Assembly (NCBI GenBank): GCA_947465765.1
Contig: CANIAP010000001.1
Span: 9,349-73,348 of the forward strand
Direction: 5' to 3'
Source of the DNA: a bacterium
GTDB taxonomy: Bacteria > Margulisbacteria > Marinamargulisbacteria > SXXA01
Length of the DNA stretch: 64,000 nt
Part shown: one piece after another, positions 1 through 64,000 of the stretch
How positions within the stretch are numbered: the stretch's first letter is position 1
Layout: every line of letters begins with the position of its first letter
Position numbers and translations under genes: made by a program
The notes under the pieces: model-generated
The model's input: only the letters and a program-made list of their open reading frames with translations
Database searches by the model: none
What the model was told of the DNA's origin: nothing

Positions 1-1
1 A

Positions 2-289
2 TTTGCGATTGTTCGTCGATTACGGAAAGGACAGCCGATTTTTAGTCCAGATAAAGAACATTTTCATCATCAGTTATTAGCAGCAGGATTAAGCCCCAAG
101 CAAGCGGTGATACTGATTTATACCGCGACTTTTTTGTTGGGACTGATTGCGATTGGGCTCGGATTTTTTGAGGGGATCGCGGCCATTGTATTTTTAATGG
201 TCACCGCCGTCGTTATGATTGGCACGGTCCGCTATTTTCGATGTCGGGCCAATCGCATCCGCCCATTGGTAGATTTAATTTCGGAGTAG
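2..289 (+). CDS. WecA/TagO (MraY-like, GT4 family) undecaprenyl-phosphate GlcNAc-1-phosphate transferase, 5'-truncated by window edge
   Basis: Frame 2 is open from base 2 and reads FAIVRRLRKGQPIFSPDKEHFHHQLLAAGLSPKQAVILIY. This matches the RR...PD..H.HH.L motif of WecA/TagO and is followed by two TM helices. The listed 60-aa ORF is only its tail. Confidence 0.85.
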   Translation, partial: FAIVRRLRKGQPIFSPDKEHFHHQLLAAGLSPKQAVILIYTATFLLGLIAIGLGFFEGIAAIVFLMVTAVVMIGTVRYFRCRANRIRPLVDLISE

Positions 290-307
290 GGTACATTTGG
301 GGGACAT

Positions 308-2401
308 TTATACCGATCGTGCGGCAATAAACGTAATATCGTCGTGGAACGTATTATTAGTATACTGTTTTAACTGAGTGATTAATGCATCACTAAATTC
401 AGTAAGAGGTTGGGTTCTGTGAGAGATCAAACAGTCGGCCAGGCCCGCTTCACCAAATGTCCCATTGGAATATTTGCCATTTTTAGCCGCTTCAGTGATT
501 CCGTCGGTACCGATAAAGAGGATGTCTCCAGGGGCCAGAGATAAGGTTCCTTCTCCAAATTCGGCCAGGGACATCTCTTCGATCATTCCAATTCCAAACG
601 GAAATTGATCAATTTCGACCATTTCTACATTGGGCTGGTCATGCCTCAAAATCATGAGCGATTCGTGCGACCCGCAATAGGAAAACTGGTGTCCGTCGAC
701 GGTATATAACGCGACAATGGTCAGTGGCCGACCTTCATTCAAGCGTTGCATATTTTGGCAGAGGATCCGGTTGGCGTTGTATAACAATTCGGATGGTGTT
801 GATGCCGAGTTGCTCTTTACCAGAGTCGTAATAATGCTCTGAACCATAAACATGACCATAGCGGATCCCACCCCATGGCCAGTGACATCTCCGAGTAGTA
901 TCCAGGTCCCGGTTGGAGTATGGATAATATCGTAGTAATCGCCGCCCATTTCCGTGGCGGGAACCATGAGGCAGGCGAGCTCTAAATTGGGGATACTGGG
1001 GTTGCGGGGGAGTACTTCCGATTGAATGCGTTGGGCGATATTGATCTCCGCTTCGAACCGAGTTTTGCGGAGCCGATTGAGTACGATGCCGATTTGAGTT
1101 CCGAGTAAGGGGAGCAGGCTTTTGTCGTCCGGAGTGAACCGGTTGTGTACCATTTTTTCTCCAAGTAGCAAAATGGCCATCAATTGATCGTTATGCATGC
1201 AGGGGACTACTGCCGCGCACCCAATCGTTTCGAGTATTTTTGTAATTTCAGGTGAATGGGAGGCATAAATGATTTCCGATTTAGCCCCAATGATTTGGAT
1301 CAGTGCATCGGTTTCTGTGAGCCTAATGTCGGAGTGTGTATCCGCCGGAATATAGGGGCCACTGAGTTCTTTTTTTTCGTCAAACCCTTCGGGAATCAAG
1401 AAGGATGACCATCGGATTTCTATGTCTTGAGTCAGATGAATTTCCAGCGCGGTGACGACCTCGGAGATACTGGCGCATCTTGAAAATCGGTTCGTAAATT
1501 TAGTGAGAACCTCGCGATAGTCATAGGTGCCTTTAAGGAATTTTTTTTTGGCTTCGGTTTGTATCCAGAGTCTGATTTTCGGCAACAGCCAAGCGCTTAA
1601 AATTAAATAGCCCAGAGTGGGTGCGATTACCCGTGATGGAAAATCGGTTCCTGTTGCGAATGAATCCATTGCAATAAATAGTAGATACCCGCCTGAAATT
1701 GCGGCCGTACCGATAACCCACGCAACATTTCTGGTTATTATTAAAGATATATCTAATAGATTTAGTTTTGTAATTGCGACAGCGACTAATACTGCGTAGA
1801 TTCCGACTAGTATGTTTCCGGCGGGCGGAATTGGAATGTCCAGCCAGAGAAAATAGTTTGTGGAACCCCCAGTAAATGCAATTAATGTGGTAACAAACAT
1901 AAATAAGTACCGATTGCTTTTGGTCGCCCGATATTTTTTGTATAAGAGGTAATATCCAAGTAGAACATTAATAAAAAAATATAATAAAAAAAGGGGAAAC
2001 AGTTTGCCTGCGTTTGGCCAATATGGAAAATCCAGTTTTACGCTCACAGAATGGATCATCCATCGTGTAAACATGAGTGGGATAAAAATGAGAACGCAGA
2101 ATGTGTTGATCCGTTTGATCCATTTAAACTGGCTTGCGTCGGCATCGACTATTTCCGCTACCGATAAAAAATAAAATCGAGGAATTAACGTTGCCCCAAC
2201 CATCAAGAGCTCAATTAACCAAATTGCACTTTCACGTGACCCGGCGTACTGCCATCCGACGTAAAAACAACTCCAAAGCGCAATTGCTAAATTGTAGTAC
2301 GAAAATTGCCGGAATCGGGATTTTTTTGAAATGAACAAAATTCCCAACCCTAAGGAAGTGAATAGGTTGATGATTGCGGAAATGGGGTAATAACTACTCA
2401 T
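308..2401 (-). CDS. Membrane sensor phosphatase: N-terminal multi-TM (7TM-type) region, GAF-like domain, SpoIIE/PP2C (RsbU-like) domain
   Basis: About 7-8 hydrophobic segments, then PP2C motifs GGDYYD, LGDVTGHG, TDGITEA and DDIT. Start placed at ATG 2401 because of a TAATG overlap with the upstream stop. Confidence 0.88.
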   Translation of the reverse strand: MSSYYPISAIINLFTSLGLGILFISKKSRFRQFSYYNLAIALWSCFYVGWQYAGSRESAIWLIELLMVGATLIPRFYFLSVAEIVDADASQFKWIKRINTFCVLIFIPLMFTRWMIHSVSVKLDFPYWPNAGKLFPLFLLYFFINVLLGYYLLYKKYRATKSNRYLFMFVTTLIAFTGGSTNYFLWLDIPIPPAGNILVGIYAVLVAVAITKLNLLDISLIITRNVAWVIGTAAISGGYLLFIAMDSFATGTDFPSRVIAPTLGYLILSAWLLPKIRLWIQTEAKKKFLKGTYDYREVLTKFTNRFSRCASISEVVTALEIHLTQDIEIRWSSFLIPEGFDEKKELSGPYIPADTHSDIRLTETDALIQIIGAKSEIIYASHSPEITKILETIGCAAVVPCMHNDQLMAILLLGEKMVHNRFTPDDKSLLPLLGTQIGIVLNRLRKTRFEAEINIAQRIQSEVLPRNPSIPNLELACLMVPATEMGGDYYDIIHTPTGTWILLGDVTGHGVGSAMVMFMVQSIITTLVKSNSASTPSELLYNANRILCQNMQRLNEGRPLTIVALYTVDGHQFSYCGSHESLMILRHDQPNVEMVEIDQFPFGIGMIEEMSLAEFGEGTLSLAPGDILFIGTDGITEAAKNGKYSNGTFGEAGLADCLISHRTQPLTEFSDALITQLKQYTNNTFHDDITFIAARSV

Positions 2402-3615
2402 TAAGTGTTGTTTTTTGTGACCTCCAAATACCAAATGCATTCATTACAGCCTCGGTATAGTCGGATTTCACCGACCTGATTTTCAGGAAGTAATTTACAA
2501 AGGGAATACATGTCGGGGCTGTCTCTTACGATTAATTCCCAGTCCATGACGGTTTCCATATATCCGATATCAGGGTTACGAGAAGTAAAGTTGGTGACGA
2601 GTAATTTGCCGCCATGATTGAGACGGCTAAACATCAATTGGAGGGTTGTTTGCGCAAGATTTTCTGACAGGTAGTCAAATAATCCAAGCGCGTAAAAGAA
2701 ATCAGCGTTGGCGGTTTCTGCGTAATGTTTCCCCTTGAGTAAAGCGGCGACATTGCTATTAATACAAGTAACGTTTAGCTCGGGGTAATTAATTTGAAGA
2801 AAATTTAAACTTAATGGATCTTGGTCAATCGCAATGATGCGGGCAGTTTGGTTTGCCGTAAACTTTGTAATATGTTGGATTTCTCTCAGGTGGCCACAGG
2901 CGAGGGCTACAATTTTGGCCTCTGGTTTTTGGGCTATAATCTCGGAAATTTTTGTAGCTGCAAGTCGCAACCGTTCTCTGACAGCGACAGCTGAGGGCCG
3001 TGAGGTAATTATGTCTAACACAGTTCGCTGCATTCTTGTGAATGAGCCGTAGTTTTCGTTTAGCCGATATAAGAAATCGATAAGCTCTGCGTCCCCAGGA
3101 TAGCCTCTCGGTTTTGAAAAGCTATGTAGTGTACAGGGATCTTCATGAAGAATACGACAAATCGGGTGCTGTAAAATGAGTCCTTTGATGGTGTTTTTCC
3201 AGACTTCTTTTGGAAATTGTCGCCGGGCGTCGTCTAATGTTCCGAATACCTCTGAGATGTTTTCTGTAGATATCGAAGACGCTTTGGAGCTGAACCTATT
3301 CTGTAGCGTATTCAGTGCCGTTATGAACCTGTCCAAATCGGGTTCGTCTGGTATAAATCGATCGGTACCCTCAATTAAAATATCGGCGATAGTGGATAGG
3401 GGTTCAATCCGGGATACGGAGGTTACCGTTTGAACCACTAACGATTCTCTCATGTTTTGAAGCTTGGAAAATTTTAAAAACGGATCTGTTTTGGGTTCGT
3501 TTGTTTTCAGAGCAGGTAACGAAATCCCTTGATTTATCAATGAATTTCTGGGCTCGACGGCACGTTCAACAAGTACGGGAGCCTTTTTTACAAGGCGAAC
3601 GTCAACTTTAGGCAT
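2401..3615 (-). CDS. Class I SAM-dependent methyltransferase, PhcB-like
   Basis: KPRGYPGD motif, SAM-binding region ALACGHLRE...AIDQD and LGLFDYL. The PhcB-like family call is from motif recall. Confidence 0.7.
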   Translation of the reverse strand: MPKVDVRLVKKAPVLVERAVEPRNSLINQGISLPALKTNEPKTDPFLKFSKLQNMRESLVVQTVTSVSRIEPLSTIADILIEGTDRFIPDEPDLDRFITALNTLQNRFSSKASSISTENISEVFGTLDDARRQFPKEVWKNTIKGLILQHPICRILHEDPCTLHSFSKPRGYPGDAELIDFLYRLNENYGSFTRMQRTVLDIITSRPSAVAVRERLRLAATKISEIIAQKPEAKIVALACGHLREIQHITKFTANQTARIIAIDQDPLSLNFLQINYPELNVTCINSNVAALLKGKHYAETANADFFYALGLFDYLSENLAQTTLQLMFSRLNHGGKLLVTNFTSRNPDIGYMETVMDWELIVRDSPDMYSLCKLLPENQVGEIRLYRGCNECIWYLEVTKNNT

Positions 3616-3695
3616 GCGACACCATCCTTTGAGTATTCGGGTTGGTTAAGGGGGTTTAGTGATTATAGCGAGCTCGACGCCGAAAGGAAATCTCC

Positions 3696-4778
3696 CTACT
3701 TCACCATCCGCCGAGCCTGAGACGCCAATCGCTGATTAATGATCGGAACGCAGTAGGGATTTTTGACCAAGGCGGTCGCCATTCCCACTATCGTTGCGCC
3801 ATGATCCATAATCGCTTCCACCTGGCTGGCGGTTGAAATTCCACCCGTCGCGATCAGTGGAACCCCACTATTCGATAGTAACTTAACCATTTCAAGCGTC
3901 CGTGGAAACAATCCGGTCCCACTATATCCACCGCCGCCTATTGATATCGCATTTGTGGCCAGTCCCACTTGTTCGCAAGTGCGGTATCTCGTATTTCCTA
4001 CGTTGATAAACGTGCGGTCGTGGGATCGGATTAGCTCTGCAAATAATAGAAGTTGGGCGTTGTCCTGATCTGGAGATAGTTTTACCCCGACCACAGCATG
4101 GGTTTCTGCCCGAATTGTTTTAAGTAAACCGTCTAATAGTTGCGGATTTTTCAGCATATCTTGGCCTTCATGGGTGTTGGGGCAAGAGATATTGATTTCG
4201 TAATAATGAGGAGTCTCCCGGGCGTTGAAAAAATCTCGGAAACTTCTAAATGTATCGATATACTCTTCGACCGAATTGCCGCCTAAACTAATTCCTGTAG
4301 GGCGTCTGAACTTGAGTACGGACGATTTGGGGAGTTGCGCAATTATTTTTTCTGCGCCTTTTCCGGGGAGCCCCATGGCGTTTAAAAGGCCCTCCATTCC
4401 CGGTAATGTGACTTCTTGGAGTCGCGGTCGAGGGTTTCCTTCGCGTTCGTAAGGCATTAACGTTTTGAGGGTGCATCCGCCCATTCCGAAGTTCATCCAA
4501 AAGGACAATATATGAAGATCATCTTTAAAAGCGGCGATCGTTAAGGGTGACGGGAAATAAAGGTCATGAAGCTGAACGCCAATGCTTTCAGGAACTCGGA
4601 ATGAAAAAAGAATCGGGGACAAGAATAGCTGCACCGACTTGATGAGCCGATCGCCCTTTTCGACCACTTCTTCTAAGTCGATAGGGTTCCGATGTCGGGC
4701 CTGATTTTTATATGTTCGTTGAATTATCCAATTGCGAAAGGTCGTGTATCCAACGGAACAGAGCTGTGCGCGAAACAT
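3696..4778 (-). CDS. pyrD: Dihydroorotate dehydrogenase
   Basis: Motifs EGNPRPRL, LLNAMGLPG, EINISCPN, VKLSPD, GGYSG and IATGGI. Confidence 0.85.
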   Translation of the reverse strand: MFRAQLCSVGYTTFRNWIIQRTYKNQARHRNPIDLEEVVEKGDRLIKSVQLFLSPILFSFRVPESIGVQLHDLYFPSPLTIAAFKDDLHILSFWMNFGMGGCTLKTLMPYEREGNPRPRLQEVTLPGMEGLLNAMGLPGKGAEKIIAQLPKSSVLKFRRPTGISLGGNSVEEYIDTFRSFRDFFNARETPHYYEINISCPNTHEGQDMLKNPQLLDGLLKTIRAETHAVVGVKLSPDQDNAQLLLFAELIRSHDRTFINVGNTRYRTCEQVGLATNAISIGGGGYSGTGLFPRTLEMVKLLSNSGVPLIATGGISTASQVEAIMDHGATIVGMATALVKNPYCVPIINQRLASQARRMVK

Positions 4779-4826
4779 AGCGGTAGCTTATCACAGAACG
4801 ACGGTGATTTGGAGTTGCGGCTTGGG

Positions 4827-5918
4827 CTATTGGCCGGACAGCCGATTTAATAAATAAATTCCAAAACCACCCACGACGATATTGGGAGTCCATGCCGCTA
4901 AAACGGGGGGTAGGGTATGTGATAAACCAAGGCCCATTCCAAAGCTTAAAAGAATGTAATACACCAAAATTACGACAATACTGATGCCTAATCCAATCGT
5001 TGACGTGCTTCGGTGTGGGCGAAGCCCCACGGATGCGCCCAAAACCGAAAAAATGAGGCAGGCAAATGGAACTGCAAATTTGAGGTGAAAGTTCATTTGG
5101 TCGATAATGGGGTCTTGACCTAATTTTTTTTGGAGTTCGATGGCCTTCTTGAGTTCTAAACTATTCATTTCTTCAATTTTTTTCTTCCGGCTACTGAGGT
5201 CGATGGGATTAAGTGCGATGTCGATGGTTTCTTCTTCAAATTGGACGACGGTTAATCTGCGGATTTCGTCTTTAGGGAAGCTGTGCATAATGCCATCTTT
5301 GAATTTCCATCCGCCATCTCGTAACCAAGTTCCCGATTGCGCACGAATAATTCGACTGAGGTGGCCACTATCAAATTCGGCAACGGTAACATTTTTCAGC
5401 GTCCCTTTATCGAGGGATTGGACATTGATAATTCGGCTGGGGACGCCGTCGGAATATTCTGTGAAGTTGATGTTTTCTTTGATCGTGGGCTGGTTCCGCT
5501 CGGAGAAACTGCGGAGAAGCATTTCTCCTGAGGCGGTGGCTCTGGGAACGATCAGTTCATTAAATGCGATAGTGACGAGGCTAATCACGAGCCCTGCGGC
5601 AAGTATGGGTATCACTAGTCGTTGGAATCCGACACCGCTCGCCCGAAAAGCTAAGAGCTCGCCGTCCGAGCTGAGTCGTCCAAAGGTTAAAATAGTGGCG
5701 AGCAACGTGGACATCGGAAAGGACAGCACTACGACATAGGGTAACTTGTAGAAAAATAATTGGATAAATTCCAGAATGGGGATCTGGTATCGAATGACAT
5801 CGCCGATCAGTGCAAAGAGTACGGTGCTTCCCGCCAAGATCGATGTGAACGCCGCAATTCCGAAAAAAAACGGGCCGATGAGTTCTTTGATCAGATAGCG
5901 GTCAACCAGCTTAATCAC
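4827..5918 (-). CDS. LptF/LptG family LPS export permease
   Basis: DRYLIKEL...FFFGI start, GRLSSDGELLAFRASG motif, 3+3 TM layout, C-terminal AAWTPN. Coupled to lptB. Confidence 0.9.
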   Translation of the reverse strand: MIKLVDRYLIKELIGPFFFGIAAFTSILAGSTVLFALIGDVIRYQIPILEFIQLFFYKLPYVVVLSFPMSTLLATILTFGRLSSDGELLAFRASGVGFQRLVIPILAAGLVISLVTIAFNELIVPRATASGEMLLRSFSERNQPTIKENINFTEYSDGVPSRIINVQSLDKGTLKNVTVAEFDSGHLSRIIRAQSGTWLRDGGWKFKDGIMHSFPKDEIRRLTVVQFEEETIDIALNPIDLSSRKKKIEEMNSLELKKAIELQKKLGQDPIIDQMNFHLKFAVPFACLIFSVLGASVGLRPHRSTSTIGLGISIVVILVYYILLSFGMGLGLSHTLPPVLAAWTPNIVVGGFGIYLLNRLSGQ

Positions 5919-6634
5919 AGGCTAAAATTTTCTCCAAGGTACATTTTTTTTGCCAGAGGATTATGAGCGACTTCGGCAGACGTTCCTGATAGCAGAAGTT
6001 CCCCTTGATGGATAATATACGCCCGATCCGTGATGGTCAGCGTTTCTCTCACGTTATGATCCGTAATAATGATCCCAAGGTTTTTGGCCTTTAGTTTTTG
6101 GATAATTCCTTGAATTTCATGGACTGCGATTGGATCAATCCCAGCGAAGGGTTCATCCAGAAGAATAAAGGATGGATTTGTGGCCAATGCTCTCATGATT
6201 TCAACCCGGCGTCGTTCGCCACCGGACAGCTCTATGCCTCGTGACTTTCGAATATGCTGGAGTCCCATTTCGTCGAGCAATTCATCAAGGCGGCTGGCAT
6301 ACTGAGATTTAGGGATTGTTTCCACCAATTCCCATAACATAATGATATTTTCTTCGACCGTTAATTTTTTGAAGATGGATGATTCTTGGGGAAGATACCC
6401 GAGTCCCCGTCGCGCACGCTGGTACATTGGCATTTTAGTAATGTCCTCGTCCCCTAAAAAGACCTTGCCCTGGTCAGGTTTTACGAGACCGATAATCATA
6501 TAAAATGTGGTGGTTTTTCCTGCGCCGTTGGGCCCAAGTAGACCCACAATCTCTCCCTTTTTCATTTCGATGGAGATTTGATTGACGACTTTTCGGTTAT
6601 GGTAACTTTTAACGAGGGCTTCTGTGCGAATCAT
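5915..6634 (-). CDS. lptB: LPS export ABC transporter ATP-binding protein
   Basis: GLLGPNGAGKTTTFY, GYLPQE, LSGGERRRVEI, LLDEPFAGIDP, ITDHNVRETL, and C-terminal YLGENFSL. Confidence 0.95.
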   Translation of the reverse strand: MIRTEALVKSYHNRKVVNQISIEMKKGEIVGLLGPNGAGKTTTFYMIIGLVKPDQGKVFLGDEDITKMPMYQRARRGLGYLPQESSIFKKLTVEENIIMLWELVETIPKSQYASRLDELLDEMGLQHIRKSRGIELSGGERRRVEIMRALATNPSFILLDEPFAGIDPIAVHEIQGIIQKLKAKNLGIIITDHNVRETLTITDRAYIIHQGELLLSGTSAEVAHNPLAKKMYLGENFSL

Positions 6635-7689
6635 ATCCAGTGAAAGGAGGGGGTTTCCGGGGTTTCAAATTTCGCCATTTGAGTTCCATTGACGTATTCT
6701 TCAGACCGAATCGAATTGGATACGGACAGGGTGTCGAGGGTGTCCCTAATACGTTTTGCTGATTCGATAATTTCGCTTACGACTGGACGTTCCTCGTGGG
6801 TGACCCGTTTGGATAATGCCTGGGCACCAATCAATATTCCGGTTAGGGGGCTTCTCATCTCATGATGGAGGGTGACATAGATCTTGCTTAAAAGGGATTT
6901 TTCATTCCGTGAATCGGGCGCCTCAGCGGGGGCATTTTGGGAGGGTGACGTTAGGCCAAGGGGCTGTGGGGGTCGCGTTATAGGCTTCGTTGGCATCAGT
7001 CGTTGAATTCTAAATCGAAGTTCTGGAGCGCTTAAAGGGTGGGTTATGAAATCCGTACATTGTCGTATATAGGGTCCAATGGCGAGGGGGCTTAATCGTG
7101 AATCAACGATAGCTAATGTTTTGAGGCCCTTATTTCGTTCCAACGCGTCCATGACAGTTTCACGGTTTAGCGGGGGTAACGAGGTGTCAATAATAGCGAG
7201 ATCTGGTTTTAATTCAGAGACGATTGCGTCTAATTGCTTGTCAGTGTCTAGTAGCGTCAATGAATACCCCATTGATTCGATCATCTGTTGGATCGGTGGG
7301 GTAATGGCATTGGACGTATCGAGTATTAGTATTTTCCCGATTATGGGTTTTCGATATTTTTCAAGGCGAAATAACAACGCGGTTTCATCGAAGGGCTTGA
7401 ATAAATAGTCGACCAACGCGTCATGGGACGGGCTGAGGGCCGGAATCGGCTGGTCATGTTCCAACATAATCGTTATCGGTAGGGGGCGTGGTACGGATTG
7501 GATTTGGAGTAAAAAATCTTGGGCCAGGAGTCCGTCGATCATCACAACGTCGTAGGGCTGGGTGGTGAGATATAATAGGGCTTCTTTGATTGTCGTCGTG
7601 TCGGTGACGGTGTAGCCCGCCTGAGTGCCCGTCCATTTGACGAGGCCCCGTGCACTTTCTGATGGGTCAATAATAAGTATGGATTTCAT
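6631..7689 (-). CDS. Two receiver domains plus a C-terminal HisKA (DHp) segment, no ATPase domain
   Basis: REC1 (ILIID...VMIDG...FKPF), REC2 (ILILD...PDLAIID...THP) and H-box HHEMRSPLTGI. The protein ends about 75 aa after the H-box. Confidence 0.75.
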   Translation of the reverse strand: MKSILIIDPSESARGLVKWTGTQAGYTVTDTTTIKEALLYLTTQPYDVVMIDGLLAQDFLLQIQSVPRPLPITIMLEHDQPIPALSPSHDALVDYLFKPFDETALLFRLEKYRKPIIGKILILDTSNAITPPIQQMIESMGYSLTLLDTDKQLDAIVSELKPDLAIIDTSLPPLNRETVMDALERNKGLKTLAIVDSRLSPLAIGPYIRQCTDFITHPLSAPELRFRIQRLMPTKPITRPPQPLGLTSPSQNAPAEAPDSRNEKSLLSKIYVTLHHEMRSPLTGILIGAQALSKRVTHEERPVVSEIIESAKRIRDTLDTLSVSNSIRSEEYVNGTQMAKFETPETPSFHWI

Positions 7690-7692
7690 GGG

Positions 7693-8487
7693 TTATGGGG
7701 TGGTTAGGTCAACGCGGACGATATCAATAGCGGTTCCGGTTTCACGATCAATCCTTATTTTAACGGCATTTAGCATTTTTTCAACACTTTTTGACGGGGT
7801 GAATTGACCCGGGAGTTGGGTTCTCAACTTCTTGATACTCATTTCAATTTCCATTCCTAAAATACTCCGTTTTGCGCCAGTCATCCCCAAGTCGCTGACG
7901 TAGGCCGTCGCACCTTCTAGAATAGTGGCATCCGCGGTGGCGACATGGGTGTGGGTTCCGACGACCGCGCTCACTTGTCCCGCAAAATTCCAGCCAATGG
8001 CTTGTTTCTCTGAGGTGGCTTCGGCATGAAAATCGATGATGATGACGGGCGTCTTTTTTCGGACTTCCGCGATTGTGGCTTCTAATACCTGGAATGGGCA
8101 ATCGGCGAGGCCCATGAATACGCGACCAATGGCATTAATAACCGCCACTAACGTTGGGCCGACTTGGAAGTAGATTACGCCGCGGCCGGGGTGATTTCCA
8201 GGGAAATTAATAGGACGTAGTAGTCGGGGCATGCGATCAAACTGTTCGAGAATATCGCGTTTACTATAGATGTGATTTCCAGAGGTGCAGATATCCACGC
8301 CAGCGCGCATGAGTTCATCGTAAATGGTTGGGGTGACGCCGAAGCCCCCCGCCGCATTTTCGGAGTTGGCAATGGTGAGGTCAATCGAGTGGAGGGCCTT
8401 TAAATGGGCGACATGGTCCCGGATCATATGACGTCCGGGACTTCCGACGATATCGCCGATGCATAATACGTTGAGTATTGGGCTCAT
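7693..8487 (-). CDS. ymdB: YmdB-family metallophosphoesterase
   Basis: GDIVGSPG, ENAAGG, TSGNH, DFHAEATSEK and GTHTHV motifs. Directly after rny. Confidence 0.92.
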   Translation of the reverse strand: MSPILNVLCIGDIVGSPGRHMIRDHVAHLKALHSIDLTIANSENAAGGFGVTPTIYDELMRAGVDICTSGNHIYSKRDILEQFDRMPRLLRPINFPGNHPGRGVIYFQVGPTLVAVINAIGRVFMGLADCPFQVLEATIAEVRKKTPVIIIDFHAEATSEKQAIGWNFAGQVSAVVGTHTHVATADATILEGATAYVSDLGMTGAKRSILGMEIEMSIKKLRTQLPGQFTPSKSVEKMLNAVKIRIDRETGTAIDIVRVDLTTP

Positions 8488-10025
8488 TACCGAGCGACGC
8501 TAGATGCCCGTGTTTCGCGAATAATGGACACCCGTACTTCGCCCGGATAATCGAGGTCCGCTTCGATTTTTTTGGCCATGTCGAATGCGAGTTTTTGAAT
8601 TGCGGGGTCATCCACTTCGTCGGGTTTTACGACGACGCGGATCTCTCTTCCTGCCTGAATTGCGTAGGCTTTGTCGACGCCCTCAAAGGTATAAGCGATG
8701 CTTTCCAGTTTCTCAAGTCGCTTGACATAGGTTTCCATGGACTCTCTCCGGGCACCGGGTCGAACGGCAGAGATGGCATCTGCCATTTTGACTAGAATGG
8801 CTTCAATGGTGTCCGGATCTTCGTCTTCATGGTGGGCCATAATACAATTGATAACTTCTTCTGATTCGCCATATTTTTCGCAAATTTCTTTTCCAAGGTC
8901 ATCATGAGATCCGCCCGTTTCAAAGTCGATGGCTTTTCCGATGTCATGGAGCATCGCACCCCGTTTTGCAAGGGAGACATTTACTTTTAATTCTTCCGCC
9001 ATGATTCCCGCGATATGGGCGGCTTCGAGCGTATGTGCCAAGATGTTTTGACCATAGGAAGTGCGGTAGTGCAACTTTCCTAATAATTCAATGATTTTAG
9101 GATGGAATTGGAGTCCGATTTCGTCGGCGGCACGTTCCCCTTTTTCCCGGATAATTTCCTGAATTTCTTTTTTTGATTTTTCAACGGCTTCTTCAATTTT
9201 TGCCGGCTGAATTCTTCCGTCGGACGTGAGCTTTTGAAGGGCAAGGCGGGCGATTTCCCGGCGTATTGGGTCAAAAGAGGACAAGATAACGGCACCTGGA
9301 GTGTCGTCGATAATCACATCGACACCGGTCATGGCTTCGAATGCACGTATATTACGTCCTTCACGGCCGATAATCCGACCCTTGAGTTCGTCGTCGGGGA
9401 GTTGGACTACGGAAGTGGTTGCCGAAGTGACGTGATCAATTGCGGTGCGCTGAATGGCATCCGTCACGATTTCTTTGGCTCTCCGATTGGCTATTTTTCG
9501 GGCTTGATCCTCAATGTCCTTAATCATTCGGCCGGCCCGTTGACGGACTTCTCGTTCTACGTTGGATAACAGGATTTGCTTGGCTTCTTCAGATGAAAAT
9601 CCGGCGGCTTGTTCAAGTTTTTCTGAGAGGCTTTGAATCAAGGTCTCATGTTTTTTTTTGAGTTGCTTGGCTTTTTCGATTTCAGAGTTGAGTTGGTCTT
9701 CTTTCTCCGTAATCCGTTGGTCGCGCTGATCGAGATGTTTCTCTTTTTGCATGACCCGATTTTCAATTTGGGAAACGGCTTGGCGTCGGGTTTTGACCTC
9801 TTCGTCAAGACTGCCTCGAGATTTGGCTACTATTTCTTGAGCATCTGAATTGGCTCTGGATAAGATTCGTTGAGTGTCTTTGGCTGCTTGGTCGATGCTT
9901 TGTTTGGCCTTTGCTTCAGCGGTCTGAACGATCTGATCCGCAGATGCCTTTCGTGTTTTGTATAGAACAGCAAGTCCGCTGCCGCCCAATAGTAGGATGA
10001 CGGCAATCAAGATGAATTGGGGCAT
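8487..10025 (-). CDS. rny: Ribonuclease Y
   Basis: N-terminal TM, coiled coil, KH domain (KGRIIGREGRNIR), HD domain (LHDIGKA), and RPGARRES. Confidence 0.96.
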   Translation of the reverse strand: MPQFILIAVILLLGGSGLAVLYKTRKASADQIVQTAEAKAKQSIDQAAKDTQRILSRANSDAQEIVAKSRGSLDEEVKTRRQAVSQIENRVMQKEKHLDQRDQRITEKEDQLNSEIEKAKQLKKKHETLIQSLSEKLEQAAGFSSEEAKQILLSNVEREVRQRAGRMIKDIEDQARKIANRRAKEIVTDAIQRTAIDHVTSATTSVVQLPDDELKGRIIGREGRNIRAFEAMTGVDVIIDDTPGAVILSSFDPIRREIARLALQKLTSDGRIQPAKIEEAVEKSKKEIQEIIREKGERAADEIGLQFHPKIIELLGKLHYRTSYGQNILAHTLEAAHIAGIMAEELKVNVSLAKRGAMLHDIGKAIDFETGGSHDDLGKEICEKYGESEEVINCIMAHHEDEDPDTIEAILVKMADAISAVRPGARRESMETYVKRLEKLESIAYTFEGVDKAYAIQAGREIRVVVKPDEVDDPAIQKLAFDMAKKIEADLDYPGEVRVSIIRETRASSVAR

Positions 10026-10031
10026 TTTGGT

Positions 10032-11063
10032 TTACTCCTCTCGGTCGGCGTTAGGCAGCGGTGCTACCGCAACCTGAGCACGAATTTGTTCGTCTAATTT
10101 TTTGACAGTTTCGGGGTGTTGTTTTAAGAATTGTTTAGCGGATTCACGACCTTGCCCCATACGTTCGCCGTTGACGGAGAACCATGTACCACTTTTTTCG
10201 ATAAAGTTCATATTGACTGCAAGGTCCAATAGGTCGGCTTCCCGTGAGAAGCCTTTGCCAAATTCAATTTCCAACTCAGTATATTTAAAGGGTGGAGCCA
10301 CTTTGTTTTTAACAATTTTGACTTTGACCTTATTCCCTGTGATATCGACTCCTGATTTGATGGAATCCACTTTCCGGATATCAATTCGAACACTTGCGTA
10401 AAATTTGAGGGCGCGGCCACCGGGAGTAACTTCAGGATTTCCAAACATTACGCCTATTTTGTCGCGAATTTGGTTGACGAATATAACAATCGTATTTGAT
10501 TTGCTAACGATCCCAGTGAGCTTTCGAAGCGCTTGGGACATCAGTCGGGCTTGCATTCCCATCTGTGGGTCGCCCATATCCCCTTCGATTTCTGATTTCG
10601 GTACAAGTGCTGCGACAGAGTCAATAACGATAAGGTCAATAGCCCCCGAGCGGACTAATGTTTCTGCAATTTCTAAGGCTTGTTCACCGTAATCTGGTTG
10701 AGAGATGAATAGGCTGTCTAAATTGACGCCCAGTTGTTCCGCGTATGTTGGATTTAGTGCGTGCTCTGTATCAATAAATGCGCAGACTCCCCCTAGTTTT
10801 TGGGCTTCGGCTACGGCATGAAGGGTGAGCGTGGTTTTTCCGGCGGACTCGGGGCCAAATACCTCGATAATCCGACCGCGTGGGTAGCCGCCGCATCCCA
10901 GGGCTAAGTCCAGCGACAATGCGCCGGATGAAATGGTGGACAGGGCCAATTTAGGGGAGTCCCCTAATTTCATAATGGCACCTTTGCCGTGTGCTTTTTC
11001 AATTTGAGCAATGGCAAAACTAAGGGCTTTTGTTTTATTTTCGTCCATATTAATAACCTCCAA
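10032..11063 (-). CDS. recA: Recombinase A
   Basis: [34 protein letters not shown] and [12 protein letters not shown]. The start may be at the second Met. Confidence 0.98.
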
Positions 11064-11114
11064 GAACAGAAGATGGTCCAGTCGTAGTGCGGGGGATAGT
11101 GTTTAATTCTCTAT

Positions 11115-11669
11115 CTACGACGGGAGTAGGGCTGCAGCGGGTTGTTGCGTTAACCAATTTCTGAGGTAACCTAGTGCTGCATACACAGTTTGGGTTCGGA
11201 TTTGGGTTCGATTTCCAGAAAATTGAAATCGTTTAACCTTTATATCTCCACAGAATAGAAAACCAATAAATACGGTACCGACATCCACCTTCGAAATATC
11301 GTCTCCATTGGGACCGGCGATACCTGTGGTAGATAGAGCAATACGACTTCCGGTGAGCTGAGAGACGCCCTCTGCCATCTCTCTTGCGACGGCTTCGCTA
11401 ACGATGCCGTGTTCCCGAATTGTCGCAGGTTTTACAGAACATAACTTAACTTTCAACAGTGGGGAATAACAGATTACTCCCCCAATAAAATAGCTTGAAC
11501 TTCCAGGTAATTGGCTCAATCGGGAACCAATTAATCCCCCCGTTAACGATTCCGCAACGGATACCGTCAATTGGGTTTGGCGAAGGAGACGGGCCACGTC
11601 CGAAATTACTCGCCGGTCCAGGTCAAGACTTGCGTCGTCTAGCGCCTGTTGGAATTGTAAAGCGGACAC
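11115..11669 (-). CDS. CinA C-terminal domain / NMN deamidase (PncC-like)
   Basis: AESLTGG and STTGIAGP motifs. Upstream of recA. Confidence 0.88.
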   Translation of the reverse strand: MSALQFQQALDDASLDLDRRVISDVARLLRQTQLTVSVAESLTGGLIGSRLSQLPGSSSYFIGGVICYSPLLKVKLCSVKPATIREHGIVSEAVAREMAEGVSQLTGSRIALSTTGIAGPNGDDISKVDVGTVFIGFLFCGDIKVKRFQFSGNRTQIRTQTVYAALGYLRNWLTQQPAAALLPS

Positions 11670-11683
11670 AGCCCTAATCTACA

Positions 11684-12868
11684 CTATTTTGCTGATGCTG
11701 TACCAGTGATTTCTTTGCTCGCTCTCGCTAAGGTTTCTGCCATGTTGATTTTTTCCCATGGTAAATCCAAGTCATTTCGTCCGAAGTGGCCGTATGCTGC
11801 GGTATTTTTGTAAATCGGACGTTGGAGGTCCAGTTTTTTGACGATACCAGAAGGGGTAAGATCAAAGTGATCGCGGATCAGCCTAACAATTTGTTCTTCG
11901 GGGATCTGAGATGTCCCTCGGGTTTTTGCCAATACCGAAATGGGAGTGGCGACTCCGATTGCATATGCTAACTGAATTTCGACATCCTCGGCGATTCCTG
12001 ACGCGACGATATTTTTTGCGATATATCTGGCCATATACGCGCCGGATCGGTCTACCTTGGTATAGTCTTTTCCGGAGAATGCGCCGCCGCCATGTGAGGC
12101 CCAGCCGCCGTAGGTATCCACGATAATTTTGCGTCCTGTGAGCCCGGTATCACCGTGGGGACCTCCGATTACAAATCGGCCAGTGGGGTTAATGAAGTAT
12201 CGGGTATTGCTGTCCAATAGATGGCTTGGAATCTCAGCACGAATGACATGTTCATGAACATCTCGTGTGATTTGCTCTAGGGAAACATCGGGGTCATGTT
12301 GAGTAGAAATAACCACTGCATCCACCCGTTTTGGGACGCGCCCTTCGAATTCCACGGTGACCTGGGCTTTCGCGTCGGGTCGAAGGTAGGTGAGTCCAGA
12401 GGTTTTTCTGAGGATTGCCAACCGGTGAACTAATTTGTGTGACAGATAAATCGGCAGGGGCATGTAGTCGGTTGTTTGTTTACACGCGTATCCAAACATC
12501 ATCCCTTGGTCTCCCGCGCCGAGTTCTTTGTGAAGGCCTTCACCTTCGTTGACGCCTTGTGCAATGTCGGGGGATTGACCATGGACGGTGGTGAGGACTG
12601 CGCAGCTATCGGCGTCGAGTCCATATTCTGGATGGGTGTAACCGATGTCTCTTGCGGTGTCTCGGGCGATTTTTTGAAAATCAAGAGTCGCTTTGCTCGT
12701 AATTTCTCCGCCGATTAAGATAAGTCCGGTCGTTGTAAAAACCTCTGCGGCCACTCGGCTGTTGGGGTCAATCGTTAATGCGGCATCGAGAATCGCGTCA
12801 GAAATTTGGTCACAGATTTTGTCTGGATGTCCTTCGGATACGGATTCGGAACTAAAAAAATAGGTCAT
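11684..12868 (-). CDS. metK: S-adenosylmethionine synthetase
   Basis: [26 protein letters not shown] and AAYGHFGR. Confidence 0.98.
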
Positions 12869-12970
12869 CAGGATCTCCTTGATTGAATGGGTTTAGTGAT
12901 ATTAATGGGTCGAACGACTATAGCGTACTAATTGACTTCATTACGTGCAAATGCTCAATCCTGAATGGGT

Positions 12971-13903
12971 TTACCCTGATCCTTTGGCTTGAAGGGTCAG
13001 CTTTAACGCGAGTACGCCGTCTGATCCAGATACTGCGATAGGTGATCCGAACTGAATTGCGGATACAAATGAGGCGAGTTCTAACGTCAACGGCAGTATT
13101 GGCGTGATGGGTTGGCTATGTAGCTCGGGTTGAGATGGGTCAGTTGGAAAAAAATCGGCGGATTGTTTGATGAAATCGAGTTCTACAAGGCCGTTGTAAA
13201 AATAGGCGGTAAGACGTCGACGTTTGATTGGGGAATTCCATCCCACCGAAACTGCTGCAATGGCATTCTCATATTGCAATGCCAGAATGGCGGAATCTGC
13301 CCGATCTAAAAGGCGGGCGGATGTAAATGTCCCCGTTATTTTTTGGGGTGGAGTTCCAATAATTCCCGTCAAAATATCAAGGTCATGAACCGCTAAGTCG
13401 ATCATGACGTCAGCGTCCAGAATTTGGGTCGGCATGGGGCTTACTCGTTCAGTCGAAAGTGAAATGGGGGCCCCTAAAAGCCCGTCATTTTTCCATTGCA
13501 TCACTGTCGTGACGGCAGGGTTGAATCGTTCAATATGACCCACTTGTAGTATGCAGTTATTGCGGACAGCGATGTCGATTAACTGATTCCCTTCCTCGAT
13601 CGATGTCGCGATTGGTTTTTCGATGAGTACGTGAAGACCTCGATTTAGGCAGTGTTTTGCGTGATCAAAATGAAGGTGGGTCGGTGATGTAATAGAGACA
13701 GCGTCAACGATATCGGCATCGAGCATGGCTGCAATAGTTTCAAATCCCCGTAGGGTCGATGAGGTATATTGGGCAAGGCGATCGGCATGAATGTCAACGA
13801 CCGCCGTCAATTGCGCCCCATCAATTTCCTGCCAGTGTTTGACATGGTATTTTCCCATGTTTCCAAGTCCGATTACGCCGACTCGTAGTGGTGATATTGT
13901 CAT
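12971..13903 (-). CDS. Gfo/Idh/MocA family oxidoreductase
   Basis: GVIGLGNMG, HVLIEKP, VGHIERFNP and DLAVHD. Confidence 0.9.
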   Translation of the reverse strand: MTISPLRVGVIGLGNMGKYHVKHWQEIDGAQLTAVVDIHADRLAQYTSSTLRGFETIAAMLDADIVDAVSITSPTHLHFDHAKHCLNRGLHVLIEKPIATSIEEGNQLIDIAVRNNCILQVGHIERFNPAVTTVMQWKNDGLLGAPISLSTERVSPMPTQILDADVMIDLAVHDLDILTGIIGTPPQKITGTFTSARLLDRADSAILALQYENAIAAVSVGWNSPIKRRRLTAYFYNGLVELDFIKQSADFFPTDPSQPELHSQPITPILPLTLELASFVSAIQFGSPIAVSGSDGVLALKLTLQAKGSG

Positions 13904-13924
13904 TGTTAATTGATTGTACCGAAG

Positions 13925-14437
13925 CTAATTAATAGAGAATAGCTTGGAAAATCGGCCTTTCTCTTGTGGGTCAGCTAGAAATTCAGATAAAAATTGCCCT
14001 TCGATATTATTGGGGTCCATTTCAAGGAGCGAGGTGTATTCCTCCATTGCCTCGTCGTCTCGGCCTAACTTGAGGTAAACCCGTGCGAGGTTGAGATATG
14101 GGAAATGGCGCACGTCGTAATTTTTCGCCTCTTTGGCTTTGATTAGCCAGGGAATGGCGTCTTCTAATCGGCCCAATTCGATGAGATATGACCCGATATC
14201 GTTGTAGGCGTTTCCAAATTCACTATCTAATTCAACGGCACGCTTACAAAGAGAGATGCATTCTTCTAATTCATTTTTGTAGCTGAGCATCCATGCCCAG
14301 TAGGTATATCCTTCAGGGGTAGGAAATAGGTCGACCGATGCTTTGAACTTGTCGAGGGCTTCGGATGTTTTTCCGTCTACAACTAATGCCTGGCCCTCAT
14401 GAATGAGCTCGATGGCGCGTTGCTTGTCATCGCTCAT
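13925..14437 (-). CDS. Tetratricopeptide repeat protein
   Basis: Repeated TPR helices, e.g. AVELDSEFGNAYNDIGSYLIELG. Confidence 0.85.
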   Translation of the reverse strand: MSDDKQRAIELIHEGQALVVDGKTSEALDKFKASVDLFPTPEGYTYWAWMLSYKNELEECISLCKRAVELDSEFGNAYNDIGSYLIELGRLEDAIPWLIKAKEAKNYDVRHFPYLNLARVYLKLGRDDEAMEEYTSLLEMDPNNIEGQFLSEFLADPQEKGRFSKLFSIN

Positions 14438-15555
14438 TATCCATTTTCCATTGGTTTGAATGTCAGTCTTTCGGACAGATAATCTTGATAGATGCGATTC
14501 ACTATTCCGGCAACTGGAACCGCTATGAGTAGTCCAACGAGGCCTAGCATATTACCCCCAATGATCAATGCAATCAGTGTGAGGAGTGGGTCAAGGCCCA
14601 CGGTGTGTCCTACGATCTTGGGGGTCAAAATAAGGCTTTCGATCATTTGCGCCACGACAAATACGGCGATGACGCTTAAGATGTTGACGGCAGTTCCACC
14701 TGAGGTAATGACCGTAAATACGCCCATGGTCACCCCTGCCGCAAATCCCAAATAGGGGACCAGATTAAAAAATCCTGCGGCATATCCGATGAGTATCGGA
14801 TAGGGAATTCCTACTGACCATAGGCCTGCGGAATACAGTGTTCCCAGAGAAACACAAACCATAAGCTGGCCACGGATATAGCCGCCCATGACTCGGTCCG
14901 ATACGGATAGAAAATATGCGAACGAATTTTGGTATTGCGGCGGAATAATCCGACTGAGTTTCTTGGGGAGTAAGTGGATTTTTGCTAACCCGTAGTAGAA
15001 AAAGATAGGGAAAAGTGAAATGTTCGCCAGAGACAGTACGGTGGATGTGATTCGGCTTGCAAATACCCCGACGGACGAAGTGAGTGATCCAACCAATCCG
15101 TCCATGTAGTCTTTCCCCATATGTTGAAGGACCGGTAATAGATTGTACTTCCATACAATGCTACCCATCCCGTTTTTGGTGAGGAAGTTCATGAGTTGAT
15201 AATAAAATCGAATGAGATATCGAGGGCCATGTTCAGCGAAGTGGAATAGTTCCATTGCAATGTTGGGAAGTAGCGATACTGAGACGAGGATCAGAATCGA
15301 AATTGTACTGACGTAAACGATCCACACGGCCAGCCATCTCGGTAGTTTGCAACGGAGTAAGAGGCGGGTTATCGGGCTCAGGAGGTAGGCCAATCCAAAC
15401 CCAGTGAGGAGGGGGTAGAGCGCGTTGTCGATGGCGACCATGGACCCGATGATAATTCCCCACATAACAATGGGGACGGAGTATCGTGCAATAAACGGAA
15501 TGGTCCGGCTATTGGGCATTGGCGGTTCCCGTGGCATTAGTCGATGGTGGGTCAC
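14437..15555 (-). CDS. AI-2E family (PerM-like) transporter
   Basis: LAYLLSP, GYIRGQ, NLVPYLG, ESLILTPKIVG and GLVGLLIAVP. The true start is probably ATG 15519. Confidence 0.9.
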   Translation of the reverse strand: MTHHRLMPREPPMPNSRTIPFIARYSVPIVMWGIIIGSMVAIDNALYPLLTGFGLAYLLSPITRLLLRCKLPRWLAVWIVYVSTISILILVSVSLLPNIAMELFHFAEHGPRYLIRFYYQLMNFLTKNGMGSIVWKYNLLPVLQHMGKDYMDGLVGSLTSSVGVFASRITSTVLSLANISLFPIFFYYGLAKIHLLPKKLSRIIPPQYQNSFAYFLSVSDRVMGGYIRGQLMVCVSLGTLYSAGLWSVGIPYPILIGYAAGFFNLVPYLGFAAGVTMGVFTVITSGGTAVNILSVIAVFVVAQMIESLILTPKIVGHTVGLDPLLTLIALIIGGNMLGLVGLLIAVPVAGIVNRIYQDYLSERLTFKPMENG

Positions 15556-16813
15556 TCAAATAAGCGGCACGAGTATATTGATTTCGTGGGTCCCAGATTT
15601 GCCAACCGACCAATTTCGAATCGTAAGTGGCTTTGATCTGAGCGCGAACTTTTGCGGCATCGTAGGGTGCGCCGAGGTTGAAATCTTGAAGCCAAGGTCT
15701 TAATTTTTTTGGGTCCTGGCCCATTGCCGTGAGTCTTGCTGCTCCGTGTGTCATCGCGTAATGAACGATTTCATACGGATGCAACGCTGGGTTGGCGTAG
15801 CCATTAAACTGAGGGGGGTAATGAGACGGGTATACCATCGGGCAGATGTAATCAAAATAGGGGGCCGCGCTTTCGAGGTATTGTCCAATATTGAGGTCAT
15901 CCTGCGCGGTCATGGTCATGCCAAATAGATCCGCTGACAGGGGGATTCCCAGTGGTTTGAGGTGGCTATGTAAATAGGCAAAAAACTCGGTGATTATCGC
16001 TTCTTTGGCCGTTTTTATATGGACGAGAGTTCGGGATGAGGTTGGAATGGCTGAATTTGCAGATGGGGTGATTGAGGTGGCCAGTGTTCCTTGGGCCAGT
16101 CGGGGACCCGAGATAGGGAATACGGTGTCTTTCATGTTTCCGTCGGTGGGAAACCGAATGTAATCAAAGTTGAGTTCGTCAAATCCTGCGTAAGCCGCTG
16201 CGGTGCCCACTCTAACAATATAATCCCAGAACGCATGGGATCCAGGATCTACATAGCTCAATCCATTGCGGTCCTTCCATGTTAAACCGGCCCGTGTTTG
16301 AACGGCTTGGGCGGGGAACAGTTTGGCATAAACGGGATCCTGAAATACGGTAATTCTGGCGATAACGTAAATACCCTTTTGGTGGGCCACTTGGATGAAT
16401 TCTCTAAGGTCTTTGTTTCGAACTTCTTCGACGCCCATTTCGCGTAATTTGGGGTCGCCCGTCTCAAATGAAATCGAGCCCGAGTAGTCTTTGATATCAA
16501 TGACGAGTGCGTTGACCTCGGATTGATCGATAAACTCAAGTAGCCGTTGACGCCACGGTTTAACCGATGCGACCCAGCTGGTCATATAAATCGCCTTCAC
16601 CGCAGCAGGGGGCGTGATGTGGAGCGGTTGTTGAGGCTCGGTGACCGATGTGGCATTGGCGGTCACATTTTGTGCCGGTGTTTTCTGGTGACGGAGTGCG
16701 AGGGATACGGGTGAATGGATCACGAGAAACGAAATTCCGAGGACCCCTAAAAATAAAATTGGAGCGGTCACAATAATTAATCGGTAACGTTGGATAATGG
16801 TTTGCTTGGTCAT
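15509..16813 (-). CDS. Putative membrane-anchored glycoside hydrolase (DUF4015-like TIM barrel)
   Basis: N-terminal TM, then KAIYMT, VIDIKDYSG, ARITVFQDP, FDYIRFP, PMVYPSHY and RPWLQDF. Confidence 0.8.
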   Translation of the reverse strand: MTKQTIIQRYRLIIVTAPILFLGVLGISFLVIHSPVSLALRHQKTPAQNVTANATSVTEPQQPLHITPPAAVKAIYMTSWVASVKPWRQRLLEFIDQSEVNALVIDIKDYSGSISFETGDPKLREMGVEEVRNKDLREFIQVAHQKGIYVIARITVFQDPVYAKLFPAQAVQTRAGLTWKDRNGLSYVDPGSHAFWDYIVRVGTAAAYAGFDELNFDYIRFPTDGNMKDTVFPISGPRLAQGTLATSITPSANSAIPTSSRTLVHIKTAKEAIITEFFAYLHSHLKPLGIPLSADLFGMTMTAQDDLNIGQYLESAAPYFDYICPMVYPSHYPPQFNGYANPALHPYEIVHYAMTHGAARLTAMGQDPKKLRPWLQDFNLGAPYDAAKVRAQIKATYDSKLVGWQIWDPRNQYTRAAYLSDPPSTNATGTANAQ

Positions 16814-16894
16814 AACTGCCCTTTTCTACAATAAAGTGGGGCAATAATATAATATTTTGGCTTACTTTGCATTGGGCGGGGACAGATAGGTTTT

Positions 16895-17134
16895 AAATGG
16901 GGATCATCGGGGAAATCTATCACTTTATGATAGTGGCGTTTTAATCGGTGAAGAGGTGTAGGCATGGGACAAGAATTGCAAAAGTTTGATGGGGTCATTG
17001 TATTAGATGGAAAATTTTTTCTGCGTCCTTATTTAATTAAATCCAAAACAGAATTTGTTAACCAGACGCTACAAGGACTCTTTGAGTTCGTCAGTTTTAA
17101 TTAGGATCAGACAGATTTCCCCCGATCCCCATTT
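16895..17134. repeat. Imperfect inverted repeat pair bounding an AT-rich intergenic segment
   Basis: 16895-16918 (aaatggggatc-atc-ggggaaatct) matches the reverse complement of 17113-17134 (aaatggggatc-g-ggggaaatct). Confidence 0.55.
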
Positions 17135-17151
17135 TTGAAAGTGGGGATCGG
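17122..17151 (-). terminator. Stem-loop downstream of gdh (possible terminator or mRNA-stabilising hairpin)
   Basis: ccgatccccattt pairs with aaagtggggatcgg, 16 nt past the gdh stop. There is no U-tract on the minus strand. Confidence 0.5.
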
Positions 17152-17167
17152 CGAGGGGGCGAGGGGG

Positions 17168-20100
17168 TTACCCGTTCAAAAAGTTGAGCCGATTTACAGC
17201 GACGGTGAGCGTGGTTAGGTTGGTATTTCGTGAGCCTTTGAGTTCCGATAGGGTTTCGAAATATATCTTGAAGTCCAATTGATGAAGCTGTTGGAGTGCG
17301 TTGATGGCGTCATCAATTTGTGGTTTTTTCGTAGTATCTTTCCCTGTCACCTGGCGAATGATGGTAAATTTTTGCATTTTCACGGTTTGGAGCAAAATGC
17401 CCTTATGCGACAATTCCCACTGGGTTCGTGGGTCGAGATTTTGGATGGCATTTTCGACCCATTTTAATTCAAATTTGGATTCGATGGTGTCGATGAGGTC
17501 CACGATTTGGGCGATTCCCTTGATTCCGAATTTTAGCTGAAGAAATAATATGTCAGTAATACAATTTAACCCATCGAGGCTCACCAATTGTTTGGCCGCT
17601 GTTTCGGGGAGTCCCCGGTGTTTCCATCGGGCCACTGCGGCTTTATTGCTTGTGATTTTGGGGAGGATTTCGGCGACTAACTGACCAATTAATGGTGCCC
17701 ACTCGAATGAGGTGTCAAAATTGGGGAGCAATAGAAGAGACTGTGTCCATTCCGTAAGGTAATGCTCGATCTCGATGAGTGCCGTGTATTTATCCTGTTC
17801 CGGAATGGGTTCCTGGATTATCAACTGGCGGAGTTCGTGTGTTCCGAATGATGAGTCCAAAAGGTAATAGGCTTTGGCAATTTGGTCCACTGGTTTTCCG
17901 GTCATTTGCTCCATCTGGAAGAAAAATAGAATTCCGGCTTGATTGATAATTTTGTTGGTGAGAATCGTTCCCAATATGTTTCGTTGAAGACGATGCTTGG
18001 GTATTTTTTTGCCAATTTTGTTTCGAATAGTGACCGGAAAATAATGCTCATAAAATTCGATAAAATAGGGGTCGTCGAGGATGTTAGAATTCATCAGACG
18101 ATCGTAAATGTTCATTTTTGTGTAGGCTTGAATAACCGCTAAAACGGGACGAGGCAACGATGTTCCTGATGCCGCCATTTGTTCAAGATCCGATATCTCA
18201 GGAATTTGCTCAGTTTTGGCATCCAAAAAGCCGTTCGCAACGTAGTTCTGAATCAATTTGATAAAGATCCCCAATTGTTTCTTTGACCGGATACTGTCCA
18301 TGGACAATAGTCGATGTTGGCCTTGGTTGTTGGCAAGTACCAACTCTGACACCTCATTTGTGGCGGCCTCGAGTAGCTCGTTGCGGTCGTCCATTGAATT
18401 AAGTAAGTTTTCCTCGAGCATTTGTTTGAGAAGAATTTTGATGTTGACCTCGTAGTCAGACATGTTGACGCCGGCGGAGTTGTCGATTGCGTCCGTGTTG
18501 ATTCGTCCACCTGCCAATGCAAATTCAATTCGGGCGGGTTGTGTGACGCCGAGATTGGCCCCTTCGCCAATGACCGCTGCCCGGCAGTCGGTGATATCAA
18601 TCCGTACCGAATCATTGGTGGGATCGCCCACGGAAGATTGGGCTTGAGCACTGCCTTTAAAATAGGTTCCGATTCCGCCGAGCCACATCAAATCAACTTT
18701 GGCTTTAAGAATAAATCGGATCAATTCTTCGCCATTGATGACCGCTTCTTTAATGCCAAGTAATTCACGGATTTCGGGTGTGACAATGATTTCTTTGGCT
18801 TTCCGTTCAAAGACGCCGCCCCCTTGACTGATCGCGGAGGGGGAATAATCAGTCCATGCACTTCGGGGGAGATCAAATAGACGCTTGCGCTCGTCCCAAC
18901 TAATGAGGGCATTGGGGGAGGGATCAACGAAAATGTGAGCATGATTAAATGCGGCATGAAGTTTGATGGTTTTACTCAATAATAGGCCGTTTCCAAATAC
19001 ATCTCCGGACATATCTCCAATTCCAACTGCAGAAAAGGATTCTTTGTCGATATTTTTGCCCATTTCCATAAAATGAAGTTTGACGCATTCCCAACCCCCC
19101 CGAGCGGTGATGGCTTCTTTTTTGTGGTTGTATCCAATGCTTCCGCCGGAAGCGAACGCATCGCCCAGCCAAAATTCATATTTTTCCGATATTTCGTTGG
19201 CGATATCTGAAAATGACGCTGTGCCTTTGTCTGCGGCGACGACCAGATAGGGGTCGGTTTGATCGTACGCGATCACGTGATGCGGATGTTTGATGGACCC
19301 GTTCGTGTCGATATTGTCGGTGATATCCAATAATGCCGAAATGAATTTCCGATATTGAACGATAGACTCATTGGCGGCGTCTTCTTTTGACGCTAATGGA
19401 CGCTTGAGAACAAATCCGCCTTTTGAACCGACTGGGACGATCACCACGTTTTTAGTCTGTTGAGTTTTGACGAGGCCCAATACTTCTTTTCTAAAGTCAT
19501 CATGGCGGTCTGACCATCGTATTCCGCCCCGAGCGATGGGTCCAAATCGGAGGTGGGTCCCTTCCATGCCGACGTCGTGAACGTAGATTTCGCGATACGG
19601 TGTCGGGGCAGGCATGAATTTAACCTTTTTCGATTCAACTTTGATTGAGATAAACGTGTCTCGATTGTGCTTGGGGATATAAAAATTGGTTCGGATAGTC
19701 GCCTCAACAAGGTTAAATAAGTGGCGCAAAATAGTGTCGTCGGAGACTTCTTGTACTTGGGTCAACGTGTCATGAAATTCGTGGCTGGCCCGGGGGAGTA
19801 ATACTTCGATTCGATATTCTTGTTTGCCAAATTGGGGATCGACCGAAAATTTGGTCTCAAAGTAGCGAAATAGCGCCTTTGTGCTGGGTTTGTGGGCCAG
19901 TAAGACCGTATTTACTTTGTCTTTGCTATAGGAAGTTCCCAGCTGGAGGTAAAGGTTGCGATAGGTTTGGAGGATGTTAATGGCCCGCCATTCCAGTTCT
20001 GCACCTAAGGCAAGCGCATTGAGGCGGTCGTTTTCAGTTCGGCCTTCGAAAATTTCAGTAAGTAGACTGTTTAAAATCGATTTGAGGCGTTTCTCGTCAA

Positions 20101-21940
20101 TTTTGCTGCGGTCAGAGTTTCCCAAACGGAATGAATGGATATACCCGTACAATGTCTCTGGGGTGCCCACTCGGGTGGTGAGTTCGTCGAACACATACAC
20201 CCCGAGATTTTGAAGAATGGGCATGATATTGATAAGGTCGATTTTGTTGCGGTTATAGATGCTTAGCATCGAGGCCTTGCCTTTAAGTGATGAGTTCTCC
20301 GTATTCACCGGGCCGAGGTCAAATTGGATCGTATTTTCGTGGACCACTTTTTCGAGAAACAGAATGTCTCTGACGGTTTCGACGGGGTTTCGACGCACGC
20401 GGTGATGACTGGGAAATGCATTAATATAGTGAGCGTATAGGCGTTGTGCCGATTGCCCTGGGAACTGGGTTTGAATGGCGTCTTTAAGGCGTTCTTCCCA
20501 TGGCTTAATAAGCTCGCGAAGGTCGATTTGCAGATGGGTTTCACTGGGTTTCCAATGGGTATCGTCGGTTTGCTCAAAATAAAAATGGAGTCGGGTATGA
20601 TCTGGGCCGTCGACCTCGACCACTTCAAATTGTGAATGAGGGACGTGTTGGATGAGATAGTCTCGAATGAGTTCGATATTGGTGCGTGTAAATAAATGCT
20701 CTGGGACCGTTACCATGAGTAAGGTTCTGCCGATGCCGGTGGCTTCACGGTGGAAGCAATAGACGTCGCTAGGATTCGTGATCGATAGCACTGATTCAAC
20801 GATAAAAAGCAGATCGTCAGTGGCGCTTCGAAACAGTTCGAACTTCGGAATCGACGTAAAGATACGAATGACTTCGTTGTAGTCGTAGCTGCCAGGAAGC
20901 ATTCGTTTTGCGTCGAAGATGTGTTTCATCTTCAAATGAATAATTGGGGTTTCAAGGTTTTTAGCGAGTAACGAGCTGCGTTTTAGGACCCCAATAAAAT
21001 TATGTTCTATGGTTTGTTTGTCGATGGTCATTCGAAAGCTGAGCCGCATAAGGTGCTCAAATCTCTGAATAGGAGAATTGATCGGAATCGTGTCAAAAAC
21101 AAAGGGTGATTGATTGGTCCTCATTCTCCAGCTATGAGCGGACAATACGCTGCCGATTTGAGGGTGATCAGTCTGGTAGAGTGGGCTCAAAATGCCCACT
21201 CCATCGAAAATAGGCGCATTTGAGTTTGCAAAGTTTAATGCCGCGTACCCAAAAAACGAAAAATTGTCTTGTTGAAGCCAATCAATCAGATTGATCCACT
21301 CGTCTTTGGTTTCCGCCAGAATCACTTTGCTGAGGCTGACTTCAGCTTTAAGTTGGTCTAACTTTTGTCGGAGGGGGGTCTGGCTGAGTTGGGCATTTTG
21401 GAGTGCATTCATGTGCCGTTGAATTTGAGATAAAAAGACATCGACATGGGAGTCGTCTTCGATACCCTCGAACTCGATATAGGTAACGGAGAAGAGTCGC
21501 GTATTTGCTGTGGGTGTGGAGATCTGTTGAACTTGATTCGATGGGTTTATCGAAACAGTCATAATCGGGTGCAGCAATTTTGTGATTTTGCAGCCAAATT
21601 CTTTAAATACTTCTGAAAATGTCATGACCATAAACATCGCATCGGGGACGACATATTCGAGTACTCGGCGAATGCCTACCAATTCTGAATTTTGGTCGAG
21701 AGTAAAAATTCTGATATCACCGCCAGAAGCCAACGCATTCGTGAAAAACTGGTAGCGCTCTCCTATAAATATTTCGAAGTCATCGGGCGAGTAATTTTTA
21801 AGCGTTCGTGTGGAATTGGCCTGGAGATAACAGGTTGCAAATTGCCTGAGAATGGGGTCTTTGGGAAGCGCATTAATAAGTGGTTCAATCGCAGAGTTAT
21901 CGTCGGATTGGGAGACAGGGGTCGATTGTGGTTTCGGCAT
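17168..21940 (-). CDS. gdh: Large NAD-specific glutamate dehydrogenase
   Basis: 1590 aa with ARGGIRWSDR, VKTQQTKNVVIVPVGSKGGF, YLVVAADKGTA, GIGDMSGDVFGNG and NTDAIDNSAGV. Confidence 0.95.
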   Translation of the reverse strand: MPKPQSTPVSQSDDNSAIEPLINALPKDPILRQFATCYLQANSTRTLKNYSPDDFEIFIGERYQFFTNALASGGDIRIFTLDQNSELVGIRRVLEYVVPDAMFMVMTFSEVFKEFGCKITKLLHPIMTVSINPSNQVQQISTPTANTRLFSVTYIEFEGIEDDSHVDVFLSQIQRHMNALQNAQLSQTPLRQKLDQLKAEVSLSKVILAETKDEWINLIDWLQQDNFSFFGYAALNFANSNAPIFDGVGILSPLYQTDHPQIGSVLSAHSWRMRTNQSPFVFDTIPINSPIQRFEHLMRLSFRMTIDKQTIEHNFIGVLKRSSLLAKNLETPIIHLKMKHIFDAKRMLPGSYDYNEVIRIFTSIPKFELFRSATDDLLFIVESVLSITNPSDVYCFHREATGIGRTLLMVTVPEHLFTRTNIELIRDYLIQHVPHSQFEVVEVDGPDHTRLHFYFEQTDDTHWKPSETHLQIDLRELIKPWEERLKDAIQTQFPGQSAQRLYAHYINAFPSHHRVRRNPVETVRDILFLEKVVHENTIQFDLGPVNTENSSLKGKASMLSIYNRNKIDLINIMPILQNLGVYVFDELTTRVGTPETLYGYIHSFRLGNSDRSKIDEKRLKSILNSLLTEIFEGRTENDRLNALALGAELEWRAINILQTYRNLYLQLGTSYSKDKVNTVLLAHKPSTKALFRYFETKFSVDPQFGKQEYRIEVLLPRASHEFHDTLTQVQEVSDDTILRHLFNLVEATIRTNFYIPKHNRDTFISIKVESKKVKFMPAPTPYREIYVHDVGMEGTHLRFGPIARGGIRWSDRHDDFRKEVLGLVKTQQTKNVVIVPVGSKGGFVLKRPLASKEDAANESIVQYRKFISALLDITDNIDTNGSIKHPHHVIAYDQTDPYLVVAADKGTASFSDIANEISEKYEFWLGDAFASGGSIGYNHKKEAITARGGWECVKLHFMEMGKNIDKESFSAVGIGDMSGDVFGNGLLLSKTIKLHAAFNHAHIFVDPSPNALISWDERKRLFDLPRSAWTDYSPSAISQGGGVFERKAKEIIVTPEIRELLGIKEAVINGEELIRFILKAKVDLMWLGGIGTYFKGSAQAQSSVGDPTNDSVRIDITDCRAAVIGEGANLGVTQPARIEFALAGGRINTDAIDNSAGVNMSDYEVNIKILLKQMLEENLLNSMDDRNELLEAATNEVSELVLANNQGQHRLLSMDSIRSKKQLGIFIKLIQNYVANGFLDAKTEQIPEISDLEQMAASGTSLPRPVLAVIQAYTKMNIYDRLMNSNILDDPYFIEFYEHYFPVTIRNKIGKKIPKHRLQRNILGTILTNKIINQAGILFFFQMEQMTGKPVDQIAKAYYLLDSSFGTHELRQLIIQEPIPEQDKYTALIEIEHYLTEWTQSLLLLPNFDTSFEWAPLIGQLVAEILPKITSNKAAVARWKHRGLPETAAKQLVSLDGLNCITDILFLQLKFGIKGIAQIVDLIDTIESKFELKWVENAIQNLDPRTQWELSHKGILLQTVKMQKFTIIRQVTGKDTTKKPQIDDAINALQQLHQLDFKIYFETLSELKGSRNTNLTTLTVAVNRLNFLNG

Positions 21941-22082
21941 GGGTGATTGTCCTTACGCTGAAAAATTGGAGTGATTAAAGTTGATTTCGGGGGAAGTTCC
22001 ATAGTAACGGAGACCCGTCATGGGGGCAAACGGACAGCCATCGTTTTTTTTGCGACCGCTCTTTATGGTACACTTCGTTTTA

Positions 22083-24107
22083 ATGACTTCTATCGTCAAA
22101 AAAGCGATAAATGCCCCAATAGGGCATGACGACCGAGATCCGATTGTTTGGAATCCTCCTGGGATTTTTGAAACACGGGTGGGCGATTTTATTCATGGGG
22201 TCAATCGCCAGTTTGACCTAACGATTGATAGCTACGCGTCACTTCATCGGTGGTCTGTCACCGAAATAGGACCGTTTTGGCAGACTTTATTTGATACGGC
22301 GGGTTTAATCTATGACGGAGATTCGGCTTCGGCGGTTGAACGTGCGTGTCTTTGGCCCCGGCCCCAGTGGTTTCCCAATGTTCGAATTAACTACGCCGAA
22401 AACATGCTTAAGAATAAGTCCGACCACCCGGCACTTATTTATTATTCGGAGCATCAGCCGGTTCAAACGATCACGTTTTCGGCCCTTTCGGAACAGGTGG
22501 CACAGCTGTCGGATTGGATGCGCCAGCGAGGAATTGGGGTAGGAGATGTAGTTGCAGGATTAGTTTCCAATTGCCCGGAGGCGGTGGTGGTGCTCTTGGC
22601 AGCGGCGGCGGTCGGAGCGATTTGGACGTCCTGCTCACCCGATTCCGGGACACAGTTCGCTATTGATCGATTCAGCCAGACACTGCCTAAGTTATTGGTC
22701 GCTGTCGATGGCTACGTATATGACGACACGATTTTTACCGTTGGAGATAAGATCCAAGAATTACGGGATGGGTTGCCGACGCTTCAGTCGATGTTGATTA
22801 TTTCTCGAATTCCTGGAGCTGTTTCTGACGACGACCTGGTATTTTATGAATCGATTGTAACGTCGGTCAATCCGGTCCCTGAACTGCGATTTGAGCGGCT
22901 TAGTTTTTCTCACCCCCTCTACATTTTGTATTCATCAGGAACGACGGGTAAGCCAAAATGTTTGGTGCATAGTGCGGGAGGCAGCCTTCTTCAACATATC
23001 AAAGAACATCGACTTCAATGTGATCTTCGACCCCTGGATCGGTTGATGTATTACACGACAACATCGTGGATGATGTGGAATTGGTTGGTGTCGGGGTTGG
23101 CCAGCGATGTCACGGTTGTCTTATTCGAAGGGAAGCCAGATCCTGCGGTGGTTTGGGAGTTTATTCGGACTGCTGAAGTCAATGCGTTTGGCACCAGTGC
23201 CTCTTGGATTTCGTTATGCCAAAAAACGAAGGTGGGGCCGACGGCTGCTCAGGTGGCCTCGATTTCCCTATTGATGTCGACGGGCTCCGCGCTGTTGCGT
23301 GACCATTTTGATTATATTTACTCAGAGATTAAGTCCGATATTCAAGTCGCGTCGATTTCGGGTGGAACCGATATTGTATCTTGTTTTGCACTGGGAGGGC
23401 CTGTTCCTGTGCGTCGAGGACGCCTTCAGTGCGCCGGTTTGGGCATGGCGGTGGAGGTGTGGGATGACGATGCCCAGCGGGTGTTTGGGGTCCAAGGCGA
23501 ACTGGTATGTACCCAGCCGTTTCCGTGTATGCCCGTTTATTTCTTGAACGATTCGACCGGTGAAAAATATCATTCGGCGTATTTTGAGCGGTTTGACGGA
23601 ATTTGGACCCATGGTGATAGTGCGATTCAATATGAGGATGGAAGCCTTGAAATTGTGGGCCGATCCGACAGCACGATTAAGCATCACGGAGTTAGAGTGG
23701 GGACGGGTGATCTCTACAATGTGTTAGAAGGTATCCCGGCGATTCATGATTCGTTAGTAGTTGGCCGACGGGTGGGGGATGACGAAGACATTATCGTGTT
23801 TCTGGTACTGAACTCAGGGGAACTTCTTGATGCGACTTTGAGGCGAGATATTCGATTGGCGTTAACGGCCCAATCTCCGTGGTTTAAACCAGATGCCCTT
23901 TTTAAAGTGTCTGATATCCCCGTTACCGCCAACGGAAAAAAGAGCGAAATTCTGGTTAAAAATCTACTCAACGGGACTCCCATAAGCAATTTGTCGGTGA
24001 TTAAAAATCCGAGATGTTTAGTGGAATATCAGGAAATTGCAAAACAAATATCCGATGCGGAGGCACTCAAACGGAGTCGATCGGGGCGTACAGAGTCTAG
24101 ATCTTAG
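22083..24107 (+). CDS. Acetoacetate--CoA ligase (acetoacetyl-CoA synthetase)
   Basis: WFPNVRINYAEN, LYILYSSGTTGKPKC, TTTSWMMWNW, SISGGTD and WTHGD...GRSD. Start uncertain: the ORF opens at 22020, and ATG 22083 follows a -10-like box. Confidence 0.9.
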   Translation: MTSIVKKAINAPIGHDDRDPIVWNPPGIFETRVGDFIHGVNRQFDLTIDSYASLHRWSVTEIGPFWQTLFDTAGLIYDGDSASAVERACLWPRPQWFPNVRINYAENMLKNKSDHPALIYYSEHQPVQTITFSALSEQVAQLSDWMRQRGIGVGDVVAGLVSNCPEAVVVLLAAAAVGAIWTSCSPDSGTQFAIDRFSQTLPKLLVAVDGYVYDDTIFTVGDKIQELRDGLPTLQSMLIISRIPGAVSDDDLVFYESIVTSVNPVPELRFERLSFSHPLYILYSSGTTGKPKCLVHSAGGSLLQHIKEHRLQCDLRPLDRLMYYTTTSWMMWNWLVSGLASDVTVVLFEGKPDPAVVWEFIRTAEVNAFGTSASWISLCQKTKVGPTAAQVASISLLMSTGSALLRDHFDYIYSEIKSDIQVASISGGTDIVSCFALGGPVPVRRGRLQCAGLGMAVEVWDDDAQRVFGVQGELVCTQPFPCMPVYFLNDSTGEKYHSAYFERFDGIWTHGDSAIQYEDGSLEIVGRSDSTIKHHGVRVGTGDLYNVLEGIPAIHDSLVVGRRVGDDEDIIVFLVLNSGELLDATLRRDIRLALTAQSPWFKPDALFKVSDIPVTANGKKSEILVKNLLNGTPISNLSVIKNPRCLVEYQEIAKQISDAEALKRSRSGRTESRS

Positions 24108-24933
24108 ATTTCCTAAGAAATTCAGGCGAGCCAATCGGACGAAGGATATCGGGTGCGTTATGAATTGCGTCTACGAATTGATCAATTAGGGCGGCATTGT
24201 TTTCGGCAATTTCGCCAGACGATAGTAGATGATTATTCTCGAATCCAATCCGAACATGACCGCCGTTGCGTACGGATTCTAACATGCACTCCAATTCGTC
24301 TTCGCCAAATGCACATACTGTCCAGTGGAGGGACACGTCGCTTAATGTTGCGTTGTGGGCTTCAATAAACGGAGCCAATTCGGATGGGTGGCCTTTTTGC
24401 CCGGTTTTTTTTCCCAATACGTACAGCAAAAAATACTGAGGTTCGTTGGGGACAATTCCACGTGTCCGTAACTCTGCAAAATATCGGACGTCATCATCTG
24501 AATAACAAATGTATTGAACCAAAATATCTTGGGCATGAGCCCAGTTTAAAAACGATTGGGCGGCAGGTTCAAACGAGGGGTCTGGAACCAATTCCCGAAT
24601 CCCAATGGATGCCGACTCAGGGACCAATGCCTGAATCGTTGAGATCATGTCGGGGGCTGAATATATCCCTACGGTTTCGGTCGTCACTTGAAGCACCATT
24701 CGGTCACCGACGGCCTTTCGAATTGCGGTCAATGCCGTCCGATACCGATCGGGGTCTAATGAATGGCGTTGGGCGTCGTCGCGGACATGAAGGTGAAATA
24801 ATGAGACGCCGGCATCGGCACATCGAACGGCTTCTGCTGCAAGTTCATCCGGTGAGATGGGAATCGTAGGGAGGTCCATCTTGGTTTTTCGTGCCCCGTT
24901 TGGGGCCACGCAGATTGTAATCGCGCGGGTCAT
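24097..24933 (-). CDS. Beta-keto acid cleavage enzyme (BKACE / Kce / DUF849 family)
   Basis: APNGAR, P..PDELA.EA..C, Zn-binding HLHVR, and GGHVRIGFENN. Confidence 0.9.
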   Translation of the reverse strand: MTRAITICVAPNGARKTKMDLPTIPISPDELAAEAVRCADAGVSLFHLHVRDDAQRHSLDPDRYRTALTAIRKAVGDRMVLQVTTETVGIYSAPDMISTIQALVPESASIGIRELVPDPSFEPAAQSFLNWAHAQDILVQYICYSDDDVRYFAELRTRGIVPNEPQYFLLYVLGKKTGQKGHPSELAPFIEAHNATLSDVSLHWTVCAFGEDELECMLESVRNGGHVRIGFENNHLLSSGEIAENNAALIDQFVDAIHNAPDILRPIGSPEFLRKSKI

Positions 24934-26270
24934 TGAATCACAGAGTGGATCGCTTGGGCTAGTTTACTGACCAGTTCATCAATCTGAGTTTCAGTGATGA
25001 TGAAGGGGGGGGAAATCATAATGTGGTCGCCATGTTTTCCATCTAAAGTTCCGCCCATCGGGTAGCACATTAGACCGGCGTCCATTGCCGCTTTTTTTAT
25101 TTTTACATTGATTTTGAGAGTGGGGTCGAATGGCGTTTTGGTGGCGCGATCCTGGACCAACTCTAATCCCCGGAATAGCCCTCGGCCTCGAATATCCCCC
25201 ACATTCGAGTGATTTCCAAACTCCGCGTGGAGTCGTTTCGAGAGAATGTCGCCCATCGTTCGCACTTGGCTGATCAATTGATCACGTTCAATAATTTCTT
25301 GAACTTTAAGTGCTGTAGCACAGGCCAATGCGTGCCCCATGTAAGTATGGCCATGTTGAAAAAATCCGGTACCCGTCTGAATTGCACTAAATATCGAGTC
25401 GGAGACCAGTAATGCGCCGATGGGTTGGTATCCTGCACCCAAGCCCTTGGCTATGGTGATCATGTCGGGAATAATGCCTTCTTGTTCACAGGCGAAGAGA
25501 CTTCCCACACGGCCCATTCCGCACATCACTTCGTCGAGAATCAGTAGAACATCATACTGATCGCAGATCTCACGGATCCGCTTAAAATATCCAGGCGCTG
25601 CAGTGACACAGCCCATGGTTGCGCCGACCACTGGTTCTGCAATGAACGCGGCTACCGTTTCGGGCCCAACATGCAAAATTTCGGTTTCTAGTTCATTCGC
25701 GACACGTAATCCATATGCCTCAGGTGTTTCATCCGATTTCTGTCCACGGTATTCATAACATGCAGAGATGTGTGATGTGGGTACCAGTATCGGGTCAAAC
25801 ATTGCGCGACGCCACAGATTGCCGCCGGCTGATAATGCGCCGATTGTGTTGCCGTGATAGCTTTGCAACCGGGCAATAACTCGGTGTTTTTGATTGCGGC
25901 CTGTTTCGACAAAATATTGCCGTGCCAATTTAAGTGCGGCTTCTACGGCCTCTGATCCGCCAGACAAAAAATAAACGGCATCGATTCCTGGCGGGGCATT
26001 TAGAGTTAAAAACTCAGCCAACTGTTCCATGGGCTCGTTTGTGAAAAAACTGGTATGCGCAAATGCCATTTGGCGTGCCTGGTGAGCAATTGTATCAATG
26101 ATTTCGAGGTTGGAATGCCCAAGACAGGAGACGGCGGCTCCGGACGACCCGTCTAAATAGCGTTTTCCATTTTGGTCGATGAGGTAACATCCATCGCCTG
26201 CAACGGCGATGGGCATCGACCCTAGCGTGTGGCGATGAAAAACCTTGGTTGAGGCGAGTGGCGGTGTCAT
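24930..26270 (-). CDS. Class III PLP aminotransferase (omega/beta-amino-acid transaminase type)
   Basis: YLDGSSGAAVSCLGH, SGGSEAVE, SYHGNT, LDEVMCGMGR, AKGLG and HGHTY. Confidence 0.92.
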   Translation of the reverse strand: MTPPLASTKVFHRHTLGSMPIAVAGDGCYLIDQNGKRYLDGSSGAAVSCLGHSNLEIIDTIAHQARQMAFAHTSFFTNEPMEQLAEFLTLNAPPGIDAVYFLSGGSEAVEAALKLARQYFVETGRNQKHRVIARLQSYHGNTIGALSAGGNLWRRAMFDPILVPTSHISACYEYRGQKSDETPEAYGLRVANELETEILHVGPETVAAFIAEPVVGATMGCVTAAPGYFKRIREICDQYDVLLILDEVMCGMGRVGSLFACEQEGIIPDMITIAKGLGAGYQPIGALLVSDSIFSAIQTGTGFFQHGHTYMGHALACATALKVQEIIERDQLISQVRTMGDILSKRLHAEFGNHSNVGDIRGRGLFRGLELVQDRATKTPFDPTLKINVKIKKAAMDAGLMCYPMGGTLDGKHGDHIMISPPFIITETQIDELVSKLAQAIHSVIQ

Positions 26271-26272
26271 GG

Positions 26273-27790
26273 TTATTTCGTCAATAAGAAACCGGTATCG
26301 TCGCTAATAATGCGATCCATATATCCTGATATCCATAGAGCGTCAGGGTTGCTTCTGGCGACAATAATATTGCCGAGAATGTCCCCGCCGGATGGGGCGC
26401 GTAAAACCTTCAAAATAATGGTGCCGTTGGTGACACCGATGACTTCCATTTTTCCGTATTCAGTTGACATGGTGTATCGGGCTTGTTTCTCTACACCGGA
26501 TAACCCGCGTTGGGATTCGGTATAAATTCGCCATGCGGTTTCTACGGGCACGGCGAAGAGCCGGTGGCCTTCGATTTCTCGACATTGAAACAAATAATGA
26601 TTCCCGATCCCTTTAGAGTAAAGCTCTCGTTGCAAAATGTGGAGGGCTTTGGCATCGTCGTTCACATCGGCAATGATCGGCGTCTGATTCTCGAGAGAAA
26701 TAAAATTACCTCGGGAGGTCAATCCTTCAACGGCGTTTCGGACGGTTTCCATCCATACATATCGGCTATTTACCTTGACGTAGTGCCCGTCATCAGATTT
26801 TTCAAGAAATTCATCGGGATGGGTGAAGTGGACGGCGAATACGACGCGAACCCGAGGGAATAGTTTATGGAATCCATCGAGCATTGCAAAGAAATCTGCG
26901 TCGACGCGCTCGGGGAAAAAGGCCAATTCTTTGGTGCCGATCCGTACTTGTTCGACCCCAGCCTGGGCGAGGCCTACCATAAACGTGGCAATTCGTTTGT
27001 CCATAAGGGCGAGAGGATCTCCGCCGGAAAGAAGTGCTTCTCGAATCGGATAAATTCGCTTCCCTGTTTCGGGGTCAAAGCCACGATTGGATTCTACCCA
27101 GTGATTATGTTTTCGGATGTAGTCGAGGTGGGCGTGGAACTCATCGGGGTTGATCGCTGTTTTGCCGGTTTTTTGAGTAAATAAATCGAGTCGATAACAA
27201 TACCGACAATGAGACGAGCAGGTGCTTGATACCATGAAAAGCATCATTTCATATTTGTGAAGTGCGCCAGGTACAGGAGAAAATTTATTCTGATTGGAAG
27301 GGTCTGCTTCCCCACTTAAATCTTCGGTTTCTTCGGCACGTGCTTTGACTAAGTTGCGGATGGGTTGACTCTTCATCGCTAACCGCATGTAGTAGTCGGT
27401 GATTTTGACTTTCATACGGTCTTCGATATCTCGCTCAGTCCCTCGAAGTTTATCAAATTCAGCTAACTCTTCAGGTGTATAAAATTCTTTAAATTCATCT
27501 GAAACCGCCCCTTGTGAAAAGGGACGAAATGACGCGGTTCCGGCGCCATGTTTGCCGCCACGATCATGTCTTTTTGCGGGGATCAAACTTAAAAATAAGG
27601 CTTGTTTGACTTCGTCTGCCATTGTTCTCAAATCGGTGGTGTTAAATGTAGTGAGATCGTGAATTCCGAATGTGCCTGCAAGATCGGCTTGGAGTGTTGA
27701 CGGGTGAGGTGCCGCATTTTTAGGTTCCTCGATCGTCGATTCAATGGTTTGGGTAGCGGTTATTTCTTTTTGTGTATTCTGGGTAGTCAT
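26273..27790 (-). CDS. KamA-family radical SAM/PLP 2,3-aminomutase, probably not lysine-specific
   Basis: GALHKY, CSSHCRYCYR, LLSGGDPL, RIGTK, HFTHP, NQTPII..VND, YLFQC, and the PLP-Lys region EYGKM. SD gaggag upstream. Confidence 0.85.
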   Translation of the reverse strand: MTTQNTQKEITATQTIESTIEEPKNAAPHPSTLQADLAGTFGIHDLTTFNTTDLRTMADEVKQALFLSLIPAKRHDRGGKHGAGTASFRPFSQGAVSDEFKEFYTPEELAEFDKLRGTERDIEDRMKVKITDYYMRLAMKSQPIRNLVKARAEETEDLSGEADPSNQNKFSPVPGALHKYEMMLFMVSSTCSSHCRYCYRLDLFTQKTGKTAINPDEFHAHLDYIRKHNHWVESNRGFDPETGKRIYPIREALLSGGDPLALMDKRIATFMVGLAQAGVEQVRIGTKELAFFPERVDADFFAMLDGFHKLFPRVRVVFAVHFTHPDEFLEKSDDGHYVKVNSRYVWMETVRNAVEGLTSRGNFISLENQTPIIADVNDDAKALHILQRELYSKGIGNHYLFQCREIEGHRLFAVPVETAWRIYTESQRGLSGVEKQARYTMSTEYGKMEVIGVTNGTIILKVLRAPSGGDILGNIIVARSNPDALWISGYMDRIISDDTGFLLTK

Positions 27791-27992
27791 ATGCCCTATT
27801 CTCCTCTTTTTTTTACGAAGTAACAGTCTTAAAAGTACCGGCCCCCCCCTATGGGGTACCCGGGCTAAACGTGTGCACTTTATACGGGGGAGGGTGTAAA
27901 TGCTAGGAAAAAATTCTAATCGGATGTTTTGGCGGTGGGATCTTCGGGTATAATTGAACTATTCCAAAAATAGAAAACTATGGAGGTCTTTC

Positions 27993-28916
27993 GTGGCCGT
28001 TAGCTATGTTGTTTTATTAGAATCTCAATCGATGCTCCCTCTTTTTTTTGAGAAATTTCGCGAGATTTCGGTATCGAGAGGGGGCGAATCCGATGCGTTC
28101 GATGTGGTCGCTGACTCAAAAACGAAGTTGATTTTGTCGGGGGATATCGTTGGGTTTGTCATGTGGGATGGGCTGGATCCAGTGGGATTGGCGTGGGTAG
28201 AGCGGATGACGCCGACCTATGGGAGTATTCTGGTCTATACGGCTGGGCGAGAGTATCAGGCGGATCTGGTGAATTGGTTGGTGGATTCCAAGCTGGCGGT
28301 GGGTGTGATGGCCGAGTTACTTCATTTTGAAGTCGATGAGTCTATTTGTGACCTATTTCGCGCCCGAGGGTTGATGGAGATTCCGCGTCAGCGGATGGTG
28401 TGCCATTTGCCTGAAACTCTCGACTATCCTCAGATTCCGGATGGGTACACCTTGTTGCCCTTGAGTAATAAAACGGCGTTACAAGTTGCCAATCTCAGTG
28501 TTTCCGCCCATAAGGTCAGCGGTGACTATCGAGGATATCCTGACATGGAGACGGTAGAGGGGCGATTGCGTATGGAGCATTTGGTGCACTCTCAATTTTA
28601 TGGACCGCTCTGTCACCCTGCATCGGTGGGGCTCATGGTAGGTGATGAAATGCATAGTGTGATTCTCAATCTTTTAATTCCCTGCTGGGGTCAGGCAAAA
28701 ATGCCGTGGATCTATGATGTTGCAACCGCGACTGAGGCAATGGGGCGTGGTCTTGGCGAATGGATGCTTACCTATACCAAAGCCATCTTTGTGGATTTTA
28801 ATTTCACAATGTGGGGATTGGCGGTGTCTCAATGCAATGTGGGGGCGATTCGTGTGTATGAGCGGAATGGGTTCGTGGTGGTCGATACGTTTTCGGAGTT
28901 TTTGCAACACGCTTAG
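27993..28916 (+). CDS. GNAT family N-acetyltransferase (probably tandem GNAT)
   Basis: C-terminal AMGRGLG...LAVSQCNVGAIRVYERNGF. GTG 27993 is preceded by the SD ggagg. Confidence 0.75.
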   Translation: MAVSYVVLLESQSMLPLFFEKFREISVSRGGESDAFDVVADSKTKLILSGDIVGFVMWDGLDPVGLAWVERMTPTYGSILVYTAGREYQADLVNWLVDSKLAVGVMAELLHFEVDESICDLFRARGLMEIPRQRMVCHLPETLDYPQIPDGYTLLPLSNKTALQVANLSVSAHKVSGDYRGYPDMETVEGRLRMEHLVHSQFYGPLCHPASVGLMVGDEMHSVILNLLIPCWGQAKMPWIYDVATATEAMGRGLGEWMLTYTKAIFVDFNFTMWGLAVSQCNVGAIRVYERNGFVVVDTFSEFLQHA

Positions 28917-28954
28917 TCCCCCTTTAATGGGAGCTGTGGTACGATGCCGCGACC

Positions 28955-30364
28955 ATGGAATTGCGGGGAAAAGCATTTCGAAAAATACTAATCCAACGGG
29001 CGGATCGTTTGGGCGATGTGATCTTTACGTTGCCTGTCCTCAAATGGATCCGGATCCAATACCCTGGTGCTGAAATTCATTATTTGGCTTCCCCAAATCC
29101 GGCGGAATTTTTAGCGACACAGTCGCTAGTCGATCAGGTTCATAGTGTGAATTCTGATATGGGGTGGATGGATGTTTTAACGCTTGCACGGTCGTTGCGA
29201 CGGCAGTCATTCGACTTATATATATCATTATGGAACGACCCGAAGATGGCTTCGTTGGGGTGGTTGGCAAATATTCCGGTTCGAATCGGTGATTCAACCA
29301 ATCAAAGCATCGGATGGGTGTATACCCATACCGTTCGGCAACGGTGGGAATGCGTAGCGACCCATCAAATTGAATTTAATATGCAATTACTGATGCCGTT
29401 GGGGTGGCGCGCTAAGGCGGGATGGTCCTGGCATATGGACGTGGATTCGACAGCGTTGCGTATTGTTGAGGAATTGGTGACCGATGCGAATGAATCAGCG
29501 ATGTCGGTGGTCACTTTCTTTTGTGGGACGGGGGGCTCGAATGTACCCATTCCGGATTCGGTGATTATTGCGGCAGTGGAACAATTGTCGGAGGATGCGT
29601 GCGTGGTTCTTTTGGGACAGGTGGAGGCGGGTTCTCCCCTGCGGTCGTTGACGATTACCGGGGGGATTAATCGGCTGAATCAAACGACAGTTTCTGAACT
29701 AGTGGCGTGGATTTCAGTGTCTGATGTGGTGATTGGCGCAGATACCGGGCCCATCCATATTGCGGCGGCGTTAGGACGATCGATTGTCTTTTGTCCGGTT
29801 CGAAAATCTAACTTGCCGACTCGATTTGGTCCGTGGACTCCCCATGTCGAGATCCTTCGTCGGGACTATTTGTGCCGGACGGTGCCGCCGCATGTCTGTT
29901 TGGACCCAGACTGCGAAGCACTCCCTCGGGCGAGCGATATTGTTGGGGCGGTCGAACGGTTATTGGATGGGCATGATCCCATGGGGTATCGCATGTTAAA
30001 GACGTTGTTTTTAAAGGAATCGATTCGTATTTTGGTGATTGTAAAATCGCCAGTCCATCGTCATGCCATGATGCGTTTGGCTAAGCGGTGGCGATCCACT
30101 GGCCTTGTCATTATCCCTGTCCTTCAGCCGCATGTGTCCGTGTTCGACACGGTTCAACTCTGTTTGCGATATAACACATTAGTGGTCGTGTGTGCCGATA
30201 TGCCGAGGTGGAAGATAGGGGCCGTCCGCCTTGTCATTGGGATCGGATATCAATATCTGCCTCCTGTTGTAGCGCGCATTGCATTATCGGTGAATGAAGA
30301 CGAAACGGTGTTTTTGGGGTGGGTTGAAGACTGGCTAATGGCCGGTAGCGGAGTAGCGGTATGA
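28955..30364 (+). CDS. Glycosyltransferase family 9 (heptosyltransferase-like) with C-terminal extension
   Basis: ILIQRADRLGDVI and DTGPIHIAAALG. Confidence 0.88.
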   Translation: MELRGKAFRKILIQRADRLGDVIFTLPVLKWIRIQYPGAEIHYLASPNPAEFLATQSLVDQVHSVNSDMGWMDVLTLARSLRRQSFDLYISLWNDPKMASLGWLANIPVRIGDSTNQSIGWVYTHTVRQRWECVATHQIEFNMQLLMPLGWRAKAGWSWHMDVDSTALRIVEELVTDANESAMSVVTFFCGTGGSNVPIPDSVIIAAVEQLSEDACVVLLGQVEAGSPLRSLTITGGINRLNQTTVSELVAWISVSDVVIGADTGPIHIAAALGRSIVFCPVRKSNLPTRFGPWTPHVEILRRDYLCRTVPPHVCLDPDCEALPRASDIVGAVERLLDGHDPMGYRMLKTLFLKESIRILVIVKSPVHRHAMMRLAKRWRSTGLVIIPVLQPHVSVFDTVQLCLRYNTLVVVCADMPRWKIGAVRLVIGIGYQYLPPVVARIALSVNEDETVFLGWVEDWLMAGSGVAV

Positions 30365-31833
30365 GAATATTATTAGTTCGGCCGGATGCAATAGGGGACG
30401 TCGTATTAATGGTTCCCCTTCTCAATACCATTCGACAGGCGTATCCAGATGCCGAGATTTATACACTCCAGCAACCGTATACGATCCCGTTACTTCAAGA
30501 TCATCCGTCGGTAACGGCTATTATTCCGGATTGGAGAAAAATTCGACGGTCGCGGGGTATCAAGGGGTTTTTGGCCTATTCTCGGTATTTACGATCGTTT
30601 GGATTTGATATGGCGTTTTTTCCGTACCTGGAGCCGTACTATGTGTTTTTGGCGATTGCCGCAGGGATCTCGACGAGAGTCGGGGATCGAAATAAGATTT
30701 TTCTAAGACCCTTTCTGACCCATTCGGTTCCTTTGAATTTTCGGAATTTGGTTTTGCATGAATCTCAACAGTCGGCCCATTTGGTTTGGGGAGTTAAGCC
30801 GGAGGCGATGTTGGATTTGACGATGAATTTGAGTGTGTCGGATACGGACCGGGAATTGGCCATGGTCGCGTTGACGGAGGCTGGCGGAGACCCTGCATTG
30901 CCGTATATCGTCATTCATCCGCGATCGGGGGGGGGGAACCGTCCGTGGCTTCCGGCTAAATACGCGGCACTGATTGATCATTTAATGGACCGGTCGGAGT
31001 ATCAGATTGTATTGACGGGATCGGGGCCAAAAGAAATTCAAGTGATTTCGGATATTCGGAATTTTACACGTCATTCTTTTGTCGATATTTCAGGAAAAAC
31101 GCCGCTAAGGGTGTTGATGGGATTAATTTCTCAGGCGACGGTTGTCATTGGGACAGATACCGGTCCGACTCACATTGCGGCTGCGTTGGGGGTTCCGGTT
31201 GTCAGCGTGTCGCCCACAAAATTTGTGAAGGCGTTGCGGTGGGGTCCATGGCGAACGCCCAACCGAGTGGTGAGCGAGTCTCAAGCCTGCGCATTAGTGT
31301 GTCGTCCGTATAAGTGTAAGAAAAATATTTGTTTAGATGCCATTGATAGCTATCGGGTGAGTGACGCGGTCCTCAGTGTTGCCCTTGAAGCGCCGGGGGG
31401 CGTTAATTCAATTCCGACCAAGCATCGGTGGATACAGACCGGTATGCATACCATGGTGTATTGGGCGGGACGAGAGTCCCAACTCCAAGTCGTGGTGGAT
31501 CAATATAATGCGCTTAAGCGCAACGGGTTTGTGGTGCACCTAGGGACAAGATCTTGGCGCTTTAGGCGATCGTTAGCGGCGGCATTAGGAATCGAATCCG
31601 ATGGGATTGCCGTTATGCCTCCGTTTGATTGGGTGGGGATGGTGTGGGCGTTGATGACCCACGATATTACGGTGGTTTTTGTGGTGGGGCCGGTGGTCGG
31701 ATGGTACTGGTTTTGGGTCCGTCAAATTTGCGCCTTGCGACAATACTGTCCGCCGGTAGCATTGGGAATTTCAACCCCGTCGGGGTCGATGGACGAGATC
31801 GTTTTGCAGATTACCGCAGGGGTATATCCTTAG
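30361..31833 (+). CDS. Glycosyltransferase family 9 (heptosyltransferase-like) with C-terminal extension
   Basis: ILLVRPDAIGDVV, IHPRSGG..RPW, DTGPTHIAAALG and C..C....C....CL. Confidence 0.9.
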   Translation: MRILLVRPDAIGDVVLMVPLLNTIRQAYPDAEIYTLQQPYTIPLLQDHPSVTAIIPDWRKIRRSRGIKGFLAYSRYLRSFGFDMAFFPYLEPYYVFLAIAAGISTRVGDRNKIFLRPFLTHSVPLNFRNLVLHESQQSAHLVWGVKPEAMLDLTMNLSVSDTDRELAMVALTEAGGDPALPYIVIHPRSGGGNRPWLPAKYAALIDHLMDRSEYQIVLTGSGPKEIQVISDIRNFTRHSFVDISGKTPLRVLMGLISQATVVIGTDTGPTHIAAALGVPVVSVSPTKFVKALRWGPWRTPNRVVSESQACALVCRPYKCKKNICLDAIDSYRVSDAVLSVALEAPGGVNSIPTKHRWIQTGMHTMVYWAGRESQLQVVVDQYNALKRNGFVVHLGTRSWRFRRSLAAALGIESDGIAVMPPFDWVGMVWALMTHDITVVFVVGPVVGWYWFWVRQICALRQYCPPVALGISTPSGSMDEIVLQITAGVYP

Positions 31834-32726
31834 GCGCCTAAAAGTCCTGACAGGTAATAATATTCTTTCAGAAACCAGGTCCCAAACCGACGCGTCCATC
31901 CGGGGGTGCCTTCGTGCCATCGTGTCATTGCTCGAATAATCCAACCGGTTGGCGATGTGGTCCGATAGACCCAGACTGACAGGGGATTTAATCCTAAAAA
32001 CCATTTCAGTTCAGGGTGTTTTCGAAGCATTATTTGAGCCGATTCTCCCTTTTTGATATTTCGTTTGATCTCATCGTTTTCGGAGACAACGTGATAATGG
32101 TAATTGATAGCGGATTTAAGGTATCGGAGAGGAACCTTTTTTTGTTGGAGTCGATACCCTAATTCAAGGTCTTCCCACCCATATCCCAAAAATTCTATGT
32201 CAAACCCGTTTTCCTCGGTAAACAGTGATTTAGGAAACGAGAGATTGCCGGTGAGAAAATAATACCAACCGAGTGAAGCGCCATCGGCCAATGACCGGGT
32301 GATGTAGGGGAATACCTTGGCGGGCTGGGGGGGCCAATGTAATTCGGTCATATTTAAGGTCGCCCCTTCAAAACAGGTGGGGGTGGACGCCGATTGATGT
32401 GCCTTAATATGGGTCGCGATGAAGTCGGGCCCTGGGATCATGTCGGCGTCGGTGATAATGATGATGTCGGAATTTGATTCGGCGACGCCACGGTTTCTTG
32501 CCCCTGATTTCCCTTGGTTTTCCTGAATAATTCCATGGAATTGGAATAGAGCGTCGAATTGAGAAAAGAGTGTTGCGGTTCCATCGGTGGACCCCGAATC
32601 AACGACAATGACTTCGAATAGTTCAAGTGGGCAGGTTTGTTGGTTGTACCCGTCAAGGACTCGTTCTAAAACGGGGGCTTGGTTAAACGTGCCGATTACA
32701 ACACTGATTTGAATTGGCGGTGTCAT
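31830..32726 (-). CDS. Glycosyltransferase family 2
   Basis: SVVIGTFN, VVDSGSTD, ARNRG, TDAD and YGWEDLELGYRL. Start placed at ATG 32726. Confidence 0.9.
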   Translation of the reverse strand: MTPPIQISVVIGTFNQAPVLERVLDGYNQQTCPLELFEVIVVDSGSTDGTATLFSQFDALFQFHGIIQENQGKSGARNRGVAESNSDIIIITDADMIPGPDFIATHIKAHQSASTPTCFEGATLNMTELHWPPQPAKVFPYITRSLADGASLGWYYFLTGNLSFPKSLFTEENGFDIEFLGYGWEDLELGYRLQQKKVPLRYLKSAINYHYHVVSENDEIKRNIKKGESAQIMLRKHPELKWFLGLNPLSVWVYRTTSPTGWIIRAMTRWHEGTPGWTRRFGTWFLKEYYYLSGLLGA

Positions 32727-32786
32727 AGGGGGCGCACTATAACATTGTTGTTGCGACGGGGTCACACCCTTCGGTATCATGGGGAA

Positions 32787-35033
32787 ATGACATTATCTCA
32801 AGCTGATTTTTCTTCTATTTTTACGCTCCTAAATCGCGAACCTACACCCGTAGAGACCCATATTTTTGATGCCATGTGGTCAGAACATTGTTCTTATAAA
32901 AGTAGTAAATCTGTCCTTAAGGCGCATCTTCCTATTCAGGGATCAGAAGTGGCCTTGGGCATTGGAGAGGATTCTGGAATTATTCGGTTTGTTGTTCATG
33001 ACGGACGCCAATATTGTTTGGCGGTGTCCCATGAATCTCATAATCATCCGTCCCAAATTCTGCCGATTGAAGGCGCGGCGACAGGCGTCGGCGGGGTGGT
33101 ACGGGATGTGTATTGTATGGGGGCGGATGTCATTGGCGTCCTGAACTCATTGCATTTTGGATTGAGTGACGATCCTCAATCGGTGGTGCACACCATCGCT
33201 AAAAACGTCATCATCGGGGTGTCCGACTATGCGAATCCGTTAGGGGTCCCGGTGCTGGGTGGAGAGACGGTGTATCACCCATCGTATAACGATAATTGTT
33301 TAGTGAACGTTGCGGCGATTGGCCTGATTGATGAGGCCGATATTATTCACAGCTATGTTCCAGTTGAAGCCAAAACGGAGCCCTACGATGTCATTCTGTT
33401 TGGTAAAAGTACGGATGCGACAGGGTTTGGCGGTGCCAGTTTTTCGTCATCGACTCTTGATAAAGAAAATGACATTAAAAACGTTGGAGCGGTTCAGGTT
33501 CATGATCCGTTTTTAAAACGGGTACTTGTTGAGGCAATTAAACAGTTGTTGCAGGTGGTAAAGGCTAAAAAAATTCCGATTGGCTTTAAAGACTTAGGGG
33601 CGGGCGGTATCTGTTGTGCGACCTCAGAAATTGCCGTGGCTGGGGGAATGGGGGTTGAAATTGACCTGGATCTCGTGAATGTTGCGATTCCAGATCTTAA
33701 ACCGGAAGTGATTGCCTGTTCAGAGACGCAGGAACGCTTTTGCCTGGTGGTCCCACGAACTTTTTCCCAAGAAGTGCTCGATATATTTAATAAACAGTTT
33801 GCTTTGCCTGAGATTTATCCTGCGTCAGGCGCCGTGGTTATTGGACATGTCATCCCGGAAGGGCGATTTATTGTTCGACATAAAGGCCAGCTCGTTGCAG
33901 ATTTGCCGGTGGCGGCGATAACGACCGAAGTGAAAGCTGAACGTCACGCTCAATCAAGGCCGATTGCACGGAACGCCCAGCACTCTGTAACGTTGAGCTC
34001 GGATGGCCATCGGGCGATTGCGCTTAAGTTAATGGGGCTGCCGAATATGCGATCAAAGCGGTATGTCTATCGGTTTTTTGATAATGCGGTTCGGGGGGAT
34101 ACGATCGTTTATCCTGGTGAGGCGGATTCCGTCCTTGTGACTCCGATTGAAGGCTGCGATGCGGCAGTCGCAGTCAGTATGGATTCTAATCTGTATGGGA
34201 AGTGTGACCCGTATGTGAGCGGCGCCTATGCCGTGGCAGAGGCGGTCCGCAATGTGATCGCGGTGGGGGCAAGGCCATTATGTGTGACCGATTGCTTGAA
34301 CTATGGAAATCCCGAAAATCCCAGTGCGTTTTTTGACTTTGTTGAAGGCGTGAAAGGGATTGGGGATGCCTCCCGTGCCTTTGGGTTTATTGATGGCGAA
34401 GCGTTACCTGTGATTTCGGGTAACGTGAGTTTATATAACGAATCTAAAACGGGCAGTGCGGTGATTTCGTCTCCAGTCATTGTGGTGATCGGCCGAGTGG
34501 ATAATTATCACCGCGCAGTCACCTTGCAATTGTCCGAACCCGGATTGCGATTGATTCGGGTAGGCTCTGCCTATTCCGAATTTGGAGGGACTCAAGTTCA
34601 AGAGATGGTGTCTGATCTTAATGCAGTTGCTCCTCAGGTGCGATTTGAGGATGAATCACGAGCCAATCGTGCGGTGTTGGCAGCGATCAATGACGGGCTT
34701 GTGTCTGCGGCTCATGACATTTCGGGCGGCGGCGCGCTCGGGGCGGTTCTTGAAATGTGCTTGGGGCAATTGGGCGACTCGCGGGTCGGTATCGAATTGA
34801 CGATTTCAGGGGATCCTCTGACGGCGTTATATTCGGAAAATGGGGGCTATGTCATCGCGGTTCGTCCCGACAATCTACTGGCGTTTGAGTCACTCATGGC
34901 GGCTCAAGGGCAATTAATAGAAGACATCGGACAGACAGTTGCGGCATTGTCGGCGACGGTAGGCTGTGGGCCCGTTCGGTTTTCAATACCGTTAACGGAT
35001 GTTAAATCCCAGTGGAGGCCAGAGATTCAATGA
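32787..35033 (+). CDS. purL: Phosphoribosylformylglycinamidine synthase subunit PurL
   Basis: AMWSEHCSYKSS, ESHNHPS...GAATGVGG, DLGAGG, SETQER, DCLNYGNP and SGNVSLYN. Start placed at ATG 32787. Confidence 0.96.
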   Translation: MTLSQADFSSIFTLLNREPTPVETHIFDAMWSEHCSYKSSKSVLKAHLPIQGSEVALGIGEDSGIIRFVVHDGRQYCLAVSHESHNHPSQILPIEGAATGVGGVVRDVYCMGADVIGVLNSLHFGLSDDPQSVVHTIAKNVIIGVSDYANPLGVPVLGGETVYHPSYNDNCLVNVAAIGLIDEADIIHSYVPVEAKTEPYDVILFGKSTDATGFGGASFSSSTLDKENDIKNVGAVQVHDPFLKRVLVEAIKQLLQVVKAKKIPIGFKDLGAGGICCATSEIAVAGGMGVEIDLDLVNVAIPDLKPEVIACSETQERFCLVVPRTFSQEVLDIFNKQFALPEIYPASGAVVIGHVIPEGRFIVRHKGQLVADLPVAAITTEVKAERHAQSRPIARNAQHSVTLSSDGHRAIALKLMGLPNMRSKRYVYRFFDNAVRGDTIVYPGEADSVLVTPIEGCDAAVAVSMDSNLYGKCDPYVSGAYAVAEAVRNVIAVGARPLCVTDCLNYGNPENPSAFFDFVEGVKGIGDASRAFGFIDGEALPVISGNVSLYNESKTGSAVISSPVIVVIGRVDNYHRAVTLQLSEPGLRLIRVGSAYSEFGGTQVQEMVSDLNAVAPQVRFEDESRANRAVLAAINDGLVSAAHDISGGGALGAVLEMCLGQLGDSRVGIELTISGDPLTALYSENGGYVIAVRPDNLLAFESLMAAQGQLIEDIGQTVAALSATVGCGPVRFSIPLTDVKSQWRPEIQ

Positions 35034-35977
35034 AGCGTGCACTTATTATAGGGGTGATTCTTGGCGTTTTAGGGTTCGGGACGGGCCGTATATGGTGTGA
35101 GACAGTGGATTCTTCACATCGGACGGTGGCTCGTGAGGATTTTGAATCTAAATATAGAGATGGCATGCAGATGGAACAGTTGCGGCTCTTCCCTCAGGCA
35201 AAAGGAATCTATGTCGATATCGGTCGCCAATTTATTCGGATGTCGGAGACGGGTCGTTCAAAAGAGGCGCTACTGACTCAATTGCCGGTGGTATTGAGTG
35301 CCGTGTATCGGATGGGAATCGTGACGGCCCGCGATAACTACTACAACGTACATCCATTGGTTTACCAATTGGATTCCTTTCAGGATACCCAAACCGTGAT
35401 TGATCAGGTTCTCACTATTATGGGCGATCTTCGGCGGCAGGGGTTGGTCGGGAGATCGCTTTATGAAAGTTTGTATTTTTCAAGGGCGTTTAATCGGGTT
35501 GCATGGGCGAATAAATTGTTAATTGGGACGGCTTGGAAAAATTATGTTATTTGTCCGCCGACGGATGTGATCGGAATGATGTCGATGGCCATGTTGGATT
35601 TGGACCAATTGCTAGTACTTCAGGATCTCCCCCCGAGTTTGAAAGCAATGGCGATTCCTACCAAGGATAAAGATCCTGCTCAAATGATCAACGATAGGTA
35701 CGCGGATAAGTTTAAACAGCTGCCGAAGGATTCTCTAGAAATGAAAATGTATCGATTTATGAATTTTGAGGAGGATCCAGCTAATTTAGCTCGATTAACC
35801 TCAAAGAGGACGCTCAATCAGGTCTATGGAGTACTTGAGTATTACAATATGCCCGAAACACAGCAAATGATTGCATTGGGCAAAACAAATTACACTTTAG
35901 AACGGATCTTATCCAAGGATAATCAGCCGTTTTTTAAGGTATATGAACAATTAGTCACAATGATCGGGATTTATTAG
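35030..35977 (+). CDS. Hypothetical exported protein
   Basis: ATGA overlap with the purL stop and a signal-peptide-like start, MKRALIIGVILGVLGFG. No family recognised. Confidence 0.7.
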   Translation: MKRALIIGVILGVLGFGTGRIWCETVDSSHRTVAREDFESKYRDGMQMEQLRLFPQAKGIYVDIGRQFIRMSETGRSKEALLTQLPVVLSAVYRMGIVTARDNYYNVHPLVYQLDSFQDTQTVIDQVLTIMGDLRRQGLVGRSLYESLYFSRAFNRVAWANKLLIGTAWKNYVICPPTDVIGMMSMAMLDLDQLLVLQDLPPSLKAMAIPTKDKDPAQMINDRYADKFKQLPKDSLEMKMYRFMNFEEDPANLARLTSKRTLNQVYGVLEYYNMPETQQMIALGKTNYTLERILSKDNQPFFKVYEQLVTMIGIY

Positions 35978-35996
35978 GTCGGCAGAGCTGGTTTGG

Positions 35997-36644
35997 CTAT
36001 GCCGATGTGGCGTTGACGCTACACAGACACTGATTAACAAATAGCTGTAGTTTTTCTGACGAATTAATGAGCGACGACGGAATGGCCGTTTCAGACGGAA
36101 TTTGAAGGGTTTTAATTTGCGGGAAGTGCCGATAGATATCTTTCATAAATACCGAGTACCCATTGCTTATGGCGGTAAGGGCTGAGTCGCGTAGGTCAGC
36201 GTGGGCCACTTCTTGAACAACGGGGACGAGATGGCCCGTTTCCAATGGGTGGATCAGTAGATGCTCCATTTTTTTCCTGAAGCGAGAGAGTGCAAGCGAC
36301 TGCTCAATAATGGCGTCGAGTGTGGTGATGTCCTGTACATATTCGCTGGCACCAGCGTCAATACATAATTGTCTCTCGTTCGGGGTATTTTGCTCAGACA
36401 CTACAATGAAATCGGGCAATGTGCTGATCTCAATAAATGAATGGAGCTGTTCATGTGTGTATTTTGCTTTTTGATTTAGACAATAAATAACCACTCGGAT
36501 GCGATAGCTTAATGATCGAAATTCGGGCATCAAGTCCGACGGGCTCTCAAACTCGATGATGTCATAAGTCGTTCCCAAAATACCGGCGATAATCGCACGT
36601 TCCTTAGGGTCTGTATTCAATAATGCAATCAATGGTCGGCCCAT
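35997..36644 (-). CDS. Atypical (pseudo)receiver domain protein
   Basis: REC-like pattern (IALLNTD...VVIYC...FIVVS...CIDAGASEYV) lacking the phospho-acceptor Asp and the conserved Lys. Confidence 0.55.
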   Translation of the reverse strand: MGRPLIALLNTDPKERAIIAGILGTTYDIIEFESPSDLMPEFRSLSYRIRVVIYCLNQKAKYTHEQLHSFIEISTLPDFIVVSEQNTPNERQLCIDAGASEYVQDITTLDAIIEQSLALSRFRKKMEHLLIHPLETGHLVPVVQEVAHADLRDSALTAISNGYSVFMKDIYRHFPQIKTLQIPSETAIPSSLINSSEKLQLFVNQCLCSVNATSA

Positions 36645-36879
36645 GATGCCCCACCTTTTCCCTTTTTTAAAACCTTAAAGACCAGTTTCAAGGATTAAGT
36701 GTAACAGCATAGGCCTCAGTGGGCGATAAAAAGTTAAGATATTTTTCTTGGACGATGATTGAAGGTGGGTATATTAGACTATGCTCCCGCCGCGATTTGA
36801 AATCCGGGTTTAATTTTGGAACGGGTATACATTTTAAAACTTGGTCTAAACCTTAAAAGGCCGATATACTGATCCGGTT

Positions 36880-37755
36880 ATGGACAAAAAACTTGTACGA
36901 TTCGATTGGGCCATCAAGTATCTCTTACGCAACAAGGCCAACTTTGGCATCCTCGAAGGATTTCTCAGCGAGCTCCTCAAAACAGACGTCACCATCACAG
37001 CTCTCCTCGAAAGTGAATCCAACAAAGACGATCTCGACGACAAAACCAACCGTATCGATGTCTTCGCCGAACTCTCTGGCGGCGAAAAAGTCATCATCGA
37101 AGTTCAGTGTATCCGCCAGTGGGACTTCCTTAGCCGTATCCTGTACGGCGTCTCCAAGGTTGTCGTAGAGCATCTCAATCAAGGCGCTCCTTACGGAAAA
37201 ATACCCCGTATTATCAGCATTAGCGTCATCTATTTTGATCTCGGAAAAGGCGACGATTATATCTACCGTGGACGCACCGAGTTCAAAGGGATTCACCGCA
37301 AAGATCTGCTGCTTCTAGGAGAAAAAGAAAAACAAATGTATCCAGAGAGCATCCAAAGTGTTGCAGATATTTACCCTGATTATTATTTGCTCAAAGTCAA
37401 TCAATTCAAAGATCGGGTCAAAGACAAATTGGATGAATGGATGTACCTCTTCCAACATTCTGCGATTCAACACGATTTCAAAGCGAAAGGAATCTCAGAA
37501 GCCGGAAAAGTTCTCGATATTTTACGTCTCAATGAAGCGGAACGTCGCCGCTACGAACGCTATATTGACAACCTCCGTGACGAAAGAAGCCTCATCGAAA
37601 CACACTATGAATCGGGACATAAAAAAGGCATTGAAAAAGGCATTGAAAAAGGCATTGAAGAAGGCAAGCAGCTTATCGCTGCAGCCATGAAAGCCAAAGG
37701 GTTCCCACTTCGTGATATTGCTGACATTACGGGTCTGTCGATTACGGACATTTAA
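36880..37755 (+). CDS. Rpn family recombination-promoting nuclease / PD-(D/E)XK putative transposase
   Basis: RFDWAIK, RIDV...IIEVQ, SRILYG, C-terminal KGIE repeats, and IADITGLS. Confidence 0.9.
   Translation: MDKKLVRFDWAIKYLLRNKANFGILEGFLSELLKTDVTITALLESESNKDDLDDKTNRIDVFAELSGGEKVIIEVQCIRQWDFLSRILYGVSKVVVEHLNQGAPYGKIPRIISISVIYFDLGKGDDYIYRGRTEFKGIHRKDLLLLGEKEKQMYPESIQSVADIYPDYYLLKVNQFKDRVKDKLDEWMYLFQHSAIQHDFKAKGISEAGKVLDILRLNEAERRRYERYIDNLRDERSLIETHYESGHKKGIEKGIEKGIEEGKQLIAAAMKAKGFPLRDIADITGLSITDI
37624..37659 (+). repeat. 12-bp tandem repeat x3 (aaaggcattgaa) encoding KGIE
   Basis: Three perfect copies read directly from the sequence. Confidence 0.9.
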
Positions 37756-37916
37756 GGTGGGGCTCTCATTTGTCGGTGTCTAGTTTAGCTTAGGGTCTAA
37801 AAATCACTGTTTTTTGACGAAGTTGGGCTAACTTTTTGACCCTTTCGAAACACTTTTACAGACTATTGTTGTGTAACCTCCTTGGCGACCTGGGGCGCCA
37901 GAGATACTATGAAAAA

Positions 37917-39983
37917 ATGTTGGATTTTTCTATTGGATTGGGTTCGGTATTGAACGACTATTCGCTGCGTCAATTGGGTCGGTTGGGTATTCAGACGGTG
38001 GGGGATGTCTTGGGGTACTTTCCTCGGGGGTACCAAGATCGTCGCAATATCCCCCGTATTTCCCAGGTCGTAGCTGGCGGACTGCAGCTTGCGACAGGGA
38101 TTGTGGCGTCGGTGACTGAAGAAATCGCCAAAAACCGGGTGTCAGTTTTGAAGTGCCGGATCGGGGATGTGAGCGGCTCGATCGAATTGGTTTTTTTTAA
38201 TCAATCATTTCTAAAGCCGGTGTTGAAAGAAGGCCTTCAATTGGTGGTGGCTGGGAAGGTAGAGATCAATTCATACACGGGGAGTCGCCAGTTGATGGTC
38301 TCTGTATTAGATATTATTCGCACCGAAGTGGATCGGCGGATGGCATTGGGTGTGATTGTCCCGATTTATCCGTTGTCTCAAGGGTTATATCAGTCTCGGA
38401 TTCGCGCCATTATTTTGGCGGTTATTGAAAAGTATGTGGGGCAAGTGGATGACCACCTGCCGCTTTGGATTCGAGATAAGTTGAACTTGATGCCCCTTAA
38501 CGCAGCGCTCAAAGAGCTCCACTTGCCCACTTCTCCGGCTCTTTGTACGGCGGCGCGGCAACGGATCATATTTGACGAATTTTTGAGATTTCAGATGACA
38601 TTAGTTGAAAAACGACAGGTTCGGCACCGAGAAACTACTGATATTCGGTTTGTGGCGATGCATCCTTTGGTTGACCGGTATTTGGGGTTACTGACGTATC
38701 GGTTAACCAGAGATCAGTCGTCTGCAATTTCGGATGTTGCCGGTGATGTGACATCTGGGCGGGCAATGAATCGATTGATTCAAGGCGATGTCGGGAGTGG
38801 TAAAACCGATGTGATTGCAGCCGGAATATTGCTCGCCATTGGATCGGGATTCCAAGCCGCGTTGATGGTTCCGACCGAGGTGTTGGCGGACCAGCATTTT
38901 CGCCGATTTTCTGAACAGTTTTCACAGTTGGGGATTGAGGTCATTTTGGTCAAAGGGGGCCAGCGAAGTCGTGAACGAAAAGCGGCAATGGCCCGGATGG
39001 CATCGGGTGATGCACTTGTGGCTATTGGGACCCACGCGTTGATCGAAGATCCGGTGTCGTTACCTCGGCTTGGGTTAGTCGTTGTGGATGAGCAGCATCG
39101 GTTTGGCGTGATGCAACGAATGAAATTGAATCAAAAATCGATGACACCGCATTGTCTTTTTACGACAGCCACTCCGATTCCTCGGTCATTTATGTTGACG
39201 GTATTTGGCGATTTGGACAAAACAATTATCCGAGAACTTCCCCCAGGACGGCGTCCGCCACAAACCGTATTTTTTCCGTTGGGTGCCATCGGAAAAGTCT
39301 GGGAATTGTGCCGTAACCAGCTTGCGGCGGGTCATCAGGCGTATATTGTCTATCCATTGGTGGAGGAGTCCGAAAAGGTTGATTTGGCGTCGGCCATCGA
39401 GGGGCATGTGATGGTATGTCAGGAATTTCCTGGAATCTCAGTTGGTTTGGTCCATGGGCGGCTTGCAAGTGCAGAAAAGACCGACATAATGTCCCGGTTT
39501 AAGGCCGGGGAAATTCAGATGTTAGTGGCAACAACCGTCATTGAGGTGGGGATCGATGTGCCCAATGCCACGGTCATGGTGATCGTCAATGCCGAGCGAT
39601 TTGGCCTATCTCAGTTGCATCAGCTGCGAGGGCGGGTTGGACGCGGGGCGGACCGGAGTTATTGTGTCTTGCTGGGAAAAGCTAAAACGGAAGTCGCGCA
39701 ACGGAGGATGGATGCAATGGTCCAAATATCAGATGGGTTTCAATTGGCGGAGTTGGATTTGAAGTTAAGAGGGCCTGGTGAGCTGTTGGGTACCCGTCAA
39801 TCGGGTTTGCCTCATTTTAAAATGGCTGATTTGGTCCAAGATCAATCCTTGTTGAATTTGGCGCATCGAACAGCGCTGACCCTATTTGAACGTGATTCAG
39901 AACTGACCCGGGTAGAAAATGCCAGTTTGGCCCGATGGTACCGGTCCGCAACCCCGTTTACCGTAGAAACCCGGTTGAACTAA
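37917..39983 (+). CDS. recG: ATP-dependent DNA helicase RecG
   Basis: RLIQGDVGSGKT, DEQHRFG, TATPIPR, ATTVIEVGIDVP and QLHQLRGRVGRG. Start placed at ATG 37917; the ORF opens at 37836. Confidence 0.96.
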   Translation: MLDFSIGLGSVLNDYSLRQLGRLGIQTVGDVLGYFPRGYQDRRNIPRISQVVAGGLQLATGIVASVTEEIAKNRVSVLKCRIGDVSGSIELVFFNQSFLKPVLKEGLQLVVAGKVEINSYTGSRQLMVSVLDIIRTEVDRRMALGVIVPIYPLSQGLYQSRIRAIILAVIEKYVGQVDDHLPLWIRDKLNLMPLNAALKELHLPTSPALCTAARQRIIFDEFLRFQMTLVEKRQVRHRETTDIRFVAMHPLVDRYLGLLTYRLTRDQSSAISDVAGDVTSGRAMNRLIQGDVGSGKTDVIAAGILLAIGSGFQAALMVPTEVLADQHFRRFSEQFSQLGIEVILVKGGQRSRERKAAMARMASGDALVAIGTHALIEDPVSLPRLGLVVVDEQHRFGVMQRMKLNQKSMTPHCLFTTATPIPRSFMLTVFGDLDKTIIRELPPGRRPPQTVFFPLGAIGKVWELCRNQLAAGHQAYIVYPLVEESEKVDLASAIEGHVMVCQEFPGISVGLVHGRLASAEKTDIMSRFKAGEIQMLVATTVIEVGIDVPNATVMVIVNAERFGLSQLHQLRGRVGRGADRSYCVLLGKAKTEVAQRRMDAMVQISDGFQLAELDLKLRGPGELLGTRQSGLPHFKMADLVQDQSLLNLAHRTALTLFERDSELTRVENASLARWYRSATPFTVETRLN

Positions 39984-40579
39984 TGCGGGTCACCTCGGGA
40001 GAGTGGAAAGGGTTTCCCCTCGATTTCCCTAAAGATAGAACCTTTCGGCCCACCCAAGAAAAAGTGAGGGCGGCGGTATTTAACATTCTTCAATCCCAAA
40101 TCAGGGGAGCTGATTTTTTGGATTTGTATTGTGGGACGGGGGCGATGGGTTTTGAGGCCATTTCTCGGGGGGCATCGACGGTGACACTGGTGGATACAAA
40201 TAGTCGATTTGCAGAGAAAAATCGGGACGCGTCGGTGGCGAGACTATTGCCAGAGACTCAAGACGAAACACGACGCCGGATAACGGTGGTCAGCGCAACC
40301 GTTCCGGATTATTTGCGGCAAGTAAAACAGTCGTTTGATGTGATATTTATGGATCCACCCTGGGATCAGGAGGGCCTTTATAAGGATACATTCCGGCTTA
40401 TCGCGGGCTCTGATATACTTCGATTGGATGGTGTGCTGTGTTGTGAGTACCCCAAGCGCCTAGAATTTGCGCTTCCTTCTGGCTTGGCCATTGGGCATCA
40501 GTACGCCTACAGCGACACGATGGTTTCTATGATTTTTCGACGAGAGGTGACTCATGCAAGCGGCGATTTACCCGGGTAG
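39983..40579 (+). CDS. rsmD: 16S rRNA m2G966 methyltransferase
   Basis: MRVTSGEWKG, RPT..KVR.AVFN, DLYCGTGAMG.EA.SRGA and DPPW. TAATG-coupled to recG. Confidence 0.9.
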   Translation: MRVTSGEWKGFPLDFPKDRTFRPTQEKVRAAVFNILQSQIRGADFLDLYCGTGAMGFEAISRGASTVTLVDTNSRFAEKNRDASVARLLPETQDETRRRITVVSATVPDYLRQVKQSFDVIFMDPPWDQEGLYKDTFRLIAGSDILRLDGVLCCEYPKRLEFALPSGLAIGHQYAYSDTMVSMIFRREVTHASGDLPG

Positions 40580-41033
40580 TTTTGATCCGATTACCAATGG
40601 TCATTTGGATGTGGTTCGGCGCGCCTTGTCATTGGTGGACCATGTGGTTGTGGGCGTCATTTACAACCCGGCAAAAGCCCCGTTATTTTCGTTAGAAGAA
40701 CGGATGGATTTGATCCGTACCTTATTTCGAGACGAACCGAGGGTTGAGGTTGCCGCATTTAGTGGGTTGTTGATTGATTTTGCAAGACTCAAGGATGTTT
40801 ATACCATTATTCGCGGATTGCGAGCGGTATCGGATTATGACTACGAATTTCAGATGGCAATTACCAATCGCCATCTCTGTCCTAAGTTGGATACGGTATT
40901 TTTGATGACGGATGTAGCTTATTCGTATCTGAGCTCGAGTTTGGTGAAGCAGGTGGCACGATTTGGGGGCGATGTGTCGTCTTTTGTCCCGATGGAAATT
41001 GAACTTAAATTAAAGGAAAAGCTGGGATTATGA
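40554..41033 (+). CDS. coaD: Phosphopantetheine adenylyltransferase
   Basis: YPGSFDPITNGH, RGLRAVSDYDYE and LSSSLVK. Confidence 0.97.
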   Translation: MQAAIYPGSFDPITNGHLDVVRRALSLVDHVVVGVIYNPAKAPLFSLEERMDLIRTLFRDEPRVEVAAFSGLLIDFARLKDVYTIIRGLRAVSDYDYEFQMAITNRHLCPKLDTVFLMTDVAYSYLSSSLVKQVARFGGDVSSFVPMEIELKLKEKLGL

Positions 41034-41461
41034 ACGAAGTATTGGGACTAATAGATTCGATTGAAGCGACGATTTTAGAAGGAAAAAAAGTGCCCTTTTC
41101 AGAGAAGGTGGTATTGGATGAACGTCGCCTTTTGGGGCTACTCGATAAATTACGGTTGGTGGTTAAAAATGATTCGACACTCATTCGGCGTTCAATCGAA
41201 ATGTCGTCGTCTGATGATGATCGGTCATCGCGGGCCACGGTGGTGATTGAAACCCCAACCGGAATTCATCCAGACGTGTTGCGTCAGGCCGAAGATGAAA
41301 GCCTTCGGGTTCGTCGAAATGCAGACGAGTATGCGGATAATGTTTTGGCTCACCTCCAAATGGTAGTGACCCGCGCCCAAAAAAATATGATTAAGTTAGA
41401 ACAAAGTATTGAATCCGGTCGGGACCATTTGGAAACCCGTCGGAATGAATCGAAAGGATAA
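41030..41461 (+). CDS. Coiled-coil DivIVA-like protein (Cdv3/SepIVA-like, downstream of coaD)
   Basis: VPFSEKVVLD...LDKLR and ADEYAD..L..L patterns, in the usual rsmD-coaD-X position. Confidence 0.6.
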   Translation: MNEVLGLIDSIEATILEGKKVPFSEKVVLDERRLLGLLDKLRLVVKNDSTLIRRSIEMSSSDDDRSSRATVVIETPTGIHPDVLRQAEDESLRVRRNADEYADNVLAHLQMVVTRAQKNMIKLEQSIESGRDHLETRRNESKG

Positions 41462-41465
41462 CCCC

Positions 41466-42191
41466 ATGGCACGCTTGGATGGCCGTGACGCAAATGTGTC
41501 TCGGGAATTGACGATTGTTCGGAATTTTACAAAATATTCCTTGGGATCTGTATTGATTGCGACCGGTGATACGAAAGTATTGTGTACAGCATCGGTCGAA
41601 GACCGGGTTCCTCATTTTTTGAAAGACTCGGGCCAAGGATGGTTGACCGCTGAGTATTCGTTGCTTCCGTCATCTACATCGACGCGTGTTCAGCGTGAAT
41701 TGAATAAAGGACGTCCCTCGGGGCGAACGAACGAGATTCAGCGGCTAATCGGTCGGTCTTTGCGCGCAGCGATTGATTTGAAACGTCTTGGAGAACGGAC
41801 CATCCATATCGATTGCGATGTGCTTCAGGCGGACGGGGGGACCCGGACAGCGTCAGTGACGGGTGCCATGATTGCATTGGCGGATGCCTGCGCCGTTTTG
41901 GTCGCGCGTCGGTCATTAGTGGTGAGTCCGATTATTGCACTGGTTACTGCCGTTAGTGTGGGAATTGTCGATGGTGTTCCCGTAAGCGATTTAACCTATG
42001 AAGAAGATTCCCGAGCCGATGTGGATATGAATATTGTCATGGCCAACGCAGAGACGTTTGTGGAGGTCCAAGGGACGGCGGAAAAGTCGTCGTATAGTCG
42101 GTCCGAGCTTGATGCCATGTTGGGGATTGCTCAAGAATCGTTAAAGAACATGAATGTAAAAATTCGAGCACAGGTGCCTTTGCCGTTTTAA
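41466..42191 (+). CDS. rph: Ribonuclease PH
   Basis: GWLTAEYSLLP, GRTNEIQRLIGRSLR, CDVLQADGGTRTA and EVQGTAE. Start placed at ATG 41466. Confidence 0.96.
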   Translation: MARLDGRDANVSRELTIVRNFTKYSLGSVLIATGDTKVLCTASVEDRVPHFLKDSGQGWLTAEYSLLPSSTSTRVQRELNKGRPSGRTNEIQRLIGRSLRAAIDLKRLGERTIHIDCDVLQADGGTRTASVTGAMIALADACAVLVARRSLVVSPIIALVTAVSVGIVDGVPVSDLTYEEDSRADVDMNIVMANAETFVEVQGTAEKSSYSRSELDAMLGIAQESLKNMNVKIRAQVPLPF

Positions 42192-43081
42192 TGACGCCAT
42201 TTCGTAGTGGTCTTCTCGGCTTTGTGTTCGGAGTGGGGGCGTGTGTTTTCGTAGGGTTTTCTCGCGTGACACCGTTGCCGATGTTGTCACGGGTCAGCGC
42301 GACAATTCAGTCAGCCTATATTGAGCCGGATCTGGATATGAGGGCCTTAGAGATTGGTGCAATTCGTGGCTATTTGGGGTGTTTGAATGACCCCCATACC
42401 CGGTGGATAGATCCAGAAACCTTGCAGAAAATGAGGCATCATCTCAAAGGAGAATCCGAGGTTTCCACAAAGTTCGATACAGTGGATCATGTGACCATTA
42501 TCGGTCGGGTGGGGTATCTCCGAATTACGAGTTTTGAGAGTTTGACTTTGGCCACTGAAGTTCGAACGGTCGTTCGGTCGTTAATTCAACAGGGGGTCAC
42601 GGGGTTGATTATTGATCTAAGAGGGAACGGGGGCGGGCTTTATTCGAGCGGCGTCAAAGTGGCTACTCTTTTTTTGTCCAATGTGCCCGTGGTTCACACG
42701 GTGGATCGAATGGGTCAGTCGCGTACCGAGCGTGCGCCAGGAAATCCGGAATTTGGGGCGATTCCATTGGTTGTTTTGGTTAATGAGAGGTCTGCGTCGT
42801 CATCCGAGATTTTTGCGGGGGCGATTCAAGATAATCGTCGTGGAAAAATAATTGGGCATTCGACCTACGGAAAAGCGACGATGCAAAAAGTACTGCCACT
42901 TCAGGACGGTTCGGCGGTGTTGTACACGACGGGGAGGTATCTCACCCCGTTGGGTCACGATATTTCAAAAAAAGGGATTGCAGTGGATGTGGCGTTGCCC
43001 AAGTCGGAAGAACCCACCGGGAATGTCGCGATGGACCCCCAGGTGCGGGCGGCCCAACGCCTTCTTGAAACCGGGACCTAG
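42191..43081 (+). CDS. S41 family C-terminal processing peptidase, lacking a PDZ domain
   Basis: LNDPHT, GYLRITSF, IDLRGNGGG, SASSSEI and TYGKA..Q. Confidence 0.88.
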   Translation: MTPFRSGLLGFVFGVGACVFVGFSRVTPLPMLSRVSATIQSAYIEPDLDMRALEIGAIRGYLGCLNDPHTRWIDPETLQKMRHHLKGESEVSTKFDTVDHVTIIGRVGYLRITSFESLTLATEVRTVVRSLIQQGVTGLIIDLRGNGGGLYSSGVKVATLFLSNVPVVHTVDRMGQSRTERAPGNPEFGAIPLVVLVNERSASSSEIFAGAIQDNRRGKIIGHSTYGKATMQKVLPLQDGSAVLYTTGRYLTPLGHDISKKGIAVDVALPKSEEPTGNVAMDPQVRAAQRLLETGT

Positions 43082-43082
43082 G

Positions 43083-43436
43083 TTAGGGTTTCTTTGTCTT
43101 CTTCATTTTGTCTAACTGATAGACAAACGCAAGGACTTCGGCGACCAATGTATATAACTCGCCAGGAATTTCAGTATTTAAATCCAATTTGCTGAGCAAT
43201 TCGGTTAGCGTTTCATCCTCATAGAACGGGATTCGATTTTCTTCGGCTAACTCTAATATTTTCTCAGCAACTGAGGCCCTTCCTGTTGCCACAATTTTAG
43301 GGGCTTTGTCTTTCCCTACCTGATATTTAACGGCGATTGCCCGGAGGTCTTTTCGCTCTGGCAACTGGAGCTCATCAAGATGACGCTTGAGCTTTCTGGC
43401 TTTTTTATTAAGTAAGGCCTGAGGTATTTTTTTCAT
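43083..43436 (-). CDS. Stand-alone FlhB C-terminal-like protein (FlhX/YlqH type)
   Basis: AIAVKY....KAPKIVATG...AEKI...A.E..IP..ED..L and EIP.ELY..VAEVL. Confidence 0.88.
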   Translation of the reverse strand: MKKIPQALLNKKARKLKRHLDELQLPERKDLRAIAVKYQVGKDKAPKIVATGRASVAEKILELAEENRIPFYEDETLTELLSKLDLNTEIPGELYTLVAEVLAFVYQLDKMKKTKKP

Positions 43437-44722
43437 ACTTCGGTGTTGATTCTAGATAATGTATCAAGGTTAAGTTTGGGTAAAAGTAACTGCTTAATAT
43501 CGATTTTGTTTTCAGTGGTTTTGAGGCCAACTAATTCGTAACCGTGGGTACTGATCTGGTCTTTAAACTCACCAATCCATTGGGTTACTAGCTGACGACT
43601 GTCGGATCGATCGCTGCTGACAGTCATCCAAAGTTTTTTGTCGAGCACATCAAGAATCACGGCCATCTCGCCCAAATCCTTTGTCTCAAATTTGACGATG
43701 ATGCGGGTTTTTTGGGTATTGTATTCAGTTTTCTTTTTCAGAGGGTCTTTTCTTACGAGAAGTTCCATCACGGCCTGACCTTGCATCCATGGATTGGGAA
43801 ACTGCCAGTATCCAAATCGATCGTTCCCCACCTGTTGGGCCACTTGTTCTGACATAATGGCTTGGCTGGTTAGAGATTCCAAGAAGCCGGAGATGCCACC
43901 CTGGAGGGCGGTGGAGGACTTTAGGAATCGCTCCAATGCGGAGGTCATCCCTTCTTGGGACATTTTTTGACGGAGTCCTCCAATAAATTCATACAAGGCT
44001 TTAAAGTCCTTGATGAGACCCCCGCGACTCAGTTCTGACCAATCCATTCGTTCGTTAGGATCTTTGGAGAGTTTTTTTAATGCGTCATCCAGTTCGGAGA
44101 CTGCGGCACCTAGGCCCGCTAAAAGGCCCGAATCTAGGAACGTGCTGGCAAAGTTCATACTGAGCTGAAACTGGGACATCGCTGATTGGAGTTGCTGCAA
44201 TTGCTGGTTGATTTGGAGTTGATTGTTGAGGAAATGGCCGATGATATCGACACTTCGGGGTGTTTCAGCTAACCCTTTTGACAGGCTGGCTACGGAGGAT
44301 TCGAGTGAATTGGTTGATTTTCTCCCCTTGACCAAGGTTTGAACTGTTTCAAAGTTTGAGGCAGATGCCTCCAAGCCAAATTGAAGAATGGTCGACATAA
44401 TTTGAATATTGTCTGTTGTGGGCGCTTTTTGAATGTGGACGAGTTCATCGACGATGTCCGCTCTAGAAATCGGTCGGGCAATGTTTTCTCTGGGGGAGGG
44501 TGAGGGTGTCCCGTCGGCCTTAGTTACTGGTTTCAGCGCGGATACTTTTCCGGCGCTATCGACGGCAGGCGGGGCATTTACGTTTTTGTTGACGCTTTGA
44601 CTTTCTTCGATCGCGAACGCTTTTTTAATGTTGCCGGATTCATCAACCTTTGGGGATGATTTGACTGAAGGATCGAAAATGCCAGAATGGCGTGGTCCGC
44701 TTGCGTTAATTCCGAAACCCAT
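43433..44722 (-). CDS. FliK-like (hook-length control C-terminal domain) protein
   Basis: Low-complexity N-terminus and C-terminal IVKFETKDLGEMAVILDVLDKKLWMTVSS. ATGA-coupled to the FlhB-like gene, a known pairing. Confidence 0.6.
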   Translation of the reverse strand: MGFGINASGPRHSGIFDPSVKSSPKVDESGNIKKAFAIEESQSVNKNVNAPPAVDSAGKVSALKPVTKADGTPSPSPRENIARPISRADIVDELVHIQKAPTTDNIQIMSTILQFGLEASASNFETVQTLVKGRKSTNSLESSVASLSKGLAETPRSVDIIGHFLNNQLQINQQLQQLQSAMSQFQLSMNFASTFLDSGLLAGLGAAVSELDDALKKLSKDPNERMDWSELSRGGLIKDFKALYEFIGGLRQKMSQEGMTSALERFLKSSTALQGGISGFLESLTSQAIMSEQVAQQVGNDRFGYWQFPNPWMQGQAVMELLVRKDPLKKKTEYNTQKTRIIVKFETKDLGEMAVILDVLDKKLWMTVSSDRSDSRQLVTQWIGEFKDQISTHGYELVGLKTTENKIDIKQLLLPKLNLDTLSRINTEV

Positions 44723-44809
44723 ATACTCAATTCACCTCGGTGCTTTAATTCCCTTAAGTGGGTCTACCTAACCACAATCGAAGAAACTTAGAAAATACTT
44801 GTATCCAAA

Positions 44810-45676
44810 TTACACCGTTTTTTTCGTCTCAGGGAGAGTGGGGAGCCCTAAGCTACTGTTGTAGGCTTGTTGTAGGGCACGCGTCAACTCTCTTGACTTG
44901 ATGTGGGGATATTTTTCAAGTGTATCAACAAGGACAATTCCTTTGAGTGAGCTGGTTAAAAACACTTCCTGAAATTCATCTAAATCGCTCAGTAAAATCT
45001 CTTGTTCACAGATGTCGACGTCAAATTCTTCTGCCTTTTCGAGAAGGTAGCGACGGGTTACGCCCGGTAAAATGTATTGGGATTTGGGCGTGAAGAGTAC
45101 GTTTCCTCGTGCAAAGAAAACATTGGCGGTCGGGGTTTCTAATATCGCTTTTTTGTCGGAATATAAAATGACATCGTCGTAGGGGTCGCACAGGGCTTTT
45201 TCAAGGATGTTTTTGACGTATGACAGCATTTTGAACTGGTCAATTTGAATTCTCTGAAATGATTCTTGGCGAATTCCCAAGTGAATGCCGATATTGGCCC
45301 GGGTTTGGGTCATGGGTCGAAGGATAATGAGTACCATGGGGCGTCCCATGACAACTCGATGAGTGCCCACTGGACGATCACCTGGGCTGACGTAGATATT
45401 TAATGTGGCACCGTCGTCGATCTTGTTTTGCTCAACAAGGTCCGCGACGATTTCTTTGACGCGGTCTTGGGTTACGGCCAATTCAATGCCCAAGATAATG
45501 GCTGACGATTCCAATCGTTCCCAATGTTTTTCAAATAGAATGGGTTTTTTATGGAAAATACGCACGGTTTCGAACAATCCATAGCCGTACAAAAACCCGT
45601 AATCGTCATACGGAAACGGTACCGACTGTGCGGGTCTTATTTTCTCTTGGTAGTATACAAGTGGGTAGAGATTCAT
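44810..45676 (-). CDS. Class IV PLP aminotransferase / aminodeoxychorismate lyase-like
   Basis: GFLYGYGLFET, HWERL, KMLSY, ETPTANVF and ILPGVTR. Start placed at ATG 45676. Confidence 0.85.
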   Translation of the reverse strand: MNLYPLVYYQEKIRPAQSVPFPYDDYGFLYGYGLFETVRIFHKKPILFEKHWERLESSAIILGIELAVTQDRVKEIVADLVEQNKIDDGATLNIYVSPGDRPVGTHRVVMGRPMVLIILRPMTQTRANIGIHLGIRQESFQRIQIDQFKMLSYVKNILEKALCDPYDDVILYSDKKAILETPTANVFFARGNVLFTPKSQYILPGVTRRYLLEKAEEFDVDICEQEILLSDLDEFQEVFLTSSLKGIVLVDTLEKYPHIKSRELTRALQQAYNSSLGLPTLPETKKTV

Positions 45677-45753
45677 CAATGTAACCTTTGAAATAGGATA
45701 CACAGGTTTAAATTTACACGGTAGTGGGGGGATTTTGATGAGGAGAAAATCTA

Positions 45754-47031
45754 ATGATGGAAAAATCACGTCGATTATTTGAAGATGCCCAGACCATTTT
45801 AGTCGGAGGGGTTAATAGCCCGGTTCGGGCATTTAAAAGTGTTGGAGGAACACCCCTTTTTTTTAGTCACGGTTCTGGTGCGTATTTGAGTTCAGCAGAT
45901 GGGGAGTCCTATTTGGACTATGTCTTATCTTGGGGGCCAATGATCTTGGGTCACGCGGATCCTGATGTACTTGATTCTGTAATCACAACCTTTCGTCGTG
46001 GCGTATCATTTGGCGCACCCACCGAATTGGAGACGGTATTAGCCCGGTTGGTTCACTCTTATTTCCCTTCGATGGAGCGAGTTCGGTTTGTCAATTCGGG
46101 TACTGAGGCGTGTATGAGTGCGATTCGTTTGGCACGCGGATTTACTGGACGGAAGCGAATCGTTAAATTTGATGGGTGTTATCACGGACACGCCGATTCC
46201 CTTTTGGTTGCGGCCGGATCGGGAGGGTTGACATTGGGGATACCGGATAGTGCGGGCGTTCTCCCTGAGTTGGCCCACTATACTACCGTGCTTCCGTATA
46301 ACGATAGTGTGGCACTGAGGCAGTGTTTTTCGGAGATTGGATCTGAAATTGCGGCAGTTATTGTCGAGCCAGTGGCCGGAAATATGGGGGTGATTGTTCC
46401 AGATAGCACTTTCCTGGTGACCCTGAGAGAGGTGTGCACCGAATTCGGAGCTTTACTTATTTTTGATGAGGTGATGACCGGATTTCGAGTGAGTCTCGGC
46501 GGTGCTCAGGGTATTTTTGGAATCACGCCTGATTTGACCTGTCTGGGGAAGGTGGTGGGTGGGGGGATGCCCTGCGCTGCTTATGGCGGCCGGGCGGATG
46601 TCATGATGCAATTATCGCCGTGTGGACCGGTATATCAGGCCGGAACGTTGTCGGGAAATCCTGTGGCGATGGCGTCCGGGATCGCGACGTTGTCAAAGCT
46701 AAAAGATGCTACGCTATTTAATGCAGCGGTTTCCCATACAGATGCGTTGGTATCGGGGCTCCGAGAGCGGATCCAACGGAAGGGCATTCCCGCGACGGTG
46801 GCCCAATGTGGGACGATGTGGACTCTGTTTTTTAATCCGGACCCTGTACATAATCTGAGTAATGCGATGGCCTGCGACCGGGAGCGATTTGCCCGGTATT
46901 ACCATGGGATGTTGGACCAATATATCTATTTGGCGCCGTCTCAGTTTGAGTCAAATTTTGTTTCCTCGTGCCACGGGGACCGTGAACTTGAGCTCATATT
47001 AAATGCATTTGATAAAGGTTTAGAGTTGTAA
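45754..47031 (+). CDS. hemL: Glutamate-1-semialdehyde 2,1-aminomutase
   Basis: GGVNSPVRAF, NSGTEA, YHGHAD, FDEVMTGFR and YQAGTLSGNP. Confidence 0.97.
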   Translation: MMEKSRRLFEDAQTILVGGVNSPVRAFKSVGGTPLFFSHGSGAYLSSADGESYLDYVLSWGPMILGHADPDVLDSVITTFRRGVSFGAPTELETVLARLVHSYFPSMERVRFVNSGTEACMSAIRLARGFTGRKRIVKFDGCYHGHADSLLVAAGSGGLTLGIPDSAGVLPELAHYTTVLPYNDSVALRQCFSEIGSEIAAVIVEPVAGNMGVIVPDSTFLVTLREVCTEFGALLIFDEVMTGFRVSLGGAQGIFGITPDLTCLGKVVGGGMPCAAYGGRADVMMQLSPCGPVYQAGTLSGNPVAMASGIATLSKLKDATLFNAAVSHTDALVSGLRERIQRKGIPATVAQCGTMWTLFFNPDPVHNLSNAMACDRERFARYYHGMLDQYIYLAPSQFESNFVSSCHGDRELELILNAFDKGLEL

Positions 47032-47100
47032 AAAGTTGGGAAGTTCTGTTTTGTATTTCCAAACTATAATTTTGTAAATCAACCAGCCGTTGAGGACTGG

Positions 47101-47129
47101 TTTTAAATTGGCCCAAGCTCATTTATAAT
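47101..47129 (+). promoter_or_regulatory. Possible sigma70 promoter of the motor operon
   Basis: TATAAT at 47124-47129 with only a weak -35 (ttttaa) 17 nt upstream. SD gggag before ATG 47157. Confidence 0.4.
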
Positions 47130-47156
47130 GCATCGATCCTGAAGGGAGTTTTAAGT

Positions 47157-48194
47157 ATGTCTGATTGTCGCTACCGACGTGCGGTATCTACTGTTTTTTT
47201 TATGTTGGGGGCAATGACTTCTGTAGCGATGGCCGCGCCAGCCGCTCCGGTCGTACCGTCTAAGGTAGCTGTGCCATCACCGCTTCGACAACAAGGTACT
47301 CAGGCGACAATTAATGTGGCAGCGCCCCTTACTGATGACGAAATTTTCCAGGTAGAACAGAAGTATAAAGATGCGATGGCCGCAAAAAAGTTTGACGATG
47401 CGCTTCAGTTGTTGAGGAAGCTACCTGAATCATCAATGTCTCGTCCGCGTCGTGCAGAGCGCCAAATGCTAACAACCTTTGAGATCGTTGAGCAGCGGAT
47501 CGCGAGTTCCTCATCGATGTTCGCAAAGGATGATGAATTGGATGATGCGACTCGAAAGACCGTTCAAAAGTTATATAAAGAGGGCCAAAATGCCCTAATA
47601 TCTAATCAAAATGAACTTGGTCGAGATATTCTGATTCATATTCTGTTTTTGCATCGGCAGAATCTGAGGGCAAAAATTCTATTGGAAGAAGCGCTGGATT
47701 TAAAGTCGGGGTCTTATAAGATTGAAAATATGGAAGCGAAATATTGGAATAAATCCTCCATTAATTTCTATGGTGGAAATTACCAAGCCGCAGTGGATGT
47801 TCTTCAGGCTTTGTCCTTTTTTGACAAAGATAATCCTACTGTTTATGAGCGCATGGGCTCTTCTTATTACATGATGGGAGAGAAAGAAAAAGCAATTAGT
47901 TCATGGAATACGGTGCTATTTTTGGATCCTACCGATAAAGATGTTGAAGAGGTTATTAAAAAGACCCAAGAATTGATCGCAGAAGATAAAGAAGACGCAA
48001 AAAAAGAAAAGGCCAAGCCTAAAAATGCTCAGAATGTTAACCTGGCGGAAACGCAGCTGATGGGTAAATTTCCAAAACAGGATCAGGCGTACGAATACGC
48101 GAATACGTTACGTAAGCAAGGCGTGGATGCGGTAGTTACCGAGGAAGATGATGGCAAGTGGGCGGTACGTGTTCCAAAAAAAGGGTCCAAATAG
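47157..48194 (+). CDS. Exported TPR protein with C-terminal SPOR-like domain
   Basis: Signal peptide ending AMA|APA, TPRs (VYERMGSSYYMMGEKEKAISSW), and C-terminal QLMGKFPKQDQAYEYANTLRKQGVDAVV...GKWAVRV. Confidence 0.72.
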   Translation: MSDCRYRRAVSTVFFMLGAMTSVAMAAPAAPVVPSKVAVPSPLRQQGTQATINVAAPLTDDEIFQVEQKYKDAMAAKKFDDALQLLRKLPESSMSRPRRAERQMLTTFEIVEQRIASSSSMFAKDDELDDATRKTVQKLYKEGQNALISNQNELGRDILIHILFLHRQNLRAKILLEEALDLKSGSYKIENMEAKYWNKSSINFYGGNYQAAVDVLQALSFFDKDNPTVYERMGSSYYMMGEKEKAISSWNTVLFLDPTDKDVEEVIKKTQELIAEDKEDAKKEKAKPKNAQNVNLAETQLMGKFPKQDQAYEYANTLRKQGVDAVVTEEDDGKWAVRVPKKGSK

Positions 48195-48212
48195 GAAAGG
48201 GTTGAGTGGGTT

Positions 48213-49688
48213 ATGATGCGCAATTTAGCGGTTAAGCTTTGGGGGATTTTGTTGGTGGTTCTGATACTTGGAATGCCTGCGTTTGCAAGTCCAGATGAAG
48301 TTGCGATTGAAGAACAGATAGCAACGCGGCTGCAACGATCGTTGGATGCGATCTATGGCCCGAACAATTTTGTTGTTCGCGTGACTGTAGCGTTGTCGGC
48401 CCCGAGTTATCAGGTGAGGTATACCGCCCAGTCTAAAGCGGCGGTGGCATCCGATCCCAAAAATCAATCTAAAGTAAATATTATGCCTGGATATCCGGTG
48501 ATTCGGAATCTGGGGCCTGAAAATATGAAGCAGCTGCCGTTTGATTCTGTGACTGCGTATTCCCGTCCTGAAATTCAGTCGACGGTTATTCATTTGCTGG
48601 TCAACAAGTCCTTCCCGAAAGGGCAAGTTGGACGGGCCCAGTCGGTGATTAAAGAACTTTTGGATTTCAAGGATGGTCGGGACAAAATTGAAGTCGTATA
48701 TAAACCGTTTATCGAGCAAGTGGCTCCAATTCAAAAGATTGAAATTGAAAATCAATCCGAAAAAATGTTTTCCCTACAGAATATGTTTTATATGACATTT
48801 GCGGCGATTGCAGTGTTGTTTTTGTTAATTTATATGTTCTTCGCTAGTCGAACTGCCAAGAGCCTAAAAGGGTTGTCTGCGGTGGCGGCATCTGCAGCGG
48901 GGGGCTCGGGCGGTAGTGGGGGGGCCGGACCTTCGGTTAGTGTTAACCCTTCATTTGAATTGCCAAAAGGGGGTTCCGGTGGGGGCGATATCAAGATTTC
49001 AAATGCGCCTCCTGTAAAACGGTATTTCGATTTTGTCTCCGATGACACGGTTGAGAAATTGATCTATTTGTTGAAAAAAGAAAACGTAGGGCCAGATAAT
49101 CTGAGCTTGGTAGTTAGCTTTTTACGTCCTGATTTAGCAGCAAAACTCCTTGGTACTTTTGACGTCAAAACACAGGCTGCGGTCTCAATGGCTATTATTG
49201 ATCAGAAAATGGTGAATCGGGCGATGTTGGATAAGTTGGAGACCCAAATTAAAGGGGCCATCGAATGCCTAACCGGTGGAGAGACCGCCTTTAAGTCGAT
49301 TTTCTCTTTTGTTTCAGGGAGTAATAAACGACAACTTTTGGCCTTGCTTGAAAAGTCATCCCCCGAGGGATATCGTCGGGTTAGAAACAACCTTATACTG
49401 TTCGATGATCTTGCAGTATTGGAAGATGATGAAATTAAAAATCTTCTATCAGAAGTTCGTGCTGAATTGTTTGCGGTTGCGCTGGCCTCGGCAGATCCAA
49501 GCTTGTATGATCGATTTGATCACAATATGACTCGAAATTCTAGAGAGGTCATTTCTCAGTTTCTTGAAATTAAAGGGTCCACGATTGCAGCGGAAGAAGT
49601 GGAGCGAGCGCAACAGACGATATTGGAAGTTGCGATGCGGTTGGAGCGGGATGGACGAATTAATATTTCTGGGAAATTAAAGAAATAA
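48213..49688 (+). CDS. Fusion of signal peptide, FliF C-terminal ring domain, TM and FliG middle/C-terminal domains
   Basis: AFA|SP cleavage site. FliF-like EEQIATRLQRSLDAIYGPNNFVVRVTVAL and GRDKIEVVYKPF, then one TM. FliG-like FDFV...LSLVVSFLRPDLAAKLL, GG, LILFDDL, and NMT...EVERAQQTI...RLERDGRI. Confidence 0.8.
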   Translation: MMRNLAVKLWGILLVVLILGMPAFASPDEVAIEEQIATRLQRSLDAIYGPNNFVVRVTVALSAPSYQVRYTAQSKAAVASDPKNQSKVNIMPGYPVIRNLGPENMKQLPFDSVTAYSRPEIQSTVIHLLVNKSFPKGQVGRAQSVIKELLDFKDGRDKIEVVYKPFIEQVAPIQKIEIENQSEKMFSLQNMFYMTFAAIAVLFLLIYMFFASRTAKSLKGLSAVAASAAGGSGGSGGAGPSVSVNPSFELPKGGSGGGDIKISNAPPVKRYFDFVSDDTVEKLIYLLKKENVGPDNLSLVVSFLRPDLAAKLLGTFDVKTQAAVSMAIIDQKMVNRAMLDKLETQIKGAIECLTGGETAFKSIFSFVSGSNKRQLLALLEKSSPEGYRRVRNNLILFDDLAVLEDDEIKNLLSEVRAELFAVALASADPSLYDRFDHNMTRNSREVISQFLEIKGSTIAAEEVERAQQTILEVAMRLERDGRINISGKLKK

Positions 49689-49712
49689 GCACCGTAATTT
49701 AGGAGATACCTT

Positions 49713-50489
49713 ATGGGAATTGGATTGTACATTGGGTTCGCGGTCGTGTTGGTTGTGCTGGTTGAGTTAATTGGTGCCGATGCGAATGCTAAGCTTTTTT
49801 TGAGTAAAGAAGCCTCGATAGCGGTTTTTGGTGGATTAATTAGTGCCGCACTAATTAATTTCCCAAAGAGCCAGATTGCTAAAATTGGGATGTGGACTAA
49901 GGTCATTTTTAGGTCCCCTAAAAAAGATCTTCTCGAAGAGATTGTGTTGCTTCTTCGGCTATCAAGAAAGTTGAGTCGGGAAGGTCGGCCAGCGCTTGAG
50001 CCAGAGATCGAACAAATACAAGATGGTTTTTTGAAAGCATCGATGACCTTGGTCATGAATCGGGTAGACCCACGTGAAATTAAGATGCTTTTAAAAGAAA
50101 TGATCGAACAAAGCCAAGGGCGACATGAACAGGGCATTCATTTTTTTGAACAGATGGCCAAATATGCACCGGGATTGGCGTTGATCGGGACGTTGTCGGG
50201 GTTGGTTAAATTGTTGGCCAACGTATCTGATCCGAAGAGCATCGGTCCGAACATGGCGTTGGCCTTGGTCTGTACTTTTTATGGGGTGGCAATGTCGAAT
50301 CTTGTTTTTTTGCCGATGTCGGGTCGATTAAAAGTATCCAGTCATGAAGAGTCCGTTCATAAAGAACAGTTGGTTGAAGCGGTGGTTGCGATGGCCTCTG
50401 ATGAATTGCCGATTGTTGTTCAAGAAAAGTTGTATATGTTGTTAACTTCGAAAGATCGGGCACTCGTGGCTAAGCGGCTTGAGGCGTAA
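49713..50489 (+). CDS. motA: Stator subunit MotA/PomA
   Basis: VFGG, SREGRPALE, APGLALIGTLSGLV, IGPNMALALVCTFYG and LVFLP. Confidence 0.9.
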   Translation: MGIGLYIGFAVVLVVLVELIGADANAKLFLSKEASIAVFGGLISAALINFPKSQIAKIGMWTKVIFRSPKKDLLEEIVLLLRLSRKLSREGRPALEPEIEQIQDGFLKASMTLVMNRVDPREIKMLLKEMIEQSQGRHEQGIHFFEQMAKYAPGLALIGTLSGLVKLLANVSDPKSIGPNMALALVCTFYGVAMSNLVFLPMSGRLKVSSHEESVHKEQLVEAVVAMASDELPIVVQEKLYMLLTSKDRALVAKRLEA

Positions 50490-50491
50490 TA

Positions 50492-51622
50492 ATGGGAAAA
50501 AAGTTCCAAAACGAAGTTGAAAACTTTTATGTTTCATTTTCGGATTTGCTGGCTCTCCTATTAATCTTTTTTGTATATCTTTTTTCAATGTCAACGATTG
50601 ATCCTGTTAAGTTTACAGAGTCATCAGAGTCGATTACAGAGGAATTTTCGGAAAAAAAACCAGCCACGTCTGCTGCATTTGGGAAGTCATCTCCTTATAC
50701 ATCGGATCCGTCTAAAGCGGAGCCTCTTCCTGAACAACCTACGCAAGCGGATGTTAAAAAGACAATTGGTCAGACGGTTGATGCGCTAGTTGCCAAGATT
50801 GCGCCCAAAGAAAATAAAGAAAAAGATGCCGCTGGTGCCCCTGTGCAGGCTGAAAAAAAACAGACAGCCGGCGATACCAGTGGAGAGCATAGTTCCAAAC
50901 TCATCGCCGAAAATAAGGAGAAGGATGGTGCTGGGGAGCCGGCCACTGCGGGTAAACCCCAGACGATTGGTCAGACAATAGATAAACTTATTGGCAAGGT
51001 ATTTTCTGAAGATAGTGCGCAAAAAGCCCCAGGCGGCGAGCCTGTAACTGGGAGGCAGCCGAAGGCCACGGACGTGTCCCAGACCCCCACTGCGCCTGAG
51101 GATCGTAGCGCACAGGGCATGTTGGCCGAGAAGCTGGCGTATTATATTAATAAAGAAAAACTGGAGGGGCAAGCGTCCGTTTACGTTGATCCCCGAGGCG
51201 TGAAGGTTGTGTTGGAATCACCGGTATTGTTTGAGTCCGGTAGTGCGGATTTGTCTCCTGAAGGGAGACGCATCCTGATGAAATTGGGGCCTGTGTTTAA
51301 GGAAGTTACAAATCCTGTGGTCATCGAGGGGCATACAGATAATGTTCCTATTCATAATTCGATTTACGGGACTAATTGGGAGTTGTCGTTTCAACGGACA
51401 TTGTCAGTAATGAAGTTTTTTGTGGGGCAGTTTAAATTTACACCCAATCAACTATCGGGAACTGGATATGGTGAATATCGTCCCTTAGTTCCCAATACAT
51501 CAGACGCGAATAAGGCCAAGAATCGGCGGATTGAAATTAATATTCTTCGTGATTATGAGACTGGTACGGCGTCCCCGAATCAAGTTGCGTTATCGGTGGC
51601 GGCGCCTCCACCATCTGAGTAA
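50492..51622 (+). CDS. motB: Stator subunit MotB with long linker and OmpA-like peptidoglycan-binding domain
   Basis: TM with the conserved Asp (FYVSFSDLLALLLIFFVYLFSMS), then LFESGSA, EGHTDN, NWELS..R and NRRIEI. Confidence 0.9.
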   Translation: MGKKFQNEVENFYVSFSDLLALLLIFFVYLFSMSTIDPVKFTESSESITEEFSEKKPATSAAFGKSSPYTSDPSKAEPLPEQPTQADVKKTIGQTVDALVAKIAPKENKEKDAAGAPVQAEKKQTAGDTSGEHSSKLIAENKEKDGAGEPATAGKPQTIGQTIDKLIGKVFSEDSAQKAPGGEPVTGRQPKATDVSQTPTAPEDRSAQGMLAEKLAYYINKEKLEGQASVYVDPRGVKVVLESPVLFESGSADLSPEGRRILMKLGPVFKEVTNPVVIEGHTDNVPIHNSIYGTNWELSFQRTLSVMKFFVGQFKFTPNQLSGTGYGEYRPLVPNTSDANKAKNRRIEINILRDYETGTASPNQVALSVAAPPPSE

Positions 51623-51640
51623 AAATAGACTTTTTCTAGC

Positions 51641-52939
51641 TTAAGAAAAGATACCTGAGTTTAAGAACTCTTCGTTTGATTTTGTTTGTCGTAGAATTTT
51701 AATGAGTTCTTCAGTCGCGCTGTCAGAGTCAATATTTTTTCTGAGAAGATAGGCTTTTTTAAGTATATTTTCAGGGAGTAATAATTCTTCTTTTCTTGTA
51801 CCTGAATTGACGATATCAATTGCAGGGAAAATTCTGCGATTGGCGAGTTTTCTGTCCAAATGCAATTCCATATTACCTGTTCCCTTAAATTCTTCGTAGA
51901 TGATGTCATCCATCCTGGATCCCGTATCGACCAAAGCGGTAGCAATAATGGTAAGACTACCTTCTTGCTCGATCTTGCGGGCCCCGCCAAAGAAACGCTT
52001 GGGTTTGTGCAATGAGCTGGGATCGAGTCCGCCAGACAATGTGCGTCCAGAGGGGGGGACTACTAAATTGTATGCGCGGGCAAGTCGGGTGATGCTGTCC
52101 AGGAGAATTACGACATCTTTTCCACATTCGACCAGACGTTTTGCGCTATCTAACACGAGTTCCGATATTCGGACGTGTTGGTCGGGCGGTTCATCGAATG
52201 TTGAATAGATGACCTCTCCCTTTACGGACCGCTCCATGTCGGTGACTTCTTCGGGCCGCTCATCAATAAGAAGTACTTTAATAATGATTTCTGGATGATT
52301 GATCGCAATGCTATTGGCAATTTCTTTTAAGATACTGGTTTTTCCCGCTTTGGGTGGAGATACGATCAGTCCCCGTTGGCCTTTTCCAATTGGGACCAGC
52401 ATGTCCATAATTCGACCGGATATGCCGGAAGCATCGGTTTCTAGTTTGAGTTGCTCATAGGGATAAACCGGTACTAAGTTTGAAAATAGTGTGCGTTCTT
52501 TTATTCGTTCAGGATCTTCCCAATTGATTGCTTCTACTCGTAATAGCGAAAAATATCGCTCACCTTCTTTTGGGGGTCGGACTTGGCCAGAAATGGTATC
52601 TCCAGACGTTAGGCTGAATCTGCGGATTTGTGTTTGGGAGACATAGATATCTTCAGAACTTGGGAGATAGTTGTTGGTTCTAAGAAACCCATAGCCATCG
52701 GGGAGAATTTCTAGTACTCCGCGTGCAAATATTAGTCCGTTGGACTCTGTTTTTGTTTGTAGAATTTTAAATATAAGATCGTTTTTTTTGAGTTGCTTGT
52801 ACTCGGGAATCTTTAATTGGGTTGCGAGATTATGAAGGTCCTTAAGGGTGCTTTTTTGTAGCTCAACGATGTCTAAATTGTCATCATTTTCAAAAATAGC
52901 ATGCTTTTCGACGTCAGTCTTTTTTTTTCGTTGATCCAT
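51641..52939 (-). CDS. rho: Transcription termination factor Rho
   Basis: [35 protein letters not shown] and [10 protein letters not shown]. Confidence 0.98.
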
Positions 52940-53085
52940 GGGAATATAAGGCTCCTTTGAGGCGGAACCCTACATTCATTCTAGAATGGGTTGTTCCGAC
53001 AAATAATCAGGCTGAGGTATGGGGTTTATGGGATTATCTGGGTTTGTACAAAAATGTACGGTGTAGGAAATTTGAATATACAGGA

Positions 53086-54060
53086 TCAATTCAAGAAGCT
53101 CAACACTTCCTTAGCCGCATAGGTGATGATGATATCCGCACCGGCACGTTTCATGGCGATGAGTGATTCGAGCATCAAATCAGCGTCGTTTGCGATTCGT
53201 TTCTCTCCGGCCAATTTGATCATGCTGTATTCGCCGGATACTTGGTAGACGGCGATCGGTTGCTGAACGATGTCACGAAGGCGGGTGATGATATCAAGGT
53301 ACAACATACCGGGTTTTACCATGACAATATCTGCACCTTCGGCAATGTCTGTCAGTGTTTCGAGTATCGCTTCCCTTGATTGGGTAGGATTGAGTTGGTG
53401 CCCTTTTCGGTCTCCTTTGAATTGCTGAGATGATCCGGCTGCCTCTCGAAATGGTCCGTATAAAGCGGATGCATATTTGGCGGAGTATGCCATGATCCCA
53501 ACCCCGGGATGACGGGAGTCGTCGAGGCTGTTTCGAATTGCTTGGACCGCGCCATCCATCATTCCCGATGGCGCAATAAAATCAGCGCCGGCATTCGCGT
53601 AAGAAAACGCGATTTTTTTCAAACAATCGAGGGTTGCATCATTGTCGAGTCCCCGGGTTGTCATGATGCCACAATGGCCGTGAGTTGTGTATTCACACAG
53701 ACAACAGTCGGCGAATACTACCATTTCTGGGCGTTTTGACTTGATTGTTTTGATGACGGTCTGGACGCCCCCTTGGGGGTTCCAGGCAGCGGTGCCGTGA
53801 GGGTCTTTGTGTCGCGGAATTCCAAATAGAAGGATGGATCGAATTCCCAATGAATACGCGTCTTCGATTTCAGAGACTGCAGATTCGACGGAGTGTTGAA
53901 AGACGCCTGGCATCGACTTGATCGCGACAGGGGCCGTAATGTCTTCCCGGATAAAAATGGGCAGCATTAAATCTCGGGGAGAAAGTCGAGTTTCGGATAA
54001 CATTTCTCGAATTCCGGATGTGCGGCGTAACGAATGATATCGCTTGAATGGGGCGGTCAT
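53086..54060 (-). CDS. hemB: Porphobilinogen synthase (Zn-type)
   Basis: DCCLCEYTTHGHCG, APSGMMDG, YSAKYAS.LYGPFR and MVKP. Confidence 0.97.
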   Translation of the reverse strand: MTAPFKRYHSLRRTSGIREMLSETRLSPRDLMLPIFIREDITAPVAIKSMPGVFQHSVESAVSEIEDAYSLGIRSILLFGIPRHKDPHGTAAWNPQGGVQTVIKTIKSKRPEMVVFADCCLCEYTTHGHCGIMTTRGLDNDATLDCLKKIAFSYANAGADFIAPSGMMDGAVQAIRNSLDDSRHPGVGIMAYSAKYASALYGPFREAAGSSQQFKGDRKGHQLNPTQSREAILETLTDIAEGADIVMVKPGMLYLDIITRLRDIVQQPIAVYQVSGEYSMIKLAGEKRIANDADLMLESLIAMKRAGADIIITYAAKEVLSFLN

Positions 54061-54803
54061 AATGGAGGCCTCTTTTGTGAATGGGTACTCAGTATTGACG
54101 AGACGACTCCGGCTTGTGTTGACGGTGAAGCTACAATGACTTGTGAAGAAAATTGCCGGACGGATTCGGCGGTTTGTTCCCCCATCGCAACGTAGATGGT
54201 GGCCTCTGTGTGGGTGGGGTACTGAGAGAAAAAGCTGGTGGAGATAGAGCTGCTCGTAATAACGACGTAATCATACTGAGTTCGTGACTCTATCGCAATT
54301 GGAATTGTATCCGGACGATAAATCGCTATTTCAATAAGAGAAAGTTCTTTTAACATCGAAGTTAGATAGGGACCCGCTGCTTCGGATTTAGGATATAGCA
54401 ATCTCTGTTTACTCAATTTAGGACGAAATTGTCGAATTAATCCTTCGGCGTTATATTCTGTCGGGACAAGAATACGTTCCTTTCGGATACCATTTTTAAT
54501 GAGGGTTTCGGCGGTGCTTGGGCCAACGGCAACGTGTGTTTTGTCGGAAAGGTATTTGAATAGATCCGGTTGGTCGAAAATCAGCTGGATTGAGTGCTTG
54601 CTCGTAAAAATAATAACGTCTATTCGATGAAGTAGATCAGGGGTGATTTGAGACAATCCGGTCGAAATGGGCGAGATTTTAATCGCCGGAACGCAATGGA
54701 CGATTGCGCCCAACTGGGTACAAGAATCGTAAATTATTGTGGATTCTGATGGGTGTCGTAATACCAATATTTTGGTATTAGCTAGAGCGGGGAATCTTTC
54801 CAT
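54057..54803 (-). CDS. hemD: Uroporphyrinogen-III synthase
   Basis: IIFTSKHS, AVGPSTA..L and VITSSS, in hemC-hemD-hemB order. Start placed at ATG 54803. Confidence 0.85.
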   Translation of the reverse strand: MERFPALANTKILVLRHPSESTIIYDSCTQLGAIVHCVPAIKISPISTGLSQITPDLLHRIDVIIFTSKHSIQLIFDQPDLFKYLSDKTHVAVGPSTAETLIKNGIRKERILVPTEYNAEGLIRQFRPKLSKQRLLYPKSEAAGPYLTSMLKELSLIEIAIYRPDTIPIAIESRTQYDYVVITSSSISTSFFSQYPTHTEATIYVAMGEQTAESVRQFSSQVIVASPSTQAGVVSSILSTHSQKRPPL

Positions 54804-55678
54804 TCGTGGCCTTTTTTTGTGCATTCGGATAGGCATATACTAATATCACAAGAGAATGACTCGATTTCAGTTTTTGATAGGTCTCTGGAGGCTCTGAATA
54901 GGGTGCTTGAAAAAAGTCCATTGGAAATGTGACTATGCATTCCCAAAGGAGTTTGGCAATCAAATCCGACGGCTTTCAGAAATGCCAATTGGGCATTAGA
55001 TAAGACGAATTGAACCGGATGGCTGATTTGGCGGCATATTCGAATATGCGGGTGATCGCCATTGCGCGCTTCAAGTGTAATTACCCCTTGGCCGGGAGCC
55101 GGAATAAATTGATTGGCGGGTAGGACCTGATGGGGGTGGCGAGTTAATCCGAGTCGGATGAGGCTCACATCGGATAGTAGAATGGCGTCCAATCCGTCGT
55201 GGAGTTTAGCGACGCGGGTACCAATATTGCCGCGTATATCTTGGGTTCGAACGTCAGGTCTTAGATATTTAAGAATGGCTTTTCGTCGCATGCTTCCGGT
55301 TCCGATTATGGCATGTCGGGGTAGTGATTCAAGCGTGTGTCCCGCAAGGCTAACAAGGATATCATTCACCGATTCTGCCTTGAGAAATCCAAACAACGCA
55401 AGTCCTGGATAGGTGTTACTAGTGACATCCTTTAGCGAGTGGACAGCAATGTCGATTTCATTGCGGAGAAGTGCATCTTCAAGTTCTCGAATAAAGATGC
55501 CTTTTCCTCCGATAAGAGATAGCGGAGATACCTGATTTTGATCGCCCTGTGTTGATATTCCTATGATTTGAACCCGGAACCCTTGTTTGAGGTTCTCGAT
55601 TCTTCGAGCCACGATTGCGGCTTGGGCAAGCGCCAATGGTGATTTCCGGGTACCGATTCGAATAAGAGAGTCGGTCAT
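54782..55678 (-). CDS. hemC: Hydroxymethylbilane synthase
   Basis: IGTRKSPLALAQ, GGKGIF, AVHSLKD, IRGNIGTR, PAPGQG and DCQTP. ATGA overlap with hemA. Confidence 0.95.
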   Translation of the reverse strand: MTDSLIRIGTRKSPLALAQAAIVARRIENLKQGFRVQIIGISTQGDQNQVSPLSLIGGKGIFIRELEDALLRNEIDIAVHSLKDVTSNTYPGLALFGFLKAESVNDILVSLAGHTLESLPRHAIIGTGSMRRKAILKYLRPDVRTQDIRGNIGTRVAKLHDGLDAILLSDVSLIRLGLTRHPHQVLPANQFIPAPGQGVITLEARNGDHPHIRICRQISHPVQFVLSNAQLAFLKAVGFDCQTPLGMHSHISNGLFSSTLFRASRDLSKTEIESFSCDISICLSECTKKGHEWKDSPL

Positions 55679-56691
55679 GCCCGATGTAGAATTCTGCGTT
55701 GAAGCCATAGTTCATATTTGAGTTGCTCGTCGTCTAGTATAGCCTGAATTTTTACCCCCTCTTTTCGACGTTTCAACACGTTTTTGTCGGCGATTTTTTG
55801 GAGTCCGTCGACTGAAATGACTTGGCAGTTAGTGGTATCAATTTTTGGGTCAACGTTTCGGGGAACAGTAAGGTCAACGATGAGTGATGTTTCGGAAGCG
55901 TTTGGGAGATGGCTTGGGCGGATTATATAGTCTGACGCGGCGGTCGCCACTATCACAATATTAAATTGGCAAACGCACTCTGATAACGTTTCGAATTTGA
56001 GTATCGATACGCCGGATTCTTCCGCAATTTTTGAGGCTTTTTCAAAGGTTCTGTTACATATCGTGATGGAGGGGTGCCCAATGGATACCAATTTTTTGAT
56101 GGCGCGTTGTCCAATCGTTCCAGTCCCAACAATTAAGATGGACCGCTCAAAATAGTCTAGTTTTAATTCTCGGATGGCGTCGATTGCAATGGAACTAATC
56201 GAATAGGCTCCACGGGAAATTTCAGTCTCGTGCCTTACCCGTTTACCTACAGCAATCGCACTTTGAAAGAGTTTATTGGTCGTTGGGCCAGTGGTTTTAA
56301 GCGCCTGGAAATTGGAATAGGCTTTTTTAACTTGAGAAAGAATTTCATCTTCCCCAAAGACCATCGATTCGACACCGGCTGCAACATTAAATAGATGCTC
56401 AATTACAGCGCTGTCTGTTAGCGAATAAACGATGGTACTGATCGCATTTCTGGGTATATTTGCGGAATCTGCGATGAACGCCGTAAGCCAAAGCCCCGCT
56501 GCATCGACATCGTCCGCCGCAAAATACAGTTCGAAGCGGTTGCAAGTGGCGAGTACAACCAATTCGGTGATCGGGGACTCATTGAGCACCATTTGGCAAA
56601 ACGCTGGCCATGAATCCTGTTTAATATAAATCAGTTCGATATCTCTCAATGGAGATCGCTTATAGTCCGTTCCAAGAAAGCCTAGTTTCAT
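55675..56691 (-). CDS. hemA: Glutamyl-tRNA reductase, short form without the C-terminal dimerisation domain
   Basis: ATCNRFE, SMVFGEDEILSQVK, VGKRVRHET, GTGTIG and DLTVPRNVD. Start placed at ATG 56691. Confidence 0.92.
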   Translation of the reverse strand: MKLGFLGTDYKRSPLRDIELIYIKQDSWPAFCQMVLNESPITELVVLATCNRFELYFAADDVDAAGLWLTAFIADSANIPRNAISTIVYSLTDSAVIEHLFNVAAGVESMVFGEDEILSQVKKAYSNFQALKTTGPTTNKLFQSAIAVGKRVRHETEISRGAYSISSIAIDAIRELKLDYFERSILIVGTGTIGQRAIKKLVSIGHPSITICNRTFEKASKIAEESGVSILKFETLSECVCQFNIVIVATAASDYIIRPSHLPNASETSLIVDLTVPRNVDPKIDTTNCQVISVDGLQKIADKNVLKRRKEGVKIQAILDDEQLKYELWLQRRILHRA

Positions 56692-56825
56692 AATGGTATC
56701 GCCTGAATTGTATCTTTTTTGAGCGTTTTTTTGCAACGAAGCTGGGCGCAGTGCCCCCGATGATACATGACAGCGATAGACGGGTGGGGCACTTTTAGAT
56801 TCGTTGATAAGACCCCCTTGCTAGA

Positions 56826-56854
56826 TTGCAATTTGAGGCTCATTCTCATAGTAT
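56826..56854 (+). promoter_or_regulatory. Putative sigma70 promoter of the basal-body operon
   Basis: TTGCAA-17 nt-TAGTAT, 21 nt upstream of ATG 56876. Confidence 0.5.
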
Positions 56855-56875
56855 AGCGTCGGATTTACCAAACCA

Positions 56876-57703
56876 ATGAGACTCAATCGTAGGCCTAATA
56901 TTTTTCTGACTCACGGGTTCTCCCTTTGTCTGGGCGTTTTGTCGATTTTGTTTTGTTTTGTTCGGACGATCGAGGCGAGATTTATGCCTGAGATCCAGGA
57001 GATTGAAGATCCCTCCATTCGGATGGTGGTTCAGTCGATGCGAGCCCATCAAACCCAATGGTATGCCATTTTGGTGCAAACCACGAACGTGGACACCCCA
57101 GGGTATATTGAGCCCGGGGGATATAACTACAAGGATAAAGATGGAAATATTGAAATGATGCCATTTTATCGGTTTCGATCAGGTCCGGTTATAGAGACCA
57201 GCCAGCCGTTGGATTTTTATCTTGACGCAAGTAGTCGGGGATTTTTTCAGGTGTTGGTTCCCACGGGTTTGGGCTACACCCGAGATGGTCGATTTGCATT
57301 GACGTTAAATCGCAAGTTAGTCATGGTTGCTGGCGGATTTCCGGTATTGGGTGAGCGGGGAGAGATTTATCTACCCCCTGGAAACGAAATCGCAGTGTCT
57401 AAGACGGGCCAGATTTTTGTGGATGGATCGCCTGTCGACCGTATGAAAGTGATTCTCTTTAAAGATAAGGGCCTCAAGCAATTAGATTCGTTAAACGGCA
57501 GTATTTTTTATTGTTCAGGGGATCCCGACATTGAGCTTGAGGGTGAGTACGGGGTTAGGCAGGGGTTTTTGGAGCAAAATAACGTTTTGAAAGCGCTGGT
57601 GGGCGATGGGGCTATGGCGGCGCGTGCCTATGAAGCAACCTCCAAAGCAGGGAAGTCTATTACCAAGGAAATGAGCTCTGCAATTCAGTTGGGCAGTCCG
57701 TAA
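56876..57703 (+). CDS. flgF: FlgF-like rod protein with signal-peptide-like N-terminus
   Basis: NVDTPGY, GPVIETSQPLD...GFF, YTRDGRF and QGFLEQ..V...RAYEA. Precedes flgG. An alternative start is ATG 56984. Confidence 0.75.
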   Translation: MRLNRRPNIFLTHGFSLCLGVLSILFCFVRTIEARFMPEIQEIEDPSIRMVVQSMRAHQTQWYAILVQTTNVDTPGYIEPGGYNYKDKDGNIEMMPFYRFRSGPVIETSQPLDFYLDASSRGFFQVLVPTGLGYTRDGRFALTLNRKLVMVAGGFPVLGERGEIYLPPGNEIAVSKTGQIFVDGSPVDRMKVILFKDKGLKQLDSLNGSIFYCSGDPDIELEGEYGVRQGFLEQNNVLKALVGDGAMAARAYEATSKAGKSITKEMSSAIQLGSP

Positions 57704-57793
57704 AAGAAACGCGTTGAGAGACTGGTGTCGGGGGCGGATGTTTGGATTTGGTTTTTTATGTCGATAGTTCGATAATCCTAGGAGGTAATAATC

Positions 57794-58597
57794 ATGATTT
57801 CACAGATGCATATGGCCAAATCTGCGTTGTTCGCGTTTCAGCGAAAATTGCAGGTTATCGTTAATAATATTTCAAACGCTCAGACCGTTGGTTACAAACG
57901 ACGCAGCGTTGAGATGGAAAGCTTGTTTCCATTGGTTTTGGAATCCGTAATCAATGAAGGCGATGATAGCGTTGCCGGCAATTCCACTAGCCGTAAACGG
58001 TATGTTGAATACGGACAAGGTGTCCGGATTGCAGATATTCGTAAAGATATGACTCCCGGAAGTATCGAGGTGACTAATCAACCCCTGGATATGGCCATTG
58101 ATGGGGCTGGTTTTTTTCAGTTTAGGATGAGTGACGGGCAGGTTGCTTTTGGCCGTGCCGGCAATTTGCACGTAGATGCTGAAGGTAACGTGGTGGATCC
58201 TAATGGACATCCACTTGAACCCGCGATTCGCCTTCCTCGTGAATTTTCTGAAGTCATCATTAACGATGAGGGCAAAGTGTTTATACAGACCAATGGAGAT
58301 CCTACTCCACGAGAAGTCGGGCAGATCCTATTGGCTGTTTTTCCAAACTCAGGGGGATTGAAGGACGTTGGGCAAAATTTATATTCCCAAACGGCAGCAT
58401 CCGGGGATCCGAGTTTCGAAGTGCCGGGGCGGGCGCTTGCGGGAGCGATTAAGCAGCGTGCCCTAGAGTTTTCCAACGTTAACGTTATTGAAGAAATGAT
58501 GTCCATGGTTTTGTGTCAGCGTGCCTTTGACGTTACGATTAAGGCCATTAACTCTGGTGACGCGATGTTGAAATCTGGAAGCGATCTCGGAAAATAA
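57794..58597 (+). CDS. flgG: Distal rod protein FlgG
   Basis: NNISNAQTVGYK, GQGV, LDMAIDGAGFFQ, RAGN, GL..VGQNLY..T.ASG and LEFSNVNVIEEM. SD aggaggt. Confidence 0.93.
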   Translation: MISQMHMAKSALFAFQRKLQVIVNNISNAQTVGYKRRSVEMESLFPLVLESVINEGDDSVAGNSTSRKRYVEYGQGVRIADIRKDMTPGSIEVTNQPLDMAIDGAGFFQFRMSDGQVAFGRAGNLHVDAEGNVVDPNGHPLEPAIRLPREFSEVIINDEGKVFIQTNGDPTPREVGQILLAVFPNSGGLKDVGQNLYSQTAASGDPSFEVPGRALAGAIKQRALEFSNVNVIEEMMSMVLCQRAFDVTIKAINSGDAMLKSGSDLGK

Positions 58598-58604
58598 ATT
58601 TAGT

Positions 58605-59327
58605 TTGGCTAAAATATTTCTTTTTGTATTTTTAAGTGTATTTATTTCAGCGAGGGCCAGCTTTGGGATGACGGTTGCCGAAGCGCAAAACCAAATGAAA
58701 ACCGCAATTTCTGAAAGAGTCAGTCGGCAGCTAAGTCGTTTTTCTGATTTAGAATTAAATGTCCAAGTGCACCTTCCCCATCAGTCGATGTCCCTCTTGG
58801 AAGGGGCGGCTAGTGTTGATTTTCAATTGTCTGACTATGGGAACTATGTGGGCAGATCGTCTATCCCTATTGGGCTTCTCGATTCCCGTCATCGTGTTTT
58901 TTCGACCGTGAAGGCGGTTGTGGATGTCTCCGTCATTGGCGGGTATGTGGTGGCGACCCATGTTCTTGCGAAGGGTCAGAGAATTGCCTCTGAAGATGTG
59001 ATGCTTCGGCGTGGCACAGTTAATGACTTGTCCCGACAGTCCTTTGGTTCGGTGGATATGGTTCTAGGTAAGGAATTGTTGGCTGCCGTTTCCGATGGCG
59101 TTCCGTTGACTCAAATAGTGGTTCGCGATATCCCCGATGTTAGGCGGGGCGATTCTGTTTTAGTGGATTACCGAAACGGTGGGGTCCAGCTGCGGGTACC
59201 CGGGGAGGCCATGGCAGATGGACGAATTGGTGATCGAATTCGTATTCGGTTGAAATTGGATTCCCATAAGATAATGGAGGGTAAAATTGTTGATTCAACG
59301 ACAGTTCGCGTTAGCTCTAGTTACTAG
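58605..59327 (+). CDS. flgA: P-ring formation chaperone FlgA
   Basis: Signal peptide, SAF-like region, and VRRGDSV...GEAMADGRIGDRIRIR. Lies between flgG and flgH. Confidence 0.85.
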   Translation: MAKIFLFVFLSVFISARASFGMTVAEAQNQMKTAISERVSRQLSRFSDLELNVQVHLPHQSMSLLEGAASVDFQLSDYGNYVGRSSIPIGLLDSRHRVFSTVKAVVDVSVIGGYVVATHVLAKGQRIASEDVMLRRGTVNDLSRQSFGSVDMVLGKELLAAVSDGVPLTQIVVRDIPDVRRGDSVLVDYRNGGVQLRVPGEAMADGRIGDRIRIRLKLDSHKIMEGKIVDSTTVRVSSSY

Positions 59328-59907
59328 TGTATTAGTTGTAATGGCTGTTCCGTTGTATGCCGATTCACTTTGGGATTCTGGTAAAGGGAATCTTTATAGT
59401 GTGGAACGTCGTCGCCCTAAGGTTGGGGACGTAGTCACTATTGTTGTTTCTGAGGCATCGAGTGCACAACAAGAGGCAACGACCCGGACATCTAAACAAT
59501 CGGGCATCGGTATTAACTTTGAATCAGGGTGGGATCAGGTTGCTAACTTATTGGGTAGCGAAACTATTCGAAAAACCTATTCAGGAAAAATAAAAGGTGG
59601 CGATGACTATCTCGGGAGCGGCCAGACTGCAAGAAAGAGTACGGTGCGGGCTATGGTTACGGCCGTAATTACTGAAATTTTGGAAAATGGCAATGTTTAC
59701 GTCGTTGGAGAACATAAGGTAAAAGTAAATCAAGAAATGGAGACCATTCGTGTTTCTGGAATTATTCGGCCTGGAGATATTAGTGCCACCAATACGATTG
59801 ATTCTTATAAAATAGCCAAGGCTGAAGTGTCGGTTAATGGGTCGGGTGTGGTTGGATCAAAACAGTCTCCTGGAGTGCTTACCAAAATGTTCAGCTGGTT
59901 TTTTTAA
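59287..59907 (+). CDS. flgH: L-ring protein FlgH (no lipobox Cys)
   Basis: SLW, VGDVVTIVVSE, ENGNVYVVG.HKVKVNQE, SGIIRP.DI...NTI.S.KIA and Q.PG.L...F. SD ggagg. Confidence 0.9.
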   Translation: MLIQRQFALALVTSVLVVMAVPLYADSLWDSGKGNLYSVERRRPKVGDVVTIVVSEASSAQQEATTRTSKQSGIGINFESGWDQVANLLGSETIRKTYSGKIKGGDDYLGSGQTARKSTVRAMVTAVITEILENGNVYVVGEHKVKVNQEMETIRVSGIIRPGDISATNTIDSYKIAKAEVSVNGSGVVGSKQSPGVLTKMFSWFF

Positions 59908-59908
59908 T

Positions 59909-61021
59909 ATGAAAACGATCATGACGCATATTTGGATACTGCTCATTGTAATTCTAACCCCTATCATGGTGGTTGCAGACGCCCTGCCTGTACGCCTTAA
60001 GGATGTTGGAAAGATGTTTGAGGCCCGAGATAATCAGTTGATAGGGTATGGCTTGGTGGTAGGGCTGCGAGGAACGGGTGATACCCGTTTAAGTGGGTTT
60101 ACTGAAGCGTCGTTAAGCAATCTATTGAGGAAAATGGGAATTGCGTCGACCGGGCAGTCTTTTGGCTCACGGAATGTGGCGTCCGTTATGGTGACTGCGT
60201 CGTTGCCGCCGTTTGTTCGTAAAGGACAAAAGATTTCCGTCACCGTGTCCGCCCTTGGGGATTCGACCAATTTGTCTGGCGGGACATTGATCATTACGCC
60301 TCTTATGGGTGCAGATATGAATATTTATGCCGTTGCACAAGGGAATGTTCTTGTCGGGGGTATTAGCGAAACCTCGGCTCAGGGGAGATATTCAAGGAAC
60401 CAAACCAATTCTGGAACAATTCCGCAAGGAGCGATTGTTGAGGAAGAAGTGGCGGTGACGATGACTGATTTACATAATTTGACTTTCGTATTGAATGAAG
60501 CCAATTTTATTACTACTGCGCGTGCAGTGCAGGCGGTGCAAGCTGCGGGCTTCAAGGGAGCAAAGGCGATTGATGCAACCATGATAAAAATCCCATTGTC
60601 CGATCTTGATTCCACCGATTTGGTGTCGGCGATTGCGCAGATCGAGAATATCTCTTTTGTGCCTGATTCATCTGTAAAAGTAGTCATTGATTCACGATCC
60701 GGAACAATTGTTATCGGCGAAATGGTGCGCTTGGCGCCAGTTGCGTTGACTCACGGTAGTATTTCGATTCGGGTAACGGATGCTGCAGGTGGTGGGGCGG
60801 CTCCGGCATTGGGTGGCGGTGGTCAAGGGGCTGCCCCGGCGAATGAATCAATTCGTGTTGATGAGTCGGAAAATAAATTTATTTACATCAATCCAACGTC
60901 GACGTTGTCTAGTCTGGTCAATTCTTTAAACGAAATAGGTGCATCGCCACGAGATATGGCGTCGATCATTCAAGCGCTAAAAGAATCAGGCTCATTGGTT
61001 GCGGATGTTCAGATCCTATGA
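59909..61021 (+). CDS. flgI: P-ring protein FlgI
   Basis: RLKD...RDNQLIGYGLVVGLRGTGD, NVASVMVTASLPPF and IIQALKESGSL. Start placed at ATG 59909. Confidence 0.94.
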   Translation: MKTIMTHIWILLIVILTPIMVVADALPVRLKDVGKMFEARDNQLIGYGLVVGLRGTGDTRLSGFTEASLSNLLRKMGIASTGQSFGSRNVASVMVTASLPPFVRKGQKISVTVSALGDSTNLSGGTLIITPLMGADMNIYAVAQGNVLVGGISETSAQGRYSRNQTNSGTIPQGAIVEEEVAVTMTDLHNLTFVLNEANFITTARAVQAVQAAGFKGAKAIDATMIKIPLSDLDSTDLVSAIAQIENISFVPDSSVKVVIDSRSGTIVIGEMVRLAPVALTHGSISIRVTDAAGGGAAPALGGGGQGAAPANESIRVDESENKFIYINPTSTLSSLVNSLNEIGASPRDMASIIQALKESGSLVADVQIL

Positions 61022-61449
61022 GAAATGGATTCTGGGCCTTTTTTCTTGGCGCTGTGGCACTATTTTCGGGGGTCATTATGGGATCTGAAATGGACGTGAT
61101 GCTGAGTGCTGATCGAATGTCCAGCGCCCGTGGTGCAGGTAAGGATCCGTCGAAGTCGATGGAGGAAATTCAATCGTACCTACTCGAAACTTTGTTTTTG
61201 CAACCTTTTTCGGATAGTAATCAGTCCGTTTTAACGGATGAAGAAGAGGGAGAAATGGGGTCCTTCGCCGATAAGTCGATGCAGCAATCGATGATGAATC
61301 GTGCCTTTGCGAAGCAATTAGCAAAACGGGATTTGTTGGGGCTCAAAAAACACTATATTCGGCCTGATGTCCCGTACACGGCTCCGAAGATTGATGTTCC
61401 TGAGTCGATTAGTGCTGCTCCGTATTTGGTAGGATCGTTGTCGGATTAG
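61018..61449 (+). CDS. flgJ: Short FlgJ-like rod-binding protein (no muramidase) with signal-peptide-like N-terminus
   Basis: Position after flgI with an ATGA overlap. LETLFLQ...QSMMNRAFAKQLAKRDLLGL resembles the rod-binding domain. Confidence 0.6.
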   Translation: MRNGFWAFFLGAVALFSGVIMGSEMDVMLSADRMSSARGAGKDPSKSMEEIQSYLLETLFLQPFSDSNQSVLTDEEEGEMGSFADKSMQQSMMNRAFAKQLAKRDLLGLKKHYIRPDVPYTAPKIDVPESISAAPYLVGSLSD

Positions 61450-61465
61450 GTAGGGAGTTGAGTCG

Positions 61466-62209
61466 TTGGCGAAGGAAGTAAATAAGGTGGATGTAAATCG
61501 TTTGCAGCACCAATCGCTCATGCAAAATCGGCCGTTGCCACCTTTGGATGATAATTTTGTAAGAGAACATCAGTCGATGATTGAGGCGATAGCGTCTGGA
61601 ATTGTGGGTCGAGGATCGTTGCCGACCGGAGTCGATTTTGATGATTTAGTAAGTTGGGGTGGGGAAGGCCTTATTAAGGCGTATCGGAGCTATCGGCCTG
61701 ACAAGGGGACTGTATTTAAAACCTATGCGTACTATCGGATTCGTGGTGAAATGTACGATCGAATTCGGTCGGAATGGCAGTATCGAAATCCAGCTGATTA
61801 TGCAGAGCAACGGCGAAAGATTCAGGAACGTATCGCTGATGTTGTTGAGGAAGCATTAGCCAACAATAGTGATGTGTCTGGATCTGAGATCGAAGAACGA
61901 ATGACTCACTTGATATATGACTCAGCGGTGGTGTGTTTGGTCTCGTTAGAGGGGATTGAAGACGTAGAGGGGGTTTCCGATGAGCAGTTTGATGCCGCAG
62001 AAACCAATCATTCGGAGCTCTGGGATGAAATCGCCAAACTCGATACGGAAGAACGCCAAGTGATAGAAATGTTTTATGTGCATGGGCTTAAACAAAAAGA
62101 AATTTCAGAAAAGATGAATCAGTCCCGGAGTCGTGTGTGTCGAATTCATATGAAAGTTCTTGATAAATTGCGTCGTCGCCTGTCTCTGCAAAAATTGCAG
62201 AGTTCGTAA
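61466..62209 (+). CDS. fliA: FliA/WhiG family (sigma28) sigma factor
   Basis: LP..VDFDDLVSWG..GL, FKTYAYYRIRGEMYD, and region 4 L.QKEISE.M..S.SRVCRIH. Confidence 0.88.
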   Translation: MAKEVNKVDVNRLQHQSLMQNRPLPPLDDNFVREHQSMIEAIASGIVGRGSLPTGVDFDDLVSWGGEGLIKAYRSYRPDKGTVFKTYAYYRIRGEMYDRIRSEWQYRNPADYAEQRRKIQERIADVVEEALANNSDVSGSEIEERMTHLIYDSAVVCLVSLEGIEDVEGVSDEQFDAAETNHSELWDEIAKLDTEERQVIEMFYVHGLKQKEISEKMNQSRSRVCRIHMKVLDKLRRRLSLQKLQSS

Positions 62210-62219
62210 GGAGTATCGT

Positions 62220-62615
62220 TTGAAACGGATTAGTGGTGGTCTGGTGCTAGTTGCCCTTATTCTTTTATCGAGCCAAGCGGTTGCCGATGTTCCTAAGTCC
62301 ATTGATCGGATGTTTTACAGTGAGCCTTACTATAGTGTCGAAGCGGCTATTTTTGAGCGATCTCAACGTCATGCTATTTATGCGTATATTATCTCGAACA
62401 TGACAACGCCAGGGTTTGACCCCATGAAATATCTACCGGCAGATGATCAAGCGGATCTAAACGCGATTGTTCCCGACAAAAAATTTATCCGTGAGGTCTT
62501 GGTCGAATTCTTGATGACTCGGATGTCTGATAATAATAGAAAAGATACGGCCCTAATGACGATTTGGAAAAATAAAAAGGATAGTCTTCAGCGTATCGTT
62601 ACGCTCGGGAAATAA
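62220..62615 (+). CDS. flgB: Divergent FlgB-like proximal rod protein with signal peptide
   Basis: SD aaggag plus TTG 62220. RHAIYAYIISNMTTPGF resembles FlgB RQ..IA.NIAN.DTPGY, and MTRMSDNN....ALMTIWKNK..SLQRIV resembles the FlgB C-terminal helix. Directly before flgC. Confidence 0.65.
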   Translation: MKRISGGLVLVALILLSSQAVADVPKSIDRMFYSEPYYSVEAAIFERSQRHAIYAYIISNMTTPGFDPMKYLPADDQADLNAIVPDKKFIREVLVEFLMTRMSDNNRKDTALMTIWKNKKDSLQRIVTLGK

Positions 62616-62617
62616 CG

Positions 62618-63067
62618 ATGAAATATTACGTGTCTTTTTTGATTGTGGTGGCGTCCGTATCGAGTGCGTTAATGGCGCAGGGGTTGGATTCAGCATTGCG
62701 GTATAGTGCGTCCGGGCTCATGGTTCAGAGAATGAGGTTGTCGATTACTGCTCAAAATATCGCGAATATTTCAACATTTAAAGACGAAGCCACGGGGTTG
62801 CCGTATCAGAAACAATTTGCGATAGTTGAAGCTACTGCGGATGGAGTTCGTATTAAATCGGTTAAAAAAAGTAATGAACCCTTTAATCGCTATTTTGATC
62901 CCGCGGTGCCTCAATCGGATGAAAACGGCTACTTTTATTATCCTAATGTTAATTTGCCAGACGAAATGACTAATTTGACATATACGGAGGCAATGTACGA
63001 AGCTAACGTTTCTGCATTTAAGACGGGTAAAGCGTTGTATCAAGCGGCAATAGACGCATTGAAGTGA
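62618..63067 (+). CDS. flgC: Proximal rod protein FlgC with signal-peptide-like N-terminus
   Basis: SASGLMVQRMRL..TAQNIANIST, PY, DP..P..DENGY..YPNVN...EM and YEANV. Confidence 0.9.
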   Translation: MKYYVSFLIVVASVSSALMAQGLDSALRYSASGLMVQRMRLSITAQNIANISTFKDEATGLPYQKQFAIVEATADGVRIKSVKKSNEPFNRYFDPAVPQSDENGYFYYPNVNLPDEMTNLTYTEAMYEANVSAFKTGKALYQAAIDALK

Positions 63068-63079
63068 AAAAGGAGTATC

Positions 63080-63769
63080 ATGATGATCGAATCCGTTAAA
63101 ACGTTGAGTGGGATTGCAAAGGCAGCAACTGCGTCGGTATCTGGTAGTGGGTCCGTATTGAGCGACCCGTCTCGGTTCAAACAAATGTTGGGTGACGCGC
63201 TACAAGAAAAAATGGCGATTGATAATTCGCGTGCCCAGGGCATTGTCGAAGAATTAACGCCCGAAATGGCGGGTCAGTTTTTCGCTCAAATTATTCCGGA
63301 AGATGAATTTAACCCTAAAATTGAACGCCTTGATAAACAGGGGGTGCCACTTGGCGGGACCCGTCCAGAATCGAATGGAAACGTTTCGGACTGGACGTTG
63401 GCCCAGTCTCCTGCGGGAGGCGCTACGAAGGCCGTTGGGCAAGATCCTAATCAGCAGGCGGTCATGGCCCCCCTTAACCGTCCATTAGGTGTGGGCACAT
63501 TAGACTCTGCTGTCCCAGGCGCGCGTCCGCCCCGGGTGGAGGTAACTCCGTTTCAGTTTTTCCTAGATAAAGCGGTTGATTTTTTCCTGAAGGTATCTGA
63601 TTTGGAGCGTAAGTCGGATATGATTATGGTGGATTACACCAATGGTAAGGCGTCATTAGAAGAAGTTATGGTTGAAAAGGCCAAGGTAAGTGTGGCACTA
63701 TCTTTTTCGGTGACATTGGTTAATCAAGTAACCCAGTCGTTTAAAGAAATTCAAGGCATGCAGGTTTAG
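63080..63769 (+). CDS. fliE: Elongated FliE
   Basis: C-terminal G.ASLEEVMV..AK..VALSF.V...NQV.QSFKEIQGMQV. Follows flgC. Confidence 0.8.
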   Translation: MMIESVKTLSGIAKAATASVSGSGSVLSDPSRFKQMLGDALQEKMAIDNSRAQGIVEELTPEMAGQFFAQIIPEDEFNPKIERLDKQGVPLGGTRPESNGNVSDWTLAQSPAGGATKAVGQDPNQQAVMAPLNRPLGVGTLDSAVPGARPPRVEVTPFQFFLDKAVDFFLKVSDLERKSDMIMVDYTNGKASLEEVMVEKAKVSVALSFSVTLVNQVTQSFKEIQGMQV

Positions 63770-63804
63770 TGACAGGATCATAATTCAATGATTAGGAAAG
63801 CCTC

Positions 63805-64000
63805 ATGGCGGAAGTAGAAGAATACGAAGACGGAGTAGACGGTGATTCAGTTCCGTCTCTTACCCGTCGGTCAGGCATTTTTTCCCGTAGCCGTTTAGTG
63901 GGGATTGCGGGTGCTACAGCGGTTGCATTGGGTTCAGGTGCGGTTTACATGATGTGGACGCCATCGAGTCCTAAAATTGTTGATCCCGCAGTGTTGGCGG
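63805..64000 (+). CDS. Membrane protein, 3'-truncated by window edge; possibly FliF
   Basis: Open frame MAEVEEYEDG...RLVGIAGATAVALGSGAVYMMW with one TM. The FliF guess rests only on the usual fliE-fliF order. Confidence 0.45.
   Translation, partial: MAEVEEYEDGVDGDSVPSLTRRSGIFSRSRLVGIAGATAVALGSGAVYMMWTPSSPKIVDPAVLA

What the first reader, a model, noticed from the sequence alone, without database searches (positions are those of the whole stretch)
17168..27790. Candidate alpha- to beta-amino acid to beta-keto acid cleavage pathway, possibly glutamate to malonyl-CoA
Seen: a tight operon of KamA-like aminomutase, class III aminotransferase and BKACE (2-nt gap, then an ATGA overlap). It converges on acetoacetate-CoA ligase, which is divergent from NAD-GDH. 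kamD/kamE and kdd of lysine fermentation are absent from the window. Established: BKACE enzymes convert a beta-keto acid plus acetyl-CoA to an acyl-CoA plus acetoacetate, class III transaminases act on beta/omega amines, and acetoacetate-CoA ligase reactivates acetoacetate. Inference: Glu goes to beta-Glu, then 3-oxoglutarate, then malonyl-CoA plus acetoacetate, and on to acetoacetyl-CoA, with GDH balancing Glu and 2-oxoglutarate. This would be a carboxylase-independent malonyl-CoA source or an unusual glutamate catabolic route.
Basis: partly seen in the sequence, partly recalled or inferred. Interest (0 to 1): 0.75.

Follow-up and report, generated by a model that had tools for sequence, protein, structure and literature searches.

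The report
Glutamate-to-acetoacetate route via beta-glutamate
Four conserved neighbouring genes in an uncultured bacterium likely break down glutamate by a new route: the amino group is likely shifted one carbon and removed, and the product likely loses CO2 to give acetoacetate (not malonyl-CoA, because the cleavage-family enzyme lacks its catalytic glutamate), which would yield two acetyl-CoA per glutamate.

Summary
The genes and junctions are as described. The malonyl-CoA step is not supported. The DUF849 protein has Ile142 where true BKACEs carry the catalytic Glu (E171L abolishes activity, PMC11961710). It shows 5 of 6 residues of group G6, which is 'not BKACE, decarboxylation activity', active on beta-ketoglutarate (PMC4922564). 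The genome also encodes complete accABCD. Best reading (about 0.6): Glu -> beta-Glu -> 3-oxoglutarate -> acetoacetate + CO2 -> acetoacetyl-CoA.

Mutase, transaminase and G6 gene co-occur in the same 7 of 61 related genomes and are contiguous in 6. The ligase is adjacent in 5, GDH in only 2. The transaminase-G6 pair is common without the mutase in Alphaproteobacteria (G6 gene in 52 of 401), which suggests beta-glutamate scavenging.

The mutase belongs to an unclassified KamA-like family with Arg at the LAM Asp293 position; its substrate is inferred from its neighbours, not shown. The host appears aerobic. The scan noted a similar trio on other DNA, read as malonyl-CoA (e1-7088175), and a sister aminoadipate module many times. 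Bastard 2014 was not readable and may anticipate part of this.

The parts
26273..27790 (-). KamA-like radical-SAM/PLP 2,3-aminomutase, 505 aa, unclassified 'QCRE/MSTE' family; predicted L-glutamate -> beta-glutamate
   Evidence: CxxxCxxC at C191/C195/C198; invariant R200 and K447; R404 at LAM D293 and S442 at LAM D330; AF2 pLDDT 90.6, best PDB fold 2A5H, E 9e-20; below all NCBIfam KamA/Eam cut-offs
24930..26270 (-). Class III aminotransferase of the PRK07483 family, 446 aa; predicted beta-glutamate -> 3-oxoglutarate
   Evidence: NF005685 741.5 bits, cut-off 485; PLP Lys275; the same family lies beside the G6 gene in 25 of 30 alphaproteobacterial loci
24097..24933 (-). DUF849/BKACE-fold protein of group G6 (non-BKACE), 278 aa; predicted Zn-dependent 3-oxoglutarate decarboxylase giving acetoacetate + CO2
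   Evidence: Metal triad H47, H49, E232 kept; R15, E86, I142, F209, N233 match cluster III (= G6), K175 in place of R; catalytic Glu replaced by Ile
22020..24107 (+). Acetoacetate-CoA ligase (AMP-forming), convergent with the operon; the true start may be 22065 or 22083
   Evidence: TIGR01217 679.9 > 520.9; NF002937 743 > 639; convergent with the G6 gene in 5 of 7 genomes
17168..21940 (-). Large NAD-glutamate dehydrogenase, 1590 aa; a plausible regenerator of 2-oxoglutarate, but not a conserved part of the module
   Evidence: PF05088; adjacent only in G000 and G001, elsewhere in G009 and G027, not found in G010

Best explanation
The three co-oriented genes and the convergent ligase likely form a catabolic route in which a radical-SAM enzyme is predicted to turn L-glutamate into beta-glutamate, a class III transaminase is predicted to make 3-oxoglutarate, a DUF849 protein that lacks the BKACE catalytic glutamate likely decarboxylates it to acetoacetate + CO2, and the ligase likely makes acetoacetyl-CoA. 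A thiolase elsewhere in the genome would give two acetyl-CoA. If 2-oxoglutarate is the amino acceptor (inferred), the NAD-GDH closes the nitrogen loop: Glu + NAD+ + H2O -> acetoacetate + CO2 + NH3 + NADH. Shown: gene order, conservation, family assignments, active-site residues. Taken from the literature: G6 proteins act on beta-ketoglutarate and decarboxylate. Inferred: the substrates of the mutase and of the transaminase, and the direction of flux.
For: (1) G6 identity. [quoted passage not shown] The window protein has N233, F209, I142, E86, R15 and K175. Among its 120 best homologs: N 120, F 120, E 120, I 117, R15 116, and R 73 / K 42 at position 175. The S. meliloti pSymB and S. medicae pSMED01 homologs (43% and 42% identical) show all six residues, and both species have a G6 entry. 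(2) I142 aligns with BKACE15 E171, and E171L abolishes BKACE activity. (3) The ligase is above the acetoacetate-CoA ligase cut-off and convergent in 5 of 7 genomes from 4 families; acetoacetate is what 3-oxoglutarate gives on decarboxylation. (4) Strong mutase and G6 hits fall in the same 7 of 61 genomes. Ten contig lengths are shared between the two 120-protein homolog lists, three of them for mutases outside the Margulisbacteria clade. (5) The mutase has lost both LAM aspartates and has an invariant Arg at D293. (6) Its sister clade (CGRD motif) sits with 3-oxoadipate enzymes (PcaI 49, PcaJ 44, PcaF 12 of 74 loci), which ties the family to dicarboxylic amino acids. (7) The two mutase-free G6 loci with usable annotation carry a Glu/Asp ABC binding protein or a TAXI transporter; here the mutase stands in that place. 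(8) accABCD is complete and a thiolase is present.
Against: No activity has been measured for any of these proteins. Arg at the D293 position is also found in other KamA-like families that databases label 'lysine 2,3-aminomutase' (Streptomyces, Rhodococcus and Rhizobium plasmids), so it is not diagnostic for glutamate. The G6 data are second-hand, and my mapping of the table's active-site numbers onto sequence positions is inferred; position 17 is Lys here. 3-Oxoglutarate also decarboxylates on its own (recalled), so the in vitro G6 activity may not be the physiological one. An assay that detects acetoacetate would probably miss decarboxylation of other beta-keto acids (my inference about the screen). 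The host has a heme-copper oxidase (5 of 5), and radical-SAM aminomutases are O2-sensitive. Relatives have malic enzyme and PEPCK (4 of 5 each), so an ordinary route from glutamate to acetyl-CoA exists. Two QCRE mutases (L133, L134) lie beside a class I aminotransferase instead. Two genomes with the mutase gave no DUF849 hit (G061, G062; completeness not given).
Confidence: 0.6

Rival explanations
1. One reading: the DUF849 protein is a true BKACE that cleaves 3-oxoglutarate with acetyl-CoA into malonyl-CoA + acetoacetate, a carboxylase-independent malonyl-CoA source.
For: Group G4 BKACEs do catalyse this reaction in both directions (15 and 18 cases). R15 and R228 fit an anionic substrate. An earlier AI report read a similar trio this way (e1-7088175, unchecked).
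Against: The catalytic Glu is Ile and the Asp is Asn in all 7 margulisbacterial copies, whereas a 3-oxoadipate BKACE above its cut-off (L135) keeps both. NF053568 score is 90 against a cut-off of 350. G6 had no reverse activity. accABCD is complete and accA is present in 5 of 5 genomes.
Confidence: 0.05
2. Beta-glutamate utilisation or osmolyte turnover: the same enzymes and substrates, but beta-glutamate is the entry compound (scavenged or stored). The mutase runs toward L-glutamate or fills an osmolyte pool, and the transaminase-decarboxylase arm removes the rest.
For: The transaminase-G6 pair occurs without this mutase in most carriers: G6 gene in 52 of 401 Alphaproteobacteria, none of them with the mutase family. 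Beta-glutamate is a known compatible solute. GDH lies next door in this genus.
Against: No transporter lies in the cluster in the 7 genomes examined. The mutase is the first gene of a translationally coupled operon with the two degrading enzymes, which would drain an osmolyte pool. Decarboxylation makes the lower arm irreversible.
Confidence: 0.15
3. Same chemistry, different substrate: for example 2-aminoadipate -> 3-aminoadipate -> 3-oxoadipate -> levulinate + CO2, or another amino acid, with the ligase activating that keto acid or serving an unrelated ketone-body role.
For: The sister clade is tied to 3-oxoadipate enzymes. Arg404 is shared across families of mixed annotation. The ligase is above cut-off in 23 of 61 relatives, most of them without this cluster.
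Against: The two clades differ in the pocket motifs (QCRE/MSTE against CGRD/SITH) and have different partner enzymes. G6 activity was recorded on beta-ketoglutarate and not on beta-ketoadipate. The ligase scores as an acetoacetate-CoA ligase equivalog.
Confidence: 0.17
4. A remnant or variant of lysine fermentation (KamA, Kce).
For: Closest solved relatives are LAM 2A5H and Kce 2Y7D.
Against: LAM D293 and D330 are replaced; Kce E14 is Arg; TIGR03820 100 < 525 and NF052387 115 < 382. KamD was not found in 5 genomes, though the control was silent.
Confidence: 0.02

Closest known systems
DUF849/BKACE group G6 (Bastard et al. 2014, known here only through PMC4922564 and the NetSyn preprint)
   Same: 5 of 6 signature residues, 42-43% identity to the Sinorhizobium members, paired with the same PRK07483 aminotransferase
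   Different: Here it is in one operon with an aminomutase and faces an acetoacetate-CoA ligase; the proteobacterial loci examined have a regulator and/or transporter instead
Glutamate 2,3-aminomutase Eam (TIGR04368) and IdnL4 (incednine)
   Same: Predicted reaction L-Glu -> beta-Glu, radical SAM + PLP chemistry
   Different: Far below the Eam cut-off (92.6 vs 650). Eam is described for anaerobic fermentation and osmolyte synthesis, and IdnL4 feeds a PLP decarboxylase to 3-aminobutyrate. Here the product is predicted to be transaminated, in an apparently aerobic host
Lysine fermentation pathway (KamA, KamDE, Kdd, Kce, Kal)
   Same: Logic of alpha-to-beta amino shift, beta-keto acid, DUF849-fold enzyme, acetoacetate, acetoacetyl-CoA
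   Different: Transaminase instead of a dehydrogenase, decarboxylation instead of acyl transfer, lysine-binding aspartates absent, no KamD found
Group G4 BKACE (3-oxoadipate:acetyl-CoA acetyltransferase, NF053568)
   Same: Fold, metal triad, anionic beta-keto acid substrate including beta-ketoglutarate
   Different: G4 keeps the catalytic Glu and Asp and makes an acyl-CoA; the window protein has Ile and Asn
Sister CGRD aminomutase module with PcaIJ/PcaF (predicted 2-aminoadipate route; earlier AI reports only)
   Same: Same mutase family (41-46% identity) and same alpha -> beta -> beta-keto logic
   Different: Different pocket motifs, GSA-type transaminase, CoA-transferase and thiolase ending

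Membership tests
Canonical BKACE (acyl-transferring) | TIM barrel with Zn triad His-x-His ... Glu and conserved Arg | tested here: met
   H47, H49, E232, R228
Canonical BKACE (acyl-transferring) | Catalytic Glu (BKACE15 E171 / Kce E143) | tested here: not met
   Ile142; E171L abolishes activity
Canonical BKACE (acyl-transferring) | Asp after the metal-binding Glu (GxEDN; its catalytic role is recalled) | tested here: not met
   Asn233, GFENN
Canonical BKACE (acyl-transferring) | Score above a BKACE equivalog cut-off | tested here: not met
   NF052387 114.8/382; NF053568 90.2/350; NF053538 85.9/430
DUF849 group G6 (decarboxylating) | Signature N21, F18, I14, E6, R2, R17 | tested here: met
   5 of 6 identical, Lys for R17 (Lys in 42 of 120 homologs); mapping of the table numbers onto the sequence is inferred
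DUF849 group G6 (decarboxylating) | Decarboxylation of beta-ketoglutarate | not testable with these tools
   Needs an enzyme assay
Lysine 2,3-aminomutase (KamA/AblA) | CxxxCxxC, carboxylate-binding Arg (R134), PLP Lys (K337), LAM fold | tested here: met
   C191/195/198, R200, K447 invariant in 70 sequences; Foldseek 2A5H E 9e-20; residue roles recalled
Lysine 2,3-aminomutase (KamA/AblA) | Side-chain-binding Asp293 and Asp330 (roles recalled); TIGR03820 cut-off | tested here: not met
   Arg404 and Ser442; 100 bits vs 525.4
Glutamate 2,3-aminomutase Eam (TIGR04368) | Score above the equivalog cut-off | tested here: not met
   92.6 vs 650
Glutamate 2,3-aminomutase Eam (TIGR04368) | Converts L-glutamate to beta-glutamate | not testable with these tools
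   Inferred only from downstream genes
PRK07483 class III aminotransferase | NF005685 cut-off and PLP lysine | tested here: met
   741.5 vs 485; K275. I found no characterised substrate for this family
Acetoacetate-CoA ligase | TIGR01217 and NF002937 cut-offs | tested here: met
   679.9 vs 520.9; 743.2 vs 639
Lysine fermentation pathway | KamDE lysine 5,6-aminomutase in the genome | tested here: inconclusive
   PF09043 in 0 of 5 genomes, control silent

The most novel reading that the evidence does not exclude
An undescribed glutamate catabolic pathway (Glu -> beta-Glu -> 3-oxoglutarate -> acetoacetate + CO2 -> 2 acetyl-CoA) in aerobic Margulisbacteria, run by a new, possibly oxygen-tolerant family of glutamate 2,3-aminomutases. 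It also gives the orphan G6 decarboxylases and PRK07483 transaminases their role, a widespread beta-glutamate catabolic module in Proteobacteria.
Probability: 0.45. Interest if true: 0.78.

Novelty: new variant of a known kind. Interest (0 to 1): 0.63.

Why it matters
If true, glutamate becomes ketogenic in three steps. It yields two acetyl-CoA and one CO2, against one acetyl-CoA and three CO2 by the TCA/malic-enzyme route (stoichiometry from established biochemistry), with no B12 enzyme. It would assign a physiological role to two orphan families, G6 DUF849 and PRK07483; the G6 gene was in 52 of 401 sampled Alphaproteobacteria, so the fate of the osmolyte beta-glutamate becomes testable in cultured strains such as Sinorhizobium meliloti. 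The mutase comes from a host with a heme-copper oxidase, and oxygen-tolerant glutamate 2,3-aminomutases are named as a missing part for synthetic carbon-fixation cycles (10.1101/2025.11.21.689712, passages read). It also corrects a likely annotation trap: these proteins are labelled '3-keto-5-aminohexanoate cleavage protein' but lack the catalytic residue.

Tried and rejected
Malonyl-CoA / ACC bypass: rejected on active-site residues and complete accABCD. GDH as a core member: adjacent in 2 of 7 genomes only.

'The route is the only way to acetyl-CoA': rejected; malic enzyme and PEPCK are in 4 of 5 genomes, though not found in the 75%-complete own genome.

Gene fusion as evidence: a search among longer proteins gave 1 hit in 3229 candidates (P0288). 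It holds only the C-terminal part of a transaminase joined through an off-frame-looking linker, so I treat it as an artefact.

Arg404 as proof of glutamate specificity: downgraded after it turned up in other KamA-like families. A true Eam sequence for comparison was not found: 0 of 146 phylum genomes passed the cut-off.

Promoter and terminator scans were at chance level (9 vs 8.2 and 11 vs 7.7).

RNA runs: 4 runs from 2 studies held under 10% of the words. Sixteen short pieces were laid, none covers the DUF849 gene or bridges a junction, and no silent control was laid, so this is no evidence of co-transcription.

Papers not held: Bastard 2014, Ruzicka and Frey 2007, Tunckanat 2022. Supplements of bioRxiv preprints (NetSyn S3, ASMC S1) were closed and may describe the G6 gene context. 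No complex prediction was run.
Full report
Observation. The genome is 1.2 Mb in 19 contigs and 75% complete. Near homologs from same-order and same-class genomes are named Margulisbacteria by their sources (P0013, P0128, P0133), so I infer that phylum. The genome has a heme-copper oxidase and 2-oxoglutarate dehydrogenase, in line with the aerobic heterotrophy predicted for Marinamargulisbacteria (PMC6349859, passages read).

The DUF849 protein is not a cleavage enzyme. It keeps the metal triad (H47, H49, E232), R228 and Y144. It has Ile142 where Kce has E143 and BKACE15 has E171, and Asn233 where Kce has D231. Replacing E171 by leucine abolishes BKACE activity (PMC11961710 section 9). PMC4922564 (passages and supplements 2, 14, 16, 17 read) reproduces the groups of Bastard et al. 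2014. G6 is 'not BKACE, presenting decarboxylation activity', with 16 cases on beta-ketoglutarate and none in reverse; G4 is the group that truly cleaves beta-ketoglutarate. The residues that define cluster III, which equals G6, are N21, F18, I14, E6, R2 and R17. I mapped these active-site numbers onto the sequence by order: N233, F209, I142, E86, R15, and K175 for R17. The Sinorhizobium meliloti pSymB and S. medicae pSMED01 homologs show all six. S. medicae has only a G5 and a G6 entry in the set, so its plasmid protein is G6 by elimination; the UniProt number itself was not returned. Of the 120 best homologs, 120 have N, F and E, 117 have I and 116 have R15. All 7 margulisbacterial copies have Ile and Asn; a G4-type protein above its NCBIfam cut-off (L135) has Glu and Asp.

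No bypass of acetyl-CoA carboxylase is needed. accD, accA, accB and accC all pass their NCBIfam cut-offs in this genome, and accA is in 5 of 5 cluster-bearing genomes tested. A thiolase is present in 5 of 5; the copy here lies in a beta-oxidation-like operon.

Conservation. The DUF849 query matched 9 of 61 relatives, own genome included: 7 strongly and 2 weakly, the latter being canonical types. A profile of the mutase family matched 7 of 146 phylum genomes at E <= 1e-60, the same 7. They span 5 families. Mutase-transaminase-DUF849 is contiguous in 6 of 7. In G011 the transaminase-DUF849 pair and a divergent mutase beside the ligase lie on two contigs. The ligase faces the DUF849 gene in 5 of 7 and lies on another contig in G008. 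GDH is adjacent in 2 of 7, both from this genus. Ten contig lengths recur in both 120-protein homolog lists, three for mutases outside the margulisbacterial clade (P0037, P0081, P0102); this is indirect evidence of wider linkage. Kin are not independent, so I give no statistic.

The lower module is widespread without the mutase. In a sample of 401 genomes of the class of a Rickettsiales genome, 52 had the G6-type gene at E <= 1e-35. Only the centre genome, which lacks it, had the mutase family (at most 4 candidates scored per genome). Of the 30 best loci fetched, 25 had the PRK07483 transaminase within about 1.5 kb, and none had the mutase or the ligase within those flanks. All four plasmid loci I opened carry the transaminase and an RpiR-type regulator; the two annotated ones add a Glu/Asp ABC binding protein or a TAXI transporter. 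This reads as uptake and breakdown of a beta-amino diacid. In Margulisbacteria the mutase stands where the transporter would be.

The mutase. It falls below every KamA-family cut-off, but its model (pLDDT 90.6) matches LAM 2A5H far better than any other structure. The cluster cysteines, R200, K447 and R404 are invariant in 70 aligned homologs. R404 and S442 replace LAM D293 and D330; that these aspartates bind the lysine side chain is recalled. The family splits into a QCRE/MSTE group, which includes this protein, and a monophyletic CGRD/SITH clade (support 1.0 in a 71-sequence FastTree subsample). Of 80 metagenome loci, 74 were CGRD; 49 of these carried PcaI, 44 PcaJ, 44 a GSA-type transaminase, 12 PcaF and 1 a 3-oxoadipate BKACE. 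Only 3 were QCRE, and none of the 3 had the G6 module. The contrast suggests C6 and C5 diacid substrates. Against over-reading: the same Arg occurs in more distant families annotated as lysine aminomutases, so glutamate is inferred from the downstream genes.

Mechanism, step by step. Step 1, Glu -> beta-Glu: inferred. Step 2, beta-Glu + 2-oxo acid -> 3-oxoglutarate: inferred from the tight coupling of the transaminase to G6; several arginines (R13, R154, R175) are invariant in 31 partner transaminases, without proof of role. Step 3, 3-oxoglutarate -> acetoacetate + CO2: family-level in vitro support, second-hand. Step 4, acetoacetate -> acetoacetyl-CoA: equivalog assignment. With GDH the net reaction would be Glu + NAD+ + H2O -> acetoacetate + CO2 + NH3 + NADH. 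The benefit would be carbon economy, since relatives also have malic enzyme and PEPCK.

What is in print. Searches that found no description of this route: 'BKACE' (28 papers, 24 listed); aminomutase + glutamate + beta-glutamate (11 papers); any three of beta-glutamate, beta-ketoglutarate, 3-oxoglutarate, 3-aminoglutarate, acetoacetate (0); beta-glutamate with transaminase and catabolism terms (138 papers, none of the 25 listed holding beta-glutamate); 3-aminoadipate terms (0). I read passages or one section of the NetSyn preprint, the CORE paper, the flavophos preprint, the carbon-fixation preprint, PMC11284099, PMC1224877, PMC9169493, PMC9321204 and PMC6349859, and part 1 of 2 of the ASMC preprint. 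The library lacks most subscription papers, including Bastard 2014, which may already link G6 to an aminotransferase. The scan's own notes hold a similar trio in a Rickettsiales-like genome, read as yielding malonyl-CoA (e1-7088175; I could not see its sequence), and many reports of the sister aminoadipate module. I had reached both readings before those look-ups.

Verdict. The cluster is real and conserved, and it is probably an undescribed glutamate route through beta-glutamate that ends in decarboxylation to acetoacetate, not in malonyl-CoA. It is a new variant of the known aminomutase / beta-keto acid logic. Confidence 0.6, interest 0.63.

Noticed in passing
L062-L141 (metagenome loci), L149 (Mesorhizobium plasmid NZ_AP023244): Sister CGRD-motif aminomutase clade beside 3-oxoacid CoA-transferase A/B, a GSA-type transaminase, PcaF thiolase and ferredoxin; likely a 2-aminoadipate to 3-oxoadipate route, already noted by earlier scan reports.
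   Followed up: partly
L164:5161-10432, L165:2218-7496: In two other relatives a different KamA-like family (YYMF.ARD motif, 24% identity) lies in one direction with a class I aminotransferase, a ~190 aa unknown gene and an acetoacetate-CoA ligase: possibly a convergent version of the same route. Further genomes have this mutase 10-13 kb from the ligase, or without it nearby.
   Followed up: partly
L133:3652-6472, L134:1743-4582: Long-branch QCRE mutases directly downstream of the same class I aminotransferase type (46-50% identical to that of L164), with no G6 gene nearby.
   Followed up: partly
L135:2131-6002: CGRD mutase (frame apparently broken near its C-terminus), GSA-type transaminase and a true 3-oxoadipate BKACE above cut-off: an acyl-transfer ending does exist in the sister clade.
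   Followed up: partly
L022:475-5737 (G026): Canonical-type BKACE (Glu and Asp kept) near a class III aminotransferase (44% identical to the window's) and a dicarboxylate-symporter-like gene.
   Followed up: no
L029:1009-2835 (G011), L003:9770-11758: Longer (608-662 aa) divergent members of the mutase family; the L003 protein ends in a cysteine-rich stretch that looks like a 2Fe-2S ferredoxin (by eye).
   Followed up: no
window:27954-28916: GNAT-domain gene divergent from the mutase; adjacent only in this genus among the loci examined.
   Followed up: partly
window:15509-16813: DUF4015 putative glycosyl hydrolase downstream of the GDH gene.
   Followed up: no

Follow-up and report, generated by a model that had tools for sequence, protein, structure and literature searches.

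What does a bacterium do with the rotor and stator of a flagellar motor when the operon encoding them contains no export, rod or filament genes? This question is raised by four open reading frames at positions 47157–51622 of the window, the 64,000-nucleotide stretch of a Margulisbacteria contig (CANIAP010000001.1) analyzed here. All four lie on the plus strand, at the coordinates of the preliminary description, in the order TPR gene, FliF–FliG fusion, motA and motB, separated by gaps of 18, 24 and 2 bases (Table 1). The operon provides rotor and stator components for an ion motor of flagellar type, which likely operates by itself in the envelope, apart from the flagellin-less export system of the same organism.

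Table 1. Features of the motor operon and its surroundings; positions are those of the window
Feature	Position	Strand	Basis or remark
Promoter-like site, 10/12 match	47102..47129	+	5′ of first gene (TPR)
Exported TPR protein, 345 aa	47157..48194	+	Pfam TPR_2 E 4e-7; model pLDDT 82.6
Partial SPOR-like domain, TPR-protein residues 299–340	48051..48176	+	SPOR E 0.0013, below cut-off
FliF(RBM3)–TM–FliG(M,C) fusion, 491 aa	48213..49688	+	Pfam, AlphaFold model, Foldseek, HHalign
Periplasmic RBM3 with short beta-collar insertion	48291..48707	+	Model, Foldseek, HHalign, family alignment
Single TM helix and disordered Gly-rich linker, replacing FliF C-tail/FliG_N joint	48774..49007	+	Model, hydrophobicity
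FliG middle and C domains	49056..49667	+	Pfam, family alignment
MotA, flagellar-stator type	49713..50489	+	PDB matches, NCBIfam, tree
MotB	50492..51622	+	TM aspartate, plug, long low-complexity linker, OmpA-like domain
Start of export-system FliF (515 aa; RBM1-2 and collarless RBM3)	63805..64000	+	Runs past window end

The operon and its fused rotor-like protein

Besides the fusion itself, 18 homologues with 34–93% identity were found, 17 of which cover at least 94% of the protein, and its reading frame is intact in dozens of genomes. Of 30 loci, the present one included, 29 have a TPR gene directly 5′ of the fusion and 19 have motA directly 3′, with some loci representing the same contig twice, so that these counts overstate independence; the surveyed genomes are also related to each other and mostly incomplete. 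A dN/dS of approximately 0.03–0.13 indicates purifying selection (fusion: dN 0.034, dS 0.90; TPR gene against congener G040: dN 0.025, dS 0.77). The locus is thus neither an assembly artefact nor alone in its gene order, and the linkage of the fusion to an exported TPR gene and motAB, as first proposed, holds. No relatives of the fusion were found among viral contigs. The promoter scan did not exceed chance (6 sites observed, 7.7 expected from shuffles), so that the site ahead of the TPR gene is suggestive by position alone. Four RNA-library runs (at most three samples, two studies) include contigs that cover parts of each of the four genes, most of them with ≥99% identity; their coverage is shallow and gapped, one contig crosses the TPR–fusion junction, and DNA in the libraries is a possible source.

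The fusion joins a signal peptide, an RBM3 domain with a short collar, one transmembrane (TM) helix, a Gly-rich linker, and the middle and C domains of FliG, an architecture recognized in the preliminary description. Hydrophobic stretches occur at approximately residues 1–32 and 186–216, with a putative signal-peptide cleavage after AFA, read by eye from the sequence. Pfam places FliG_M at residues 282–349 (E 2e-6) and FliG_C at residues 379–485 (E 3e-19). Four tests concur that the periplasmic part is an RBM3 fold. In this fusion it has no Pfam match; the homologues L047 (E 9.5e-7) and P0070 (E 5e-9) exceed the YscJ_FliF_C cut-off. In the AlphaFold model, the order of elements is alpha-beta-(insert)-beta-alpha-beta, Foldseek relates the model to the RBM3/collar rings of Salmonella FliF (6sd3, E 7.7e-6; 8zdt; 6sd1), and HHalign matches the fusion family to residues 372–471 of E. 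coli FliF (90.7%). The collar insertion carries an invariant PG motif (P92, G93). RBM1/RBM2 and FliG_N were not detected in the fusion, nor was any match to YscJ_FliF, and its single TM is unlike the two of the FliF that houses the export gate; a rotor-like protein devoid of such housing, as originally claimed, is thus what the gene encodes.

Within the FliG part, the FliM-binding EHPQ/R160 site, kept in all four flagellar FliGs of relatives, is gone, the linker before GG is shortened, and the torque-helix positions 281, 288, 289 and 297 are N, Q, F and A. Numbering of the rotor–stator charge pairs (FliG R281/D288/D289; MotA R90/E98) follows the accessible part of PMC12505986. The fusion is the sole FliG_C found in its genome, and congener G040 (97% complete) has one as well. 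Its partner stator is of the flagellar type (FIT), with a plug, a TM Asp and an OmpA-like domain, at scores below equivalog cut-offs; the best PDB matches of MotA are 8ucs and 6ysf, and its best NCBIfam model, MotP, is below cut-off. No other MotAB copy was found in the genome. The R90 equivalent of this MotA is Ser, and E98 is retained though its FliG partner residue is lost, so that the classic charged pairs are absent here (FliG N/Q/F, MotA S/E). R90 is retained in 6/6 flagellar MotAs and replaced by Gln in 15/15 class-typical fusion MotAs. In the tree, the present MotA groups with the stators of a second FliF/FliG-derived module, in another clade than the MotA that accompanies the fusion in most members of the class. 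The proposal that the rotor has its own linked stator therefore stands as regards adjacency, but the stator is not the class-typical one and its charges are altered.

The TPR protein consists of a signal-like N-terminus, a TPR array, a long helix and a small C-terminal beta-alpha-beta-beta domain. This last part, conserved in the family alignment, is the SPOR-like domain noted earlier; it scores 19.4 bits against a Pfam cut-off of 21, and a SPOR match at E≤0.05 occurs in 1 of 24 family members. Relative to the full fold, residues 299–340 lack the second helix and last strand. Foldseek returned helical-repeat proteins and no SPOR domain among the matches listed (to rank 50). A full SPOR domain (PF05036; duplicated beta-alpha-beta fold) is not supported by the score, the single family member and the Foldseek result, and, because the domain is incomplete, neither is positioning of the motor on the wall by a SPOR protein.

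Distribution of the proposed motor and of the export system

Across 146 genomes of the phylum, FlhA was found in 135, FliG_C in 64 (including weak partial matches in G076 and G078) and MotB in 59, with all 59 MotB_plug genomes falling within the FliG_C set. FliG_C thus co-occurs with MotB and not with the export gate; indeed, 78 of the 135 FlhA genomes, including the single-contig G085 and G129, have neither FliG_C nor MotB. G081 was not counted as a fusion (E 1e-3, internal stops). Flagellin_N is present in 15/146 genomes. No flagellin was found in the present genome (75% complete) or its order, and E. coli queries found no FlgK/L in this genome at that completeness; rod, P- and L-ring genes are retained. 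Thirteen genomes (G057–G069) encode flagellin and a normal FliG as well as fusions, and relatives with a complete flagellum likewise hold several fusions.

The suspected second fliF at 63805 proved to be a genuine, full-length paralogue, followed beyond the window by a 230-aa FliG without a C domain. Nine export-system loci, where readable, show the same construction, with a FliG of 140–240 aa and a collarless FliF, whether or not a fusion is present.

Phylogenetic analysis separated 38 fusion-type FliG rows from flagellar and second-module FliG with support of 99/93 (78/96 in a 20-row set). R281 is retained in none of the 38 and the short linker is found in all. The present fusion groups with like-built fusions of other phyla. 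For the 20 rows, an AU test left standing the alternative that all FliGs in the set arose once within Margulisbacteria (p 0.07). Cluster representatives matching at E≤1e-30 number 768; a taxon label was obtained for 3 of the 20 clusters looked up (Elusimicrobia/Endomicrobiales), and Atlas clusters indicate Elusimicrobiota, Cloacimonadota, Bdellovibrionota and Bacteroidota.

Candidate loads and rival readings

Clues to a load come from paralogous loci. Among 24 fusion loci outside the orthologue set of the class, 11 adjoin a PorV-like barrel, 12 a CTD protein or an exported protein of >2000 aa, and 17 either; within the class itself, the figure for a barrel or CTD gene is 0/23. In G094 and G096, the CTD protein, barrel–TPR, fusion and motAB genes form one run, and barrel–TPR genes lie 5′ of the fusion in two of six readable metagenome loci (frameshifted fragments L080 and L081 excluded). 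The PorV_fam model scores above cut-off for L078 and below it for L048, L096 and L135. PorV-family barrels and CTD cargo are present in the genome studied here, outside the motor operon, and a 1786-aa protein has a SprA-named Atlas neighbour at 0.87, which is a lead only. Across the phylum, PorV-like barrels occur in 146/146 genomes and a SprA-like giant protein in 141/146. Such a toolkit therefore needs no motor, and the motor as a general requirement for type-IX-like export is ruled out. Pfam SprA_N matched 0/146 genomes and GldM and GldN 0/5, with no control passing in either search.

The reading we favour, at roughly an even chance, is a stand-alone motor in which an RBM3–FliG ring is turned by MotAB and coupled via TPR proteins to the outer envelope. 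We infer that the fusion forms a ring and rotates. Sec-dependent export of the fusion would let its RBM3/collar domains assemble into an S-ring-like structure at the periplasmic face of the inner membrane, and the single TM would carry FliG_M/C into a cytoplasmic gear ring without FliM/FliN, owing to which the motor would probably be one-directional. The shortened linker may stiffen this gear ring. Torque would come from MotA5B2 units fixed to the wall, in which ion flow (H+ or Na+) would turn MotA against FliG_C across an interface whose charges differ from flagellar ones, and the TPR protein would link the ring to the cell wall or to the outer membrane. Judging from the paralogous operons, the load would most likely be a type-IX-like surface protein in a PorV-like barrel, to be moved, turned or released. 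Weighing against this reading are the missing barrel and CTD genes in the 23 loci of the class, the lost torque-helix charges, the limited adjacency of motA, the AU result, the toolkit occurring without the motor, and the SLH domains fused to some rotors, which would tether these to the wall. A further point against it is a laboratory Vibrio FliF–FliG fusion whose FliG part is floppy without FliM/N, according to the accessible text of PMC10941966. A bolder version, which we offer tentatively and with some doubt, sees a second use of the flagellar gear, in which the one-gene rotor ring and MotAB would drive giant surface fibres, exported in a type-IX-like manner and held in PorV-like barrels, as an organelle for motility or adhesion or as a device that energises secretion, with GldLM replaced by flagellar parts, across several poorly known phyla. 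If true, it would provide a living example of a rotor–stator unit that functions in the absence of export gate, rod and switch.

Other readings give the same parts a different task. Stator force might tension or remodel the cell wall, for instance at the septum, with the ring tied to peptidoglycan by the partial SPOR domain (or SLH domains in paralogues). Wall-binding-like domains do recur, in an SLH–TPR gene in G028 and in TPR and SLH domains fused to the rotor protein of G069 paralogues, and the barrel-free loci of the class fit this proposal; the SPOR part is nevertheless incomplete and weak, no wall enzyme was seen among the operons examined, and barrels or surface proteins adjoin most of the other loci, making a wall-acting motor unlikely in our estimation. 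Less likely still is a rotor for the flagellin-less basal body, the rod rotor that the preliminary description offered alongside a separate non-flagellar machine. Here FliG would be split: its N/M part would remain at the export gate together with FliM/N, and the fusion, as part of an outer ring or a mixed MS ring, would provide the torque that turns the rod. This arrangement would account for the only FliG_C and only MotAB of the genome residing in the operon, for an export-system FliG without FliG_C and FliF without the collar that the fusion has, and for the retained rod, P- and L-ring genes. According to the accessible part of PMC10941966, the MS ring has only 23 RBM2 against 34 RBM3, leaving room for RBM3-only subunits, and the operon of G099 immediately precedes a fliK–flgE–fliM–flhA cluster. 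Yet a different gene occupies that site in G085, and similar fusions are labelled Elusimicrobiota, which mostly lack flagellar structural genes in the available text of Uzun et al. (bioRxiv 10.1101/2022.07.08.499144). The rod-rotor reading fits poorly because the export gate occurs in 78 genomes that have no FliG_C and no MotB, the FliM-binding motif is lost, and flagellated relatives hold several fusions beside a normal motor and export system. A role of the fusion as rotor for the rod operon is thus improbable, and the separate machine is the option that fits.

Lower again in probability is a mechanism without rotation, whereby a FliG_M/C scaffold docks and gates MotAB, which would act as a load sensor or ion channel or pass energy across the periplasm as Ton/Tol do. 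The class-wide loss of torque-helix charges and MotA R90, the apparent exchangeability of stators from different clades, and wall tethers hard to reconcile with free rotation speak for it; against it, neither the ring-building domain nor the collar motif varies, the stator retains its flagellar-type plug, OmpA-like domain and large cytoplasmic domain, and charge losses on both sides covary in most clades. The idea of a flagellar relic in decay, or of a chimeric assembly, would suit the missing flagellin and is highly improbable given the strong purifying selection, intact frames and matching RNA-library contigs.

Comparison with known motors

In the Agl–Glt gliding machine of Myxococcus, an ion motor is linked via TPR proteins to outer-membrane barrels and adhesins; to our knowledge, no FliF or FliG ring is used. 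Its AglRS stator belongs to a non-flagellar (GIT) clade in the accessible part of PMC12505986, where FliG and flagellar-type MotAB are regarded as flagellum-specific. The type IX/gliding system (GldLM and SprB), as far as described in the available text of PMC8986121, ties an ion motor to PorV-type barrels and large CTD surface proteins, as in the paralogous loci here, although the present motor is MotAB acting on FliG rather than GldLM.

With the flagellar motor core (FliF MS ring; FliG/FliM/FliN C ring; MotA5B2 or PomA5B2), the module shares RBM3/collar, FliG M and C domains, a flagellar-type MotA, and MotB. The fusion differs in having one TM and a signal peptide, in lacking RBM1/2, FliG_N and the FliM-binding motif, and in its short linker and altered torque charges; the module lacks export, rod and filament genes in its operon, and its distribution is unlinked from FlhA. 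Margulisbacteria show this split with unusual clarity, since their genomes variously combine a motorless export system derived from the flagellum, the present motor, a second FliF/FliG-derived module and, in some families, a true flagellum. A natural FliF–FliG fusion reportedly exists in Chlorobium; no description of a natural RBM3–FliG fusion was found in the literature searched, with subscription papers mostly outside reach. Laboratory FliF–FliG fusions from Salmonella and Vibrio are likewise one chain able to form rings, but in the accessible text they retain both TMs, RBM1/2 and FliG_N and act inside the flagellum, whereas the present fusion occurs naturally and widely and has about half their size (PMC10941966). 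Non-flagellated Elusimicrobiota carry motAB and fliG homologues without flagellar structural genes, in a role called unclear by Uzun et al. (bioRxiv 10.1101/2022.07.08.499144), the available text of which does not describe the fusion, RBM3, the operon or its partners. A natural, widespread three-gene rotor–stator inherited independently of the export apparatus bears directly on the origin or re-use of the flagellar motor, and a single membrane protein with MotAB renders the question of motor origin testable and offers a minimal rotary motor for reconstitution.

Identity and conservation of the operon

The preliminary description placed four open reading frames in a single motor operon, and their positions are borne out on the window sequence. 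The fusion matches FliG_M and FliG_C in Pfam, with a signal-like stretch at its N-terminus and, by hydrophobicity, a single TM. Its periplasmic part, previously read as the FliF ring-building domain RBM3 with a short insertion, is indeed RBM3 with a short collar, as indicated by a predicted model and Foldseek matches to FliF S-ring structures; HHalign of the fusion family against E. coli FliF gave 90.7% for this part, and fusion homologues give Pfam matches supporting the identity. The operon MotA and MotB are flagellar-type, with 8ucs/6ysf as nearest structures. MotB carries a low-complexity linker of variable length, the protein being ~220-250 aa in most relatives. The SPOR-like domain ascribed to the TPR protein stood in part: a conserved C-terminal beta-alpha-beta-beta element has a partial likeness to SPOR but does not pass the test for that family.

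Eighteen further fusion homologues share 34-93% identity. Conservation of gene order, proposed as a check, was found, with the TPR gene upstream of the fusion in 29/30 loci and motA downstream in 19/30. Against the congener G040, dN is 0.025-0.117 versus a dS of 0.77-1.01. The operon is real and conserved; by the tests run, it falls outside the flagellar motor family and probably outside the type IX family as well.

Coordinates of features (window positions unless a locus is named; G000, source genome; other G, genomes; C, contigs; L, fetched loci)
Feature	Location	Strand	Remark
FliK-like and FlhB-cytoplasmic-domain genes	43083-44722	-	Opposite strand, 2.4 kb upstream of operon, away from other export genes
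TPR gene	47157-48194
Fusion	48213-49688	+	491 aa
motA	49713-50489
motB	50492-51622		376 aa
FlgF-like rod protein	56876-57703		N-terminal hydrophobic, signal-like stretch
FlgG	57794		Unlike the other rod proteins listed, without this stretch
FlgB-like rod protein	62160-62615		N-terminal hydrophobic, signal-like stretch
FlgC rod protein	62618-63067		N-terminal hydrophobic, signal-like stretch
Second fliF	63805
Congener motB	L113:10386-12203 (G040)		606 aa
FliG	L051:8292-9656 (G006)		455 aa; N/M/C domains, N-terminal hydrophobic extension
Soluble FliG_M/C after fusion	L044:9745-10419; L045:8878-9705; L046:10169-10927		Families f31-f34
Second module	L136 (G000:C12:5470-13762)		Reduced copy, FliG_N only
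Exported protein	L134:3010-8367 (G000:C8:31009-36366)		1786 aa; outer-membrane-type C-terminus

Separation from the export system

The source genome (75% complete) contains one FliG_C, one MotB_plug, one MotA and one ExbB-like gene; flagellin was not found in it at this completeness. Its flagellum-derived export system comprises FlhA, FlhB, FliP, FliR, FliN and a FliM-like gene on contig C2, FliH/I on C14, and rod, P- and L-ring genes inside the window. The suspected second fliF is confirmed, encoding RBM1-2 and an RBM3 without collar; the FliG behind it (230 aa) has only N and M parts and retains an EKPQ motif. By domain content, the cell thus has an export system that lacks a torque domain, and a separately encoded torque domain that lacks export housing. 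The signal-like stretch of FlgC recurs in G040, G005, G045, G069 and G058, and is absent from four f38-f50 loci read. From the second fliF onward, the window and loci L122-L133 hold a phylum-wide flagellum-derived export system with collarless FliF and truncated FliG, mostly without flagellin; in G057-G069, it stands alongside a true flagellum.

Among 146 phylum genomes, FlhA occurs in 135, FliMN_C in 135, FliG_C in 64, MotB_plug in 59 and flagellin in 15. Related genomes are not independent in these counts and many assemblies are incomplete, but the pattern persists in near-complete genomes. FliG_C is present in all 59 MotB genomes, and 78 FlhA genomes, including the single-contig G085 and G129, have neither FliG_C nor MotB. 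Wherever readable, collarless FliF and short FliG recur in nine export-system loci (one FliF being cut by a contig end and one FliG by the locus end), fusion present or not. G057-G069 carry flagellin, two to three FlhA matches and a normal FliG in addition to fusion paralogues. The fusion and the export system are inherited separately.

Fusion family, FliG and stator

At E<=1e-30, a profile search returned 768 representatives; of the 150 that scored best, most matched across nearly the entire profile. Three of 20 representatives looked up bear Elusimicrobia or Endomicrobiales labels, and Atlas clusters come from at least four further phyla; the fusion belongs to a phylum-crossing family. A tree of 54 rows separates the 38 FliG domains of fusion type from flagellar and second-module FliG (support 99/93; 78/96 in a 20-row set), and an AU test on the 20 rows did not reject a single Margulisbacteria origin of the FliGs (p 0.07). 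The linker ahead of the GG motif is shortened in all 38, and R281 is absent from every one of them. EHPQ and R160, both kept (as EQPQ) in 4/4 flagellar FliGs of relatives, are lost from the window protein; since the FliG middle domain binds FliM (PMC11087270), the fusion probably lies outside the switch. G006, whose FliG has all three domains, has five FliMN_C matches and no MotB_plug match.

Flagellar MotAs of relatives keep R90 and E/D98 (6/6). In this class, the MotAs usually encoded after the fusion have Q at R90 (15/15), and their paired FliGs carry Q at 288 and an aromatic residue at 289; R90 is kept in MotAs adjoining fusions with acidic 288/289 (L052, L076, L078). By these residues, the stator has changed together with the fusion. 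The window MotA has S90 and E98 and falls in another clade, with second-module stators and lone motAB pairs (support 100/99); therefore, G000, G040, G043 and G032 appear to have exchanged the usual stator for another. In G036 and G038, a lone motAB pair is the sole MotB match and accompanies the sole FliG_C. MotP/MotS ranked first for the operon stator in NCBIfam, below cut-off.

The second module (also at L082-L095, L158, L160 and L161) is likewise derived from FliF and FliG. It has an N-anchored RBM3-only FliF, FliG (separate, or fused at 669-825 aa) and motAB, together with two barrel-like TPR proteins and a FliM-like protein of short length. The G033 copy has a chaperone-usher operon within it.

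Possible mechanisms and known systems

A stand-alone motor is probable, whether it drives surface proteins or acts on the wall. The likeliest reading, at about an even chance, is that the fusion is exported by Sec and forms an RBM3 ring, whose cytoplasmic FliG gear would be turned in one direction by MotAB, and which TPR proteins would couple to surface proteins held in barrels. The steps inferred here are assembly of the ring, its contact with the stator, rotation and the load; if they hold, the operon acts like a flagellar rotor-stator. Of the fusion loci that lie outside the orthologue set of this class (24), a PorV-like barrel occurs at 11, an exported protein that bears a C-terminal sorting domain (CTD) or exceeds 2000 aa at 12, and one or the other at 17. 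A CTD protein, barrel-TPR, fusion and motAB are consecutive in G094 and G096; in G058, G059, G065, G066, G068 and G069, the fusion and a soluble FliG_M/C (with motAB in two) precede a 2500-2950-aa protein, and the rotor protein of G069 is fused to SLH and TPR domains. Readable metagenome fusion loci have barrel-TPR upstream in 2/6 and chemotaxis genes in 2/6. On C4, the source genome encodes an exported protein of 4452 aa along with a barrel and a CTD protein, with no direct link to the motor. Two observations speak against such a load: neither PorV-like barrels nor CTD/giant proteins neighbour any of the 23 fusion loci of this class, and nearly every genome of the phylum has barrels and an SprA-like giant protein. 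Action on the wall is unlikely. That the fusion is the rotor of a flagellin-less basal body is distinctly unlikely; a non-rotary scaffold is more doubtful again, and a mere remnant, given the low dN, scarcely credible.

The 1786-aa exported protein has homologues in 141/146 genomes, its nearest Atlas cluster is named for SprA (0.87), and in six f32/f33 genomes its gene and the fusion operon are 12-18 kb apart. In metagenome loci L074-L079, fusions with C-terminal TPR precede a protein of 800-1270 aa that belongs to no known family. Upstream, some of these loci have chemotaxis genes and an ExeA-like ATPase; L074 has two tandem fusions.

In earlier work, motAB and fliG were noted in non-flagellated Elusimicrobiota and their role called unclear (Uzun et al., bioRxiv 10.1101/2022.07.08.499144), the operon's stator type is regarded as flagellar (PMC12505986), laboratory FliF-FliG fusions are covered (PMC10941966), and the main text of PMC13277936 contains none of the terms "fusion", "Margulis" and "Elusimicrob". 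GldLM, the type IX secretion/gliding motor and an analogue of the proposed one, is described in PMC8986121. No account of a natural RBM3-FliG fusion was found in the literature searched. To this the window adds three points: separation of the fusion from the export system inside one phylum, charge changes that are paired between rotor and stator, and a swap of the stator.
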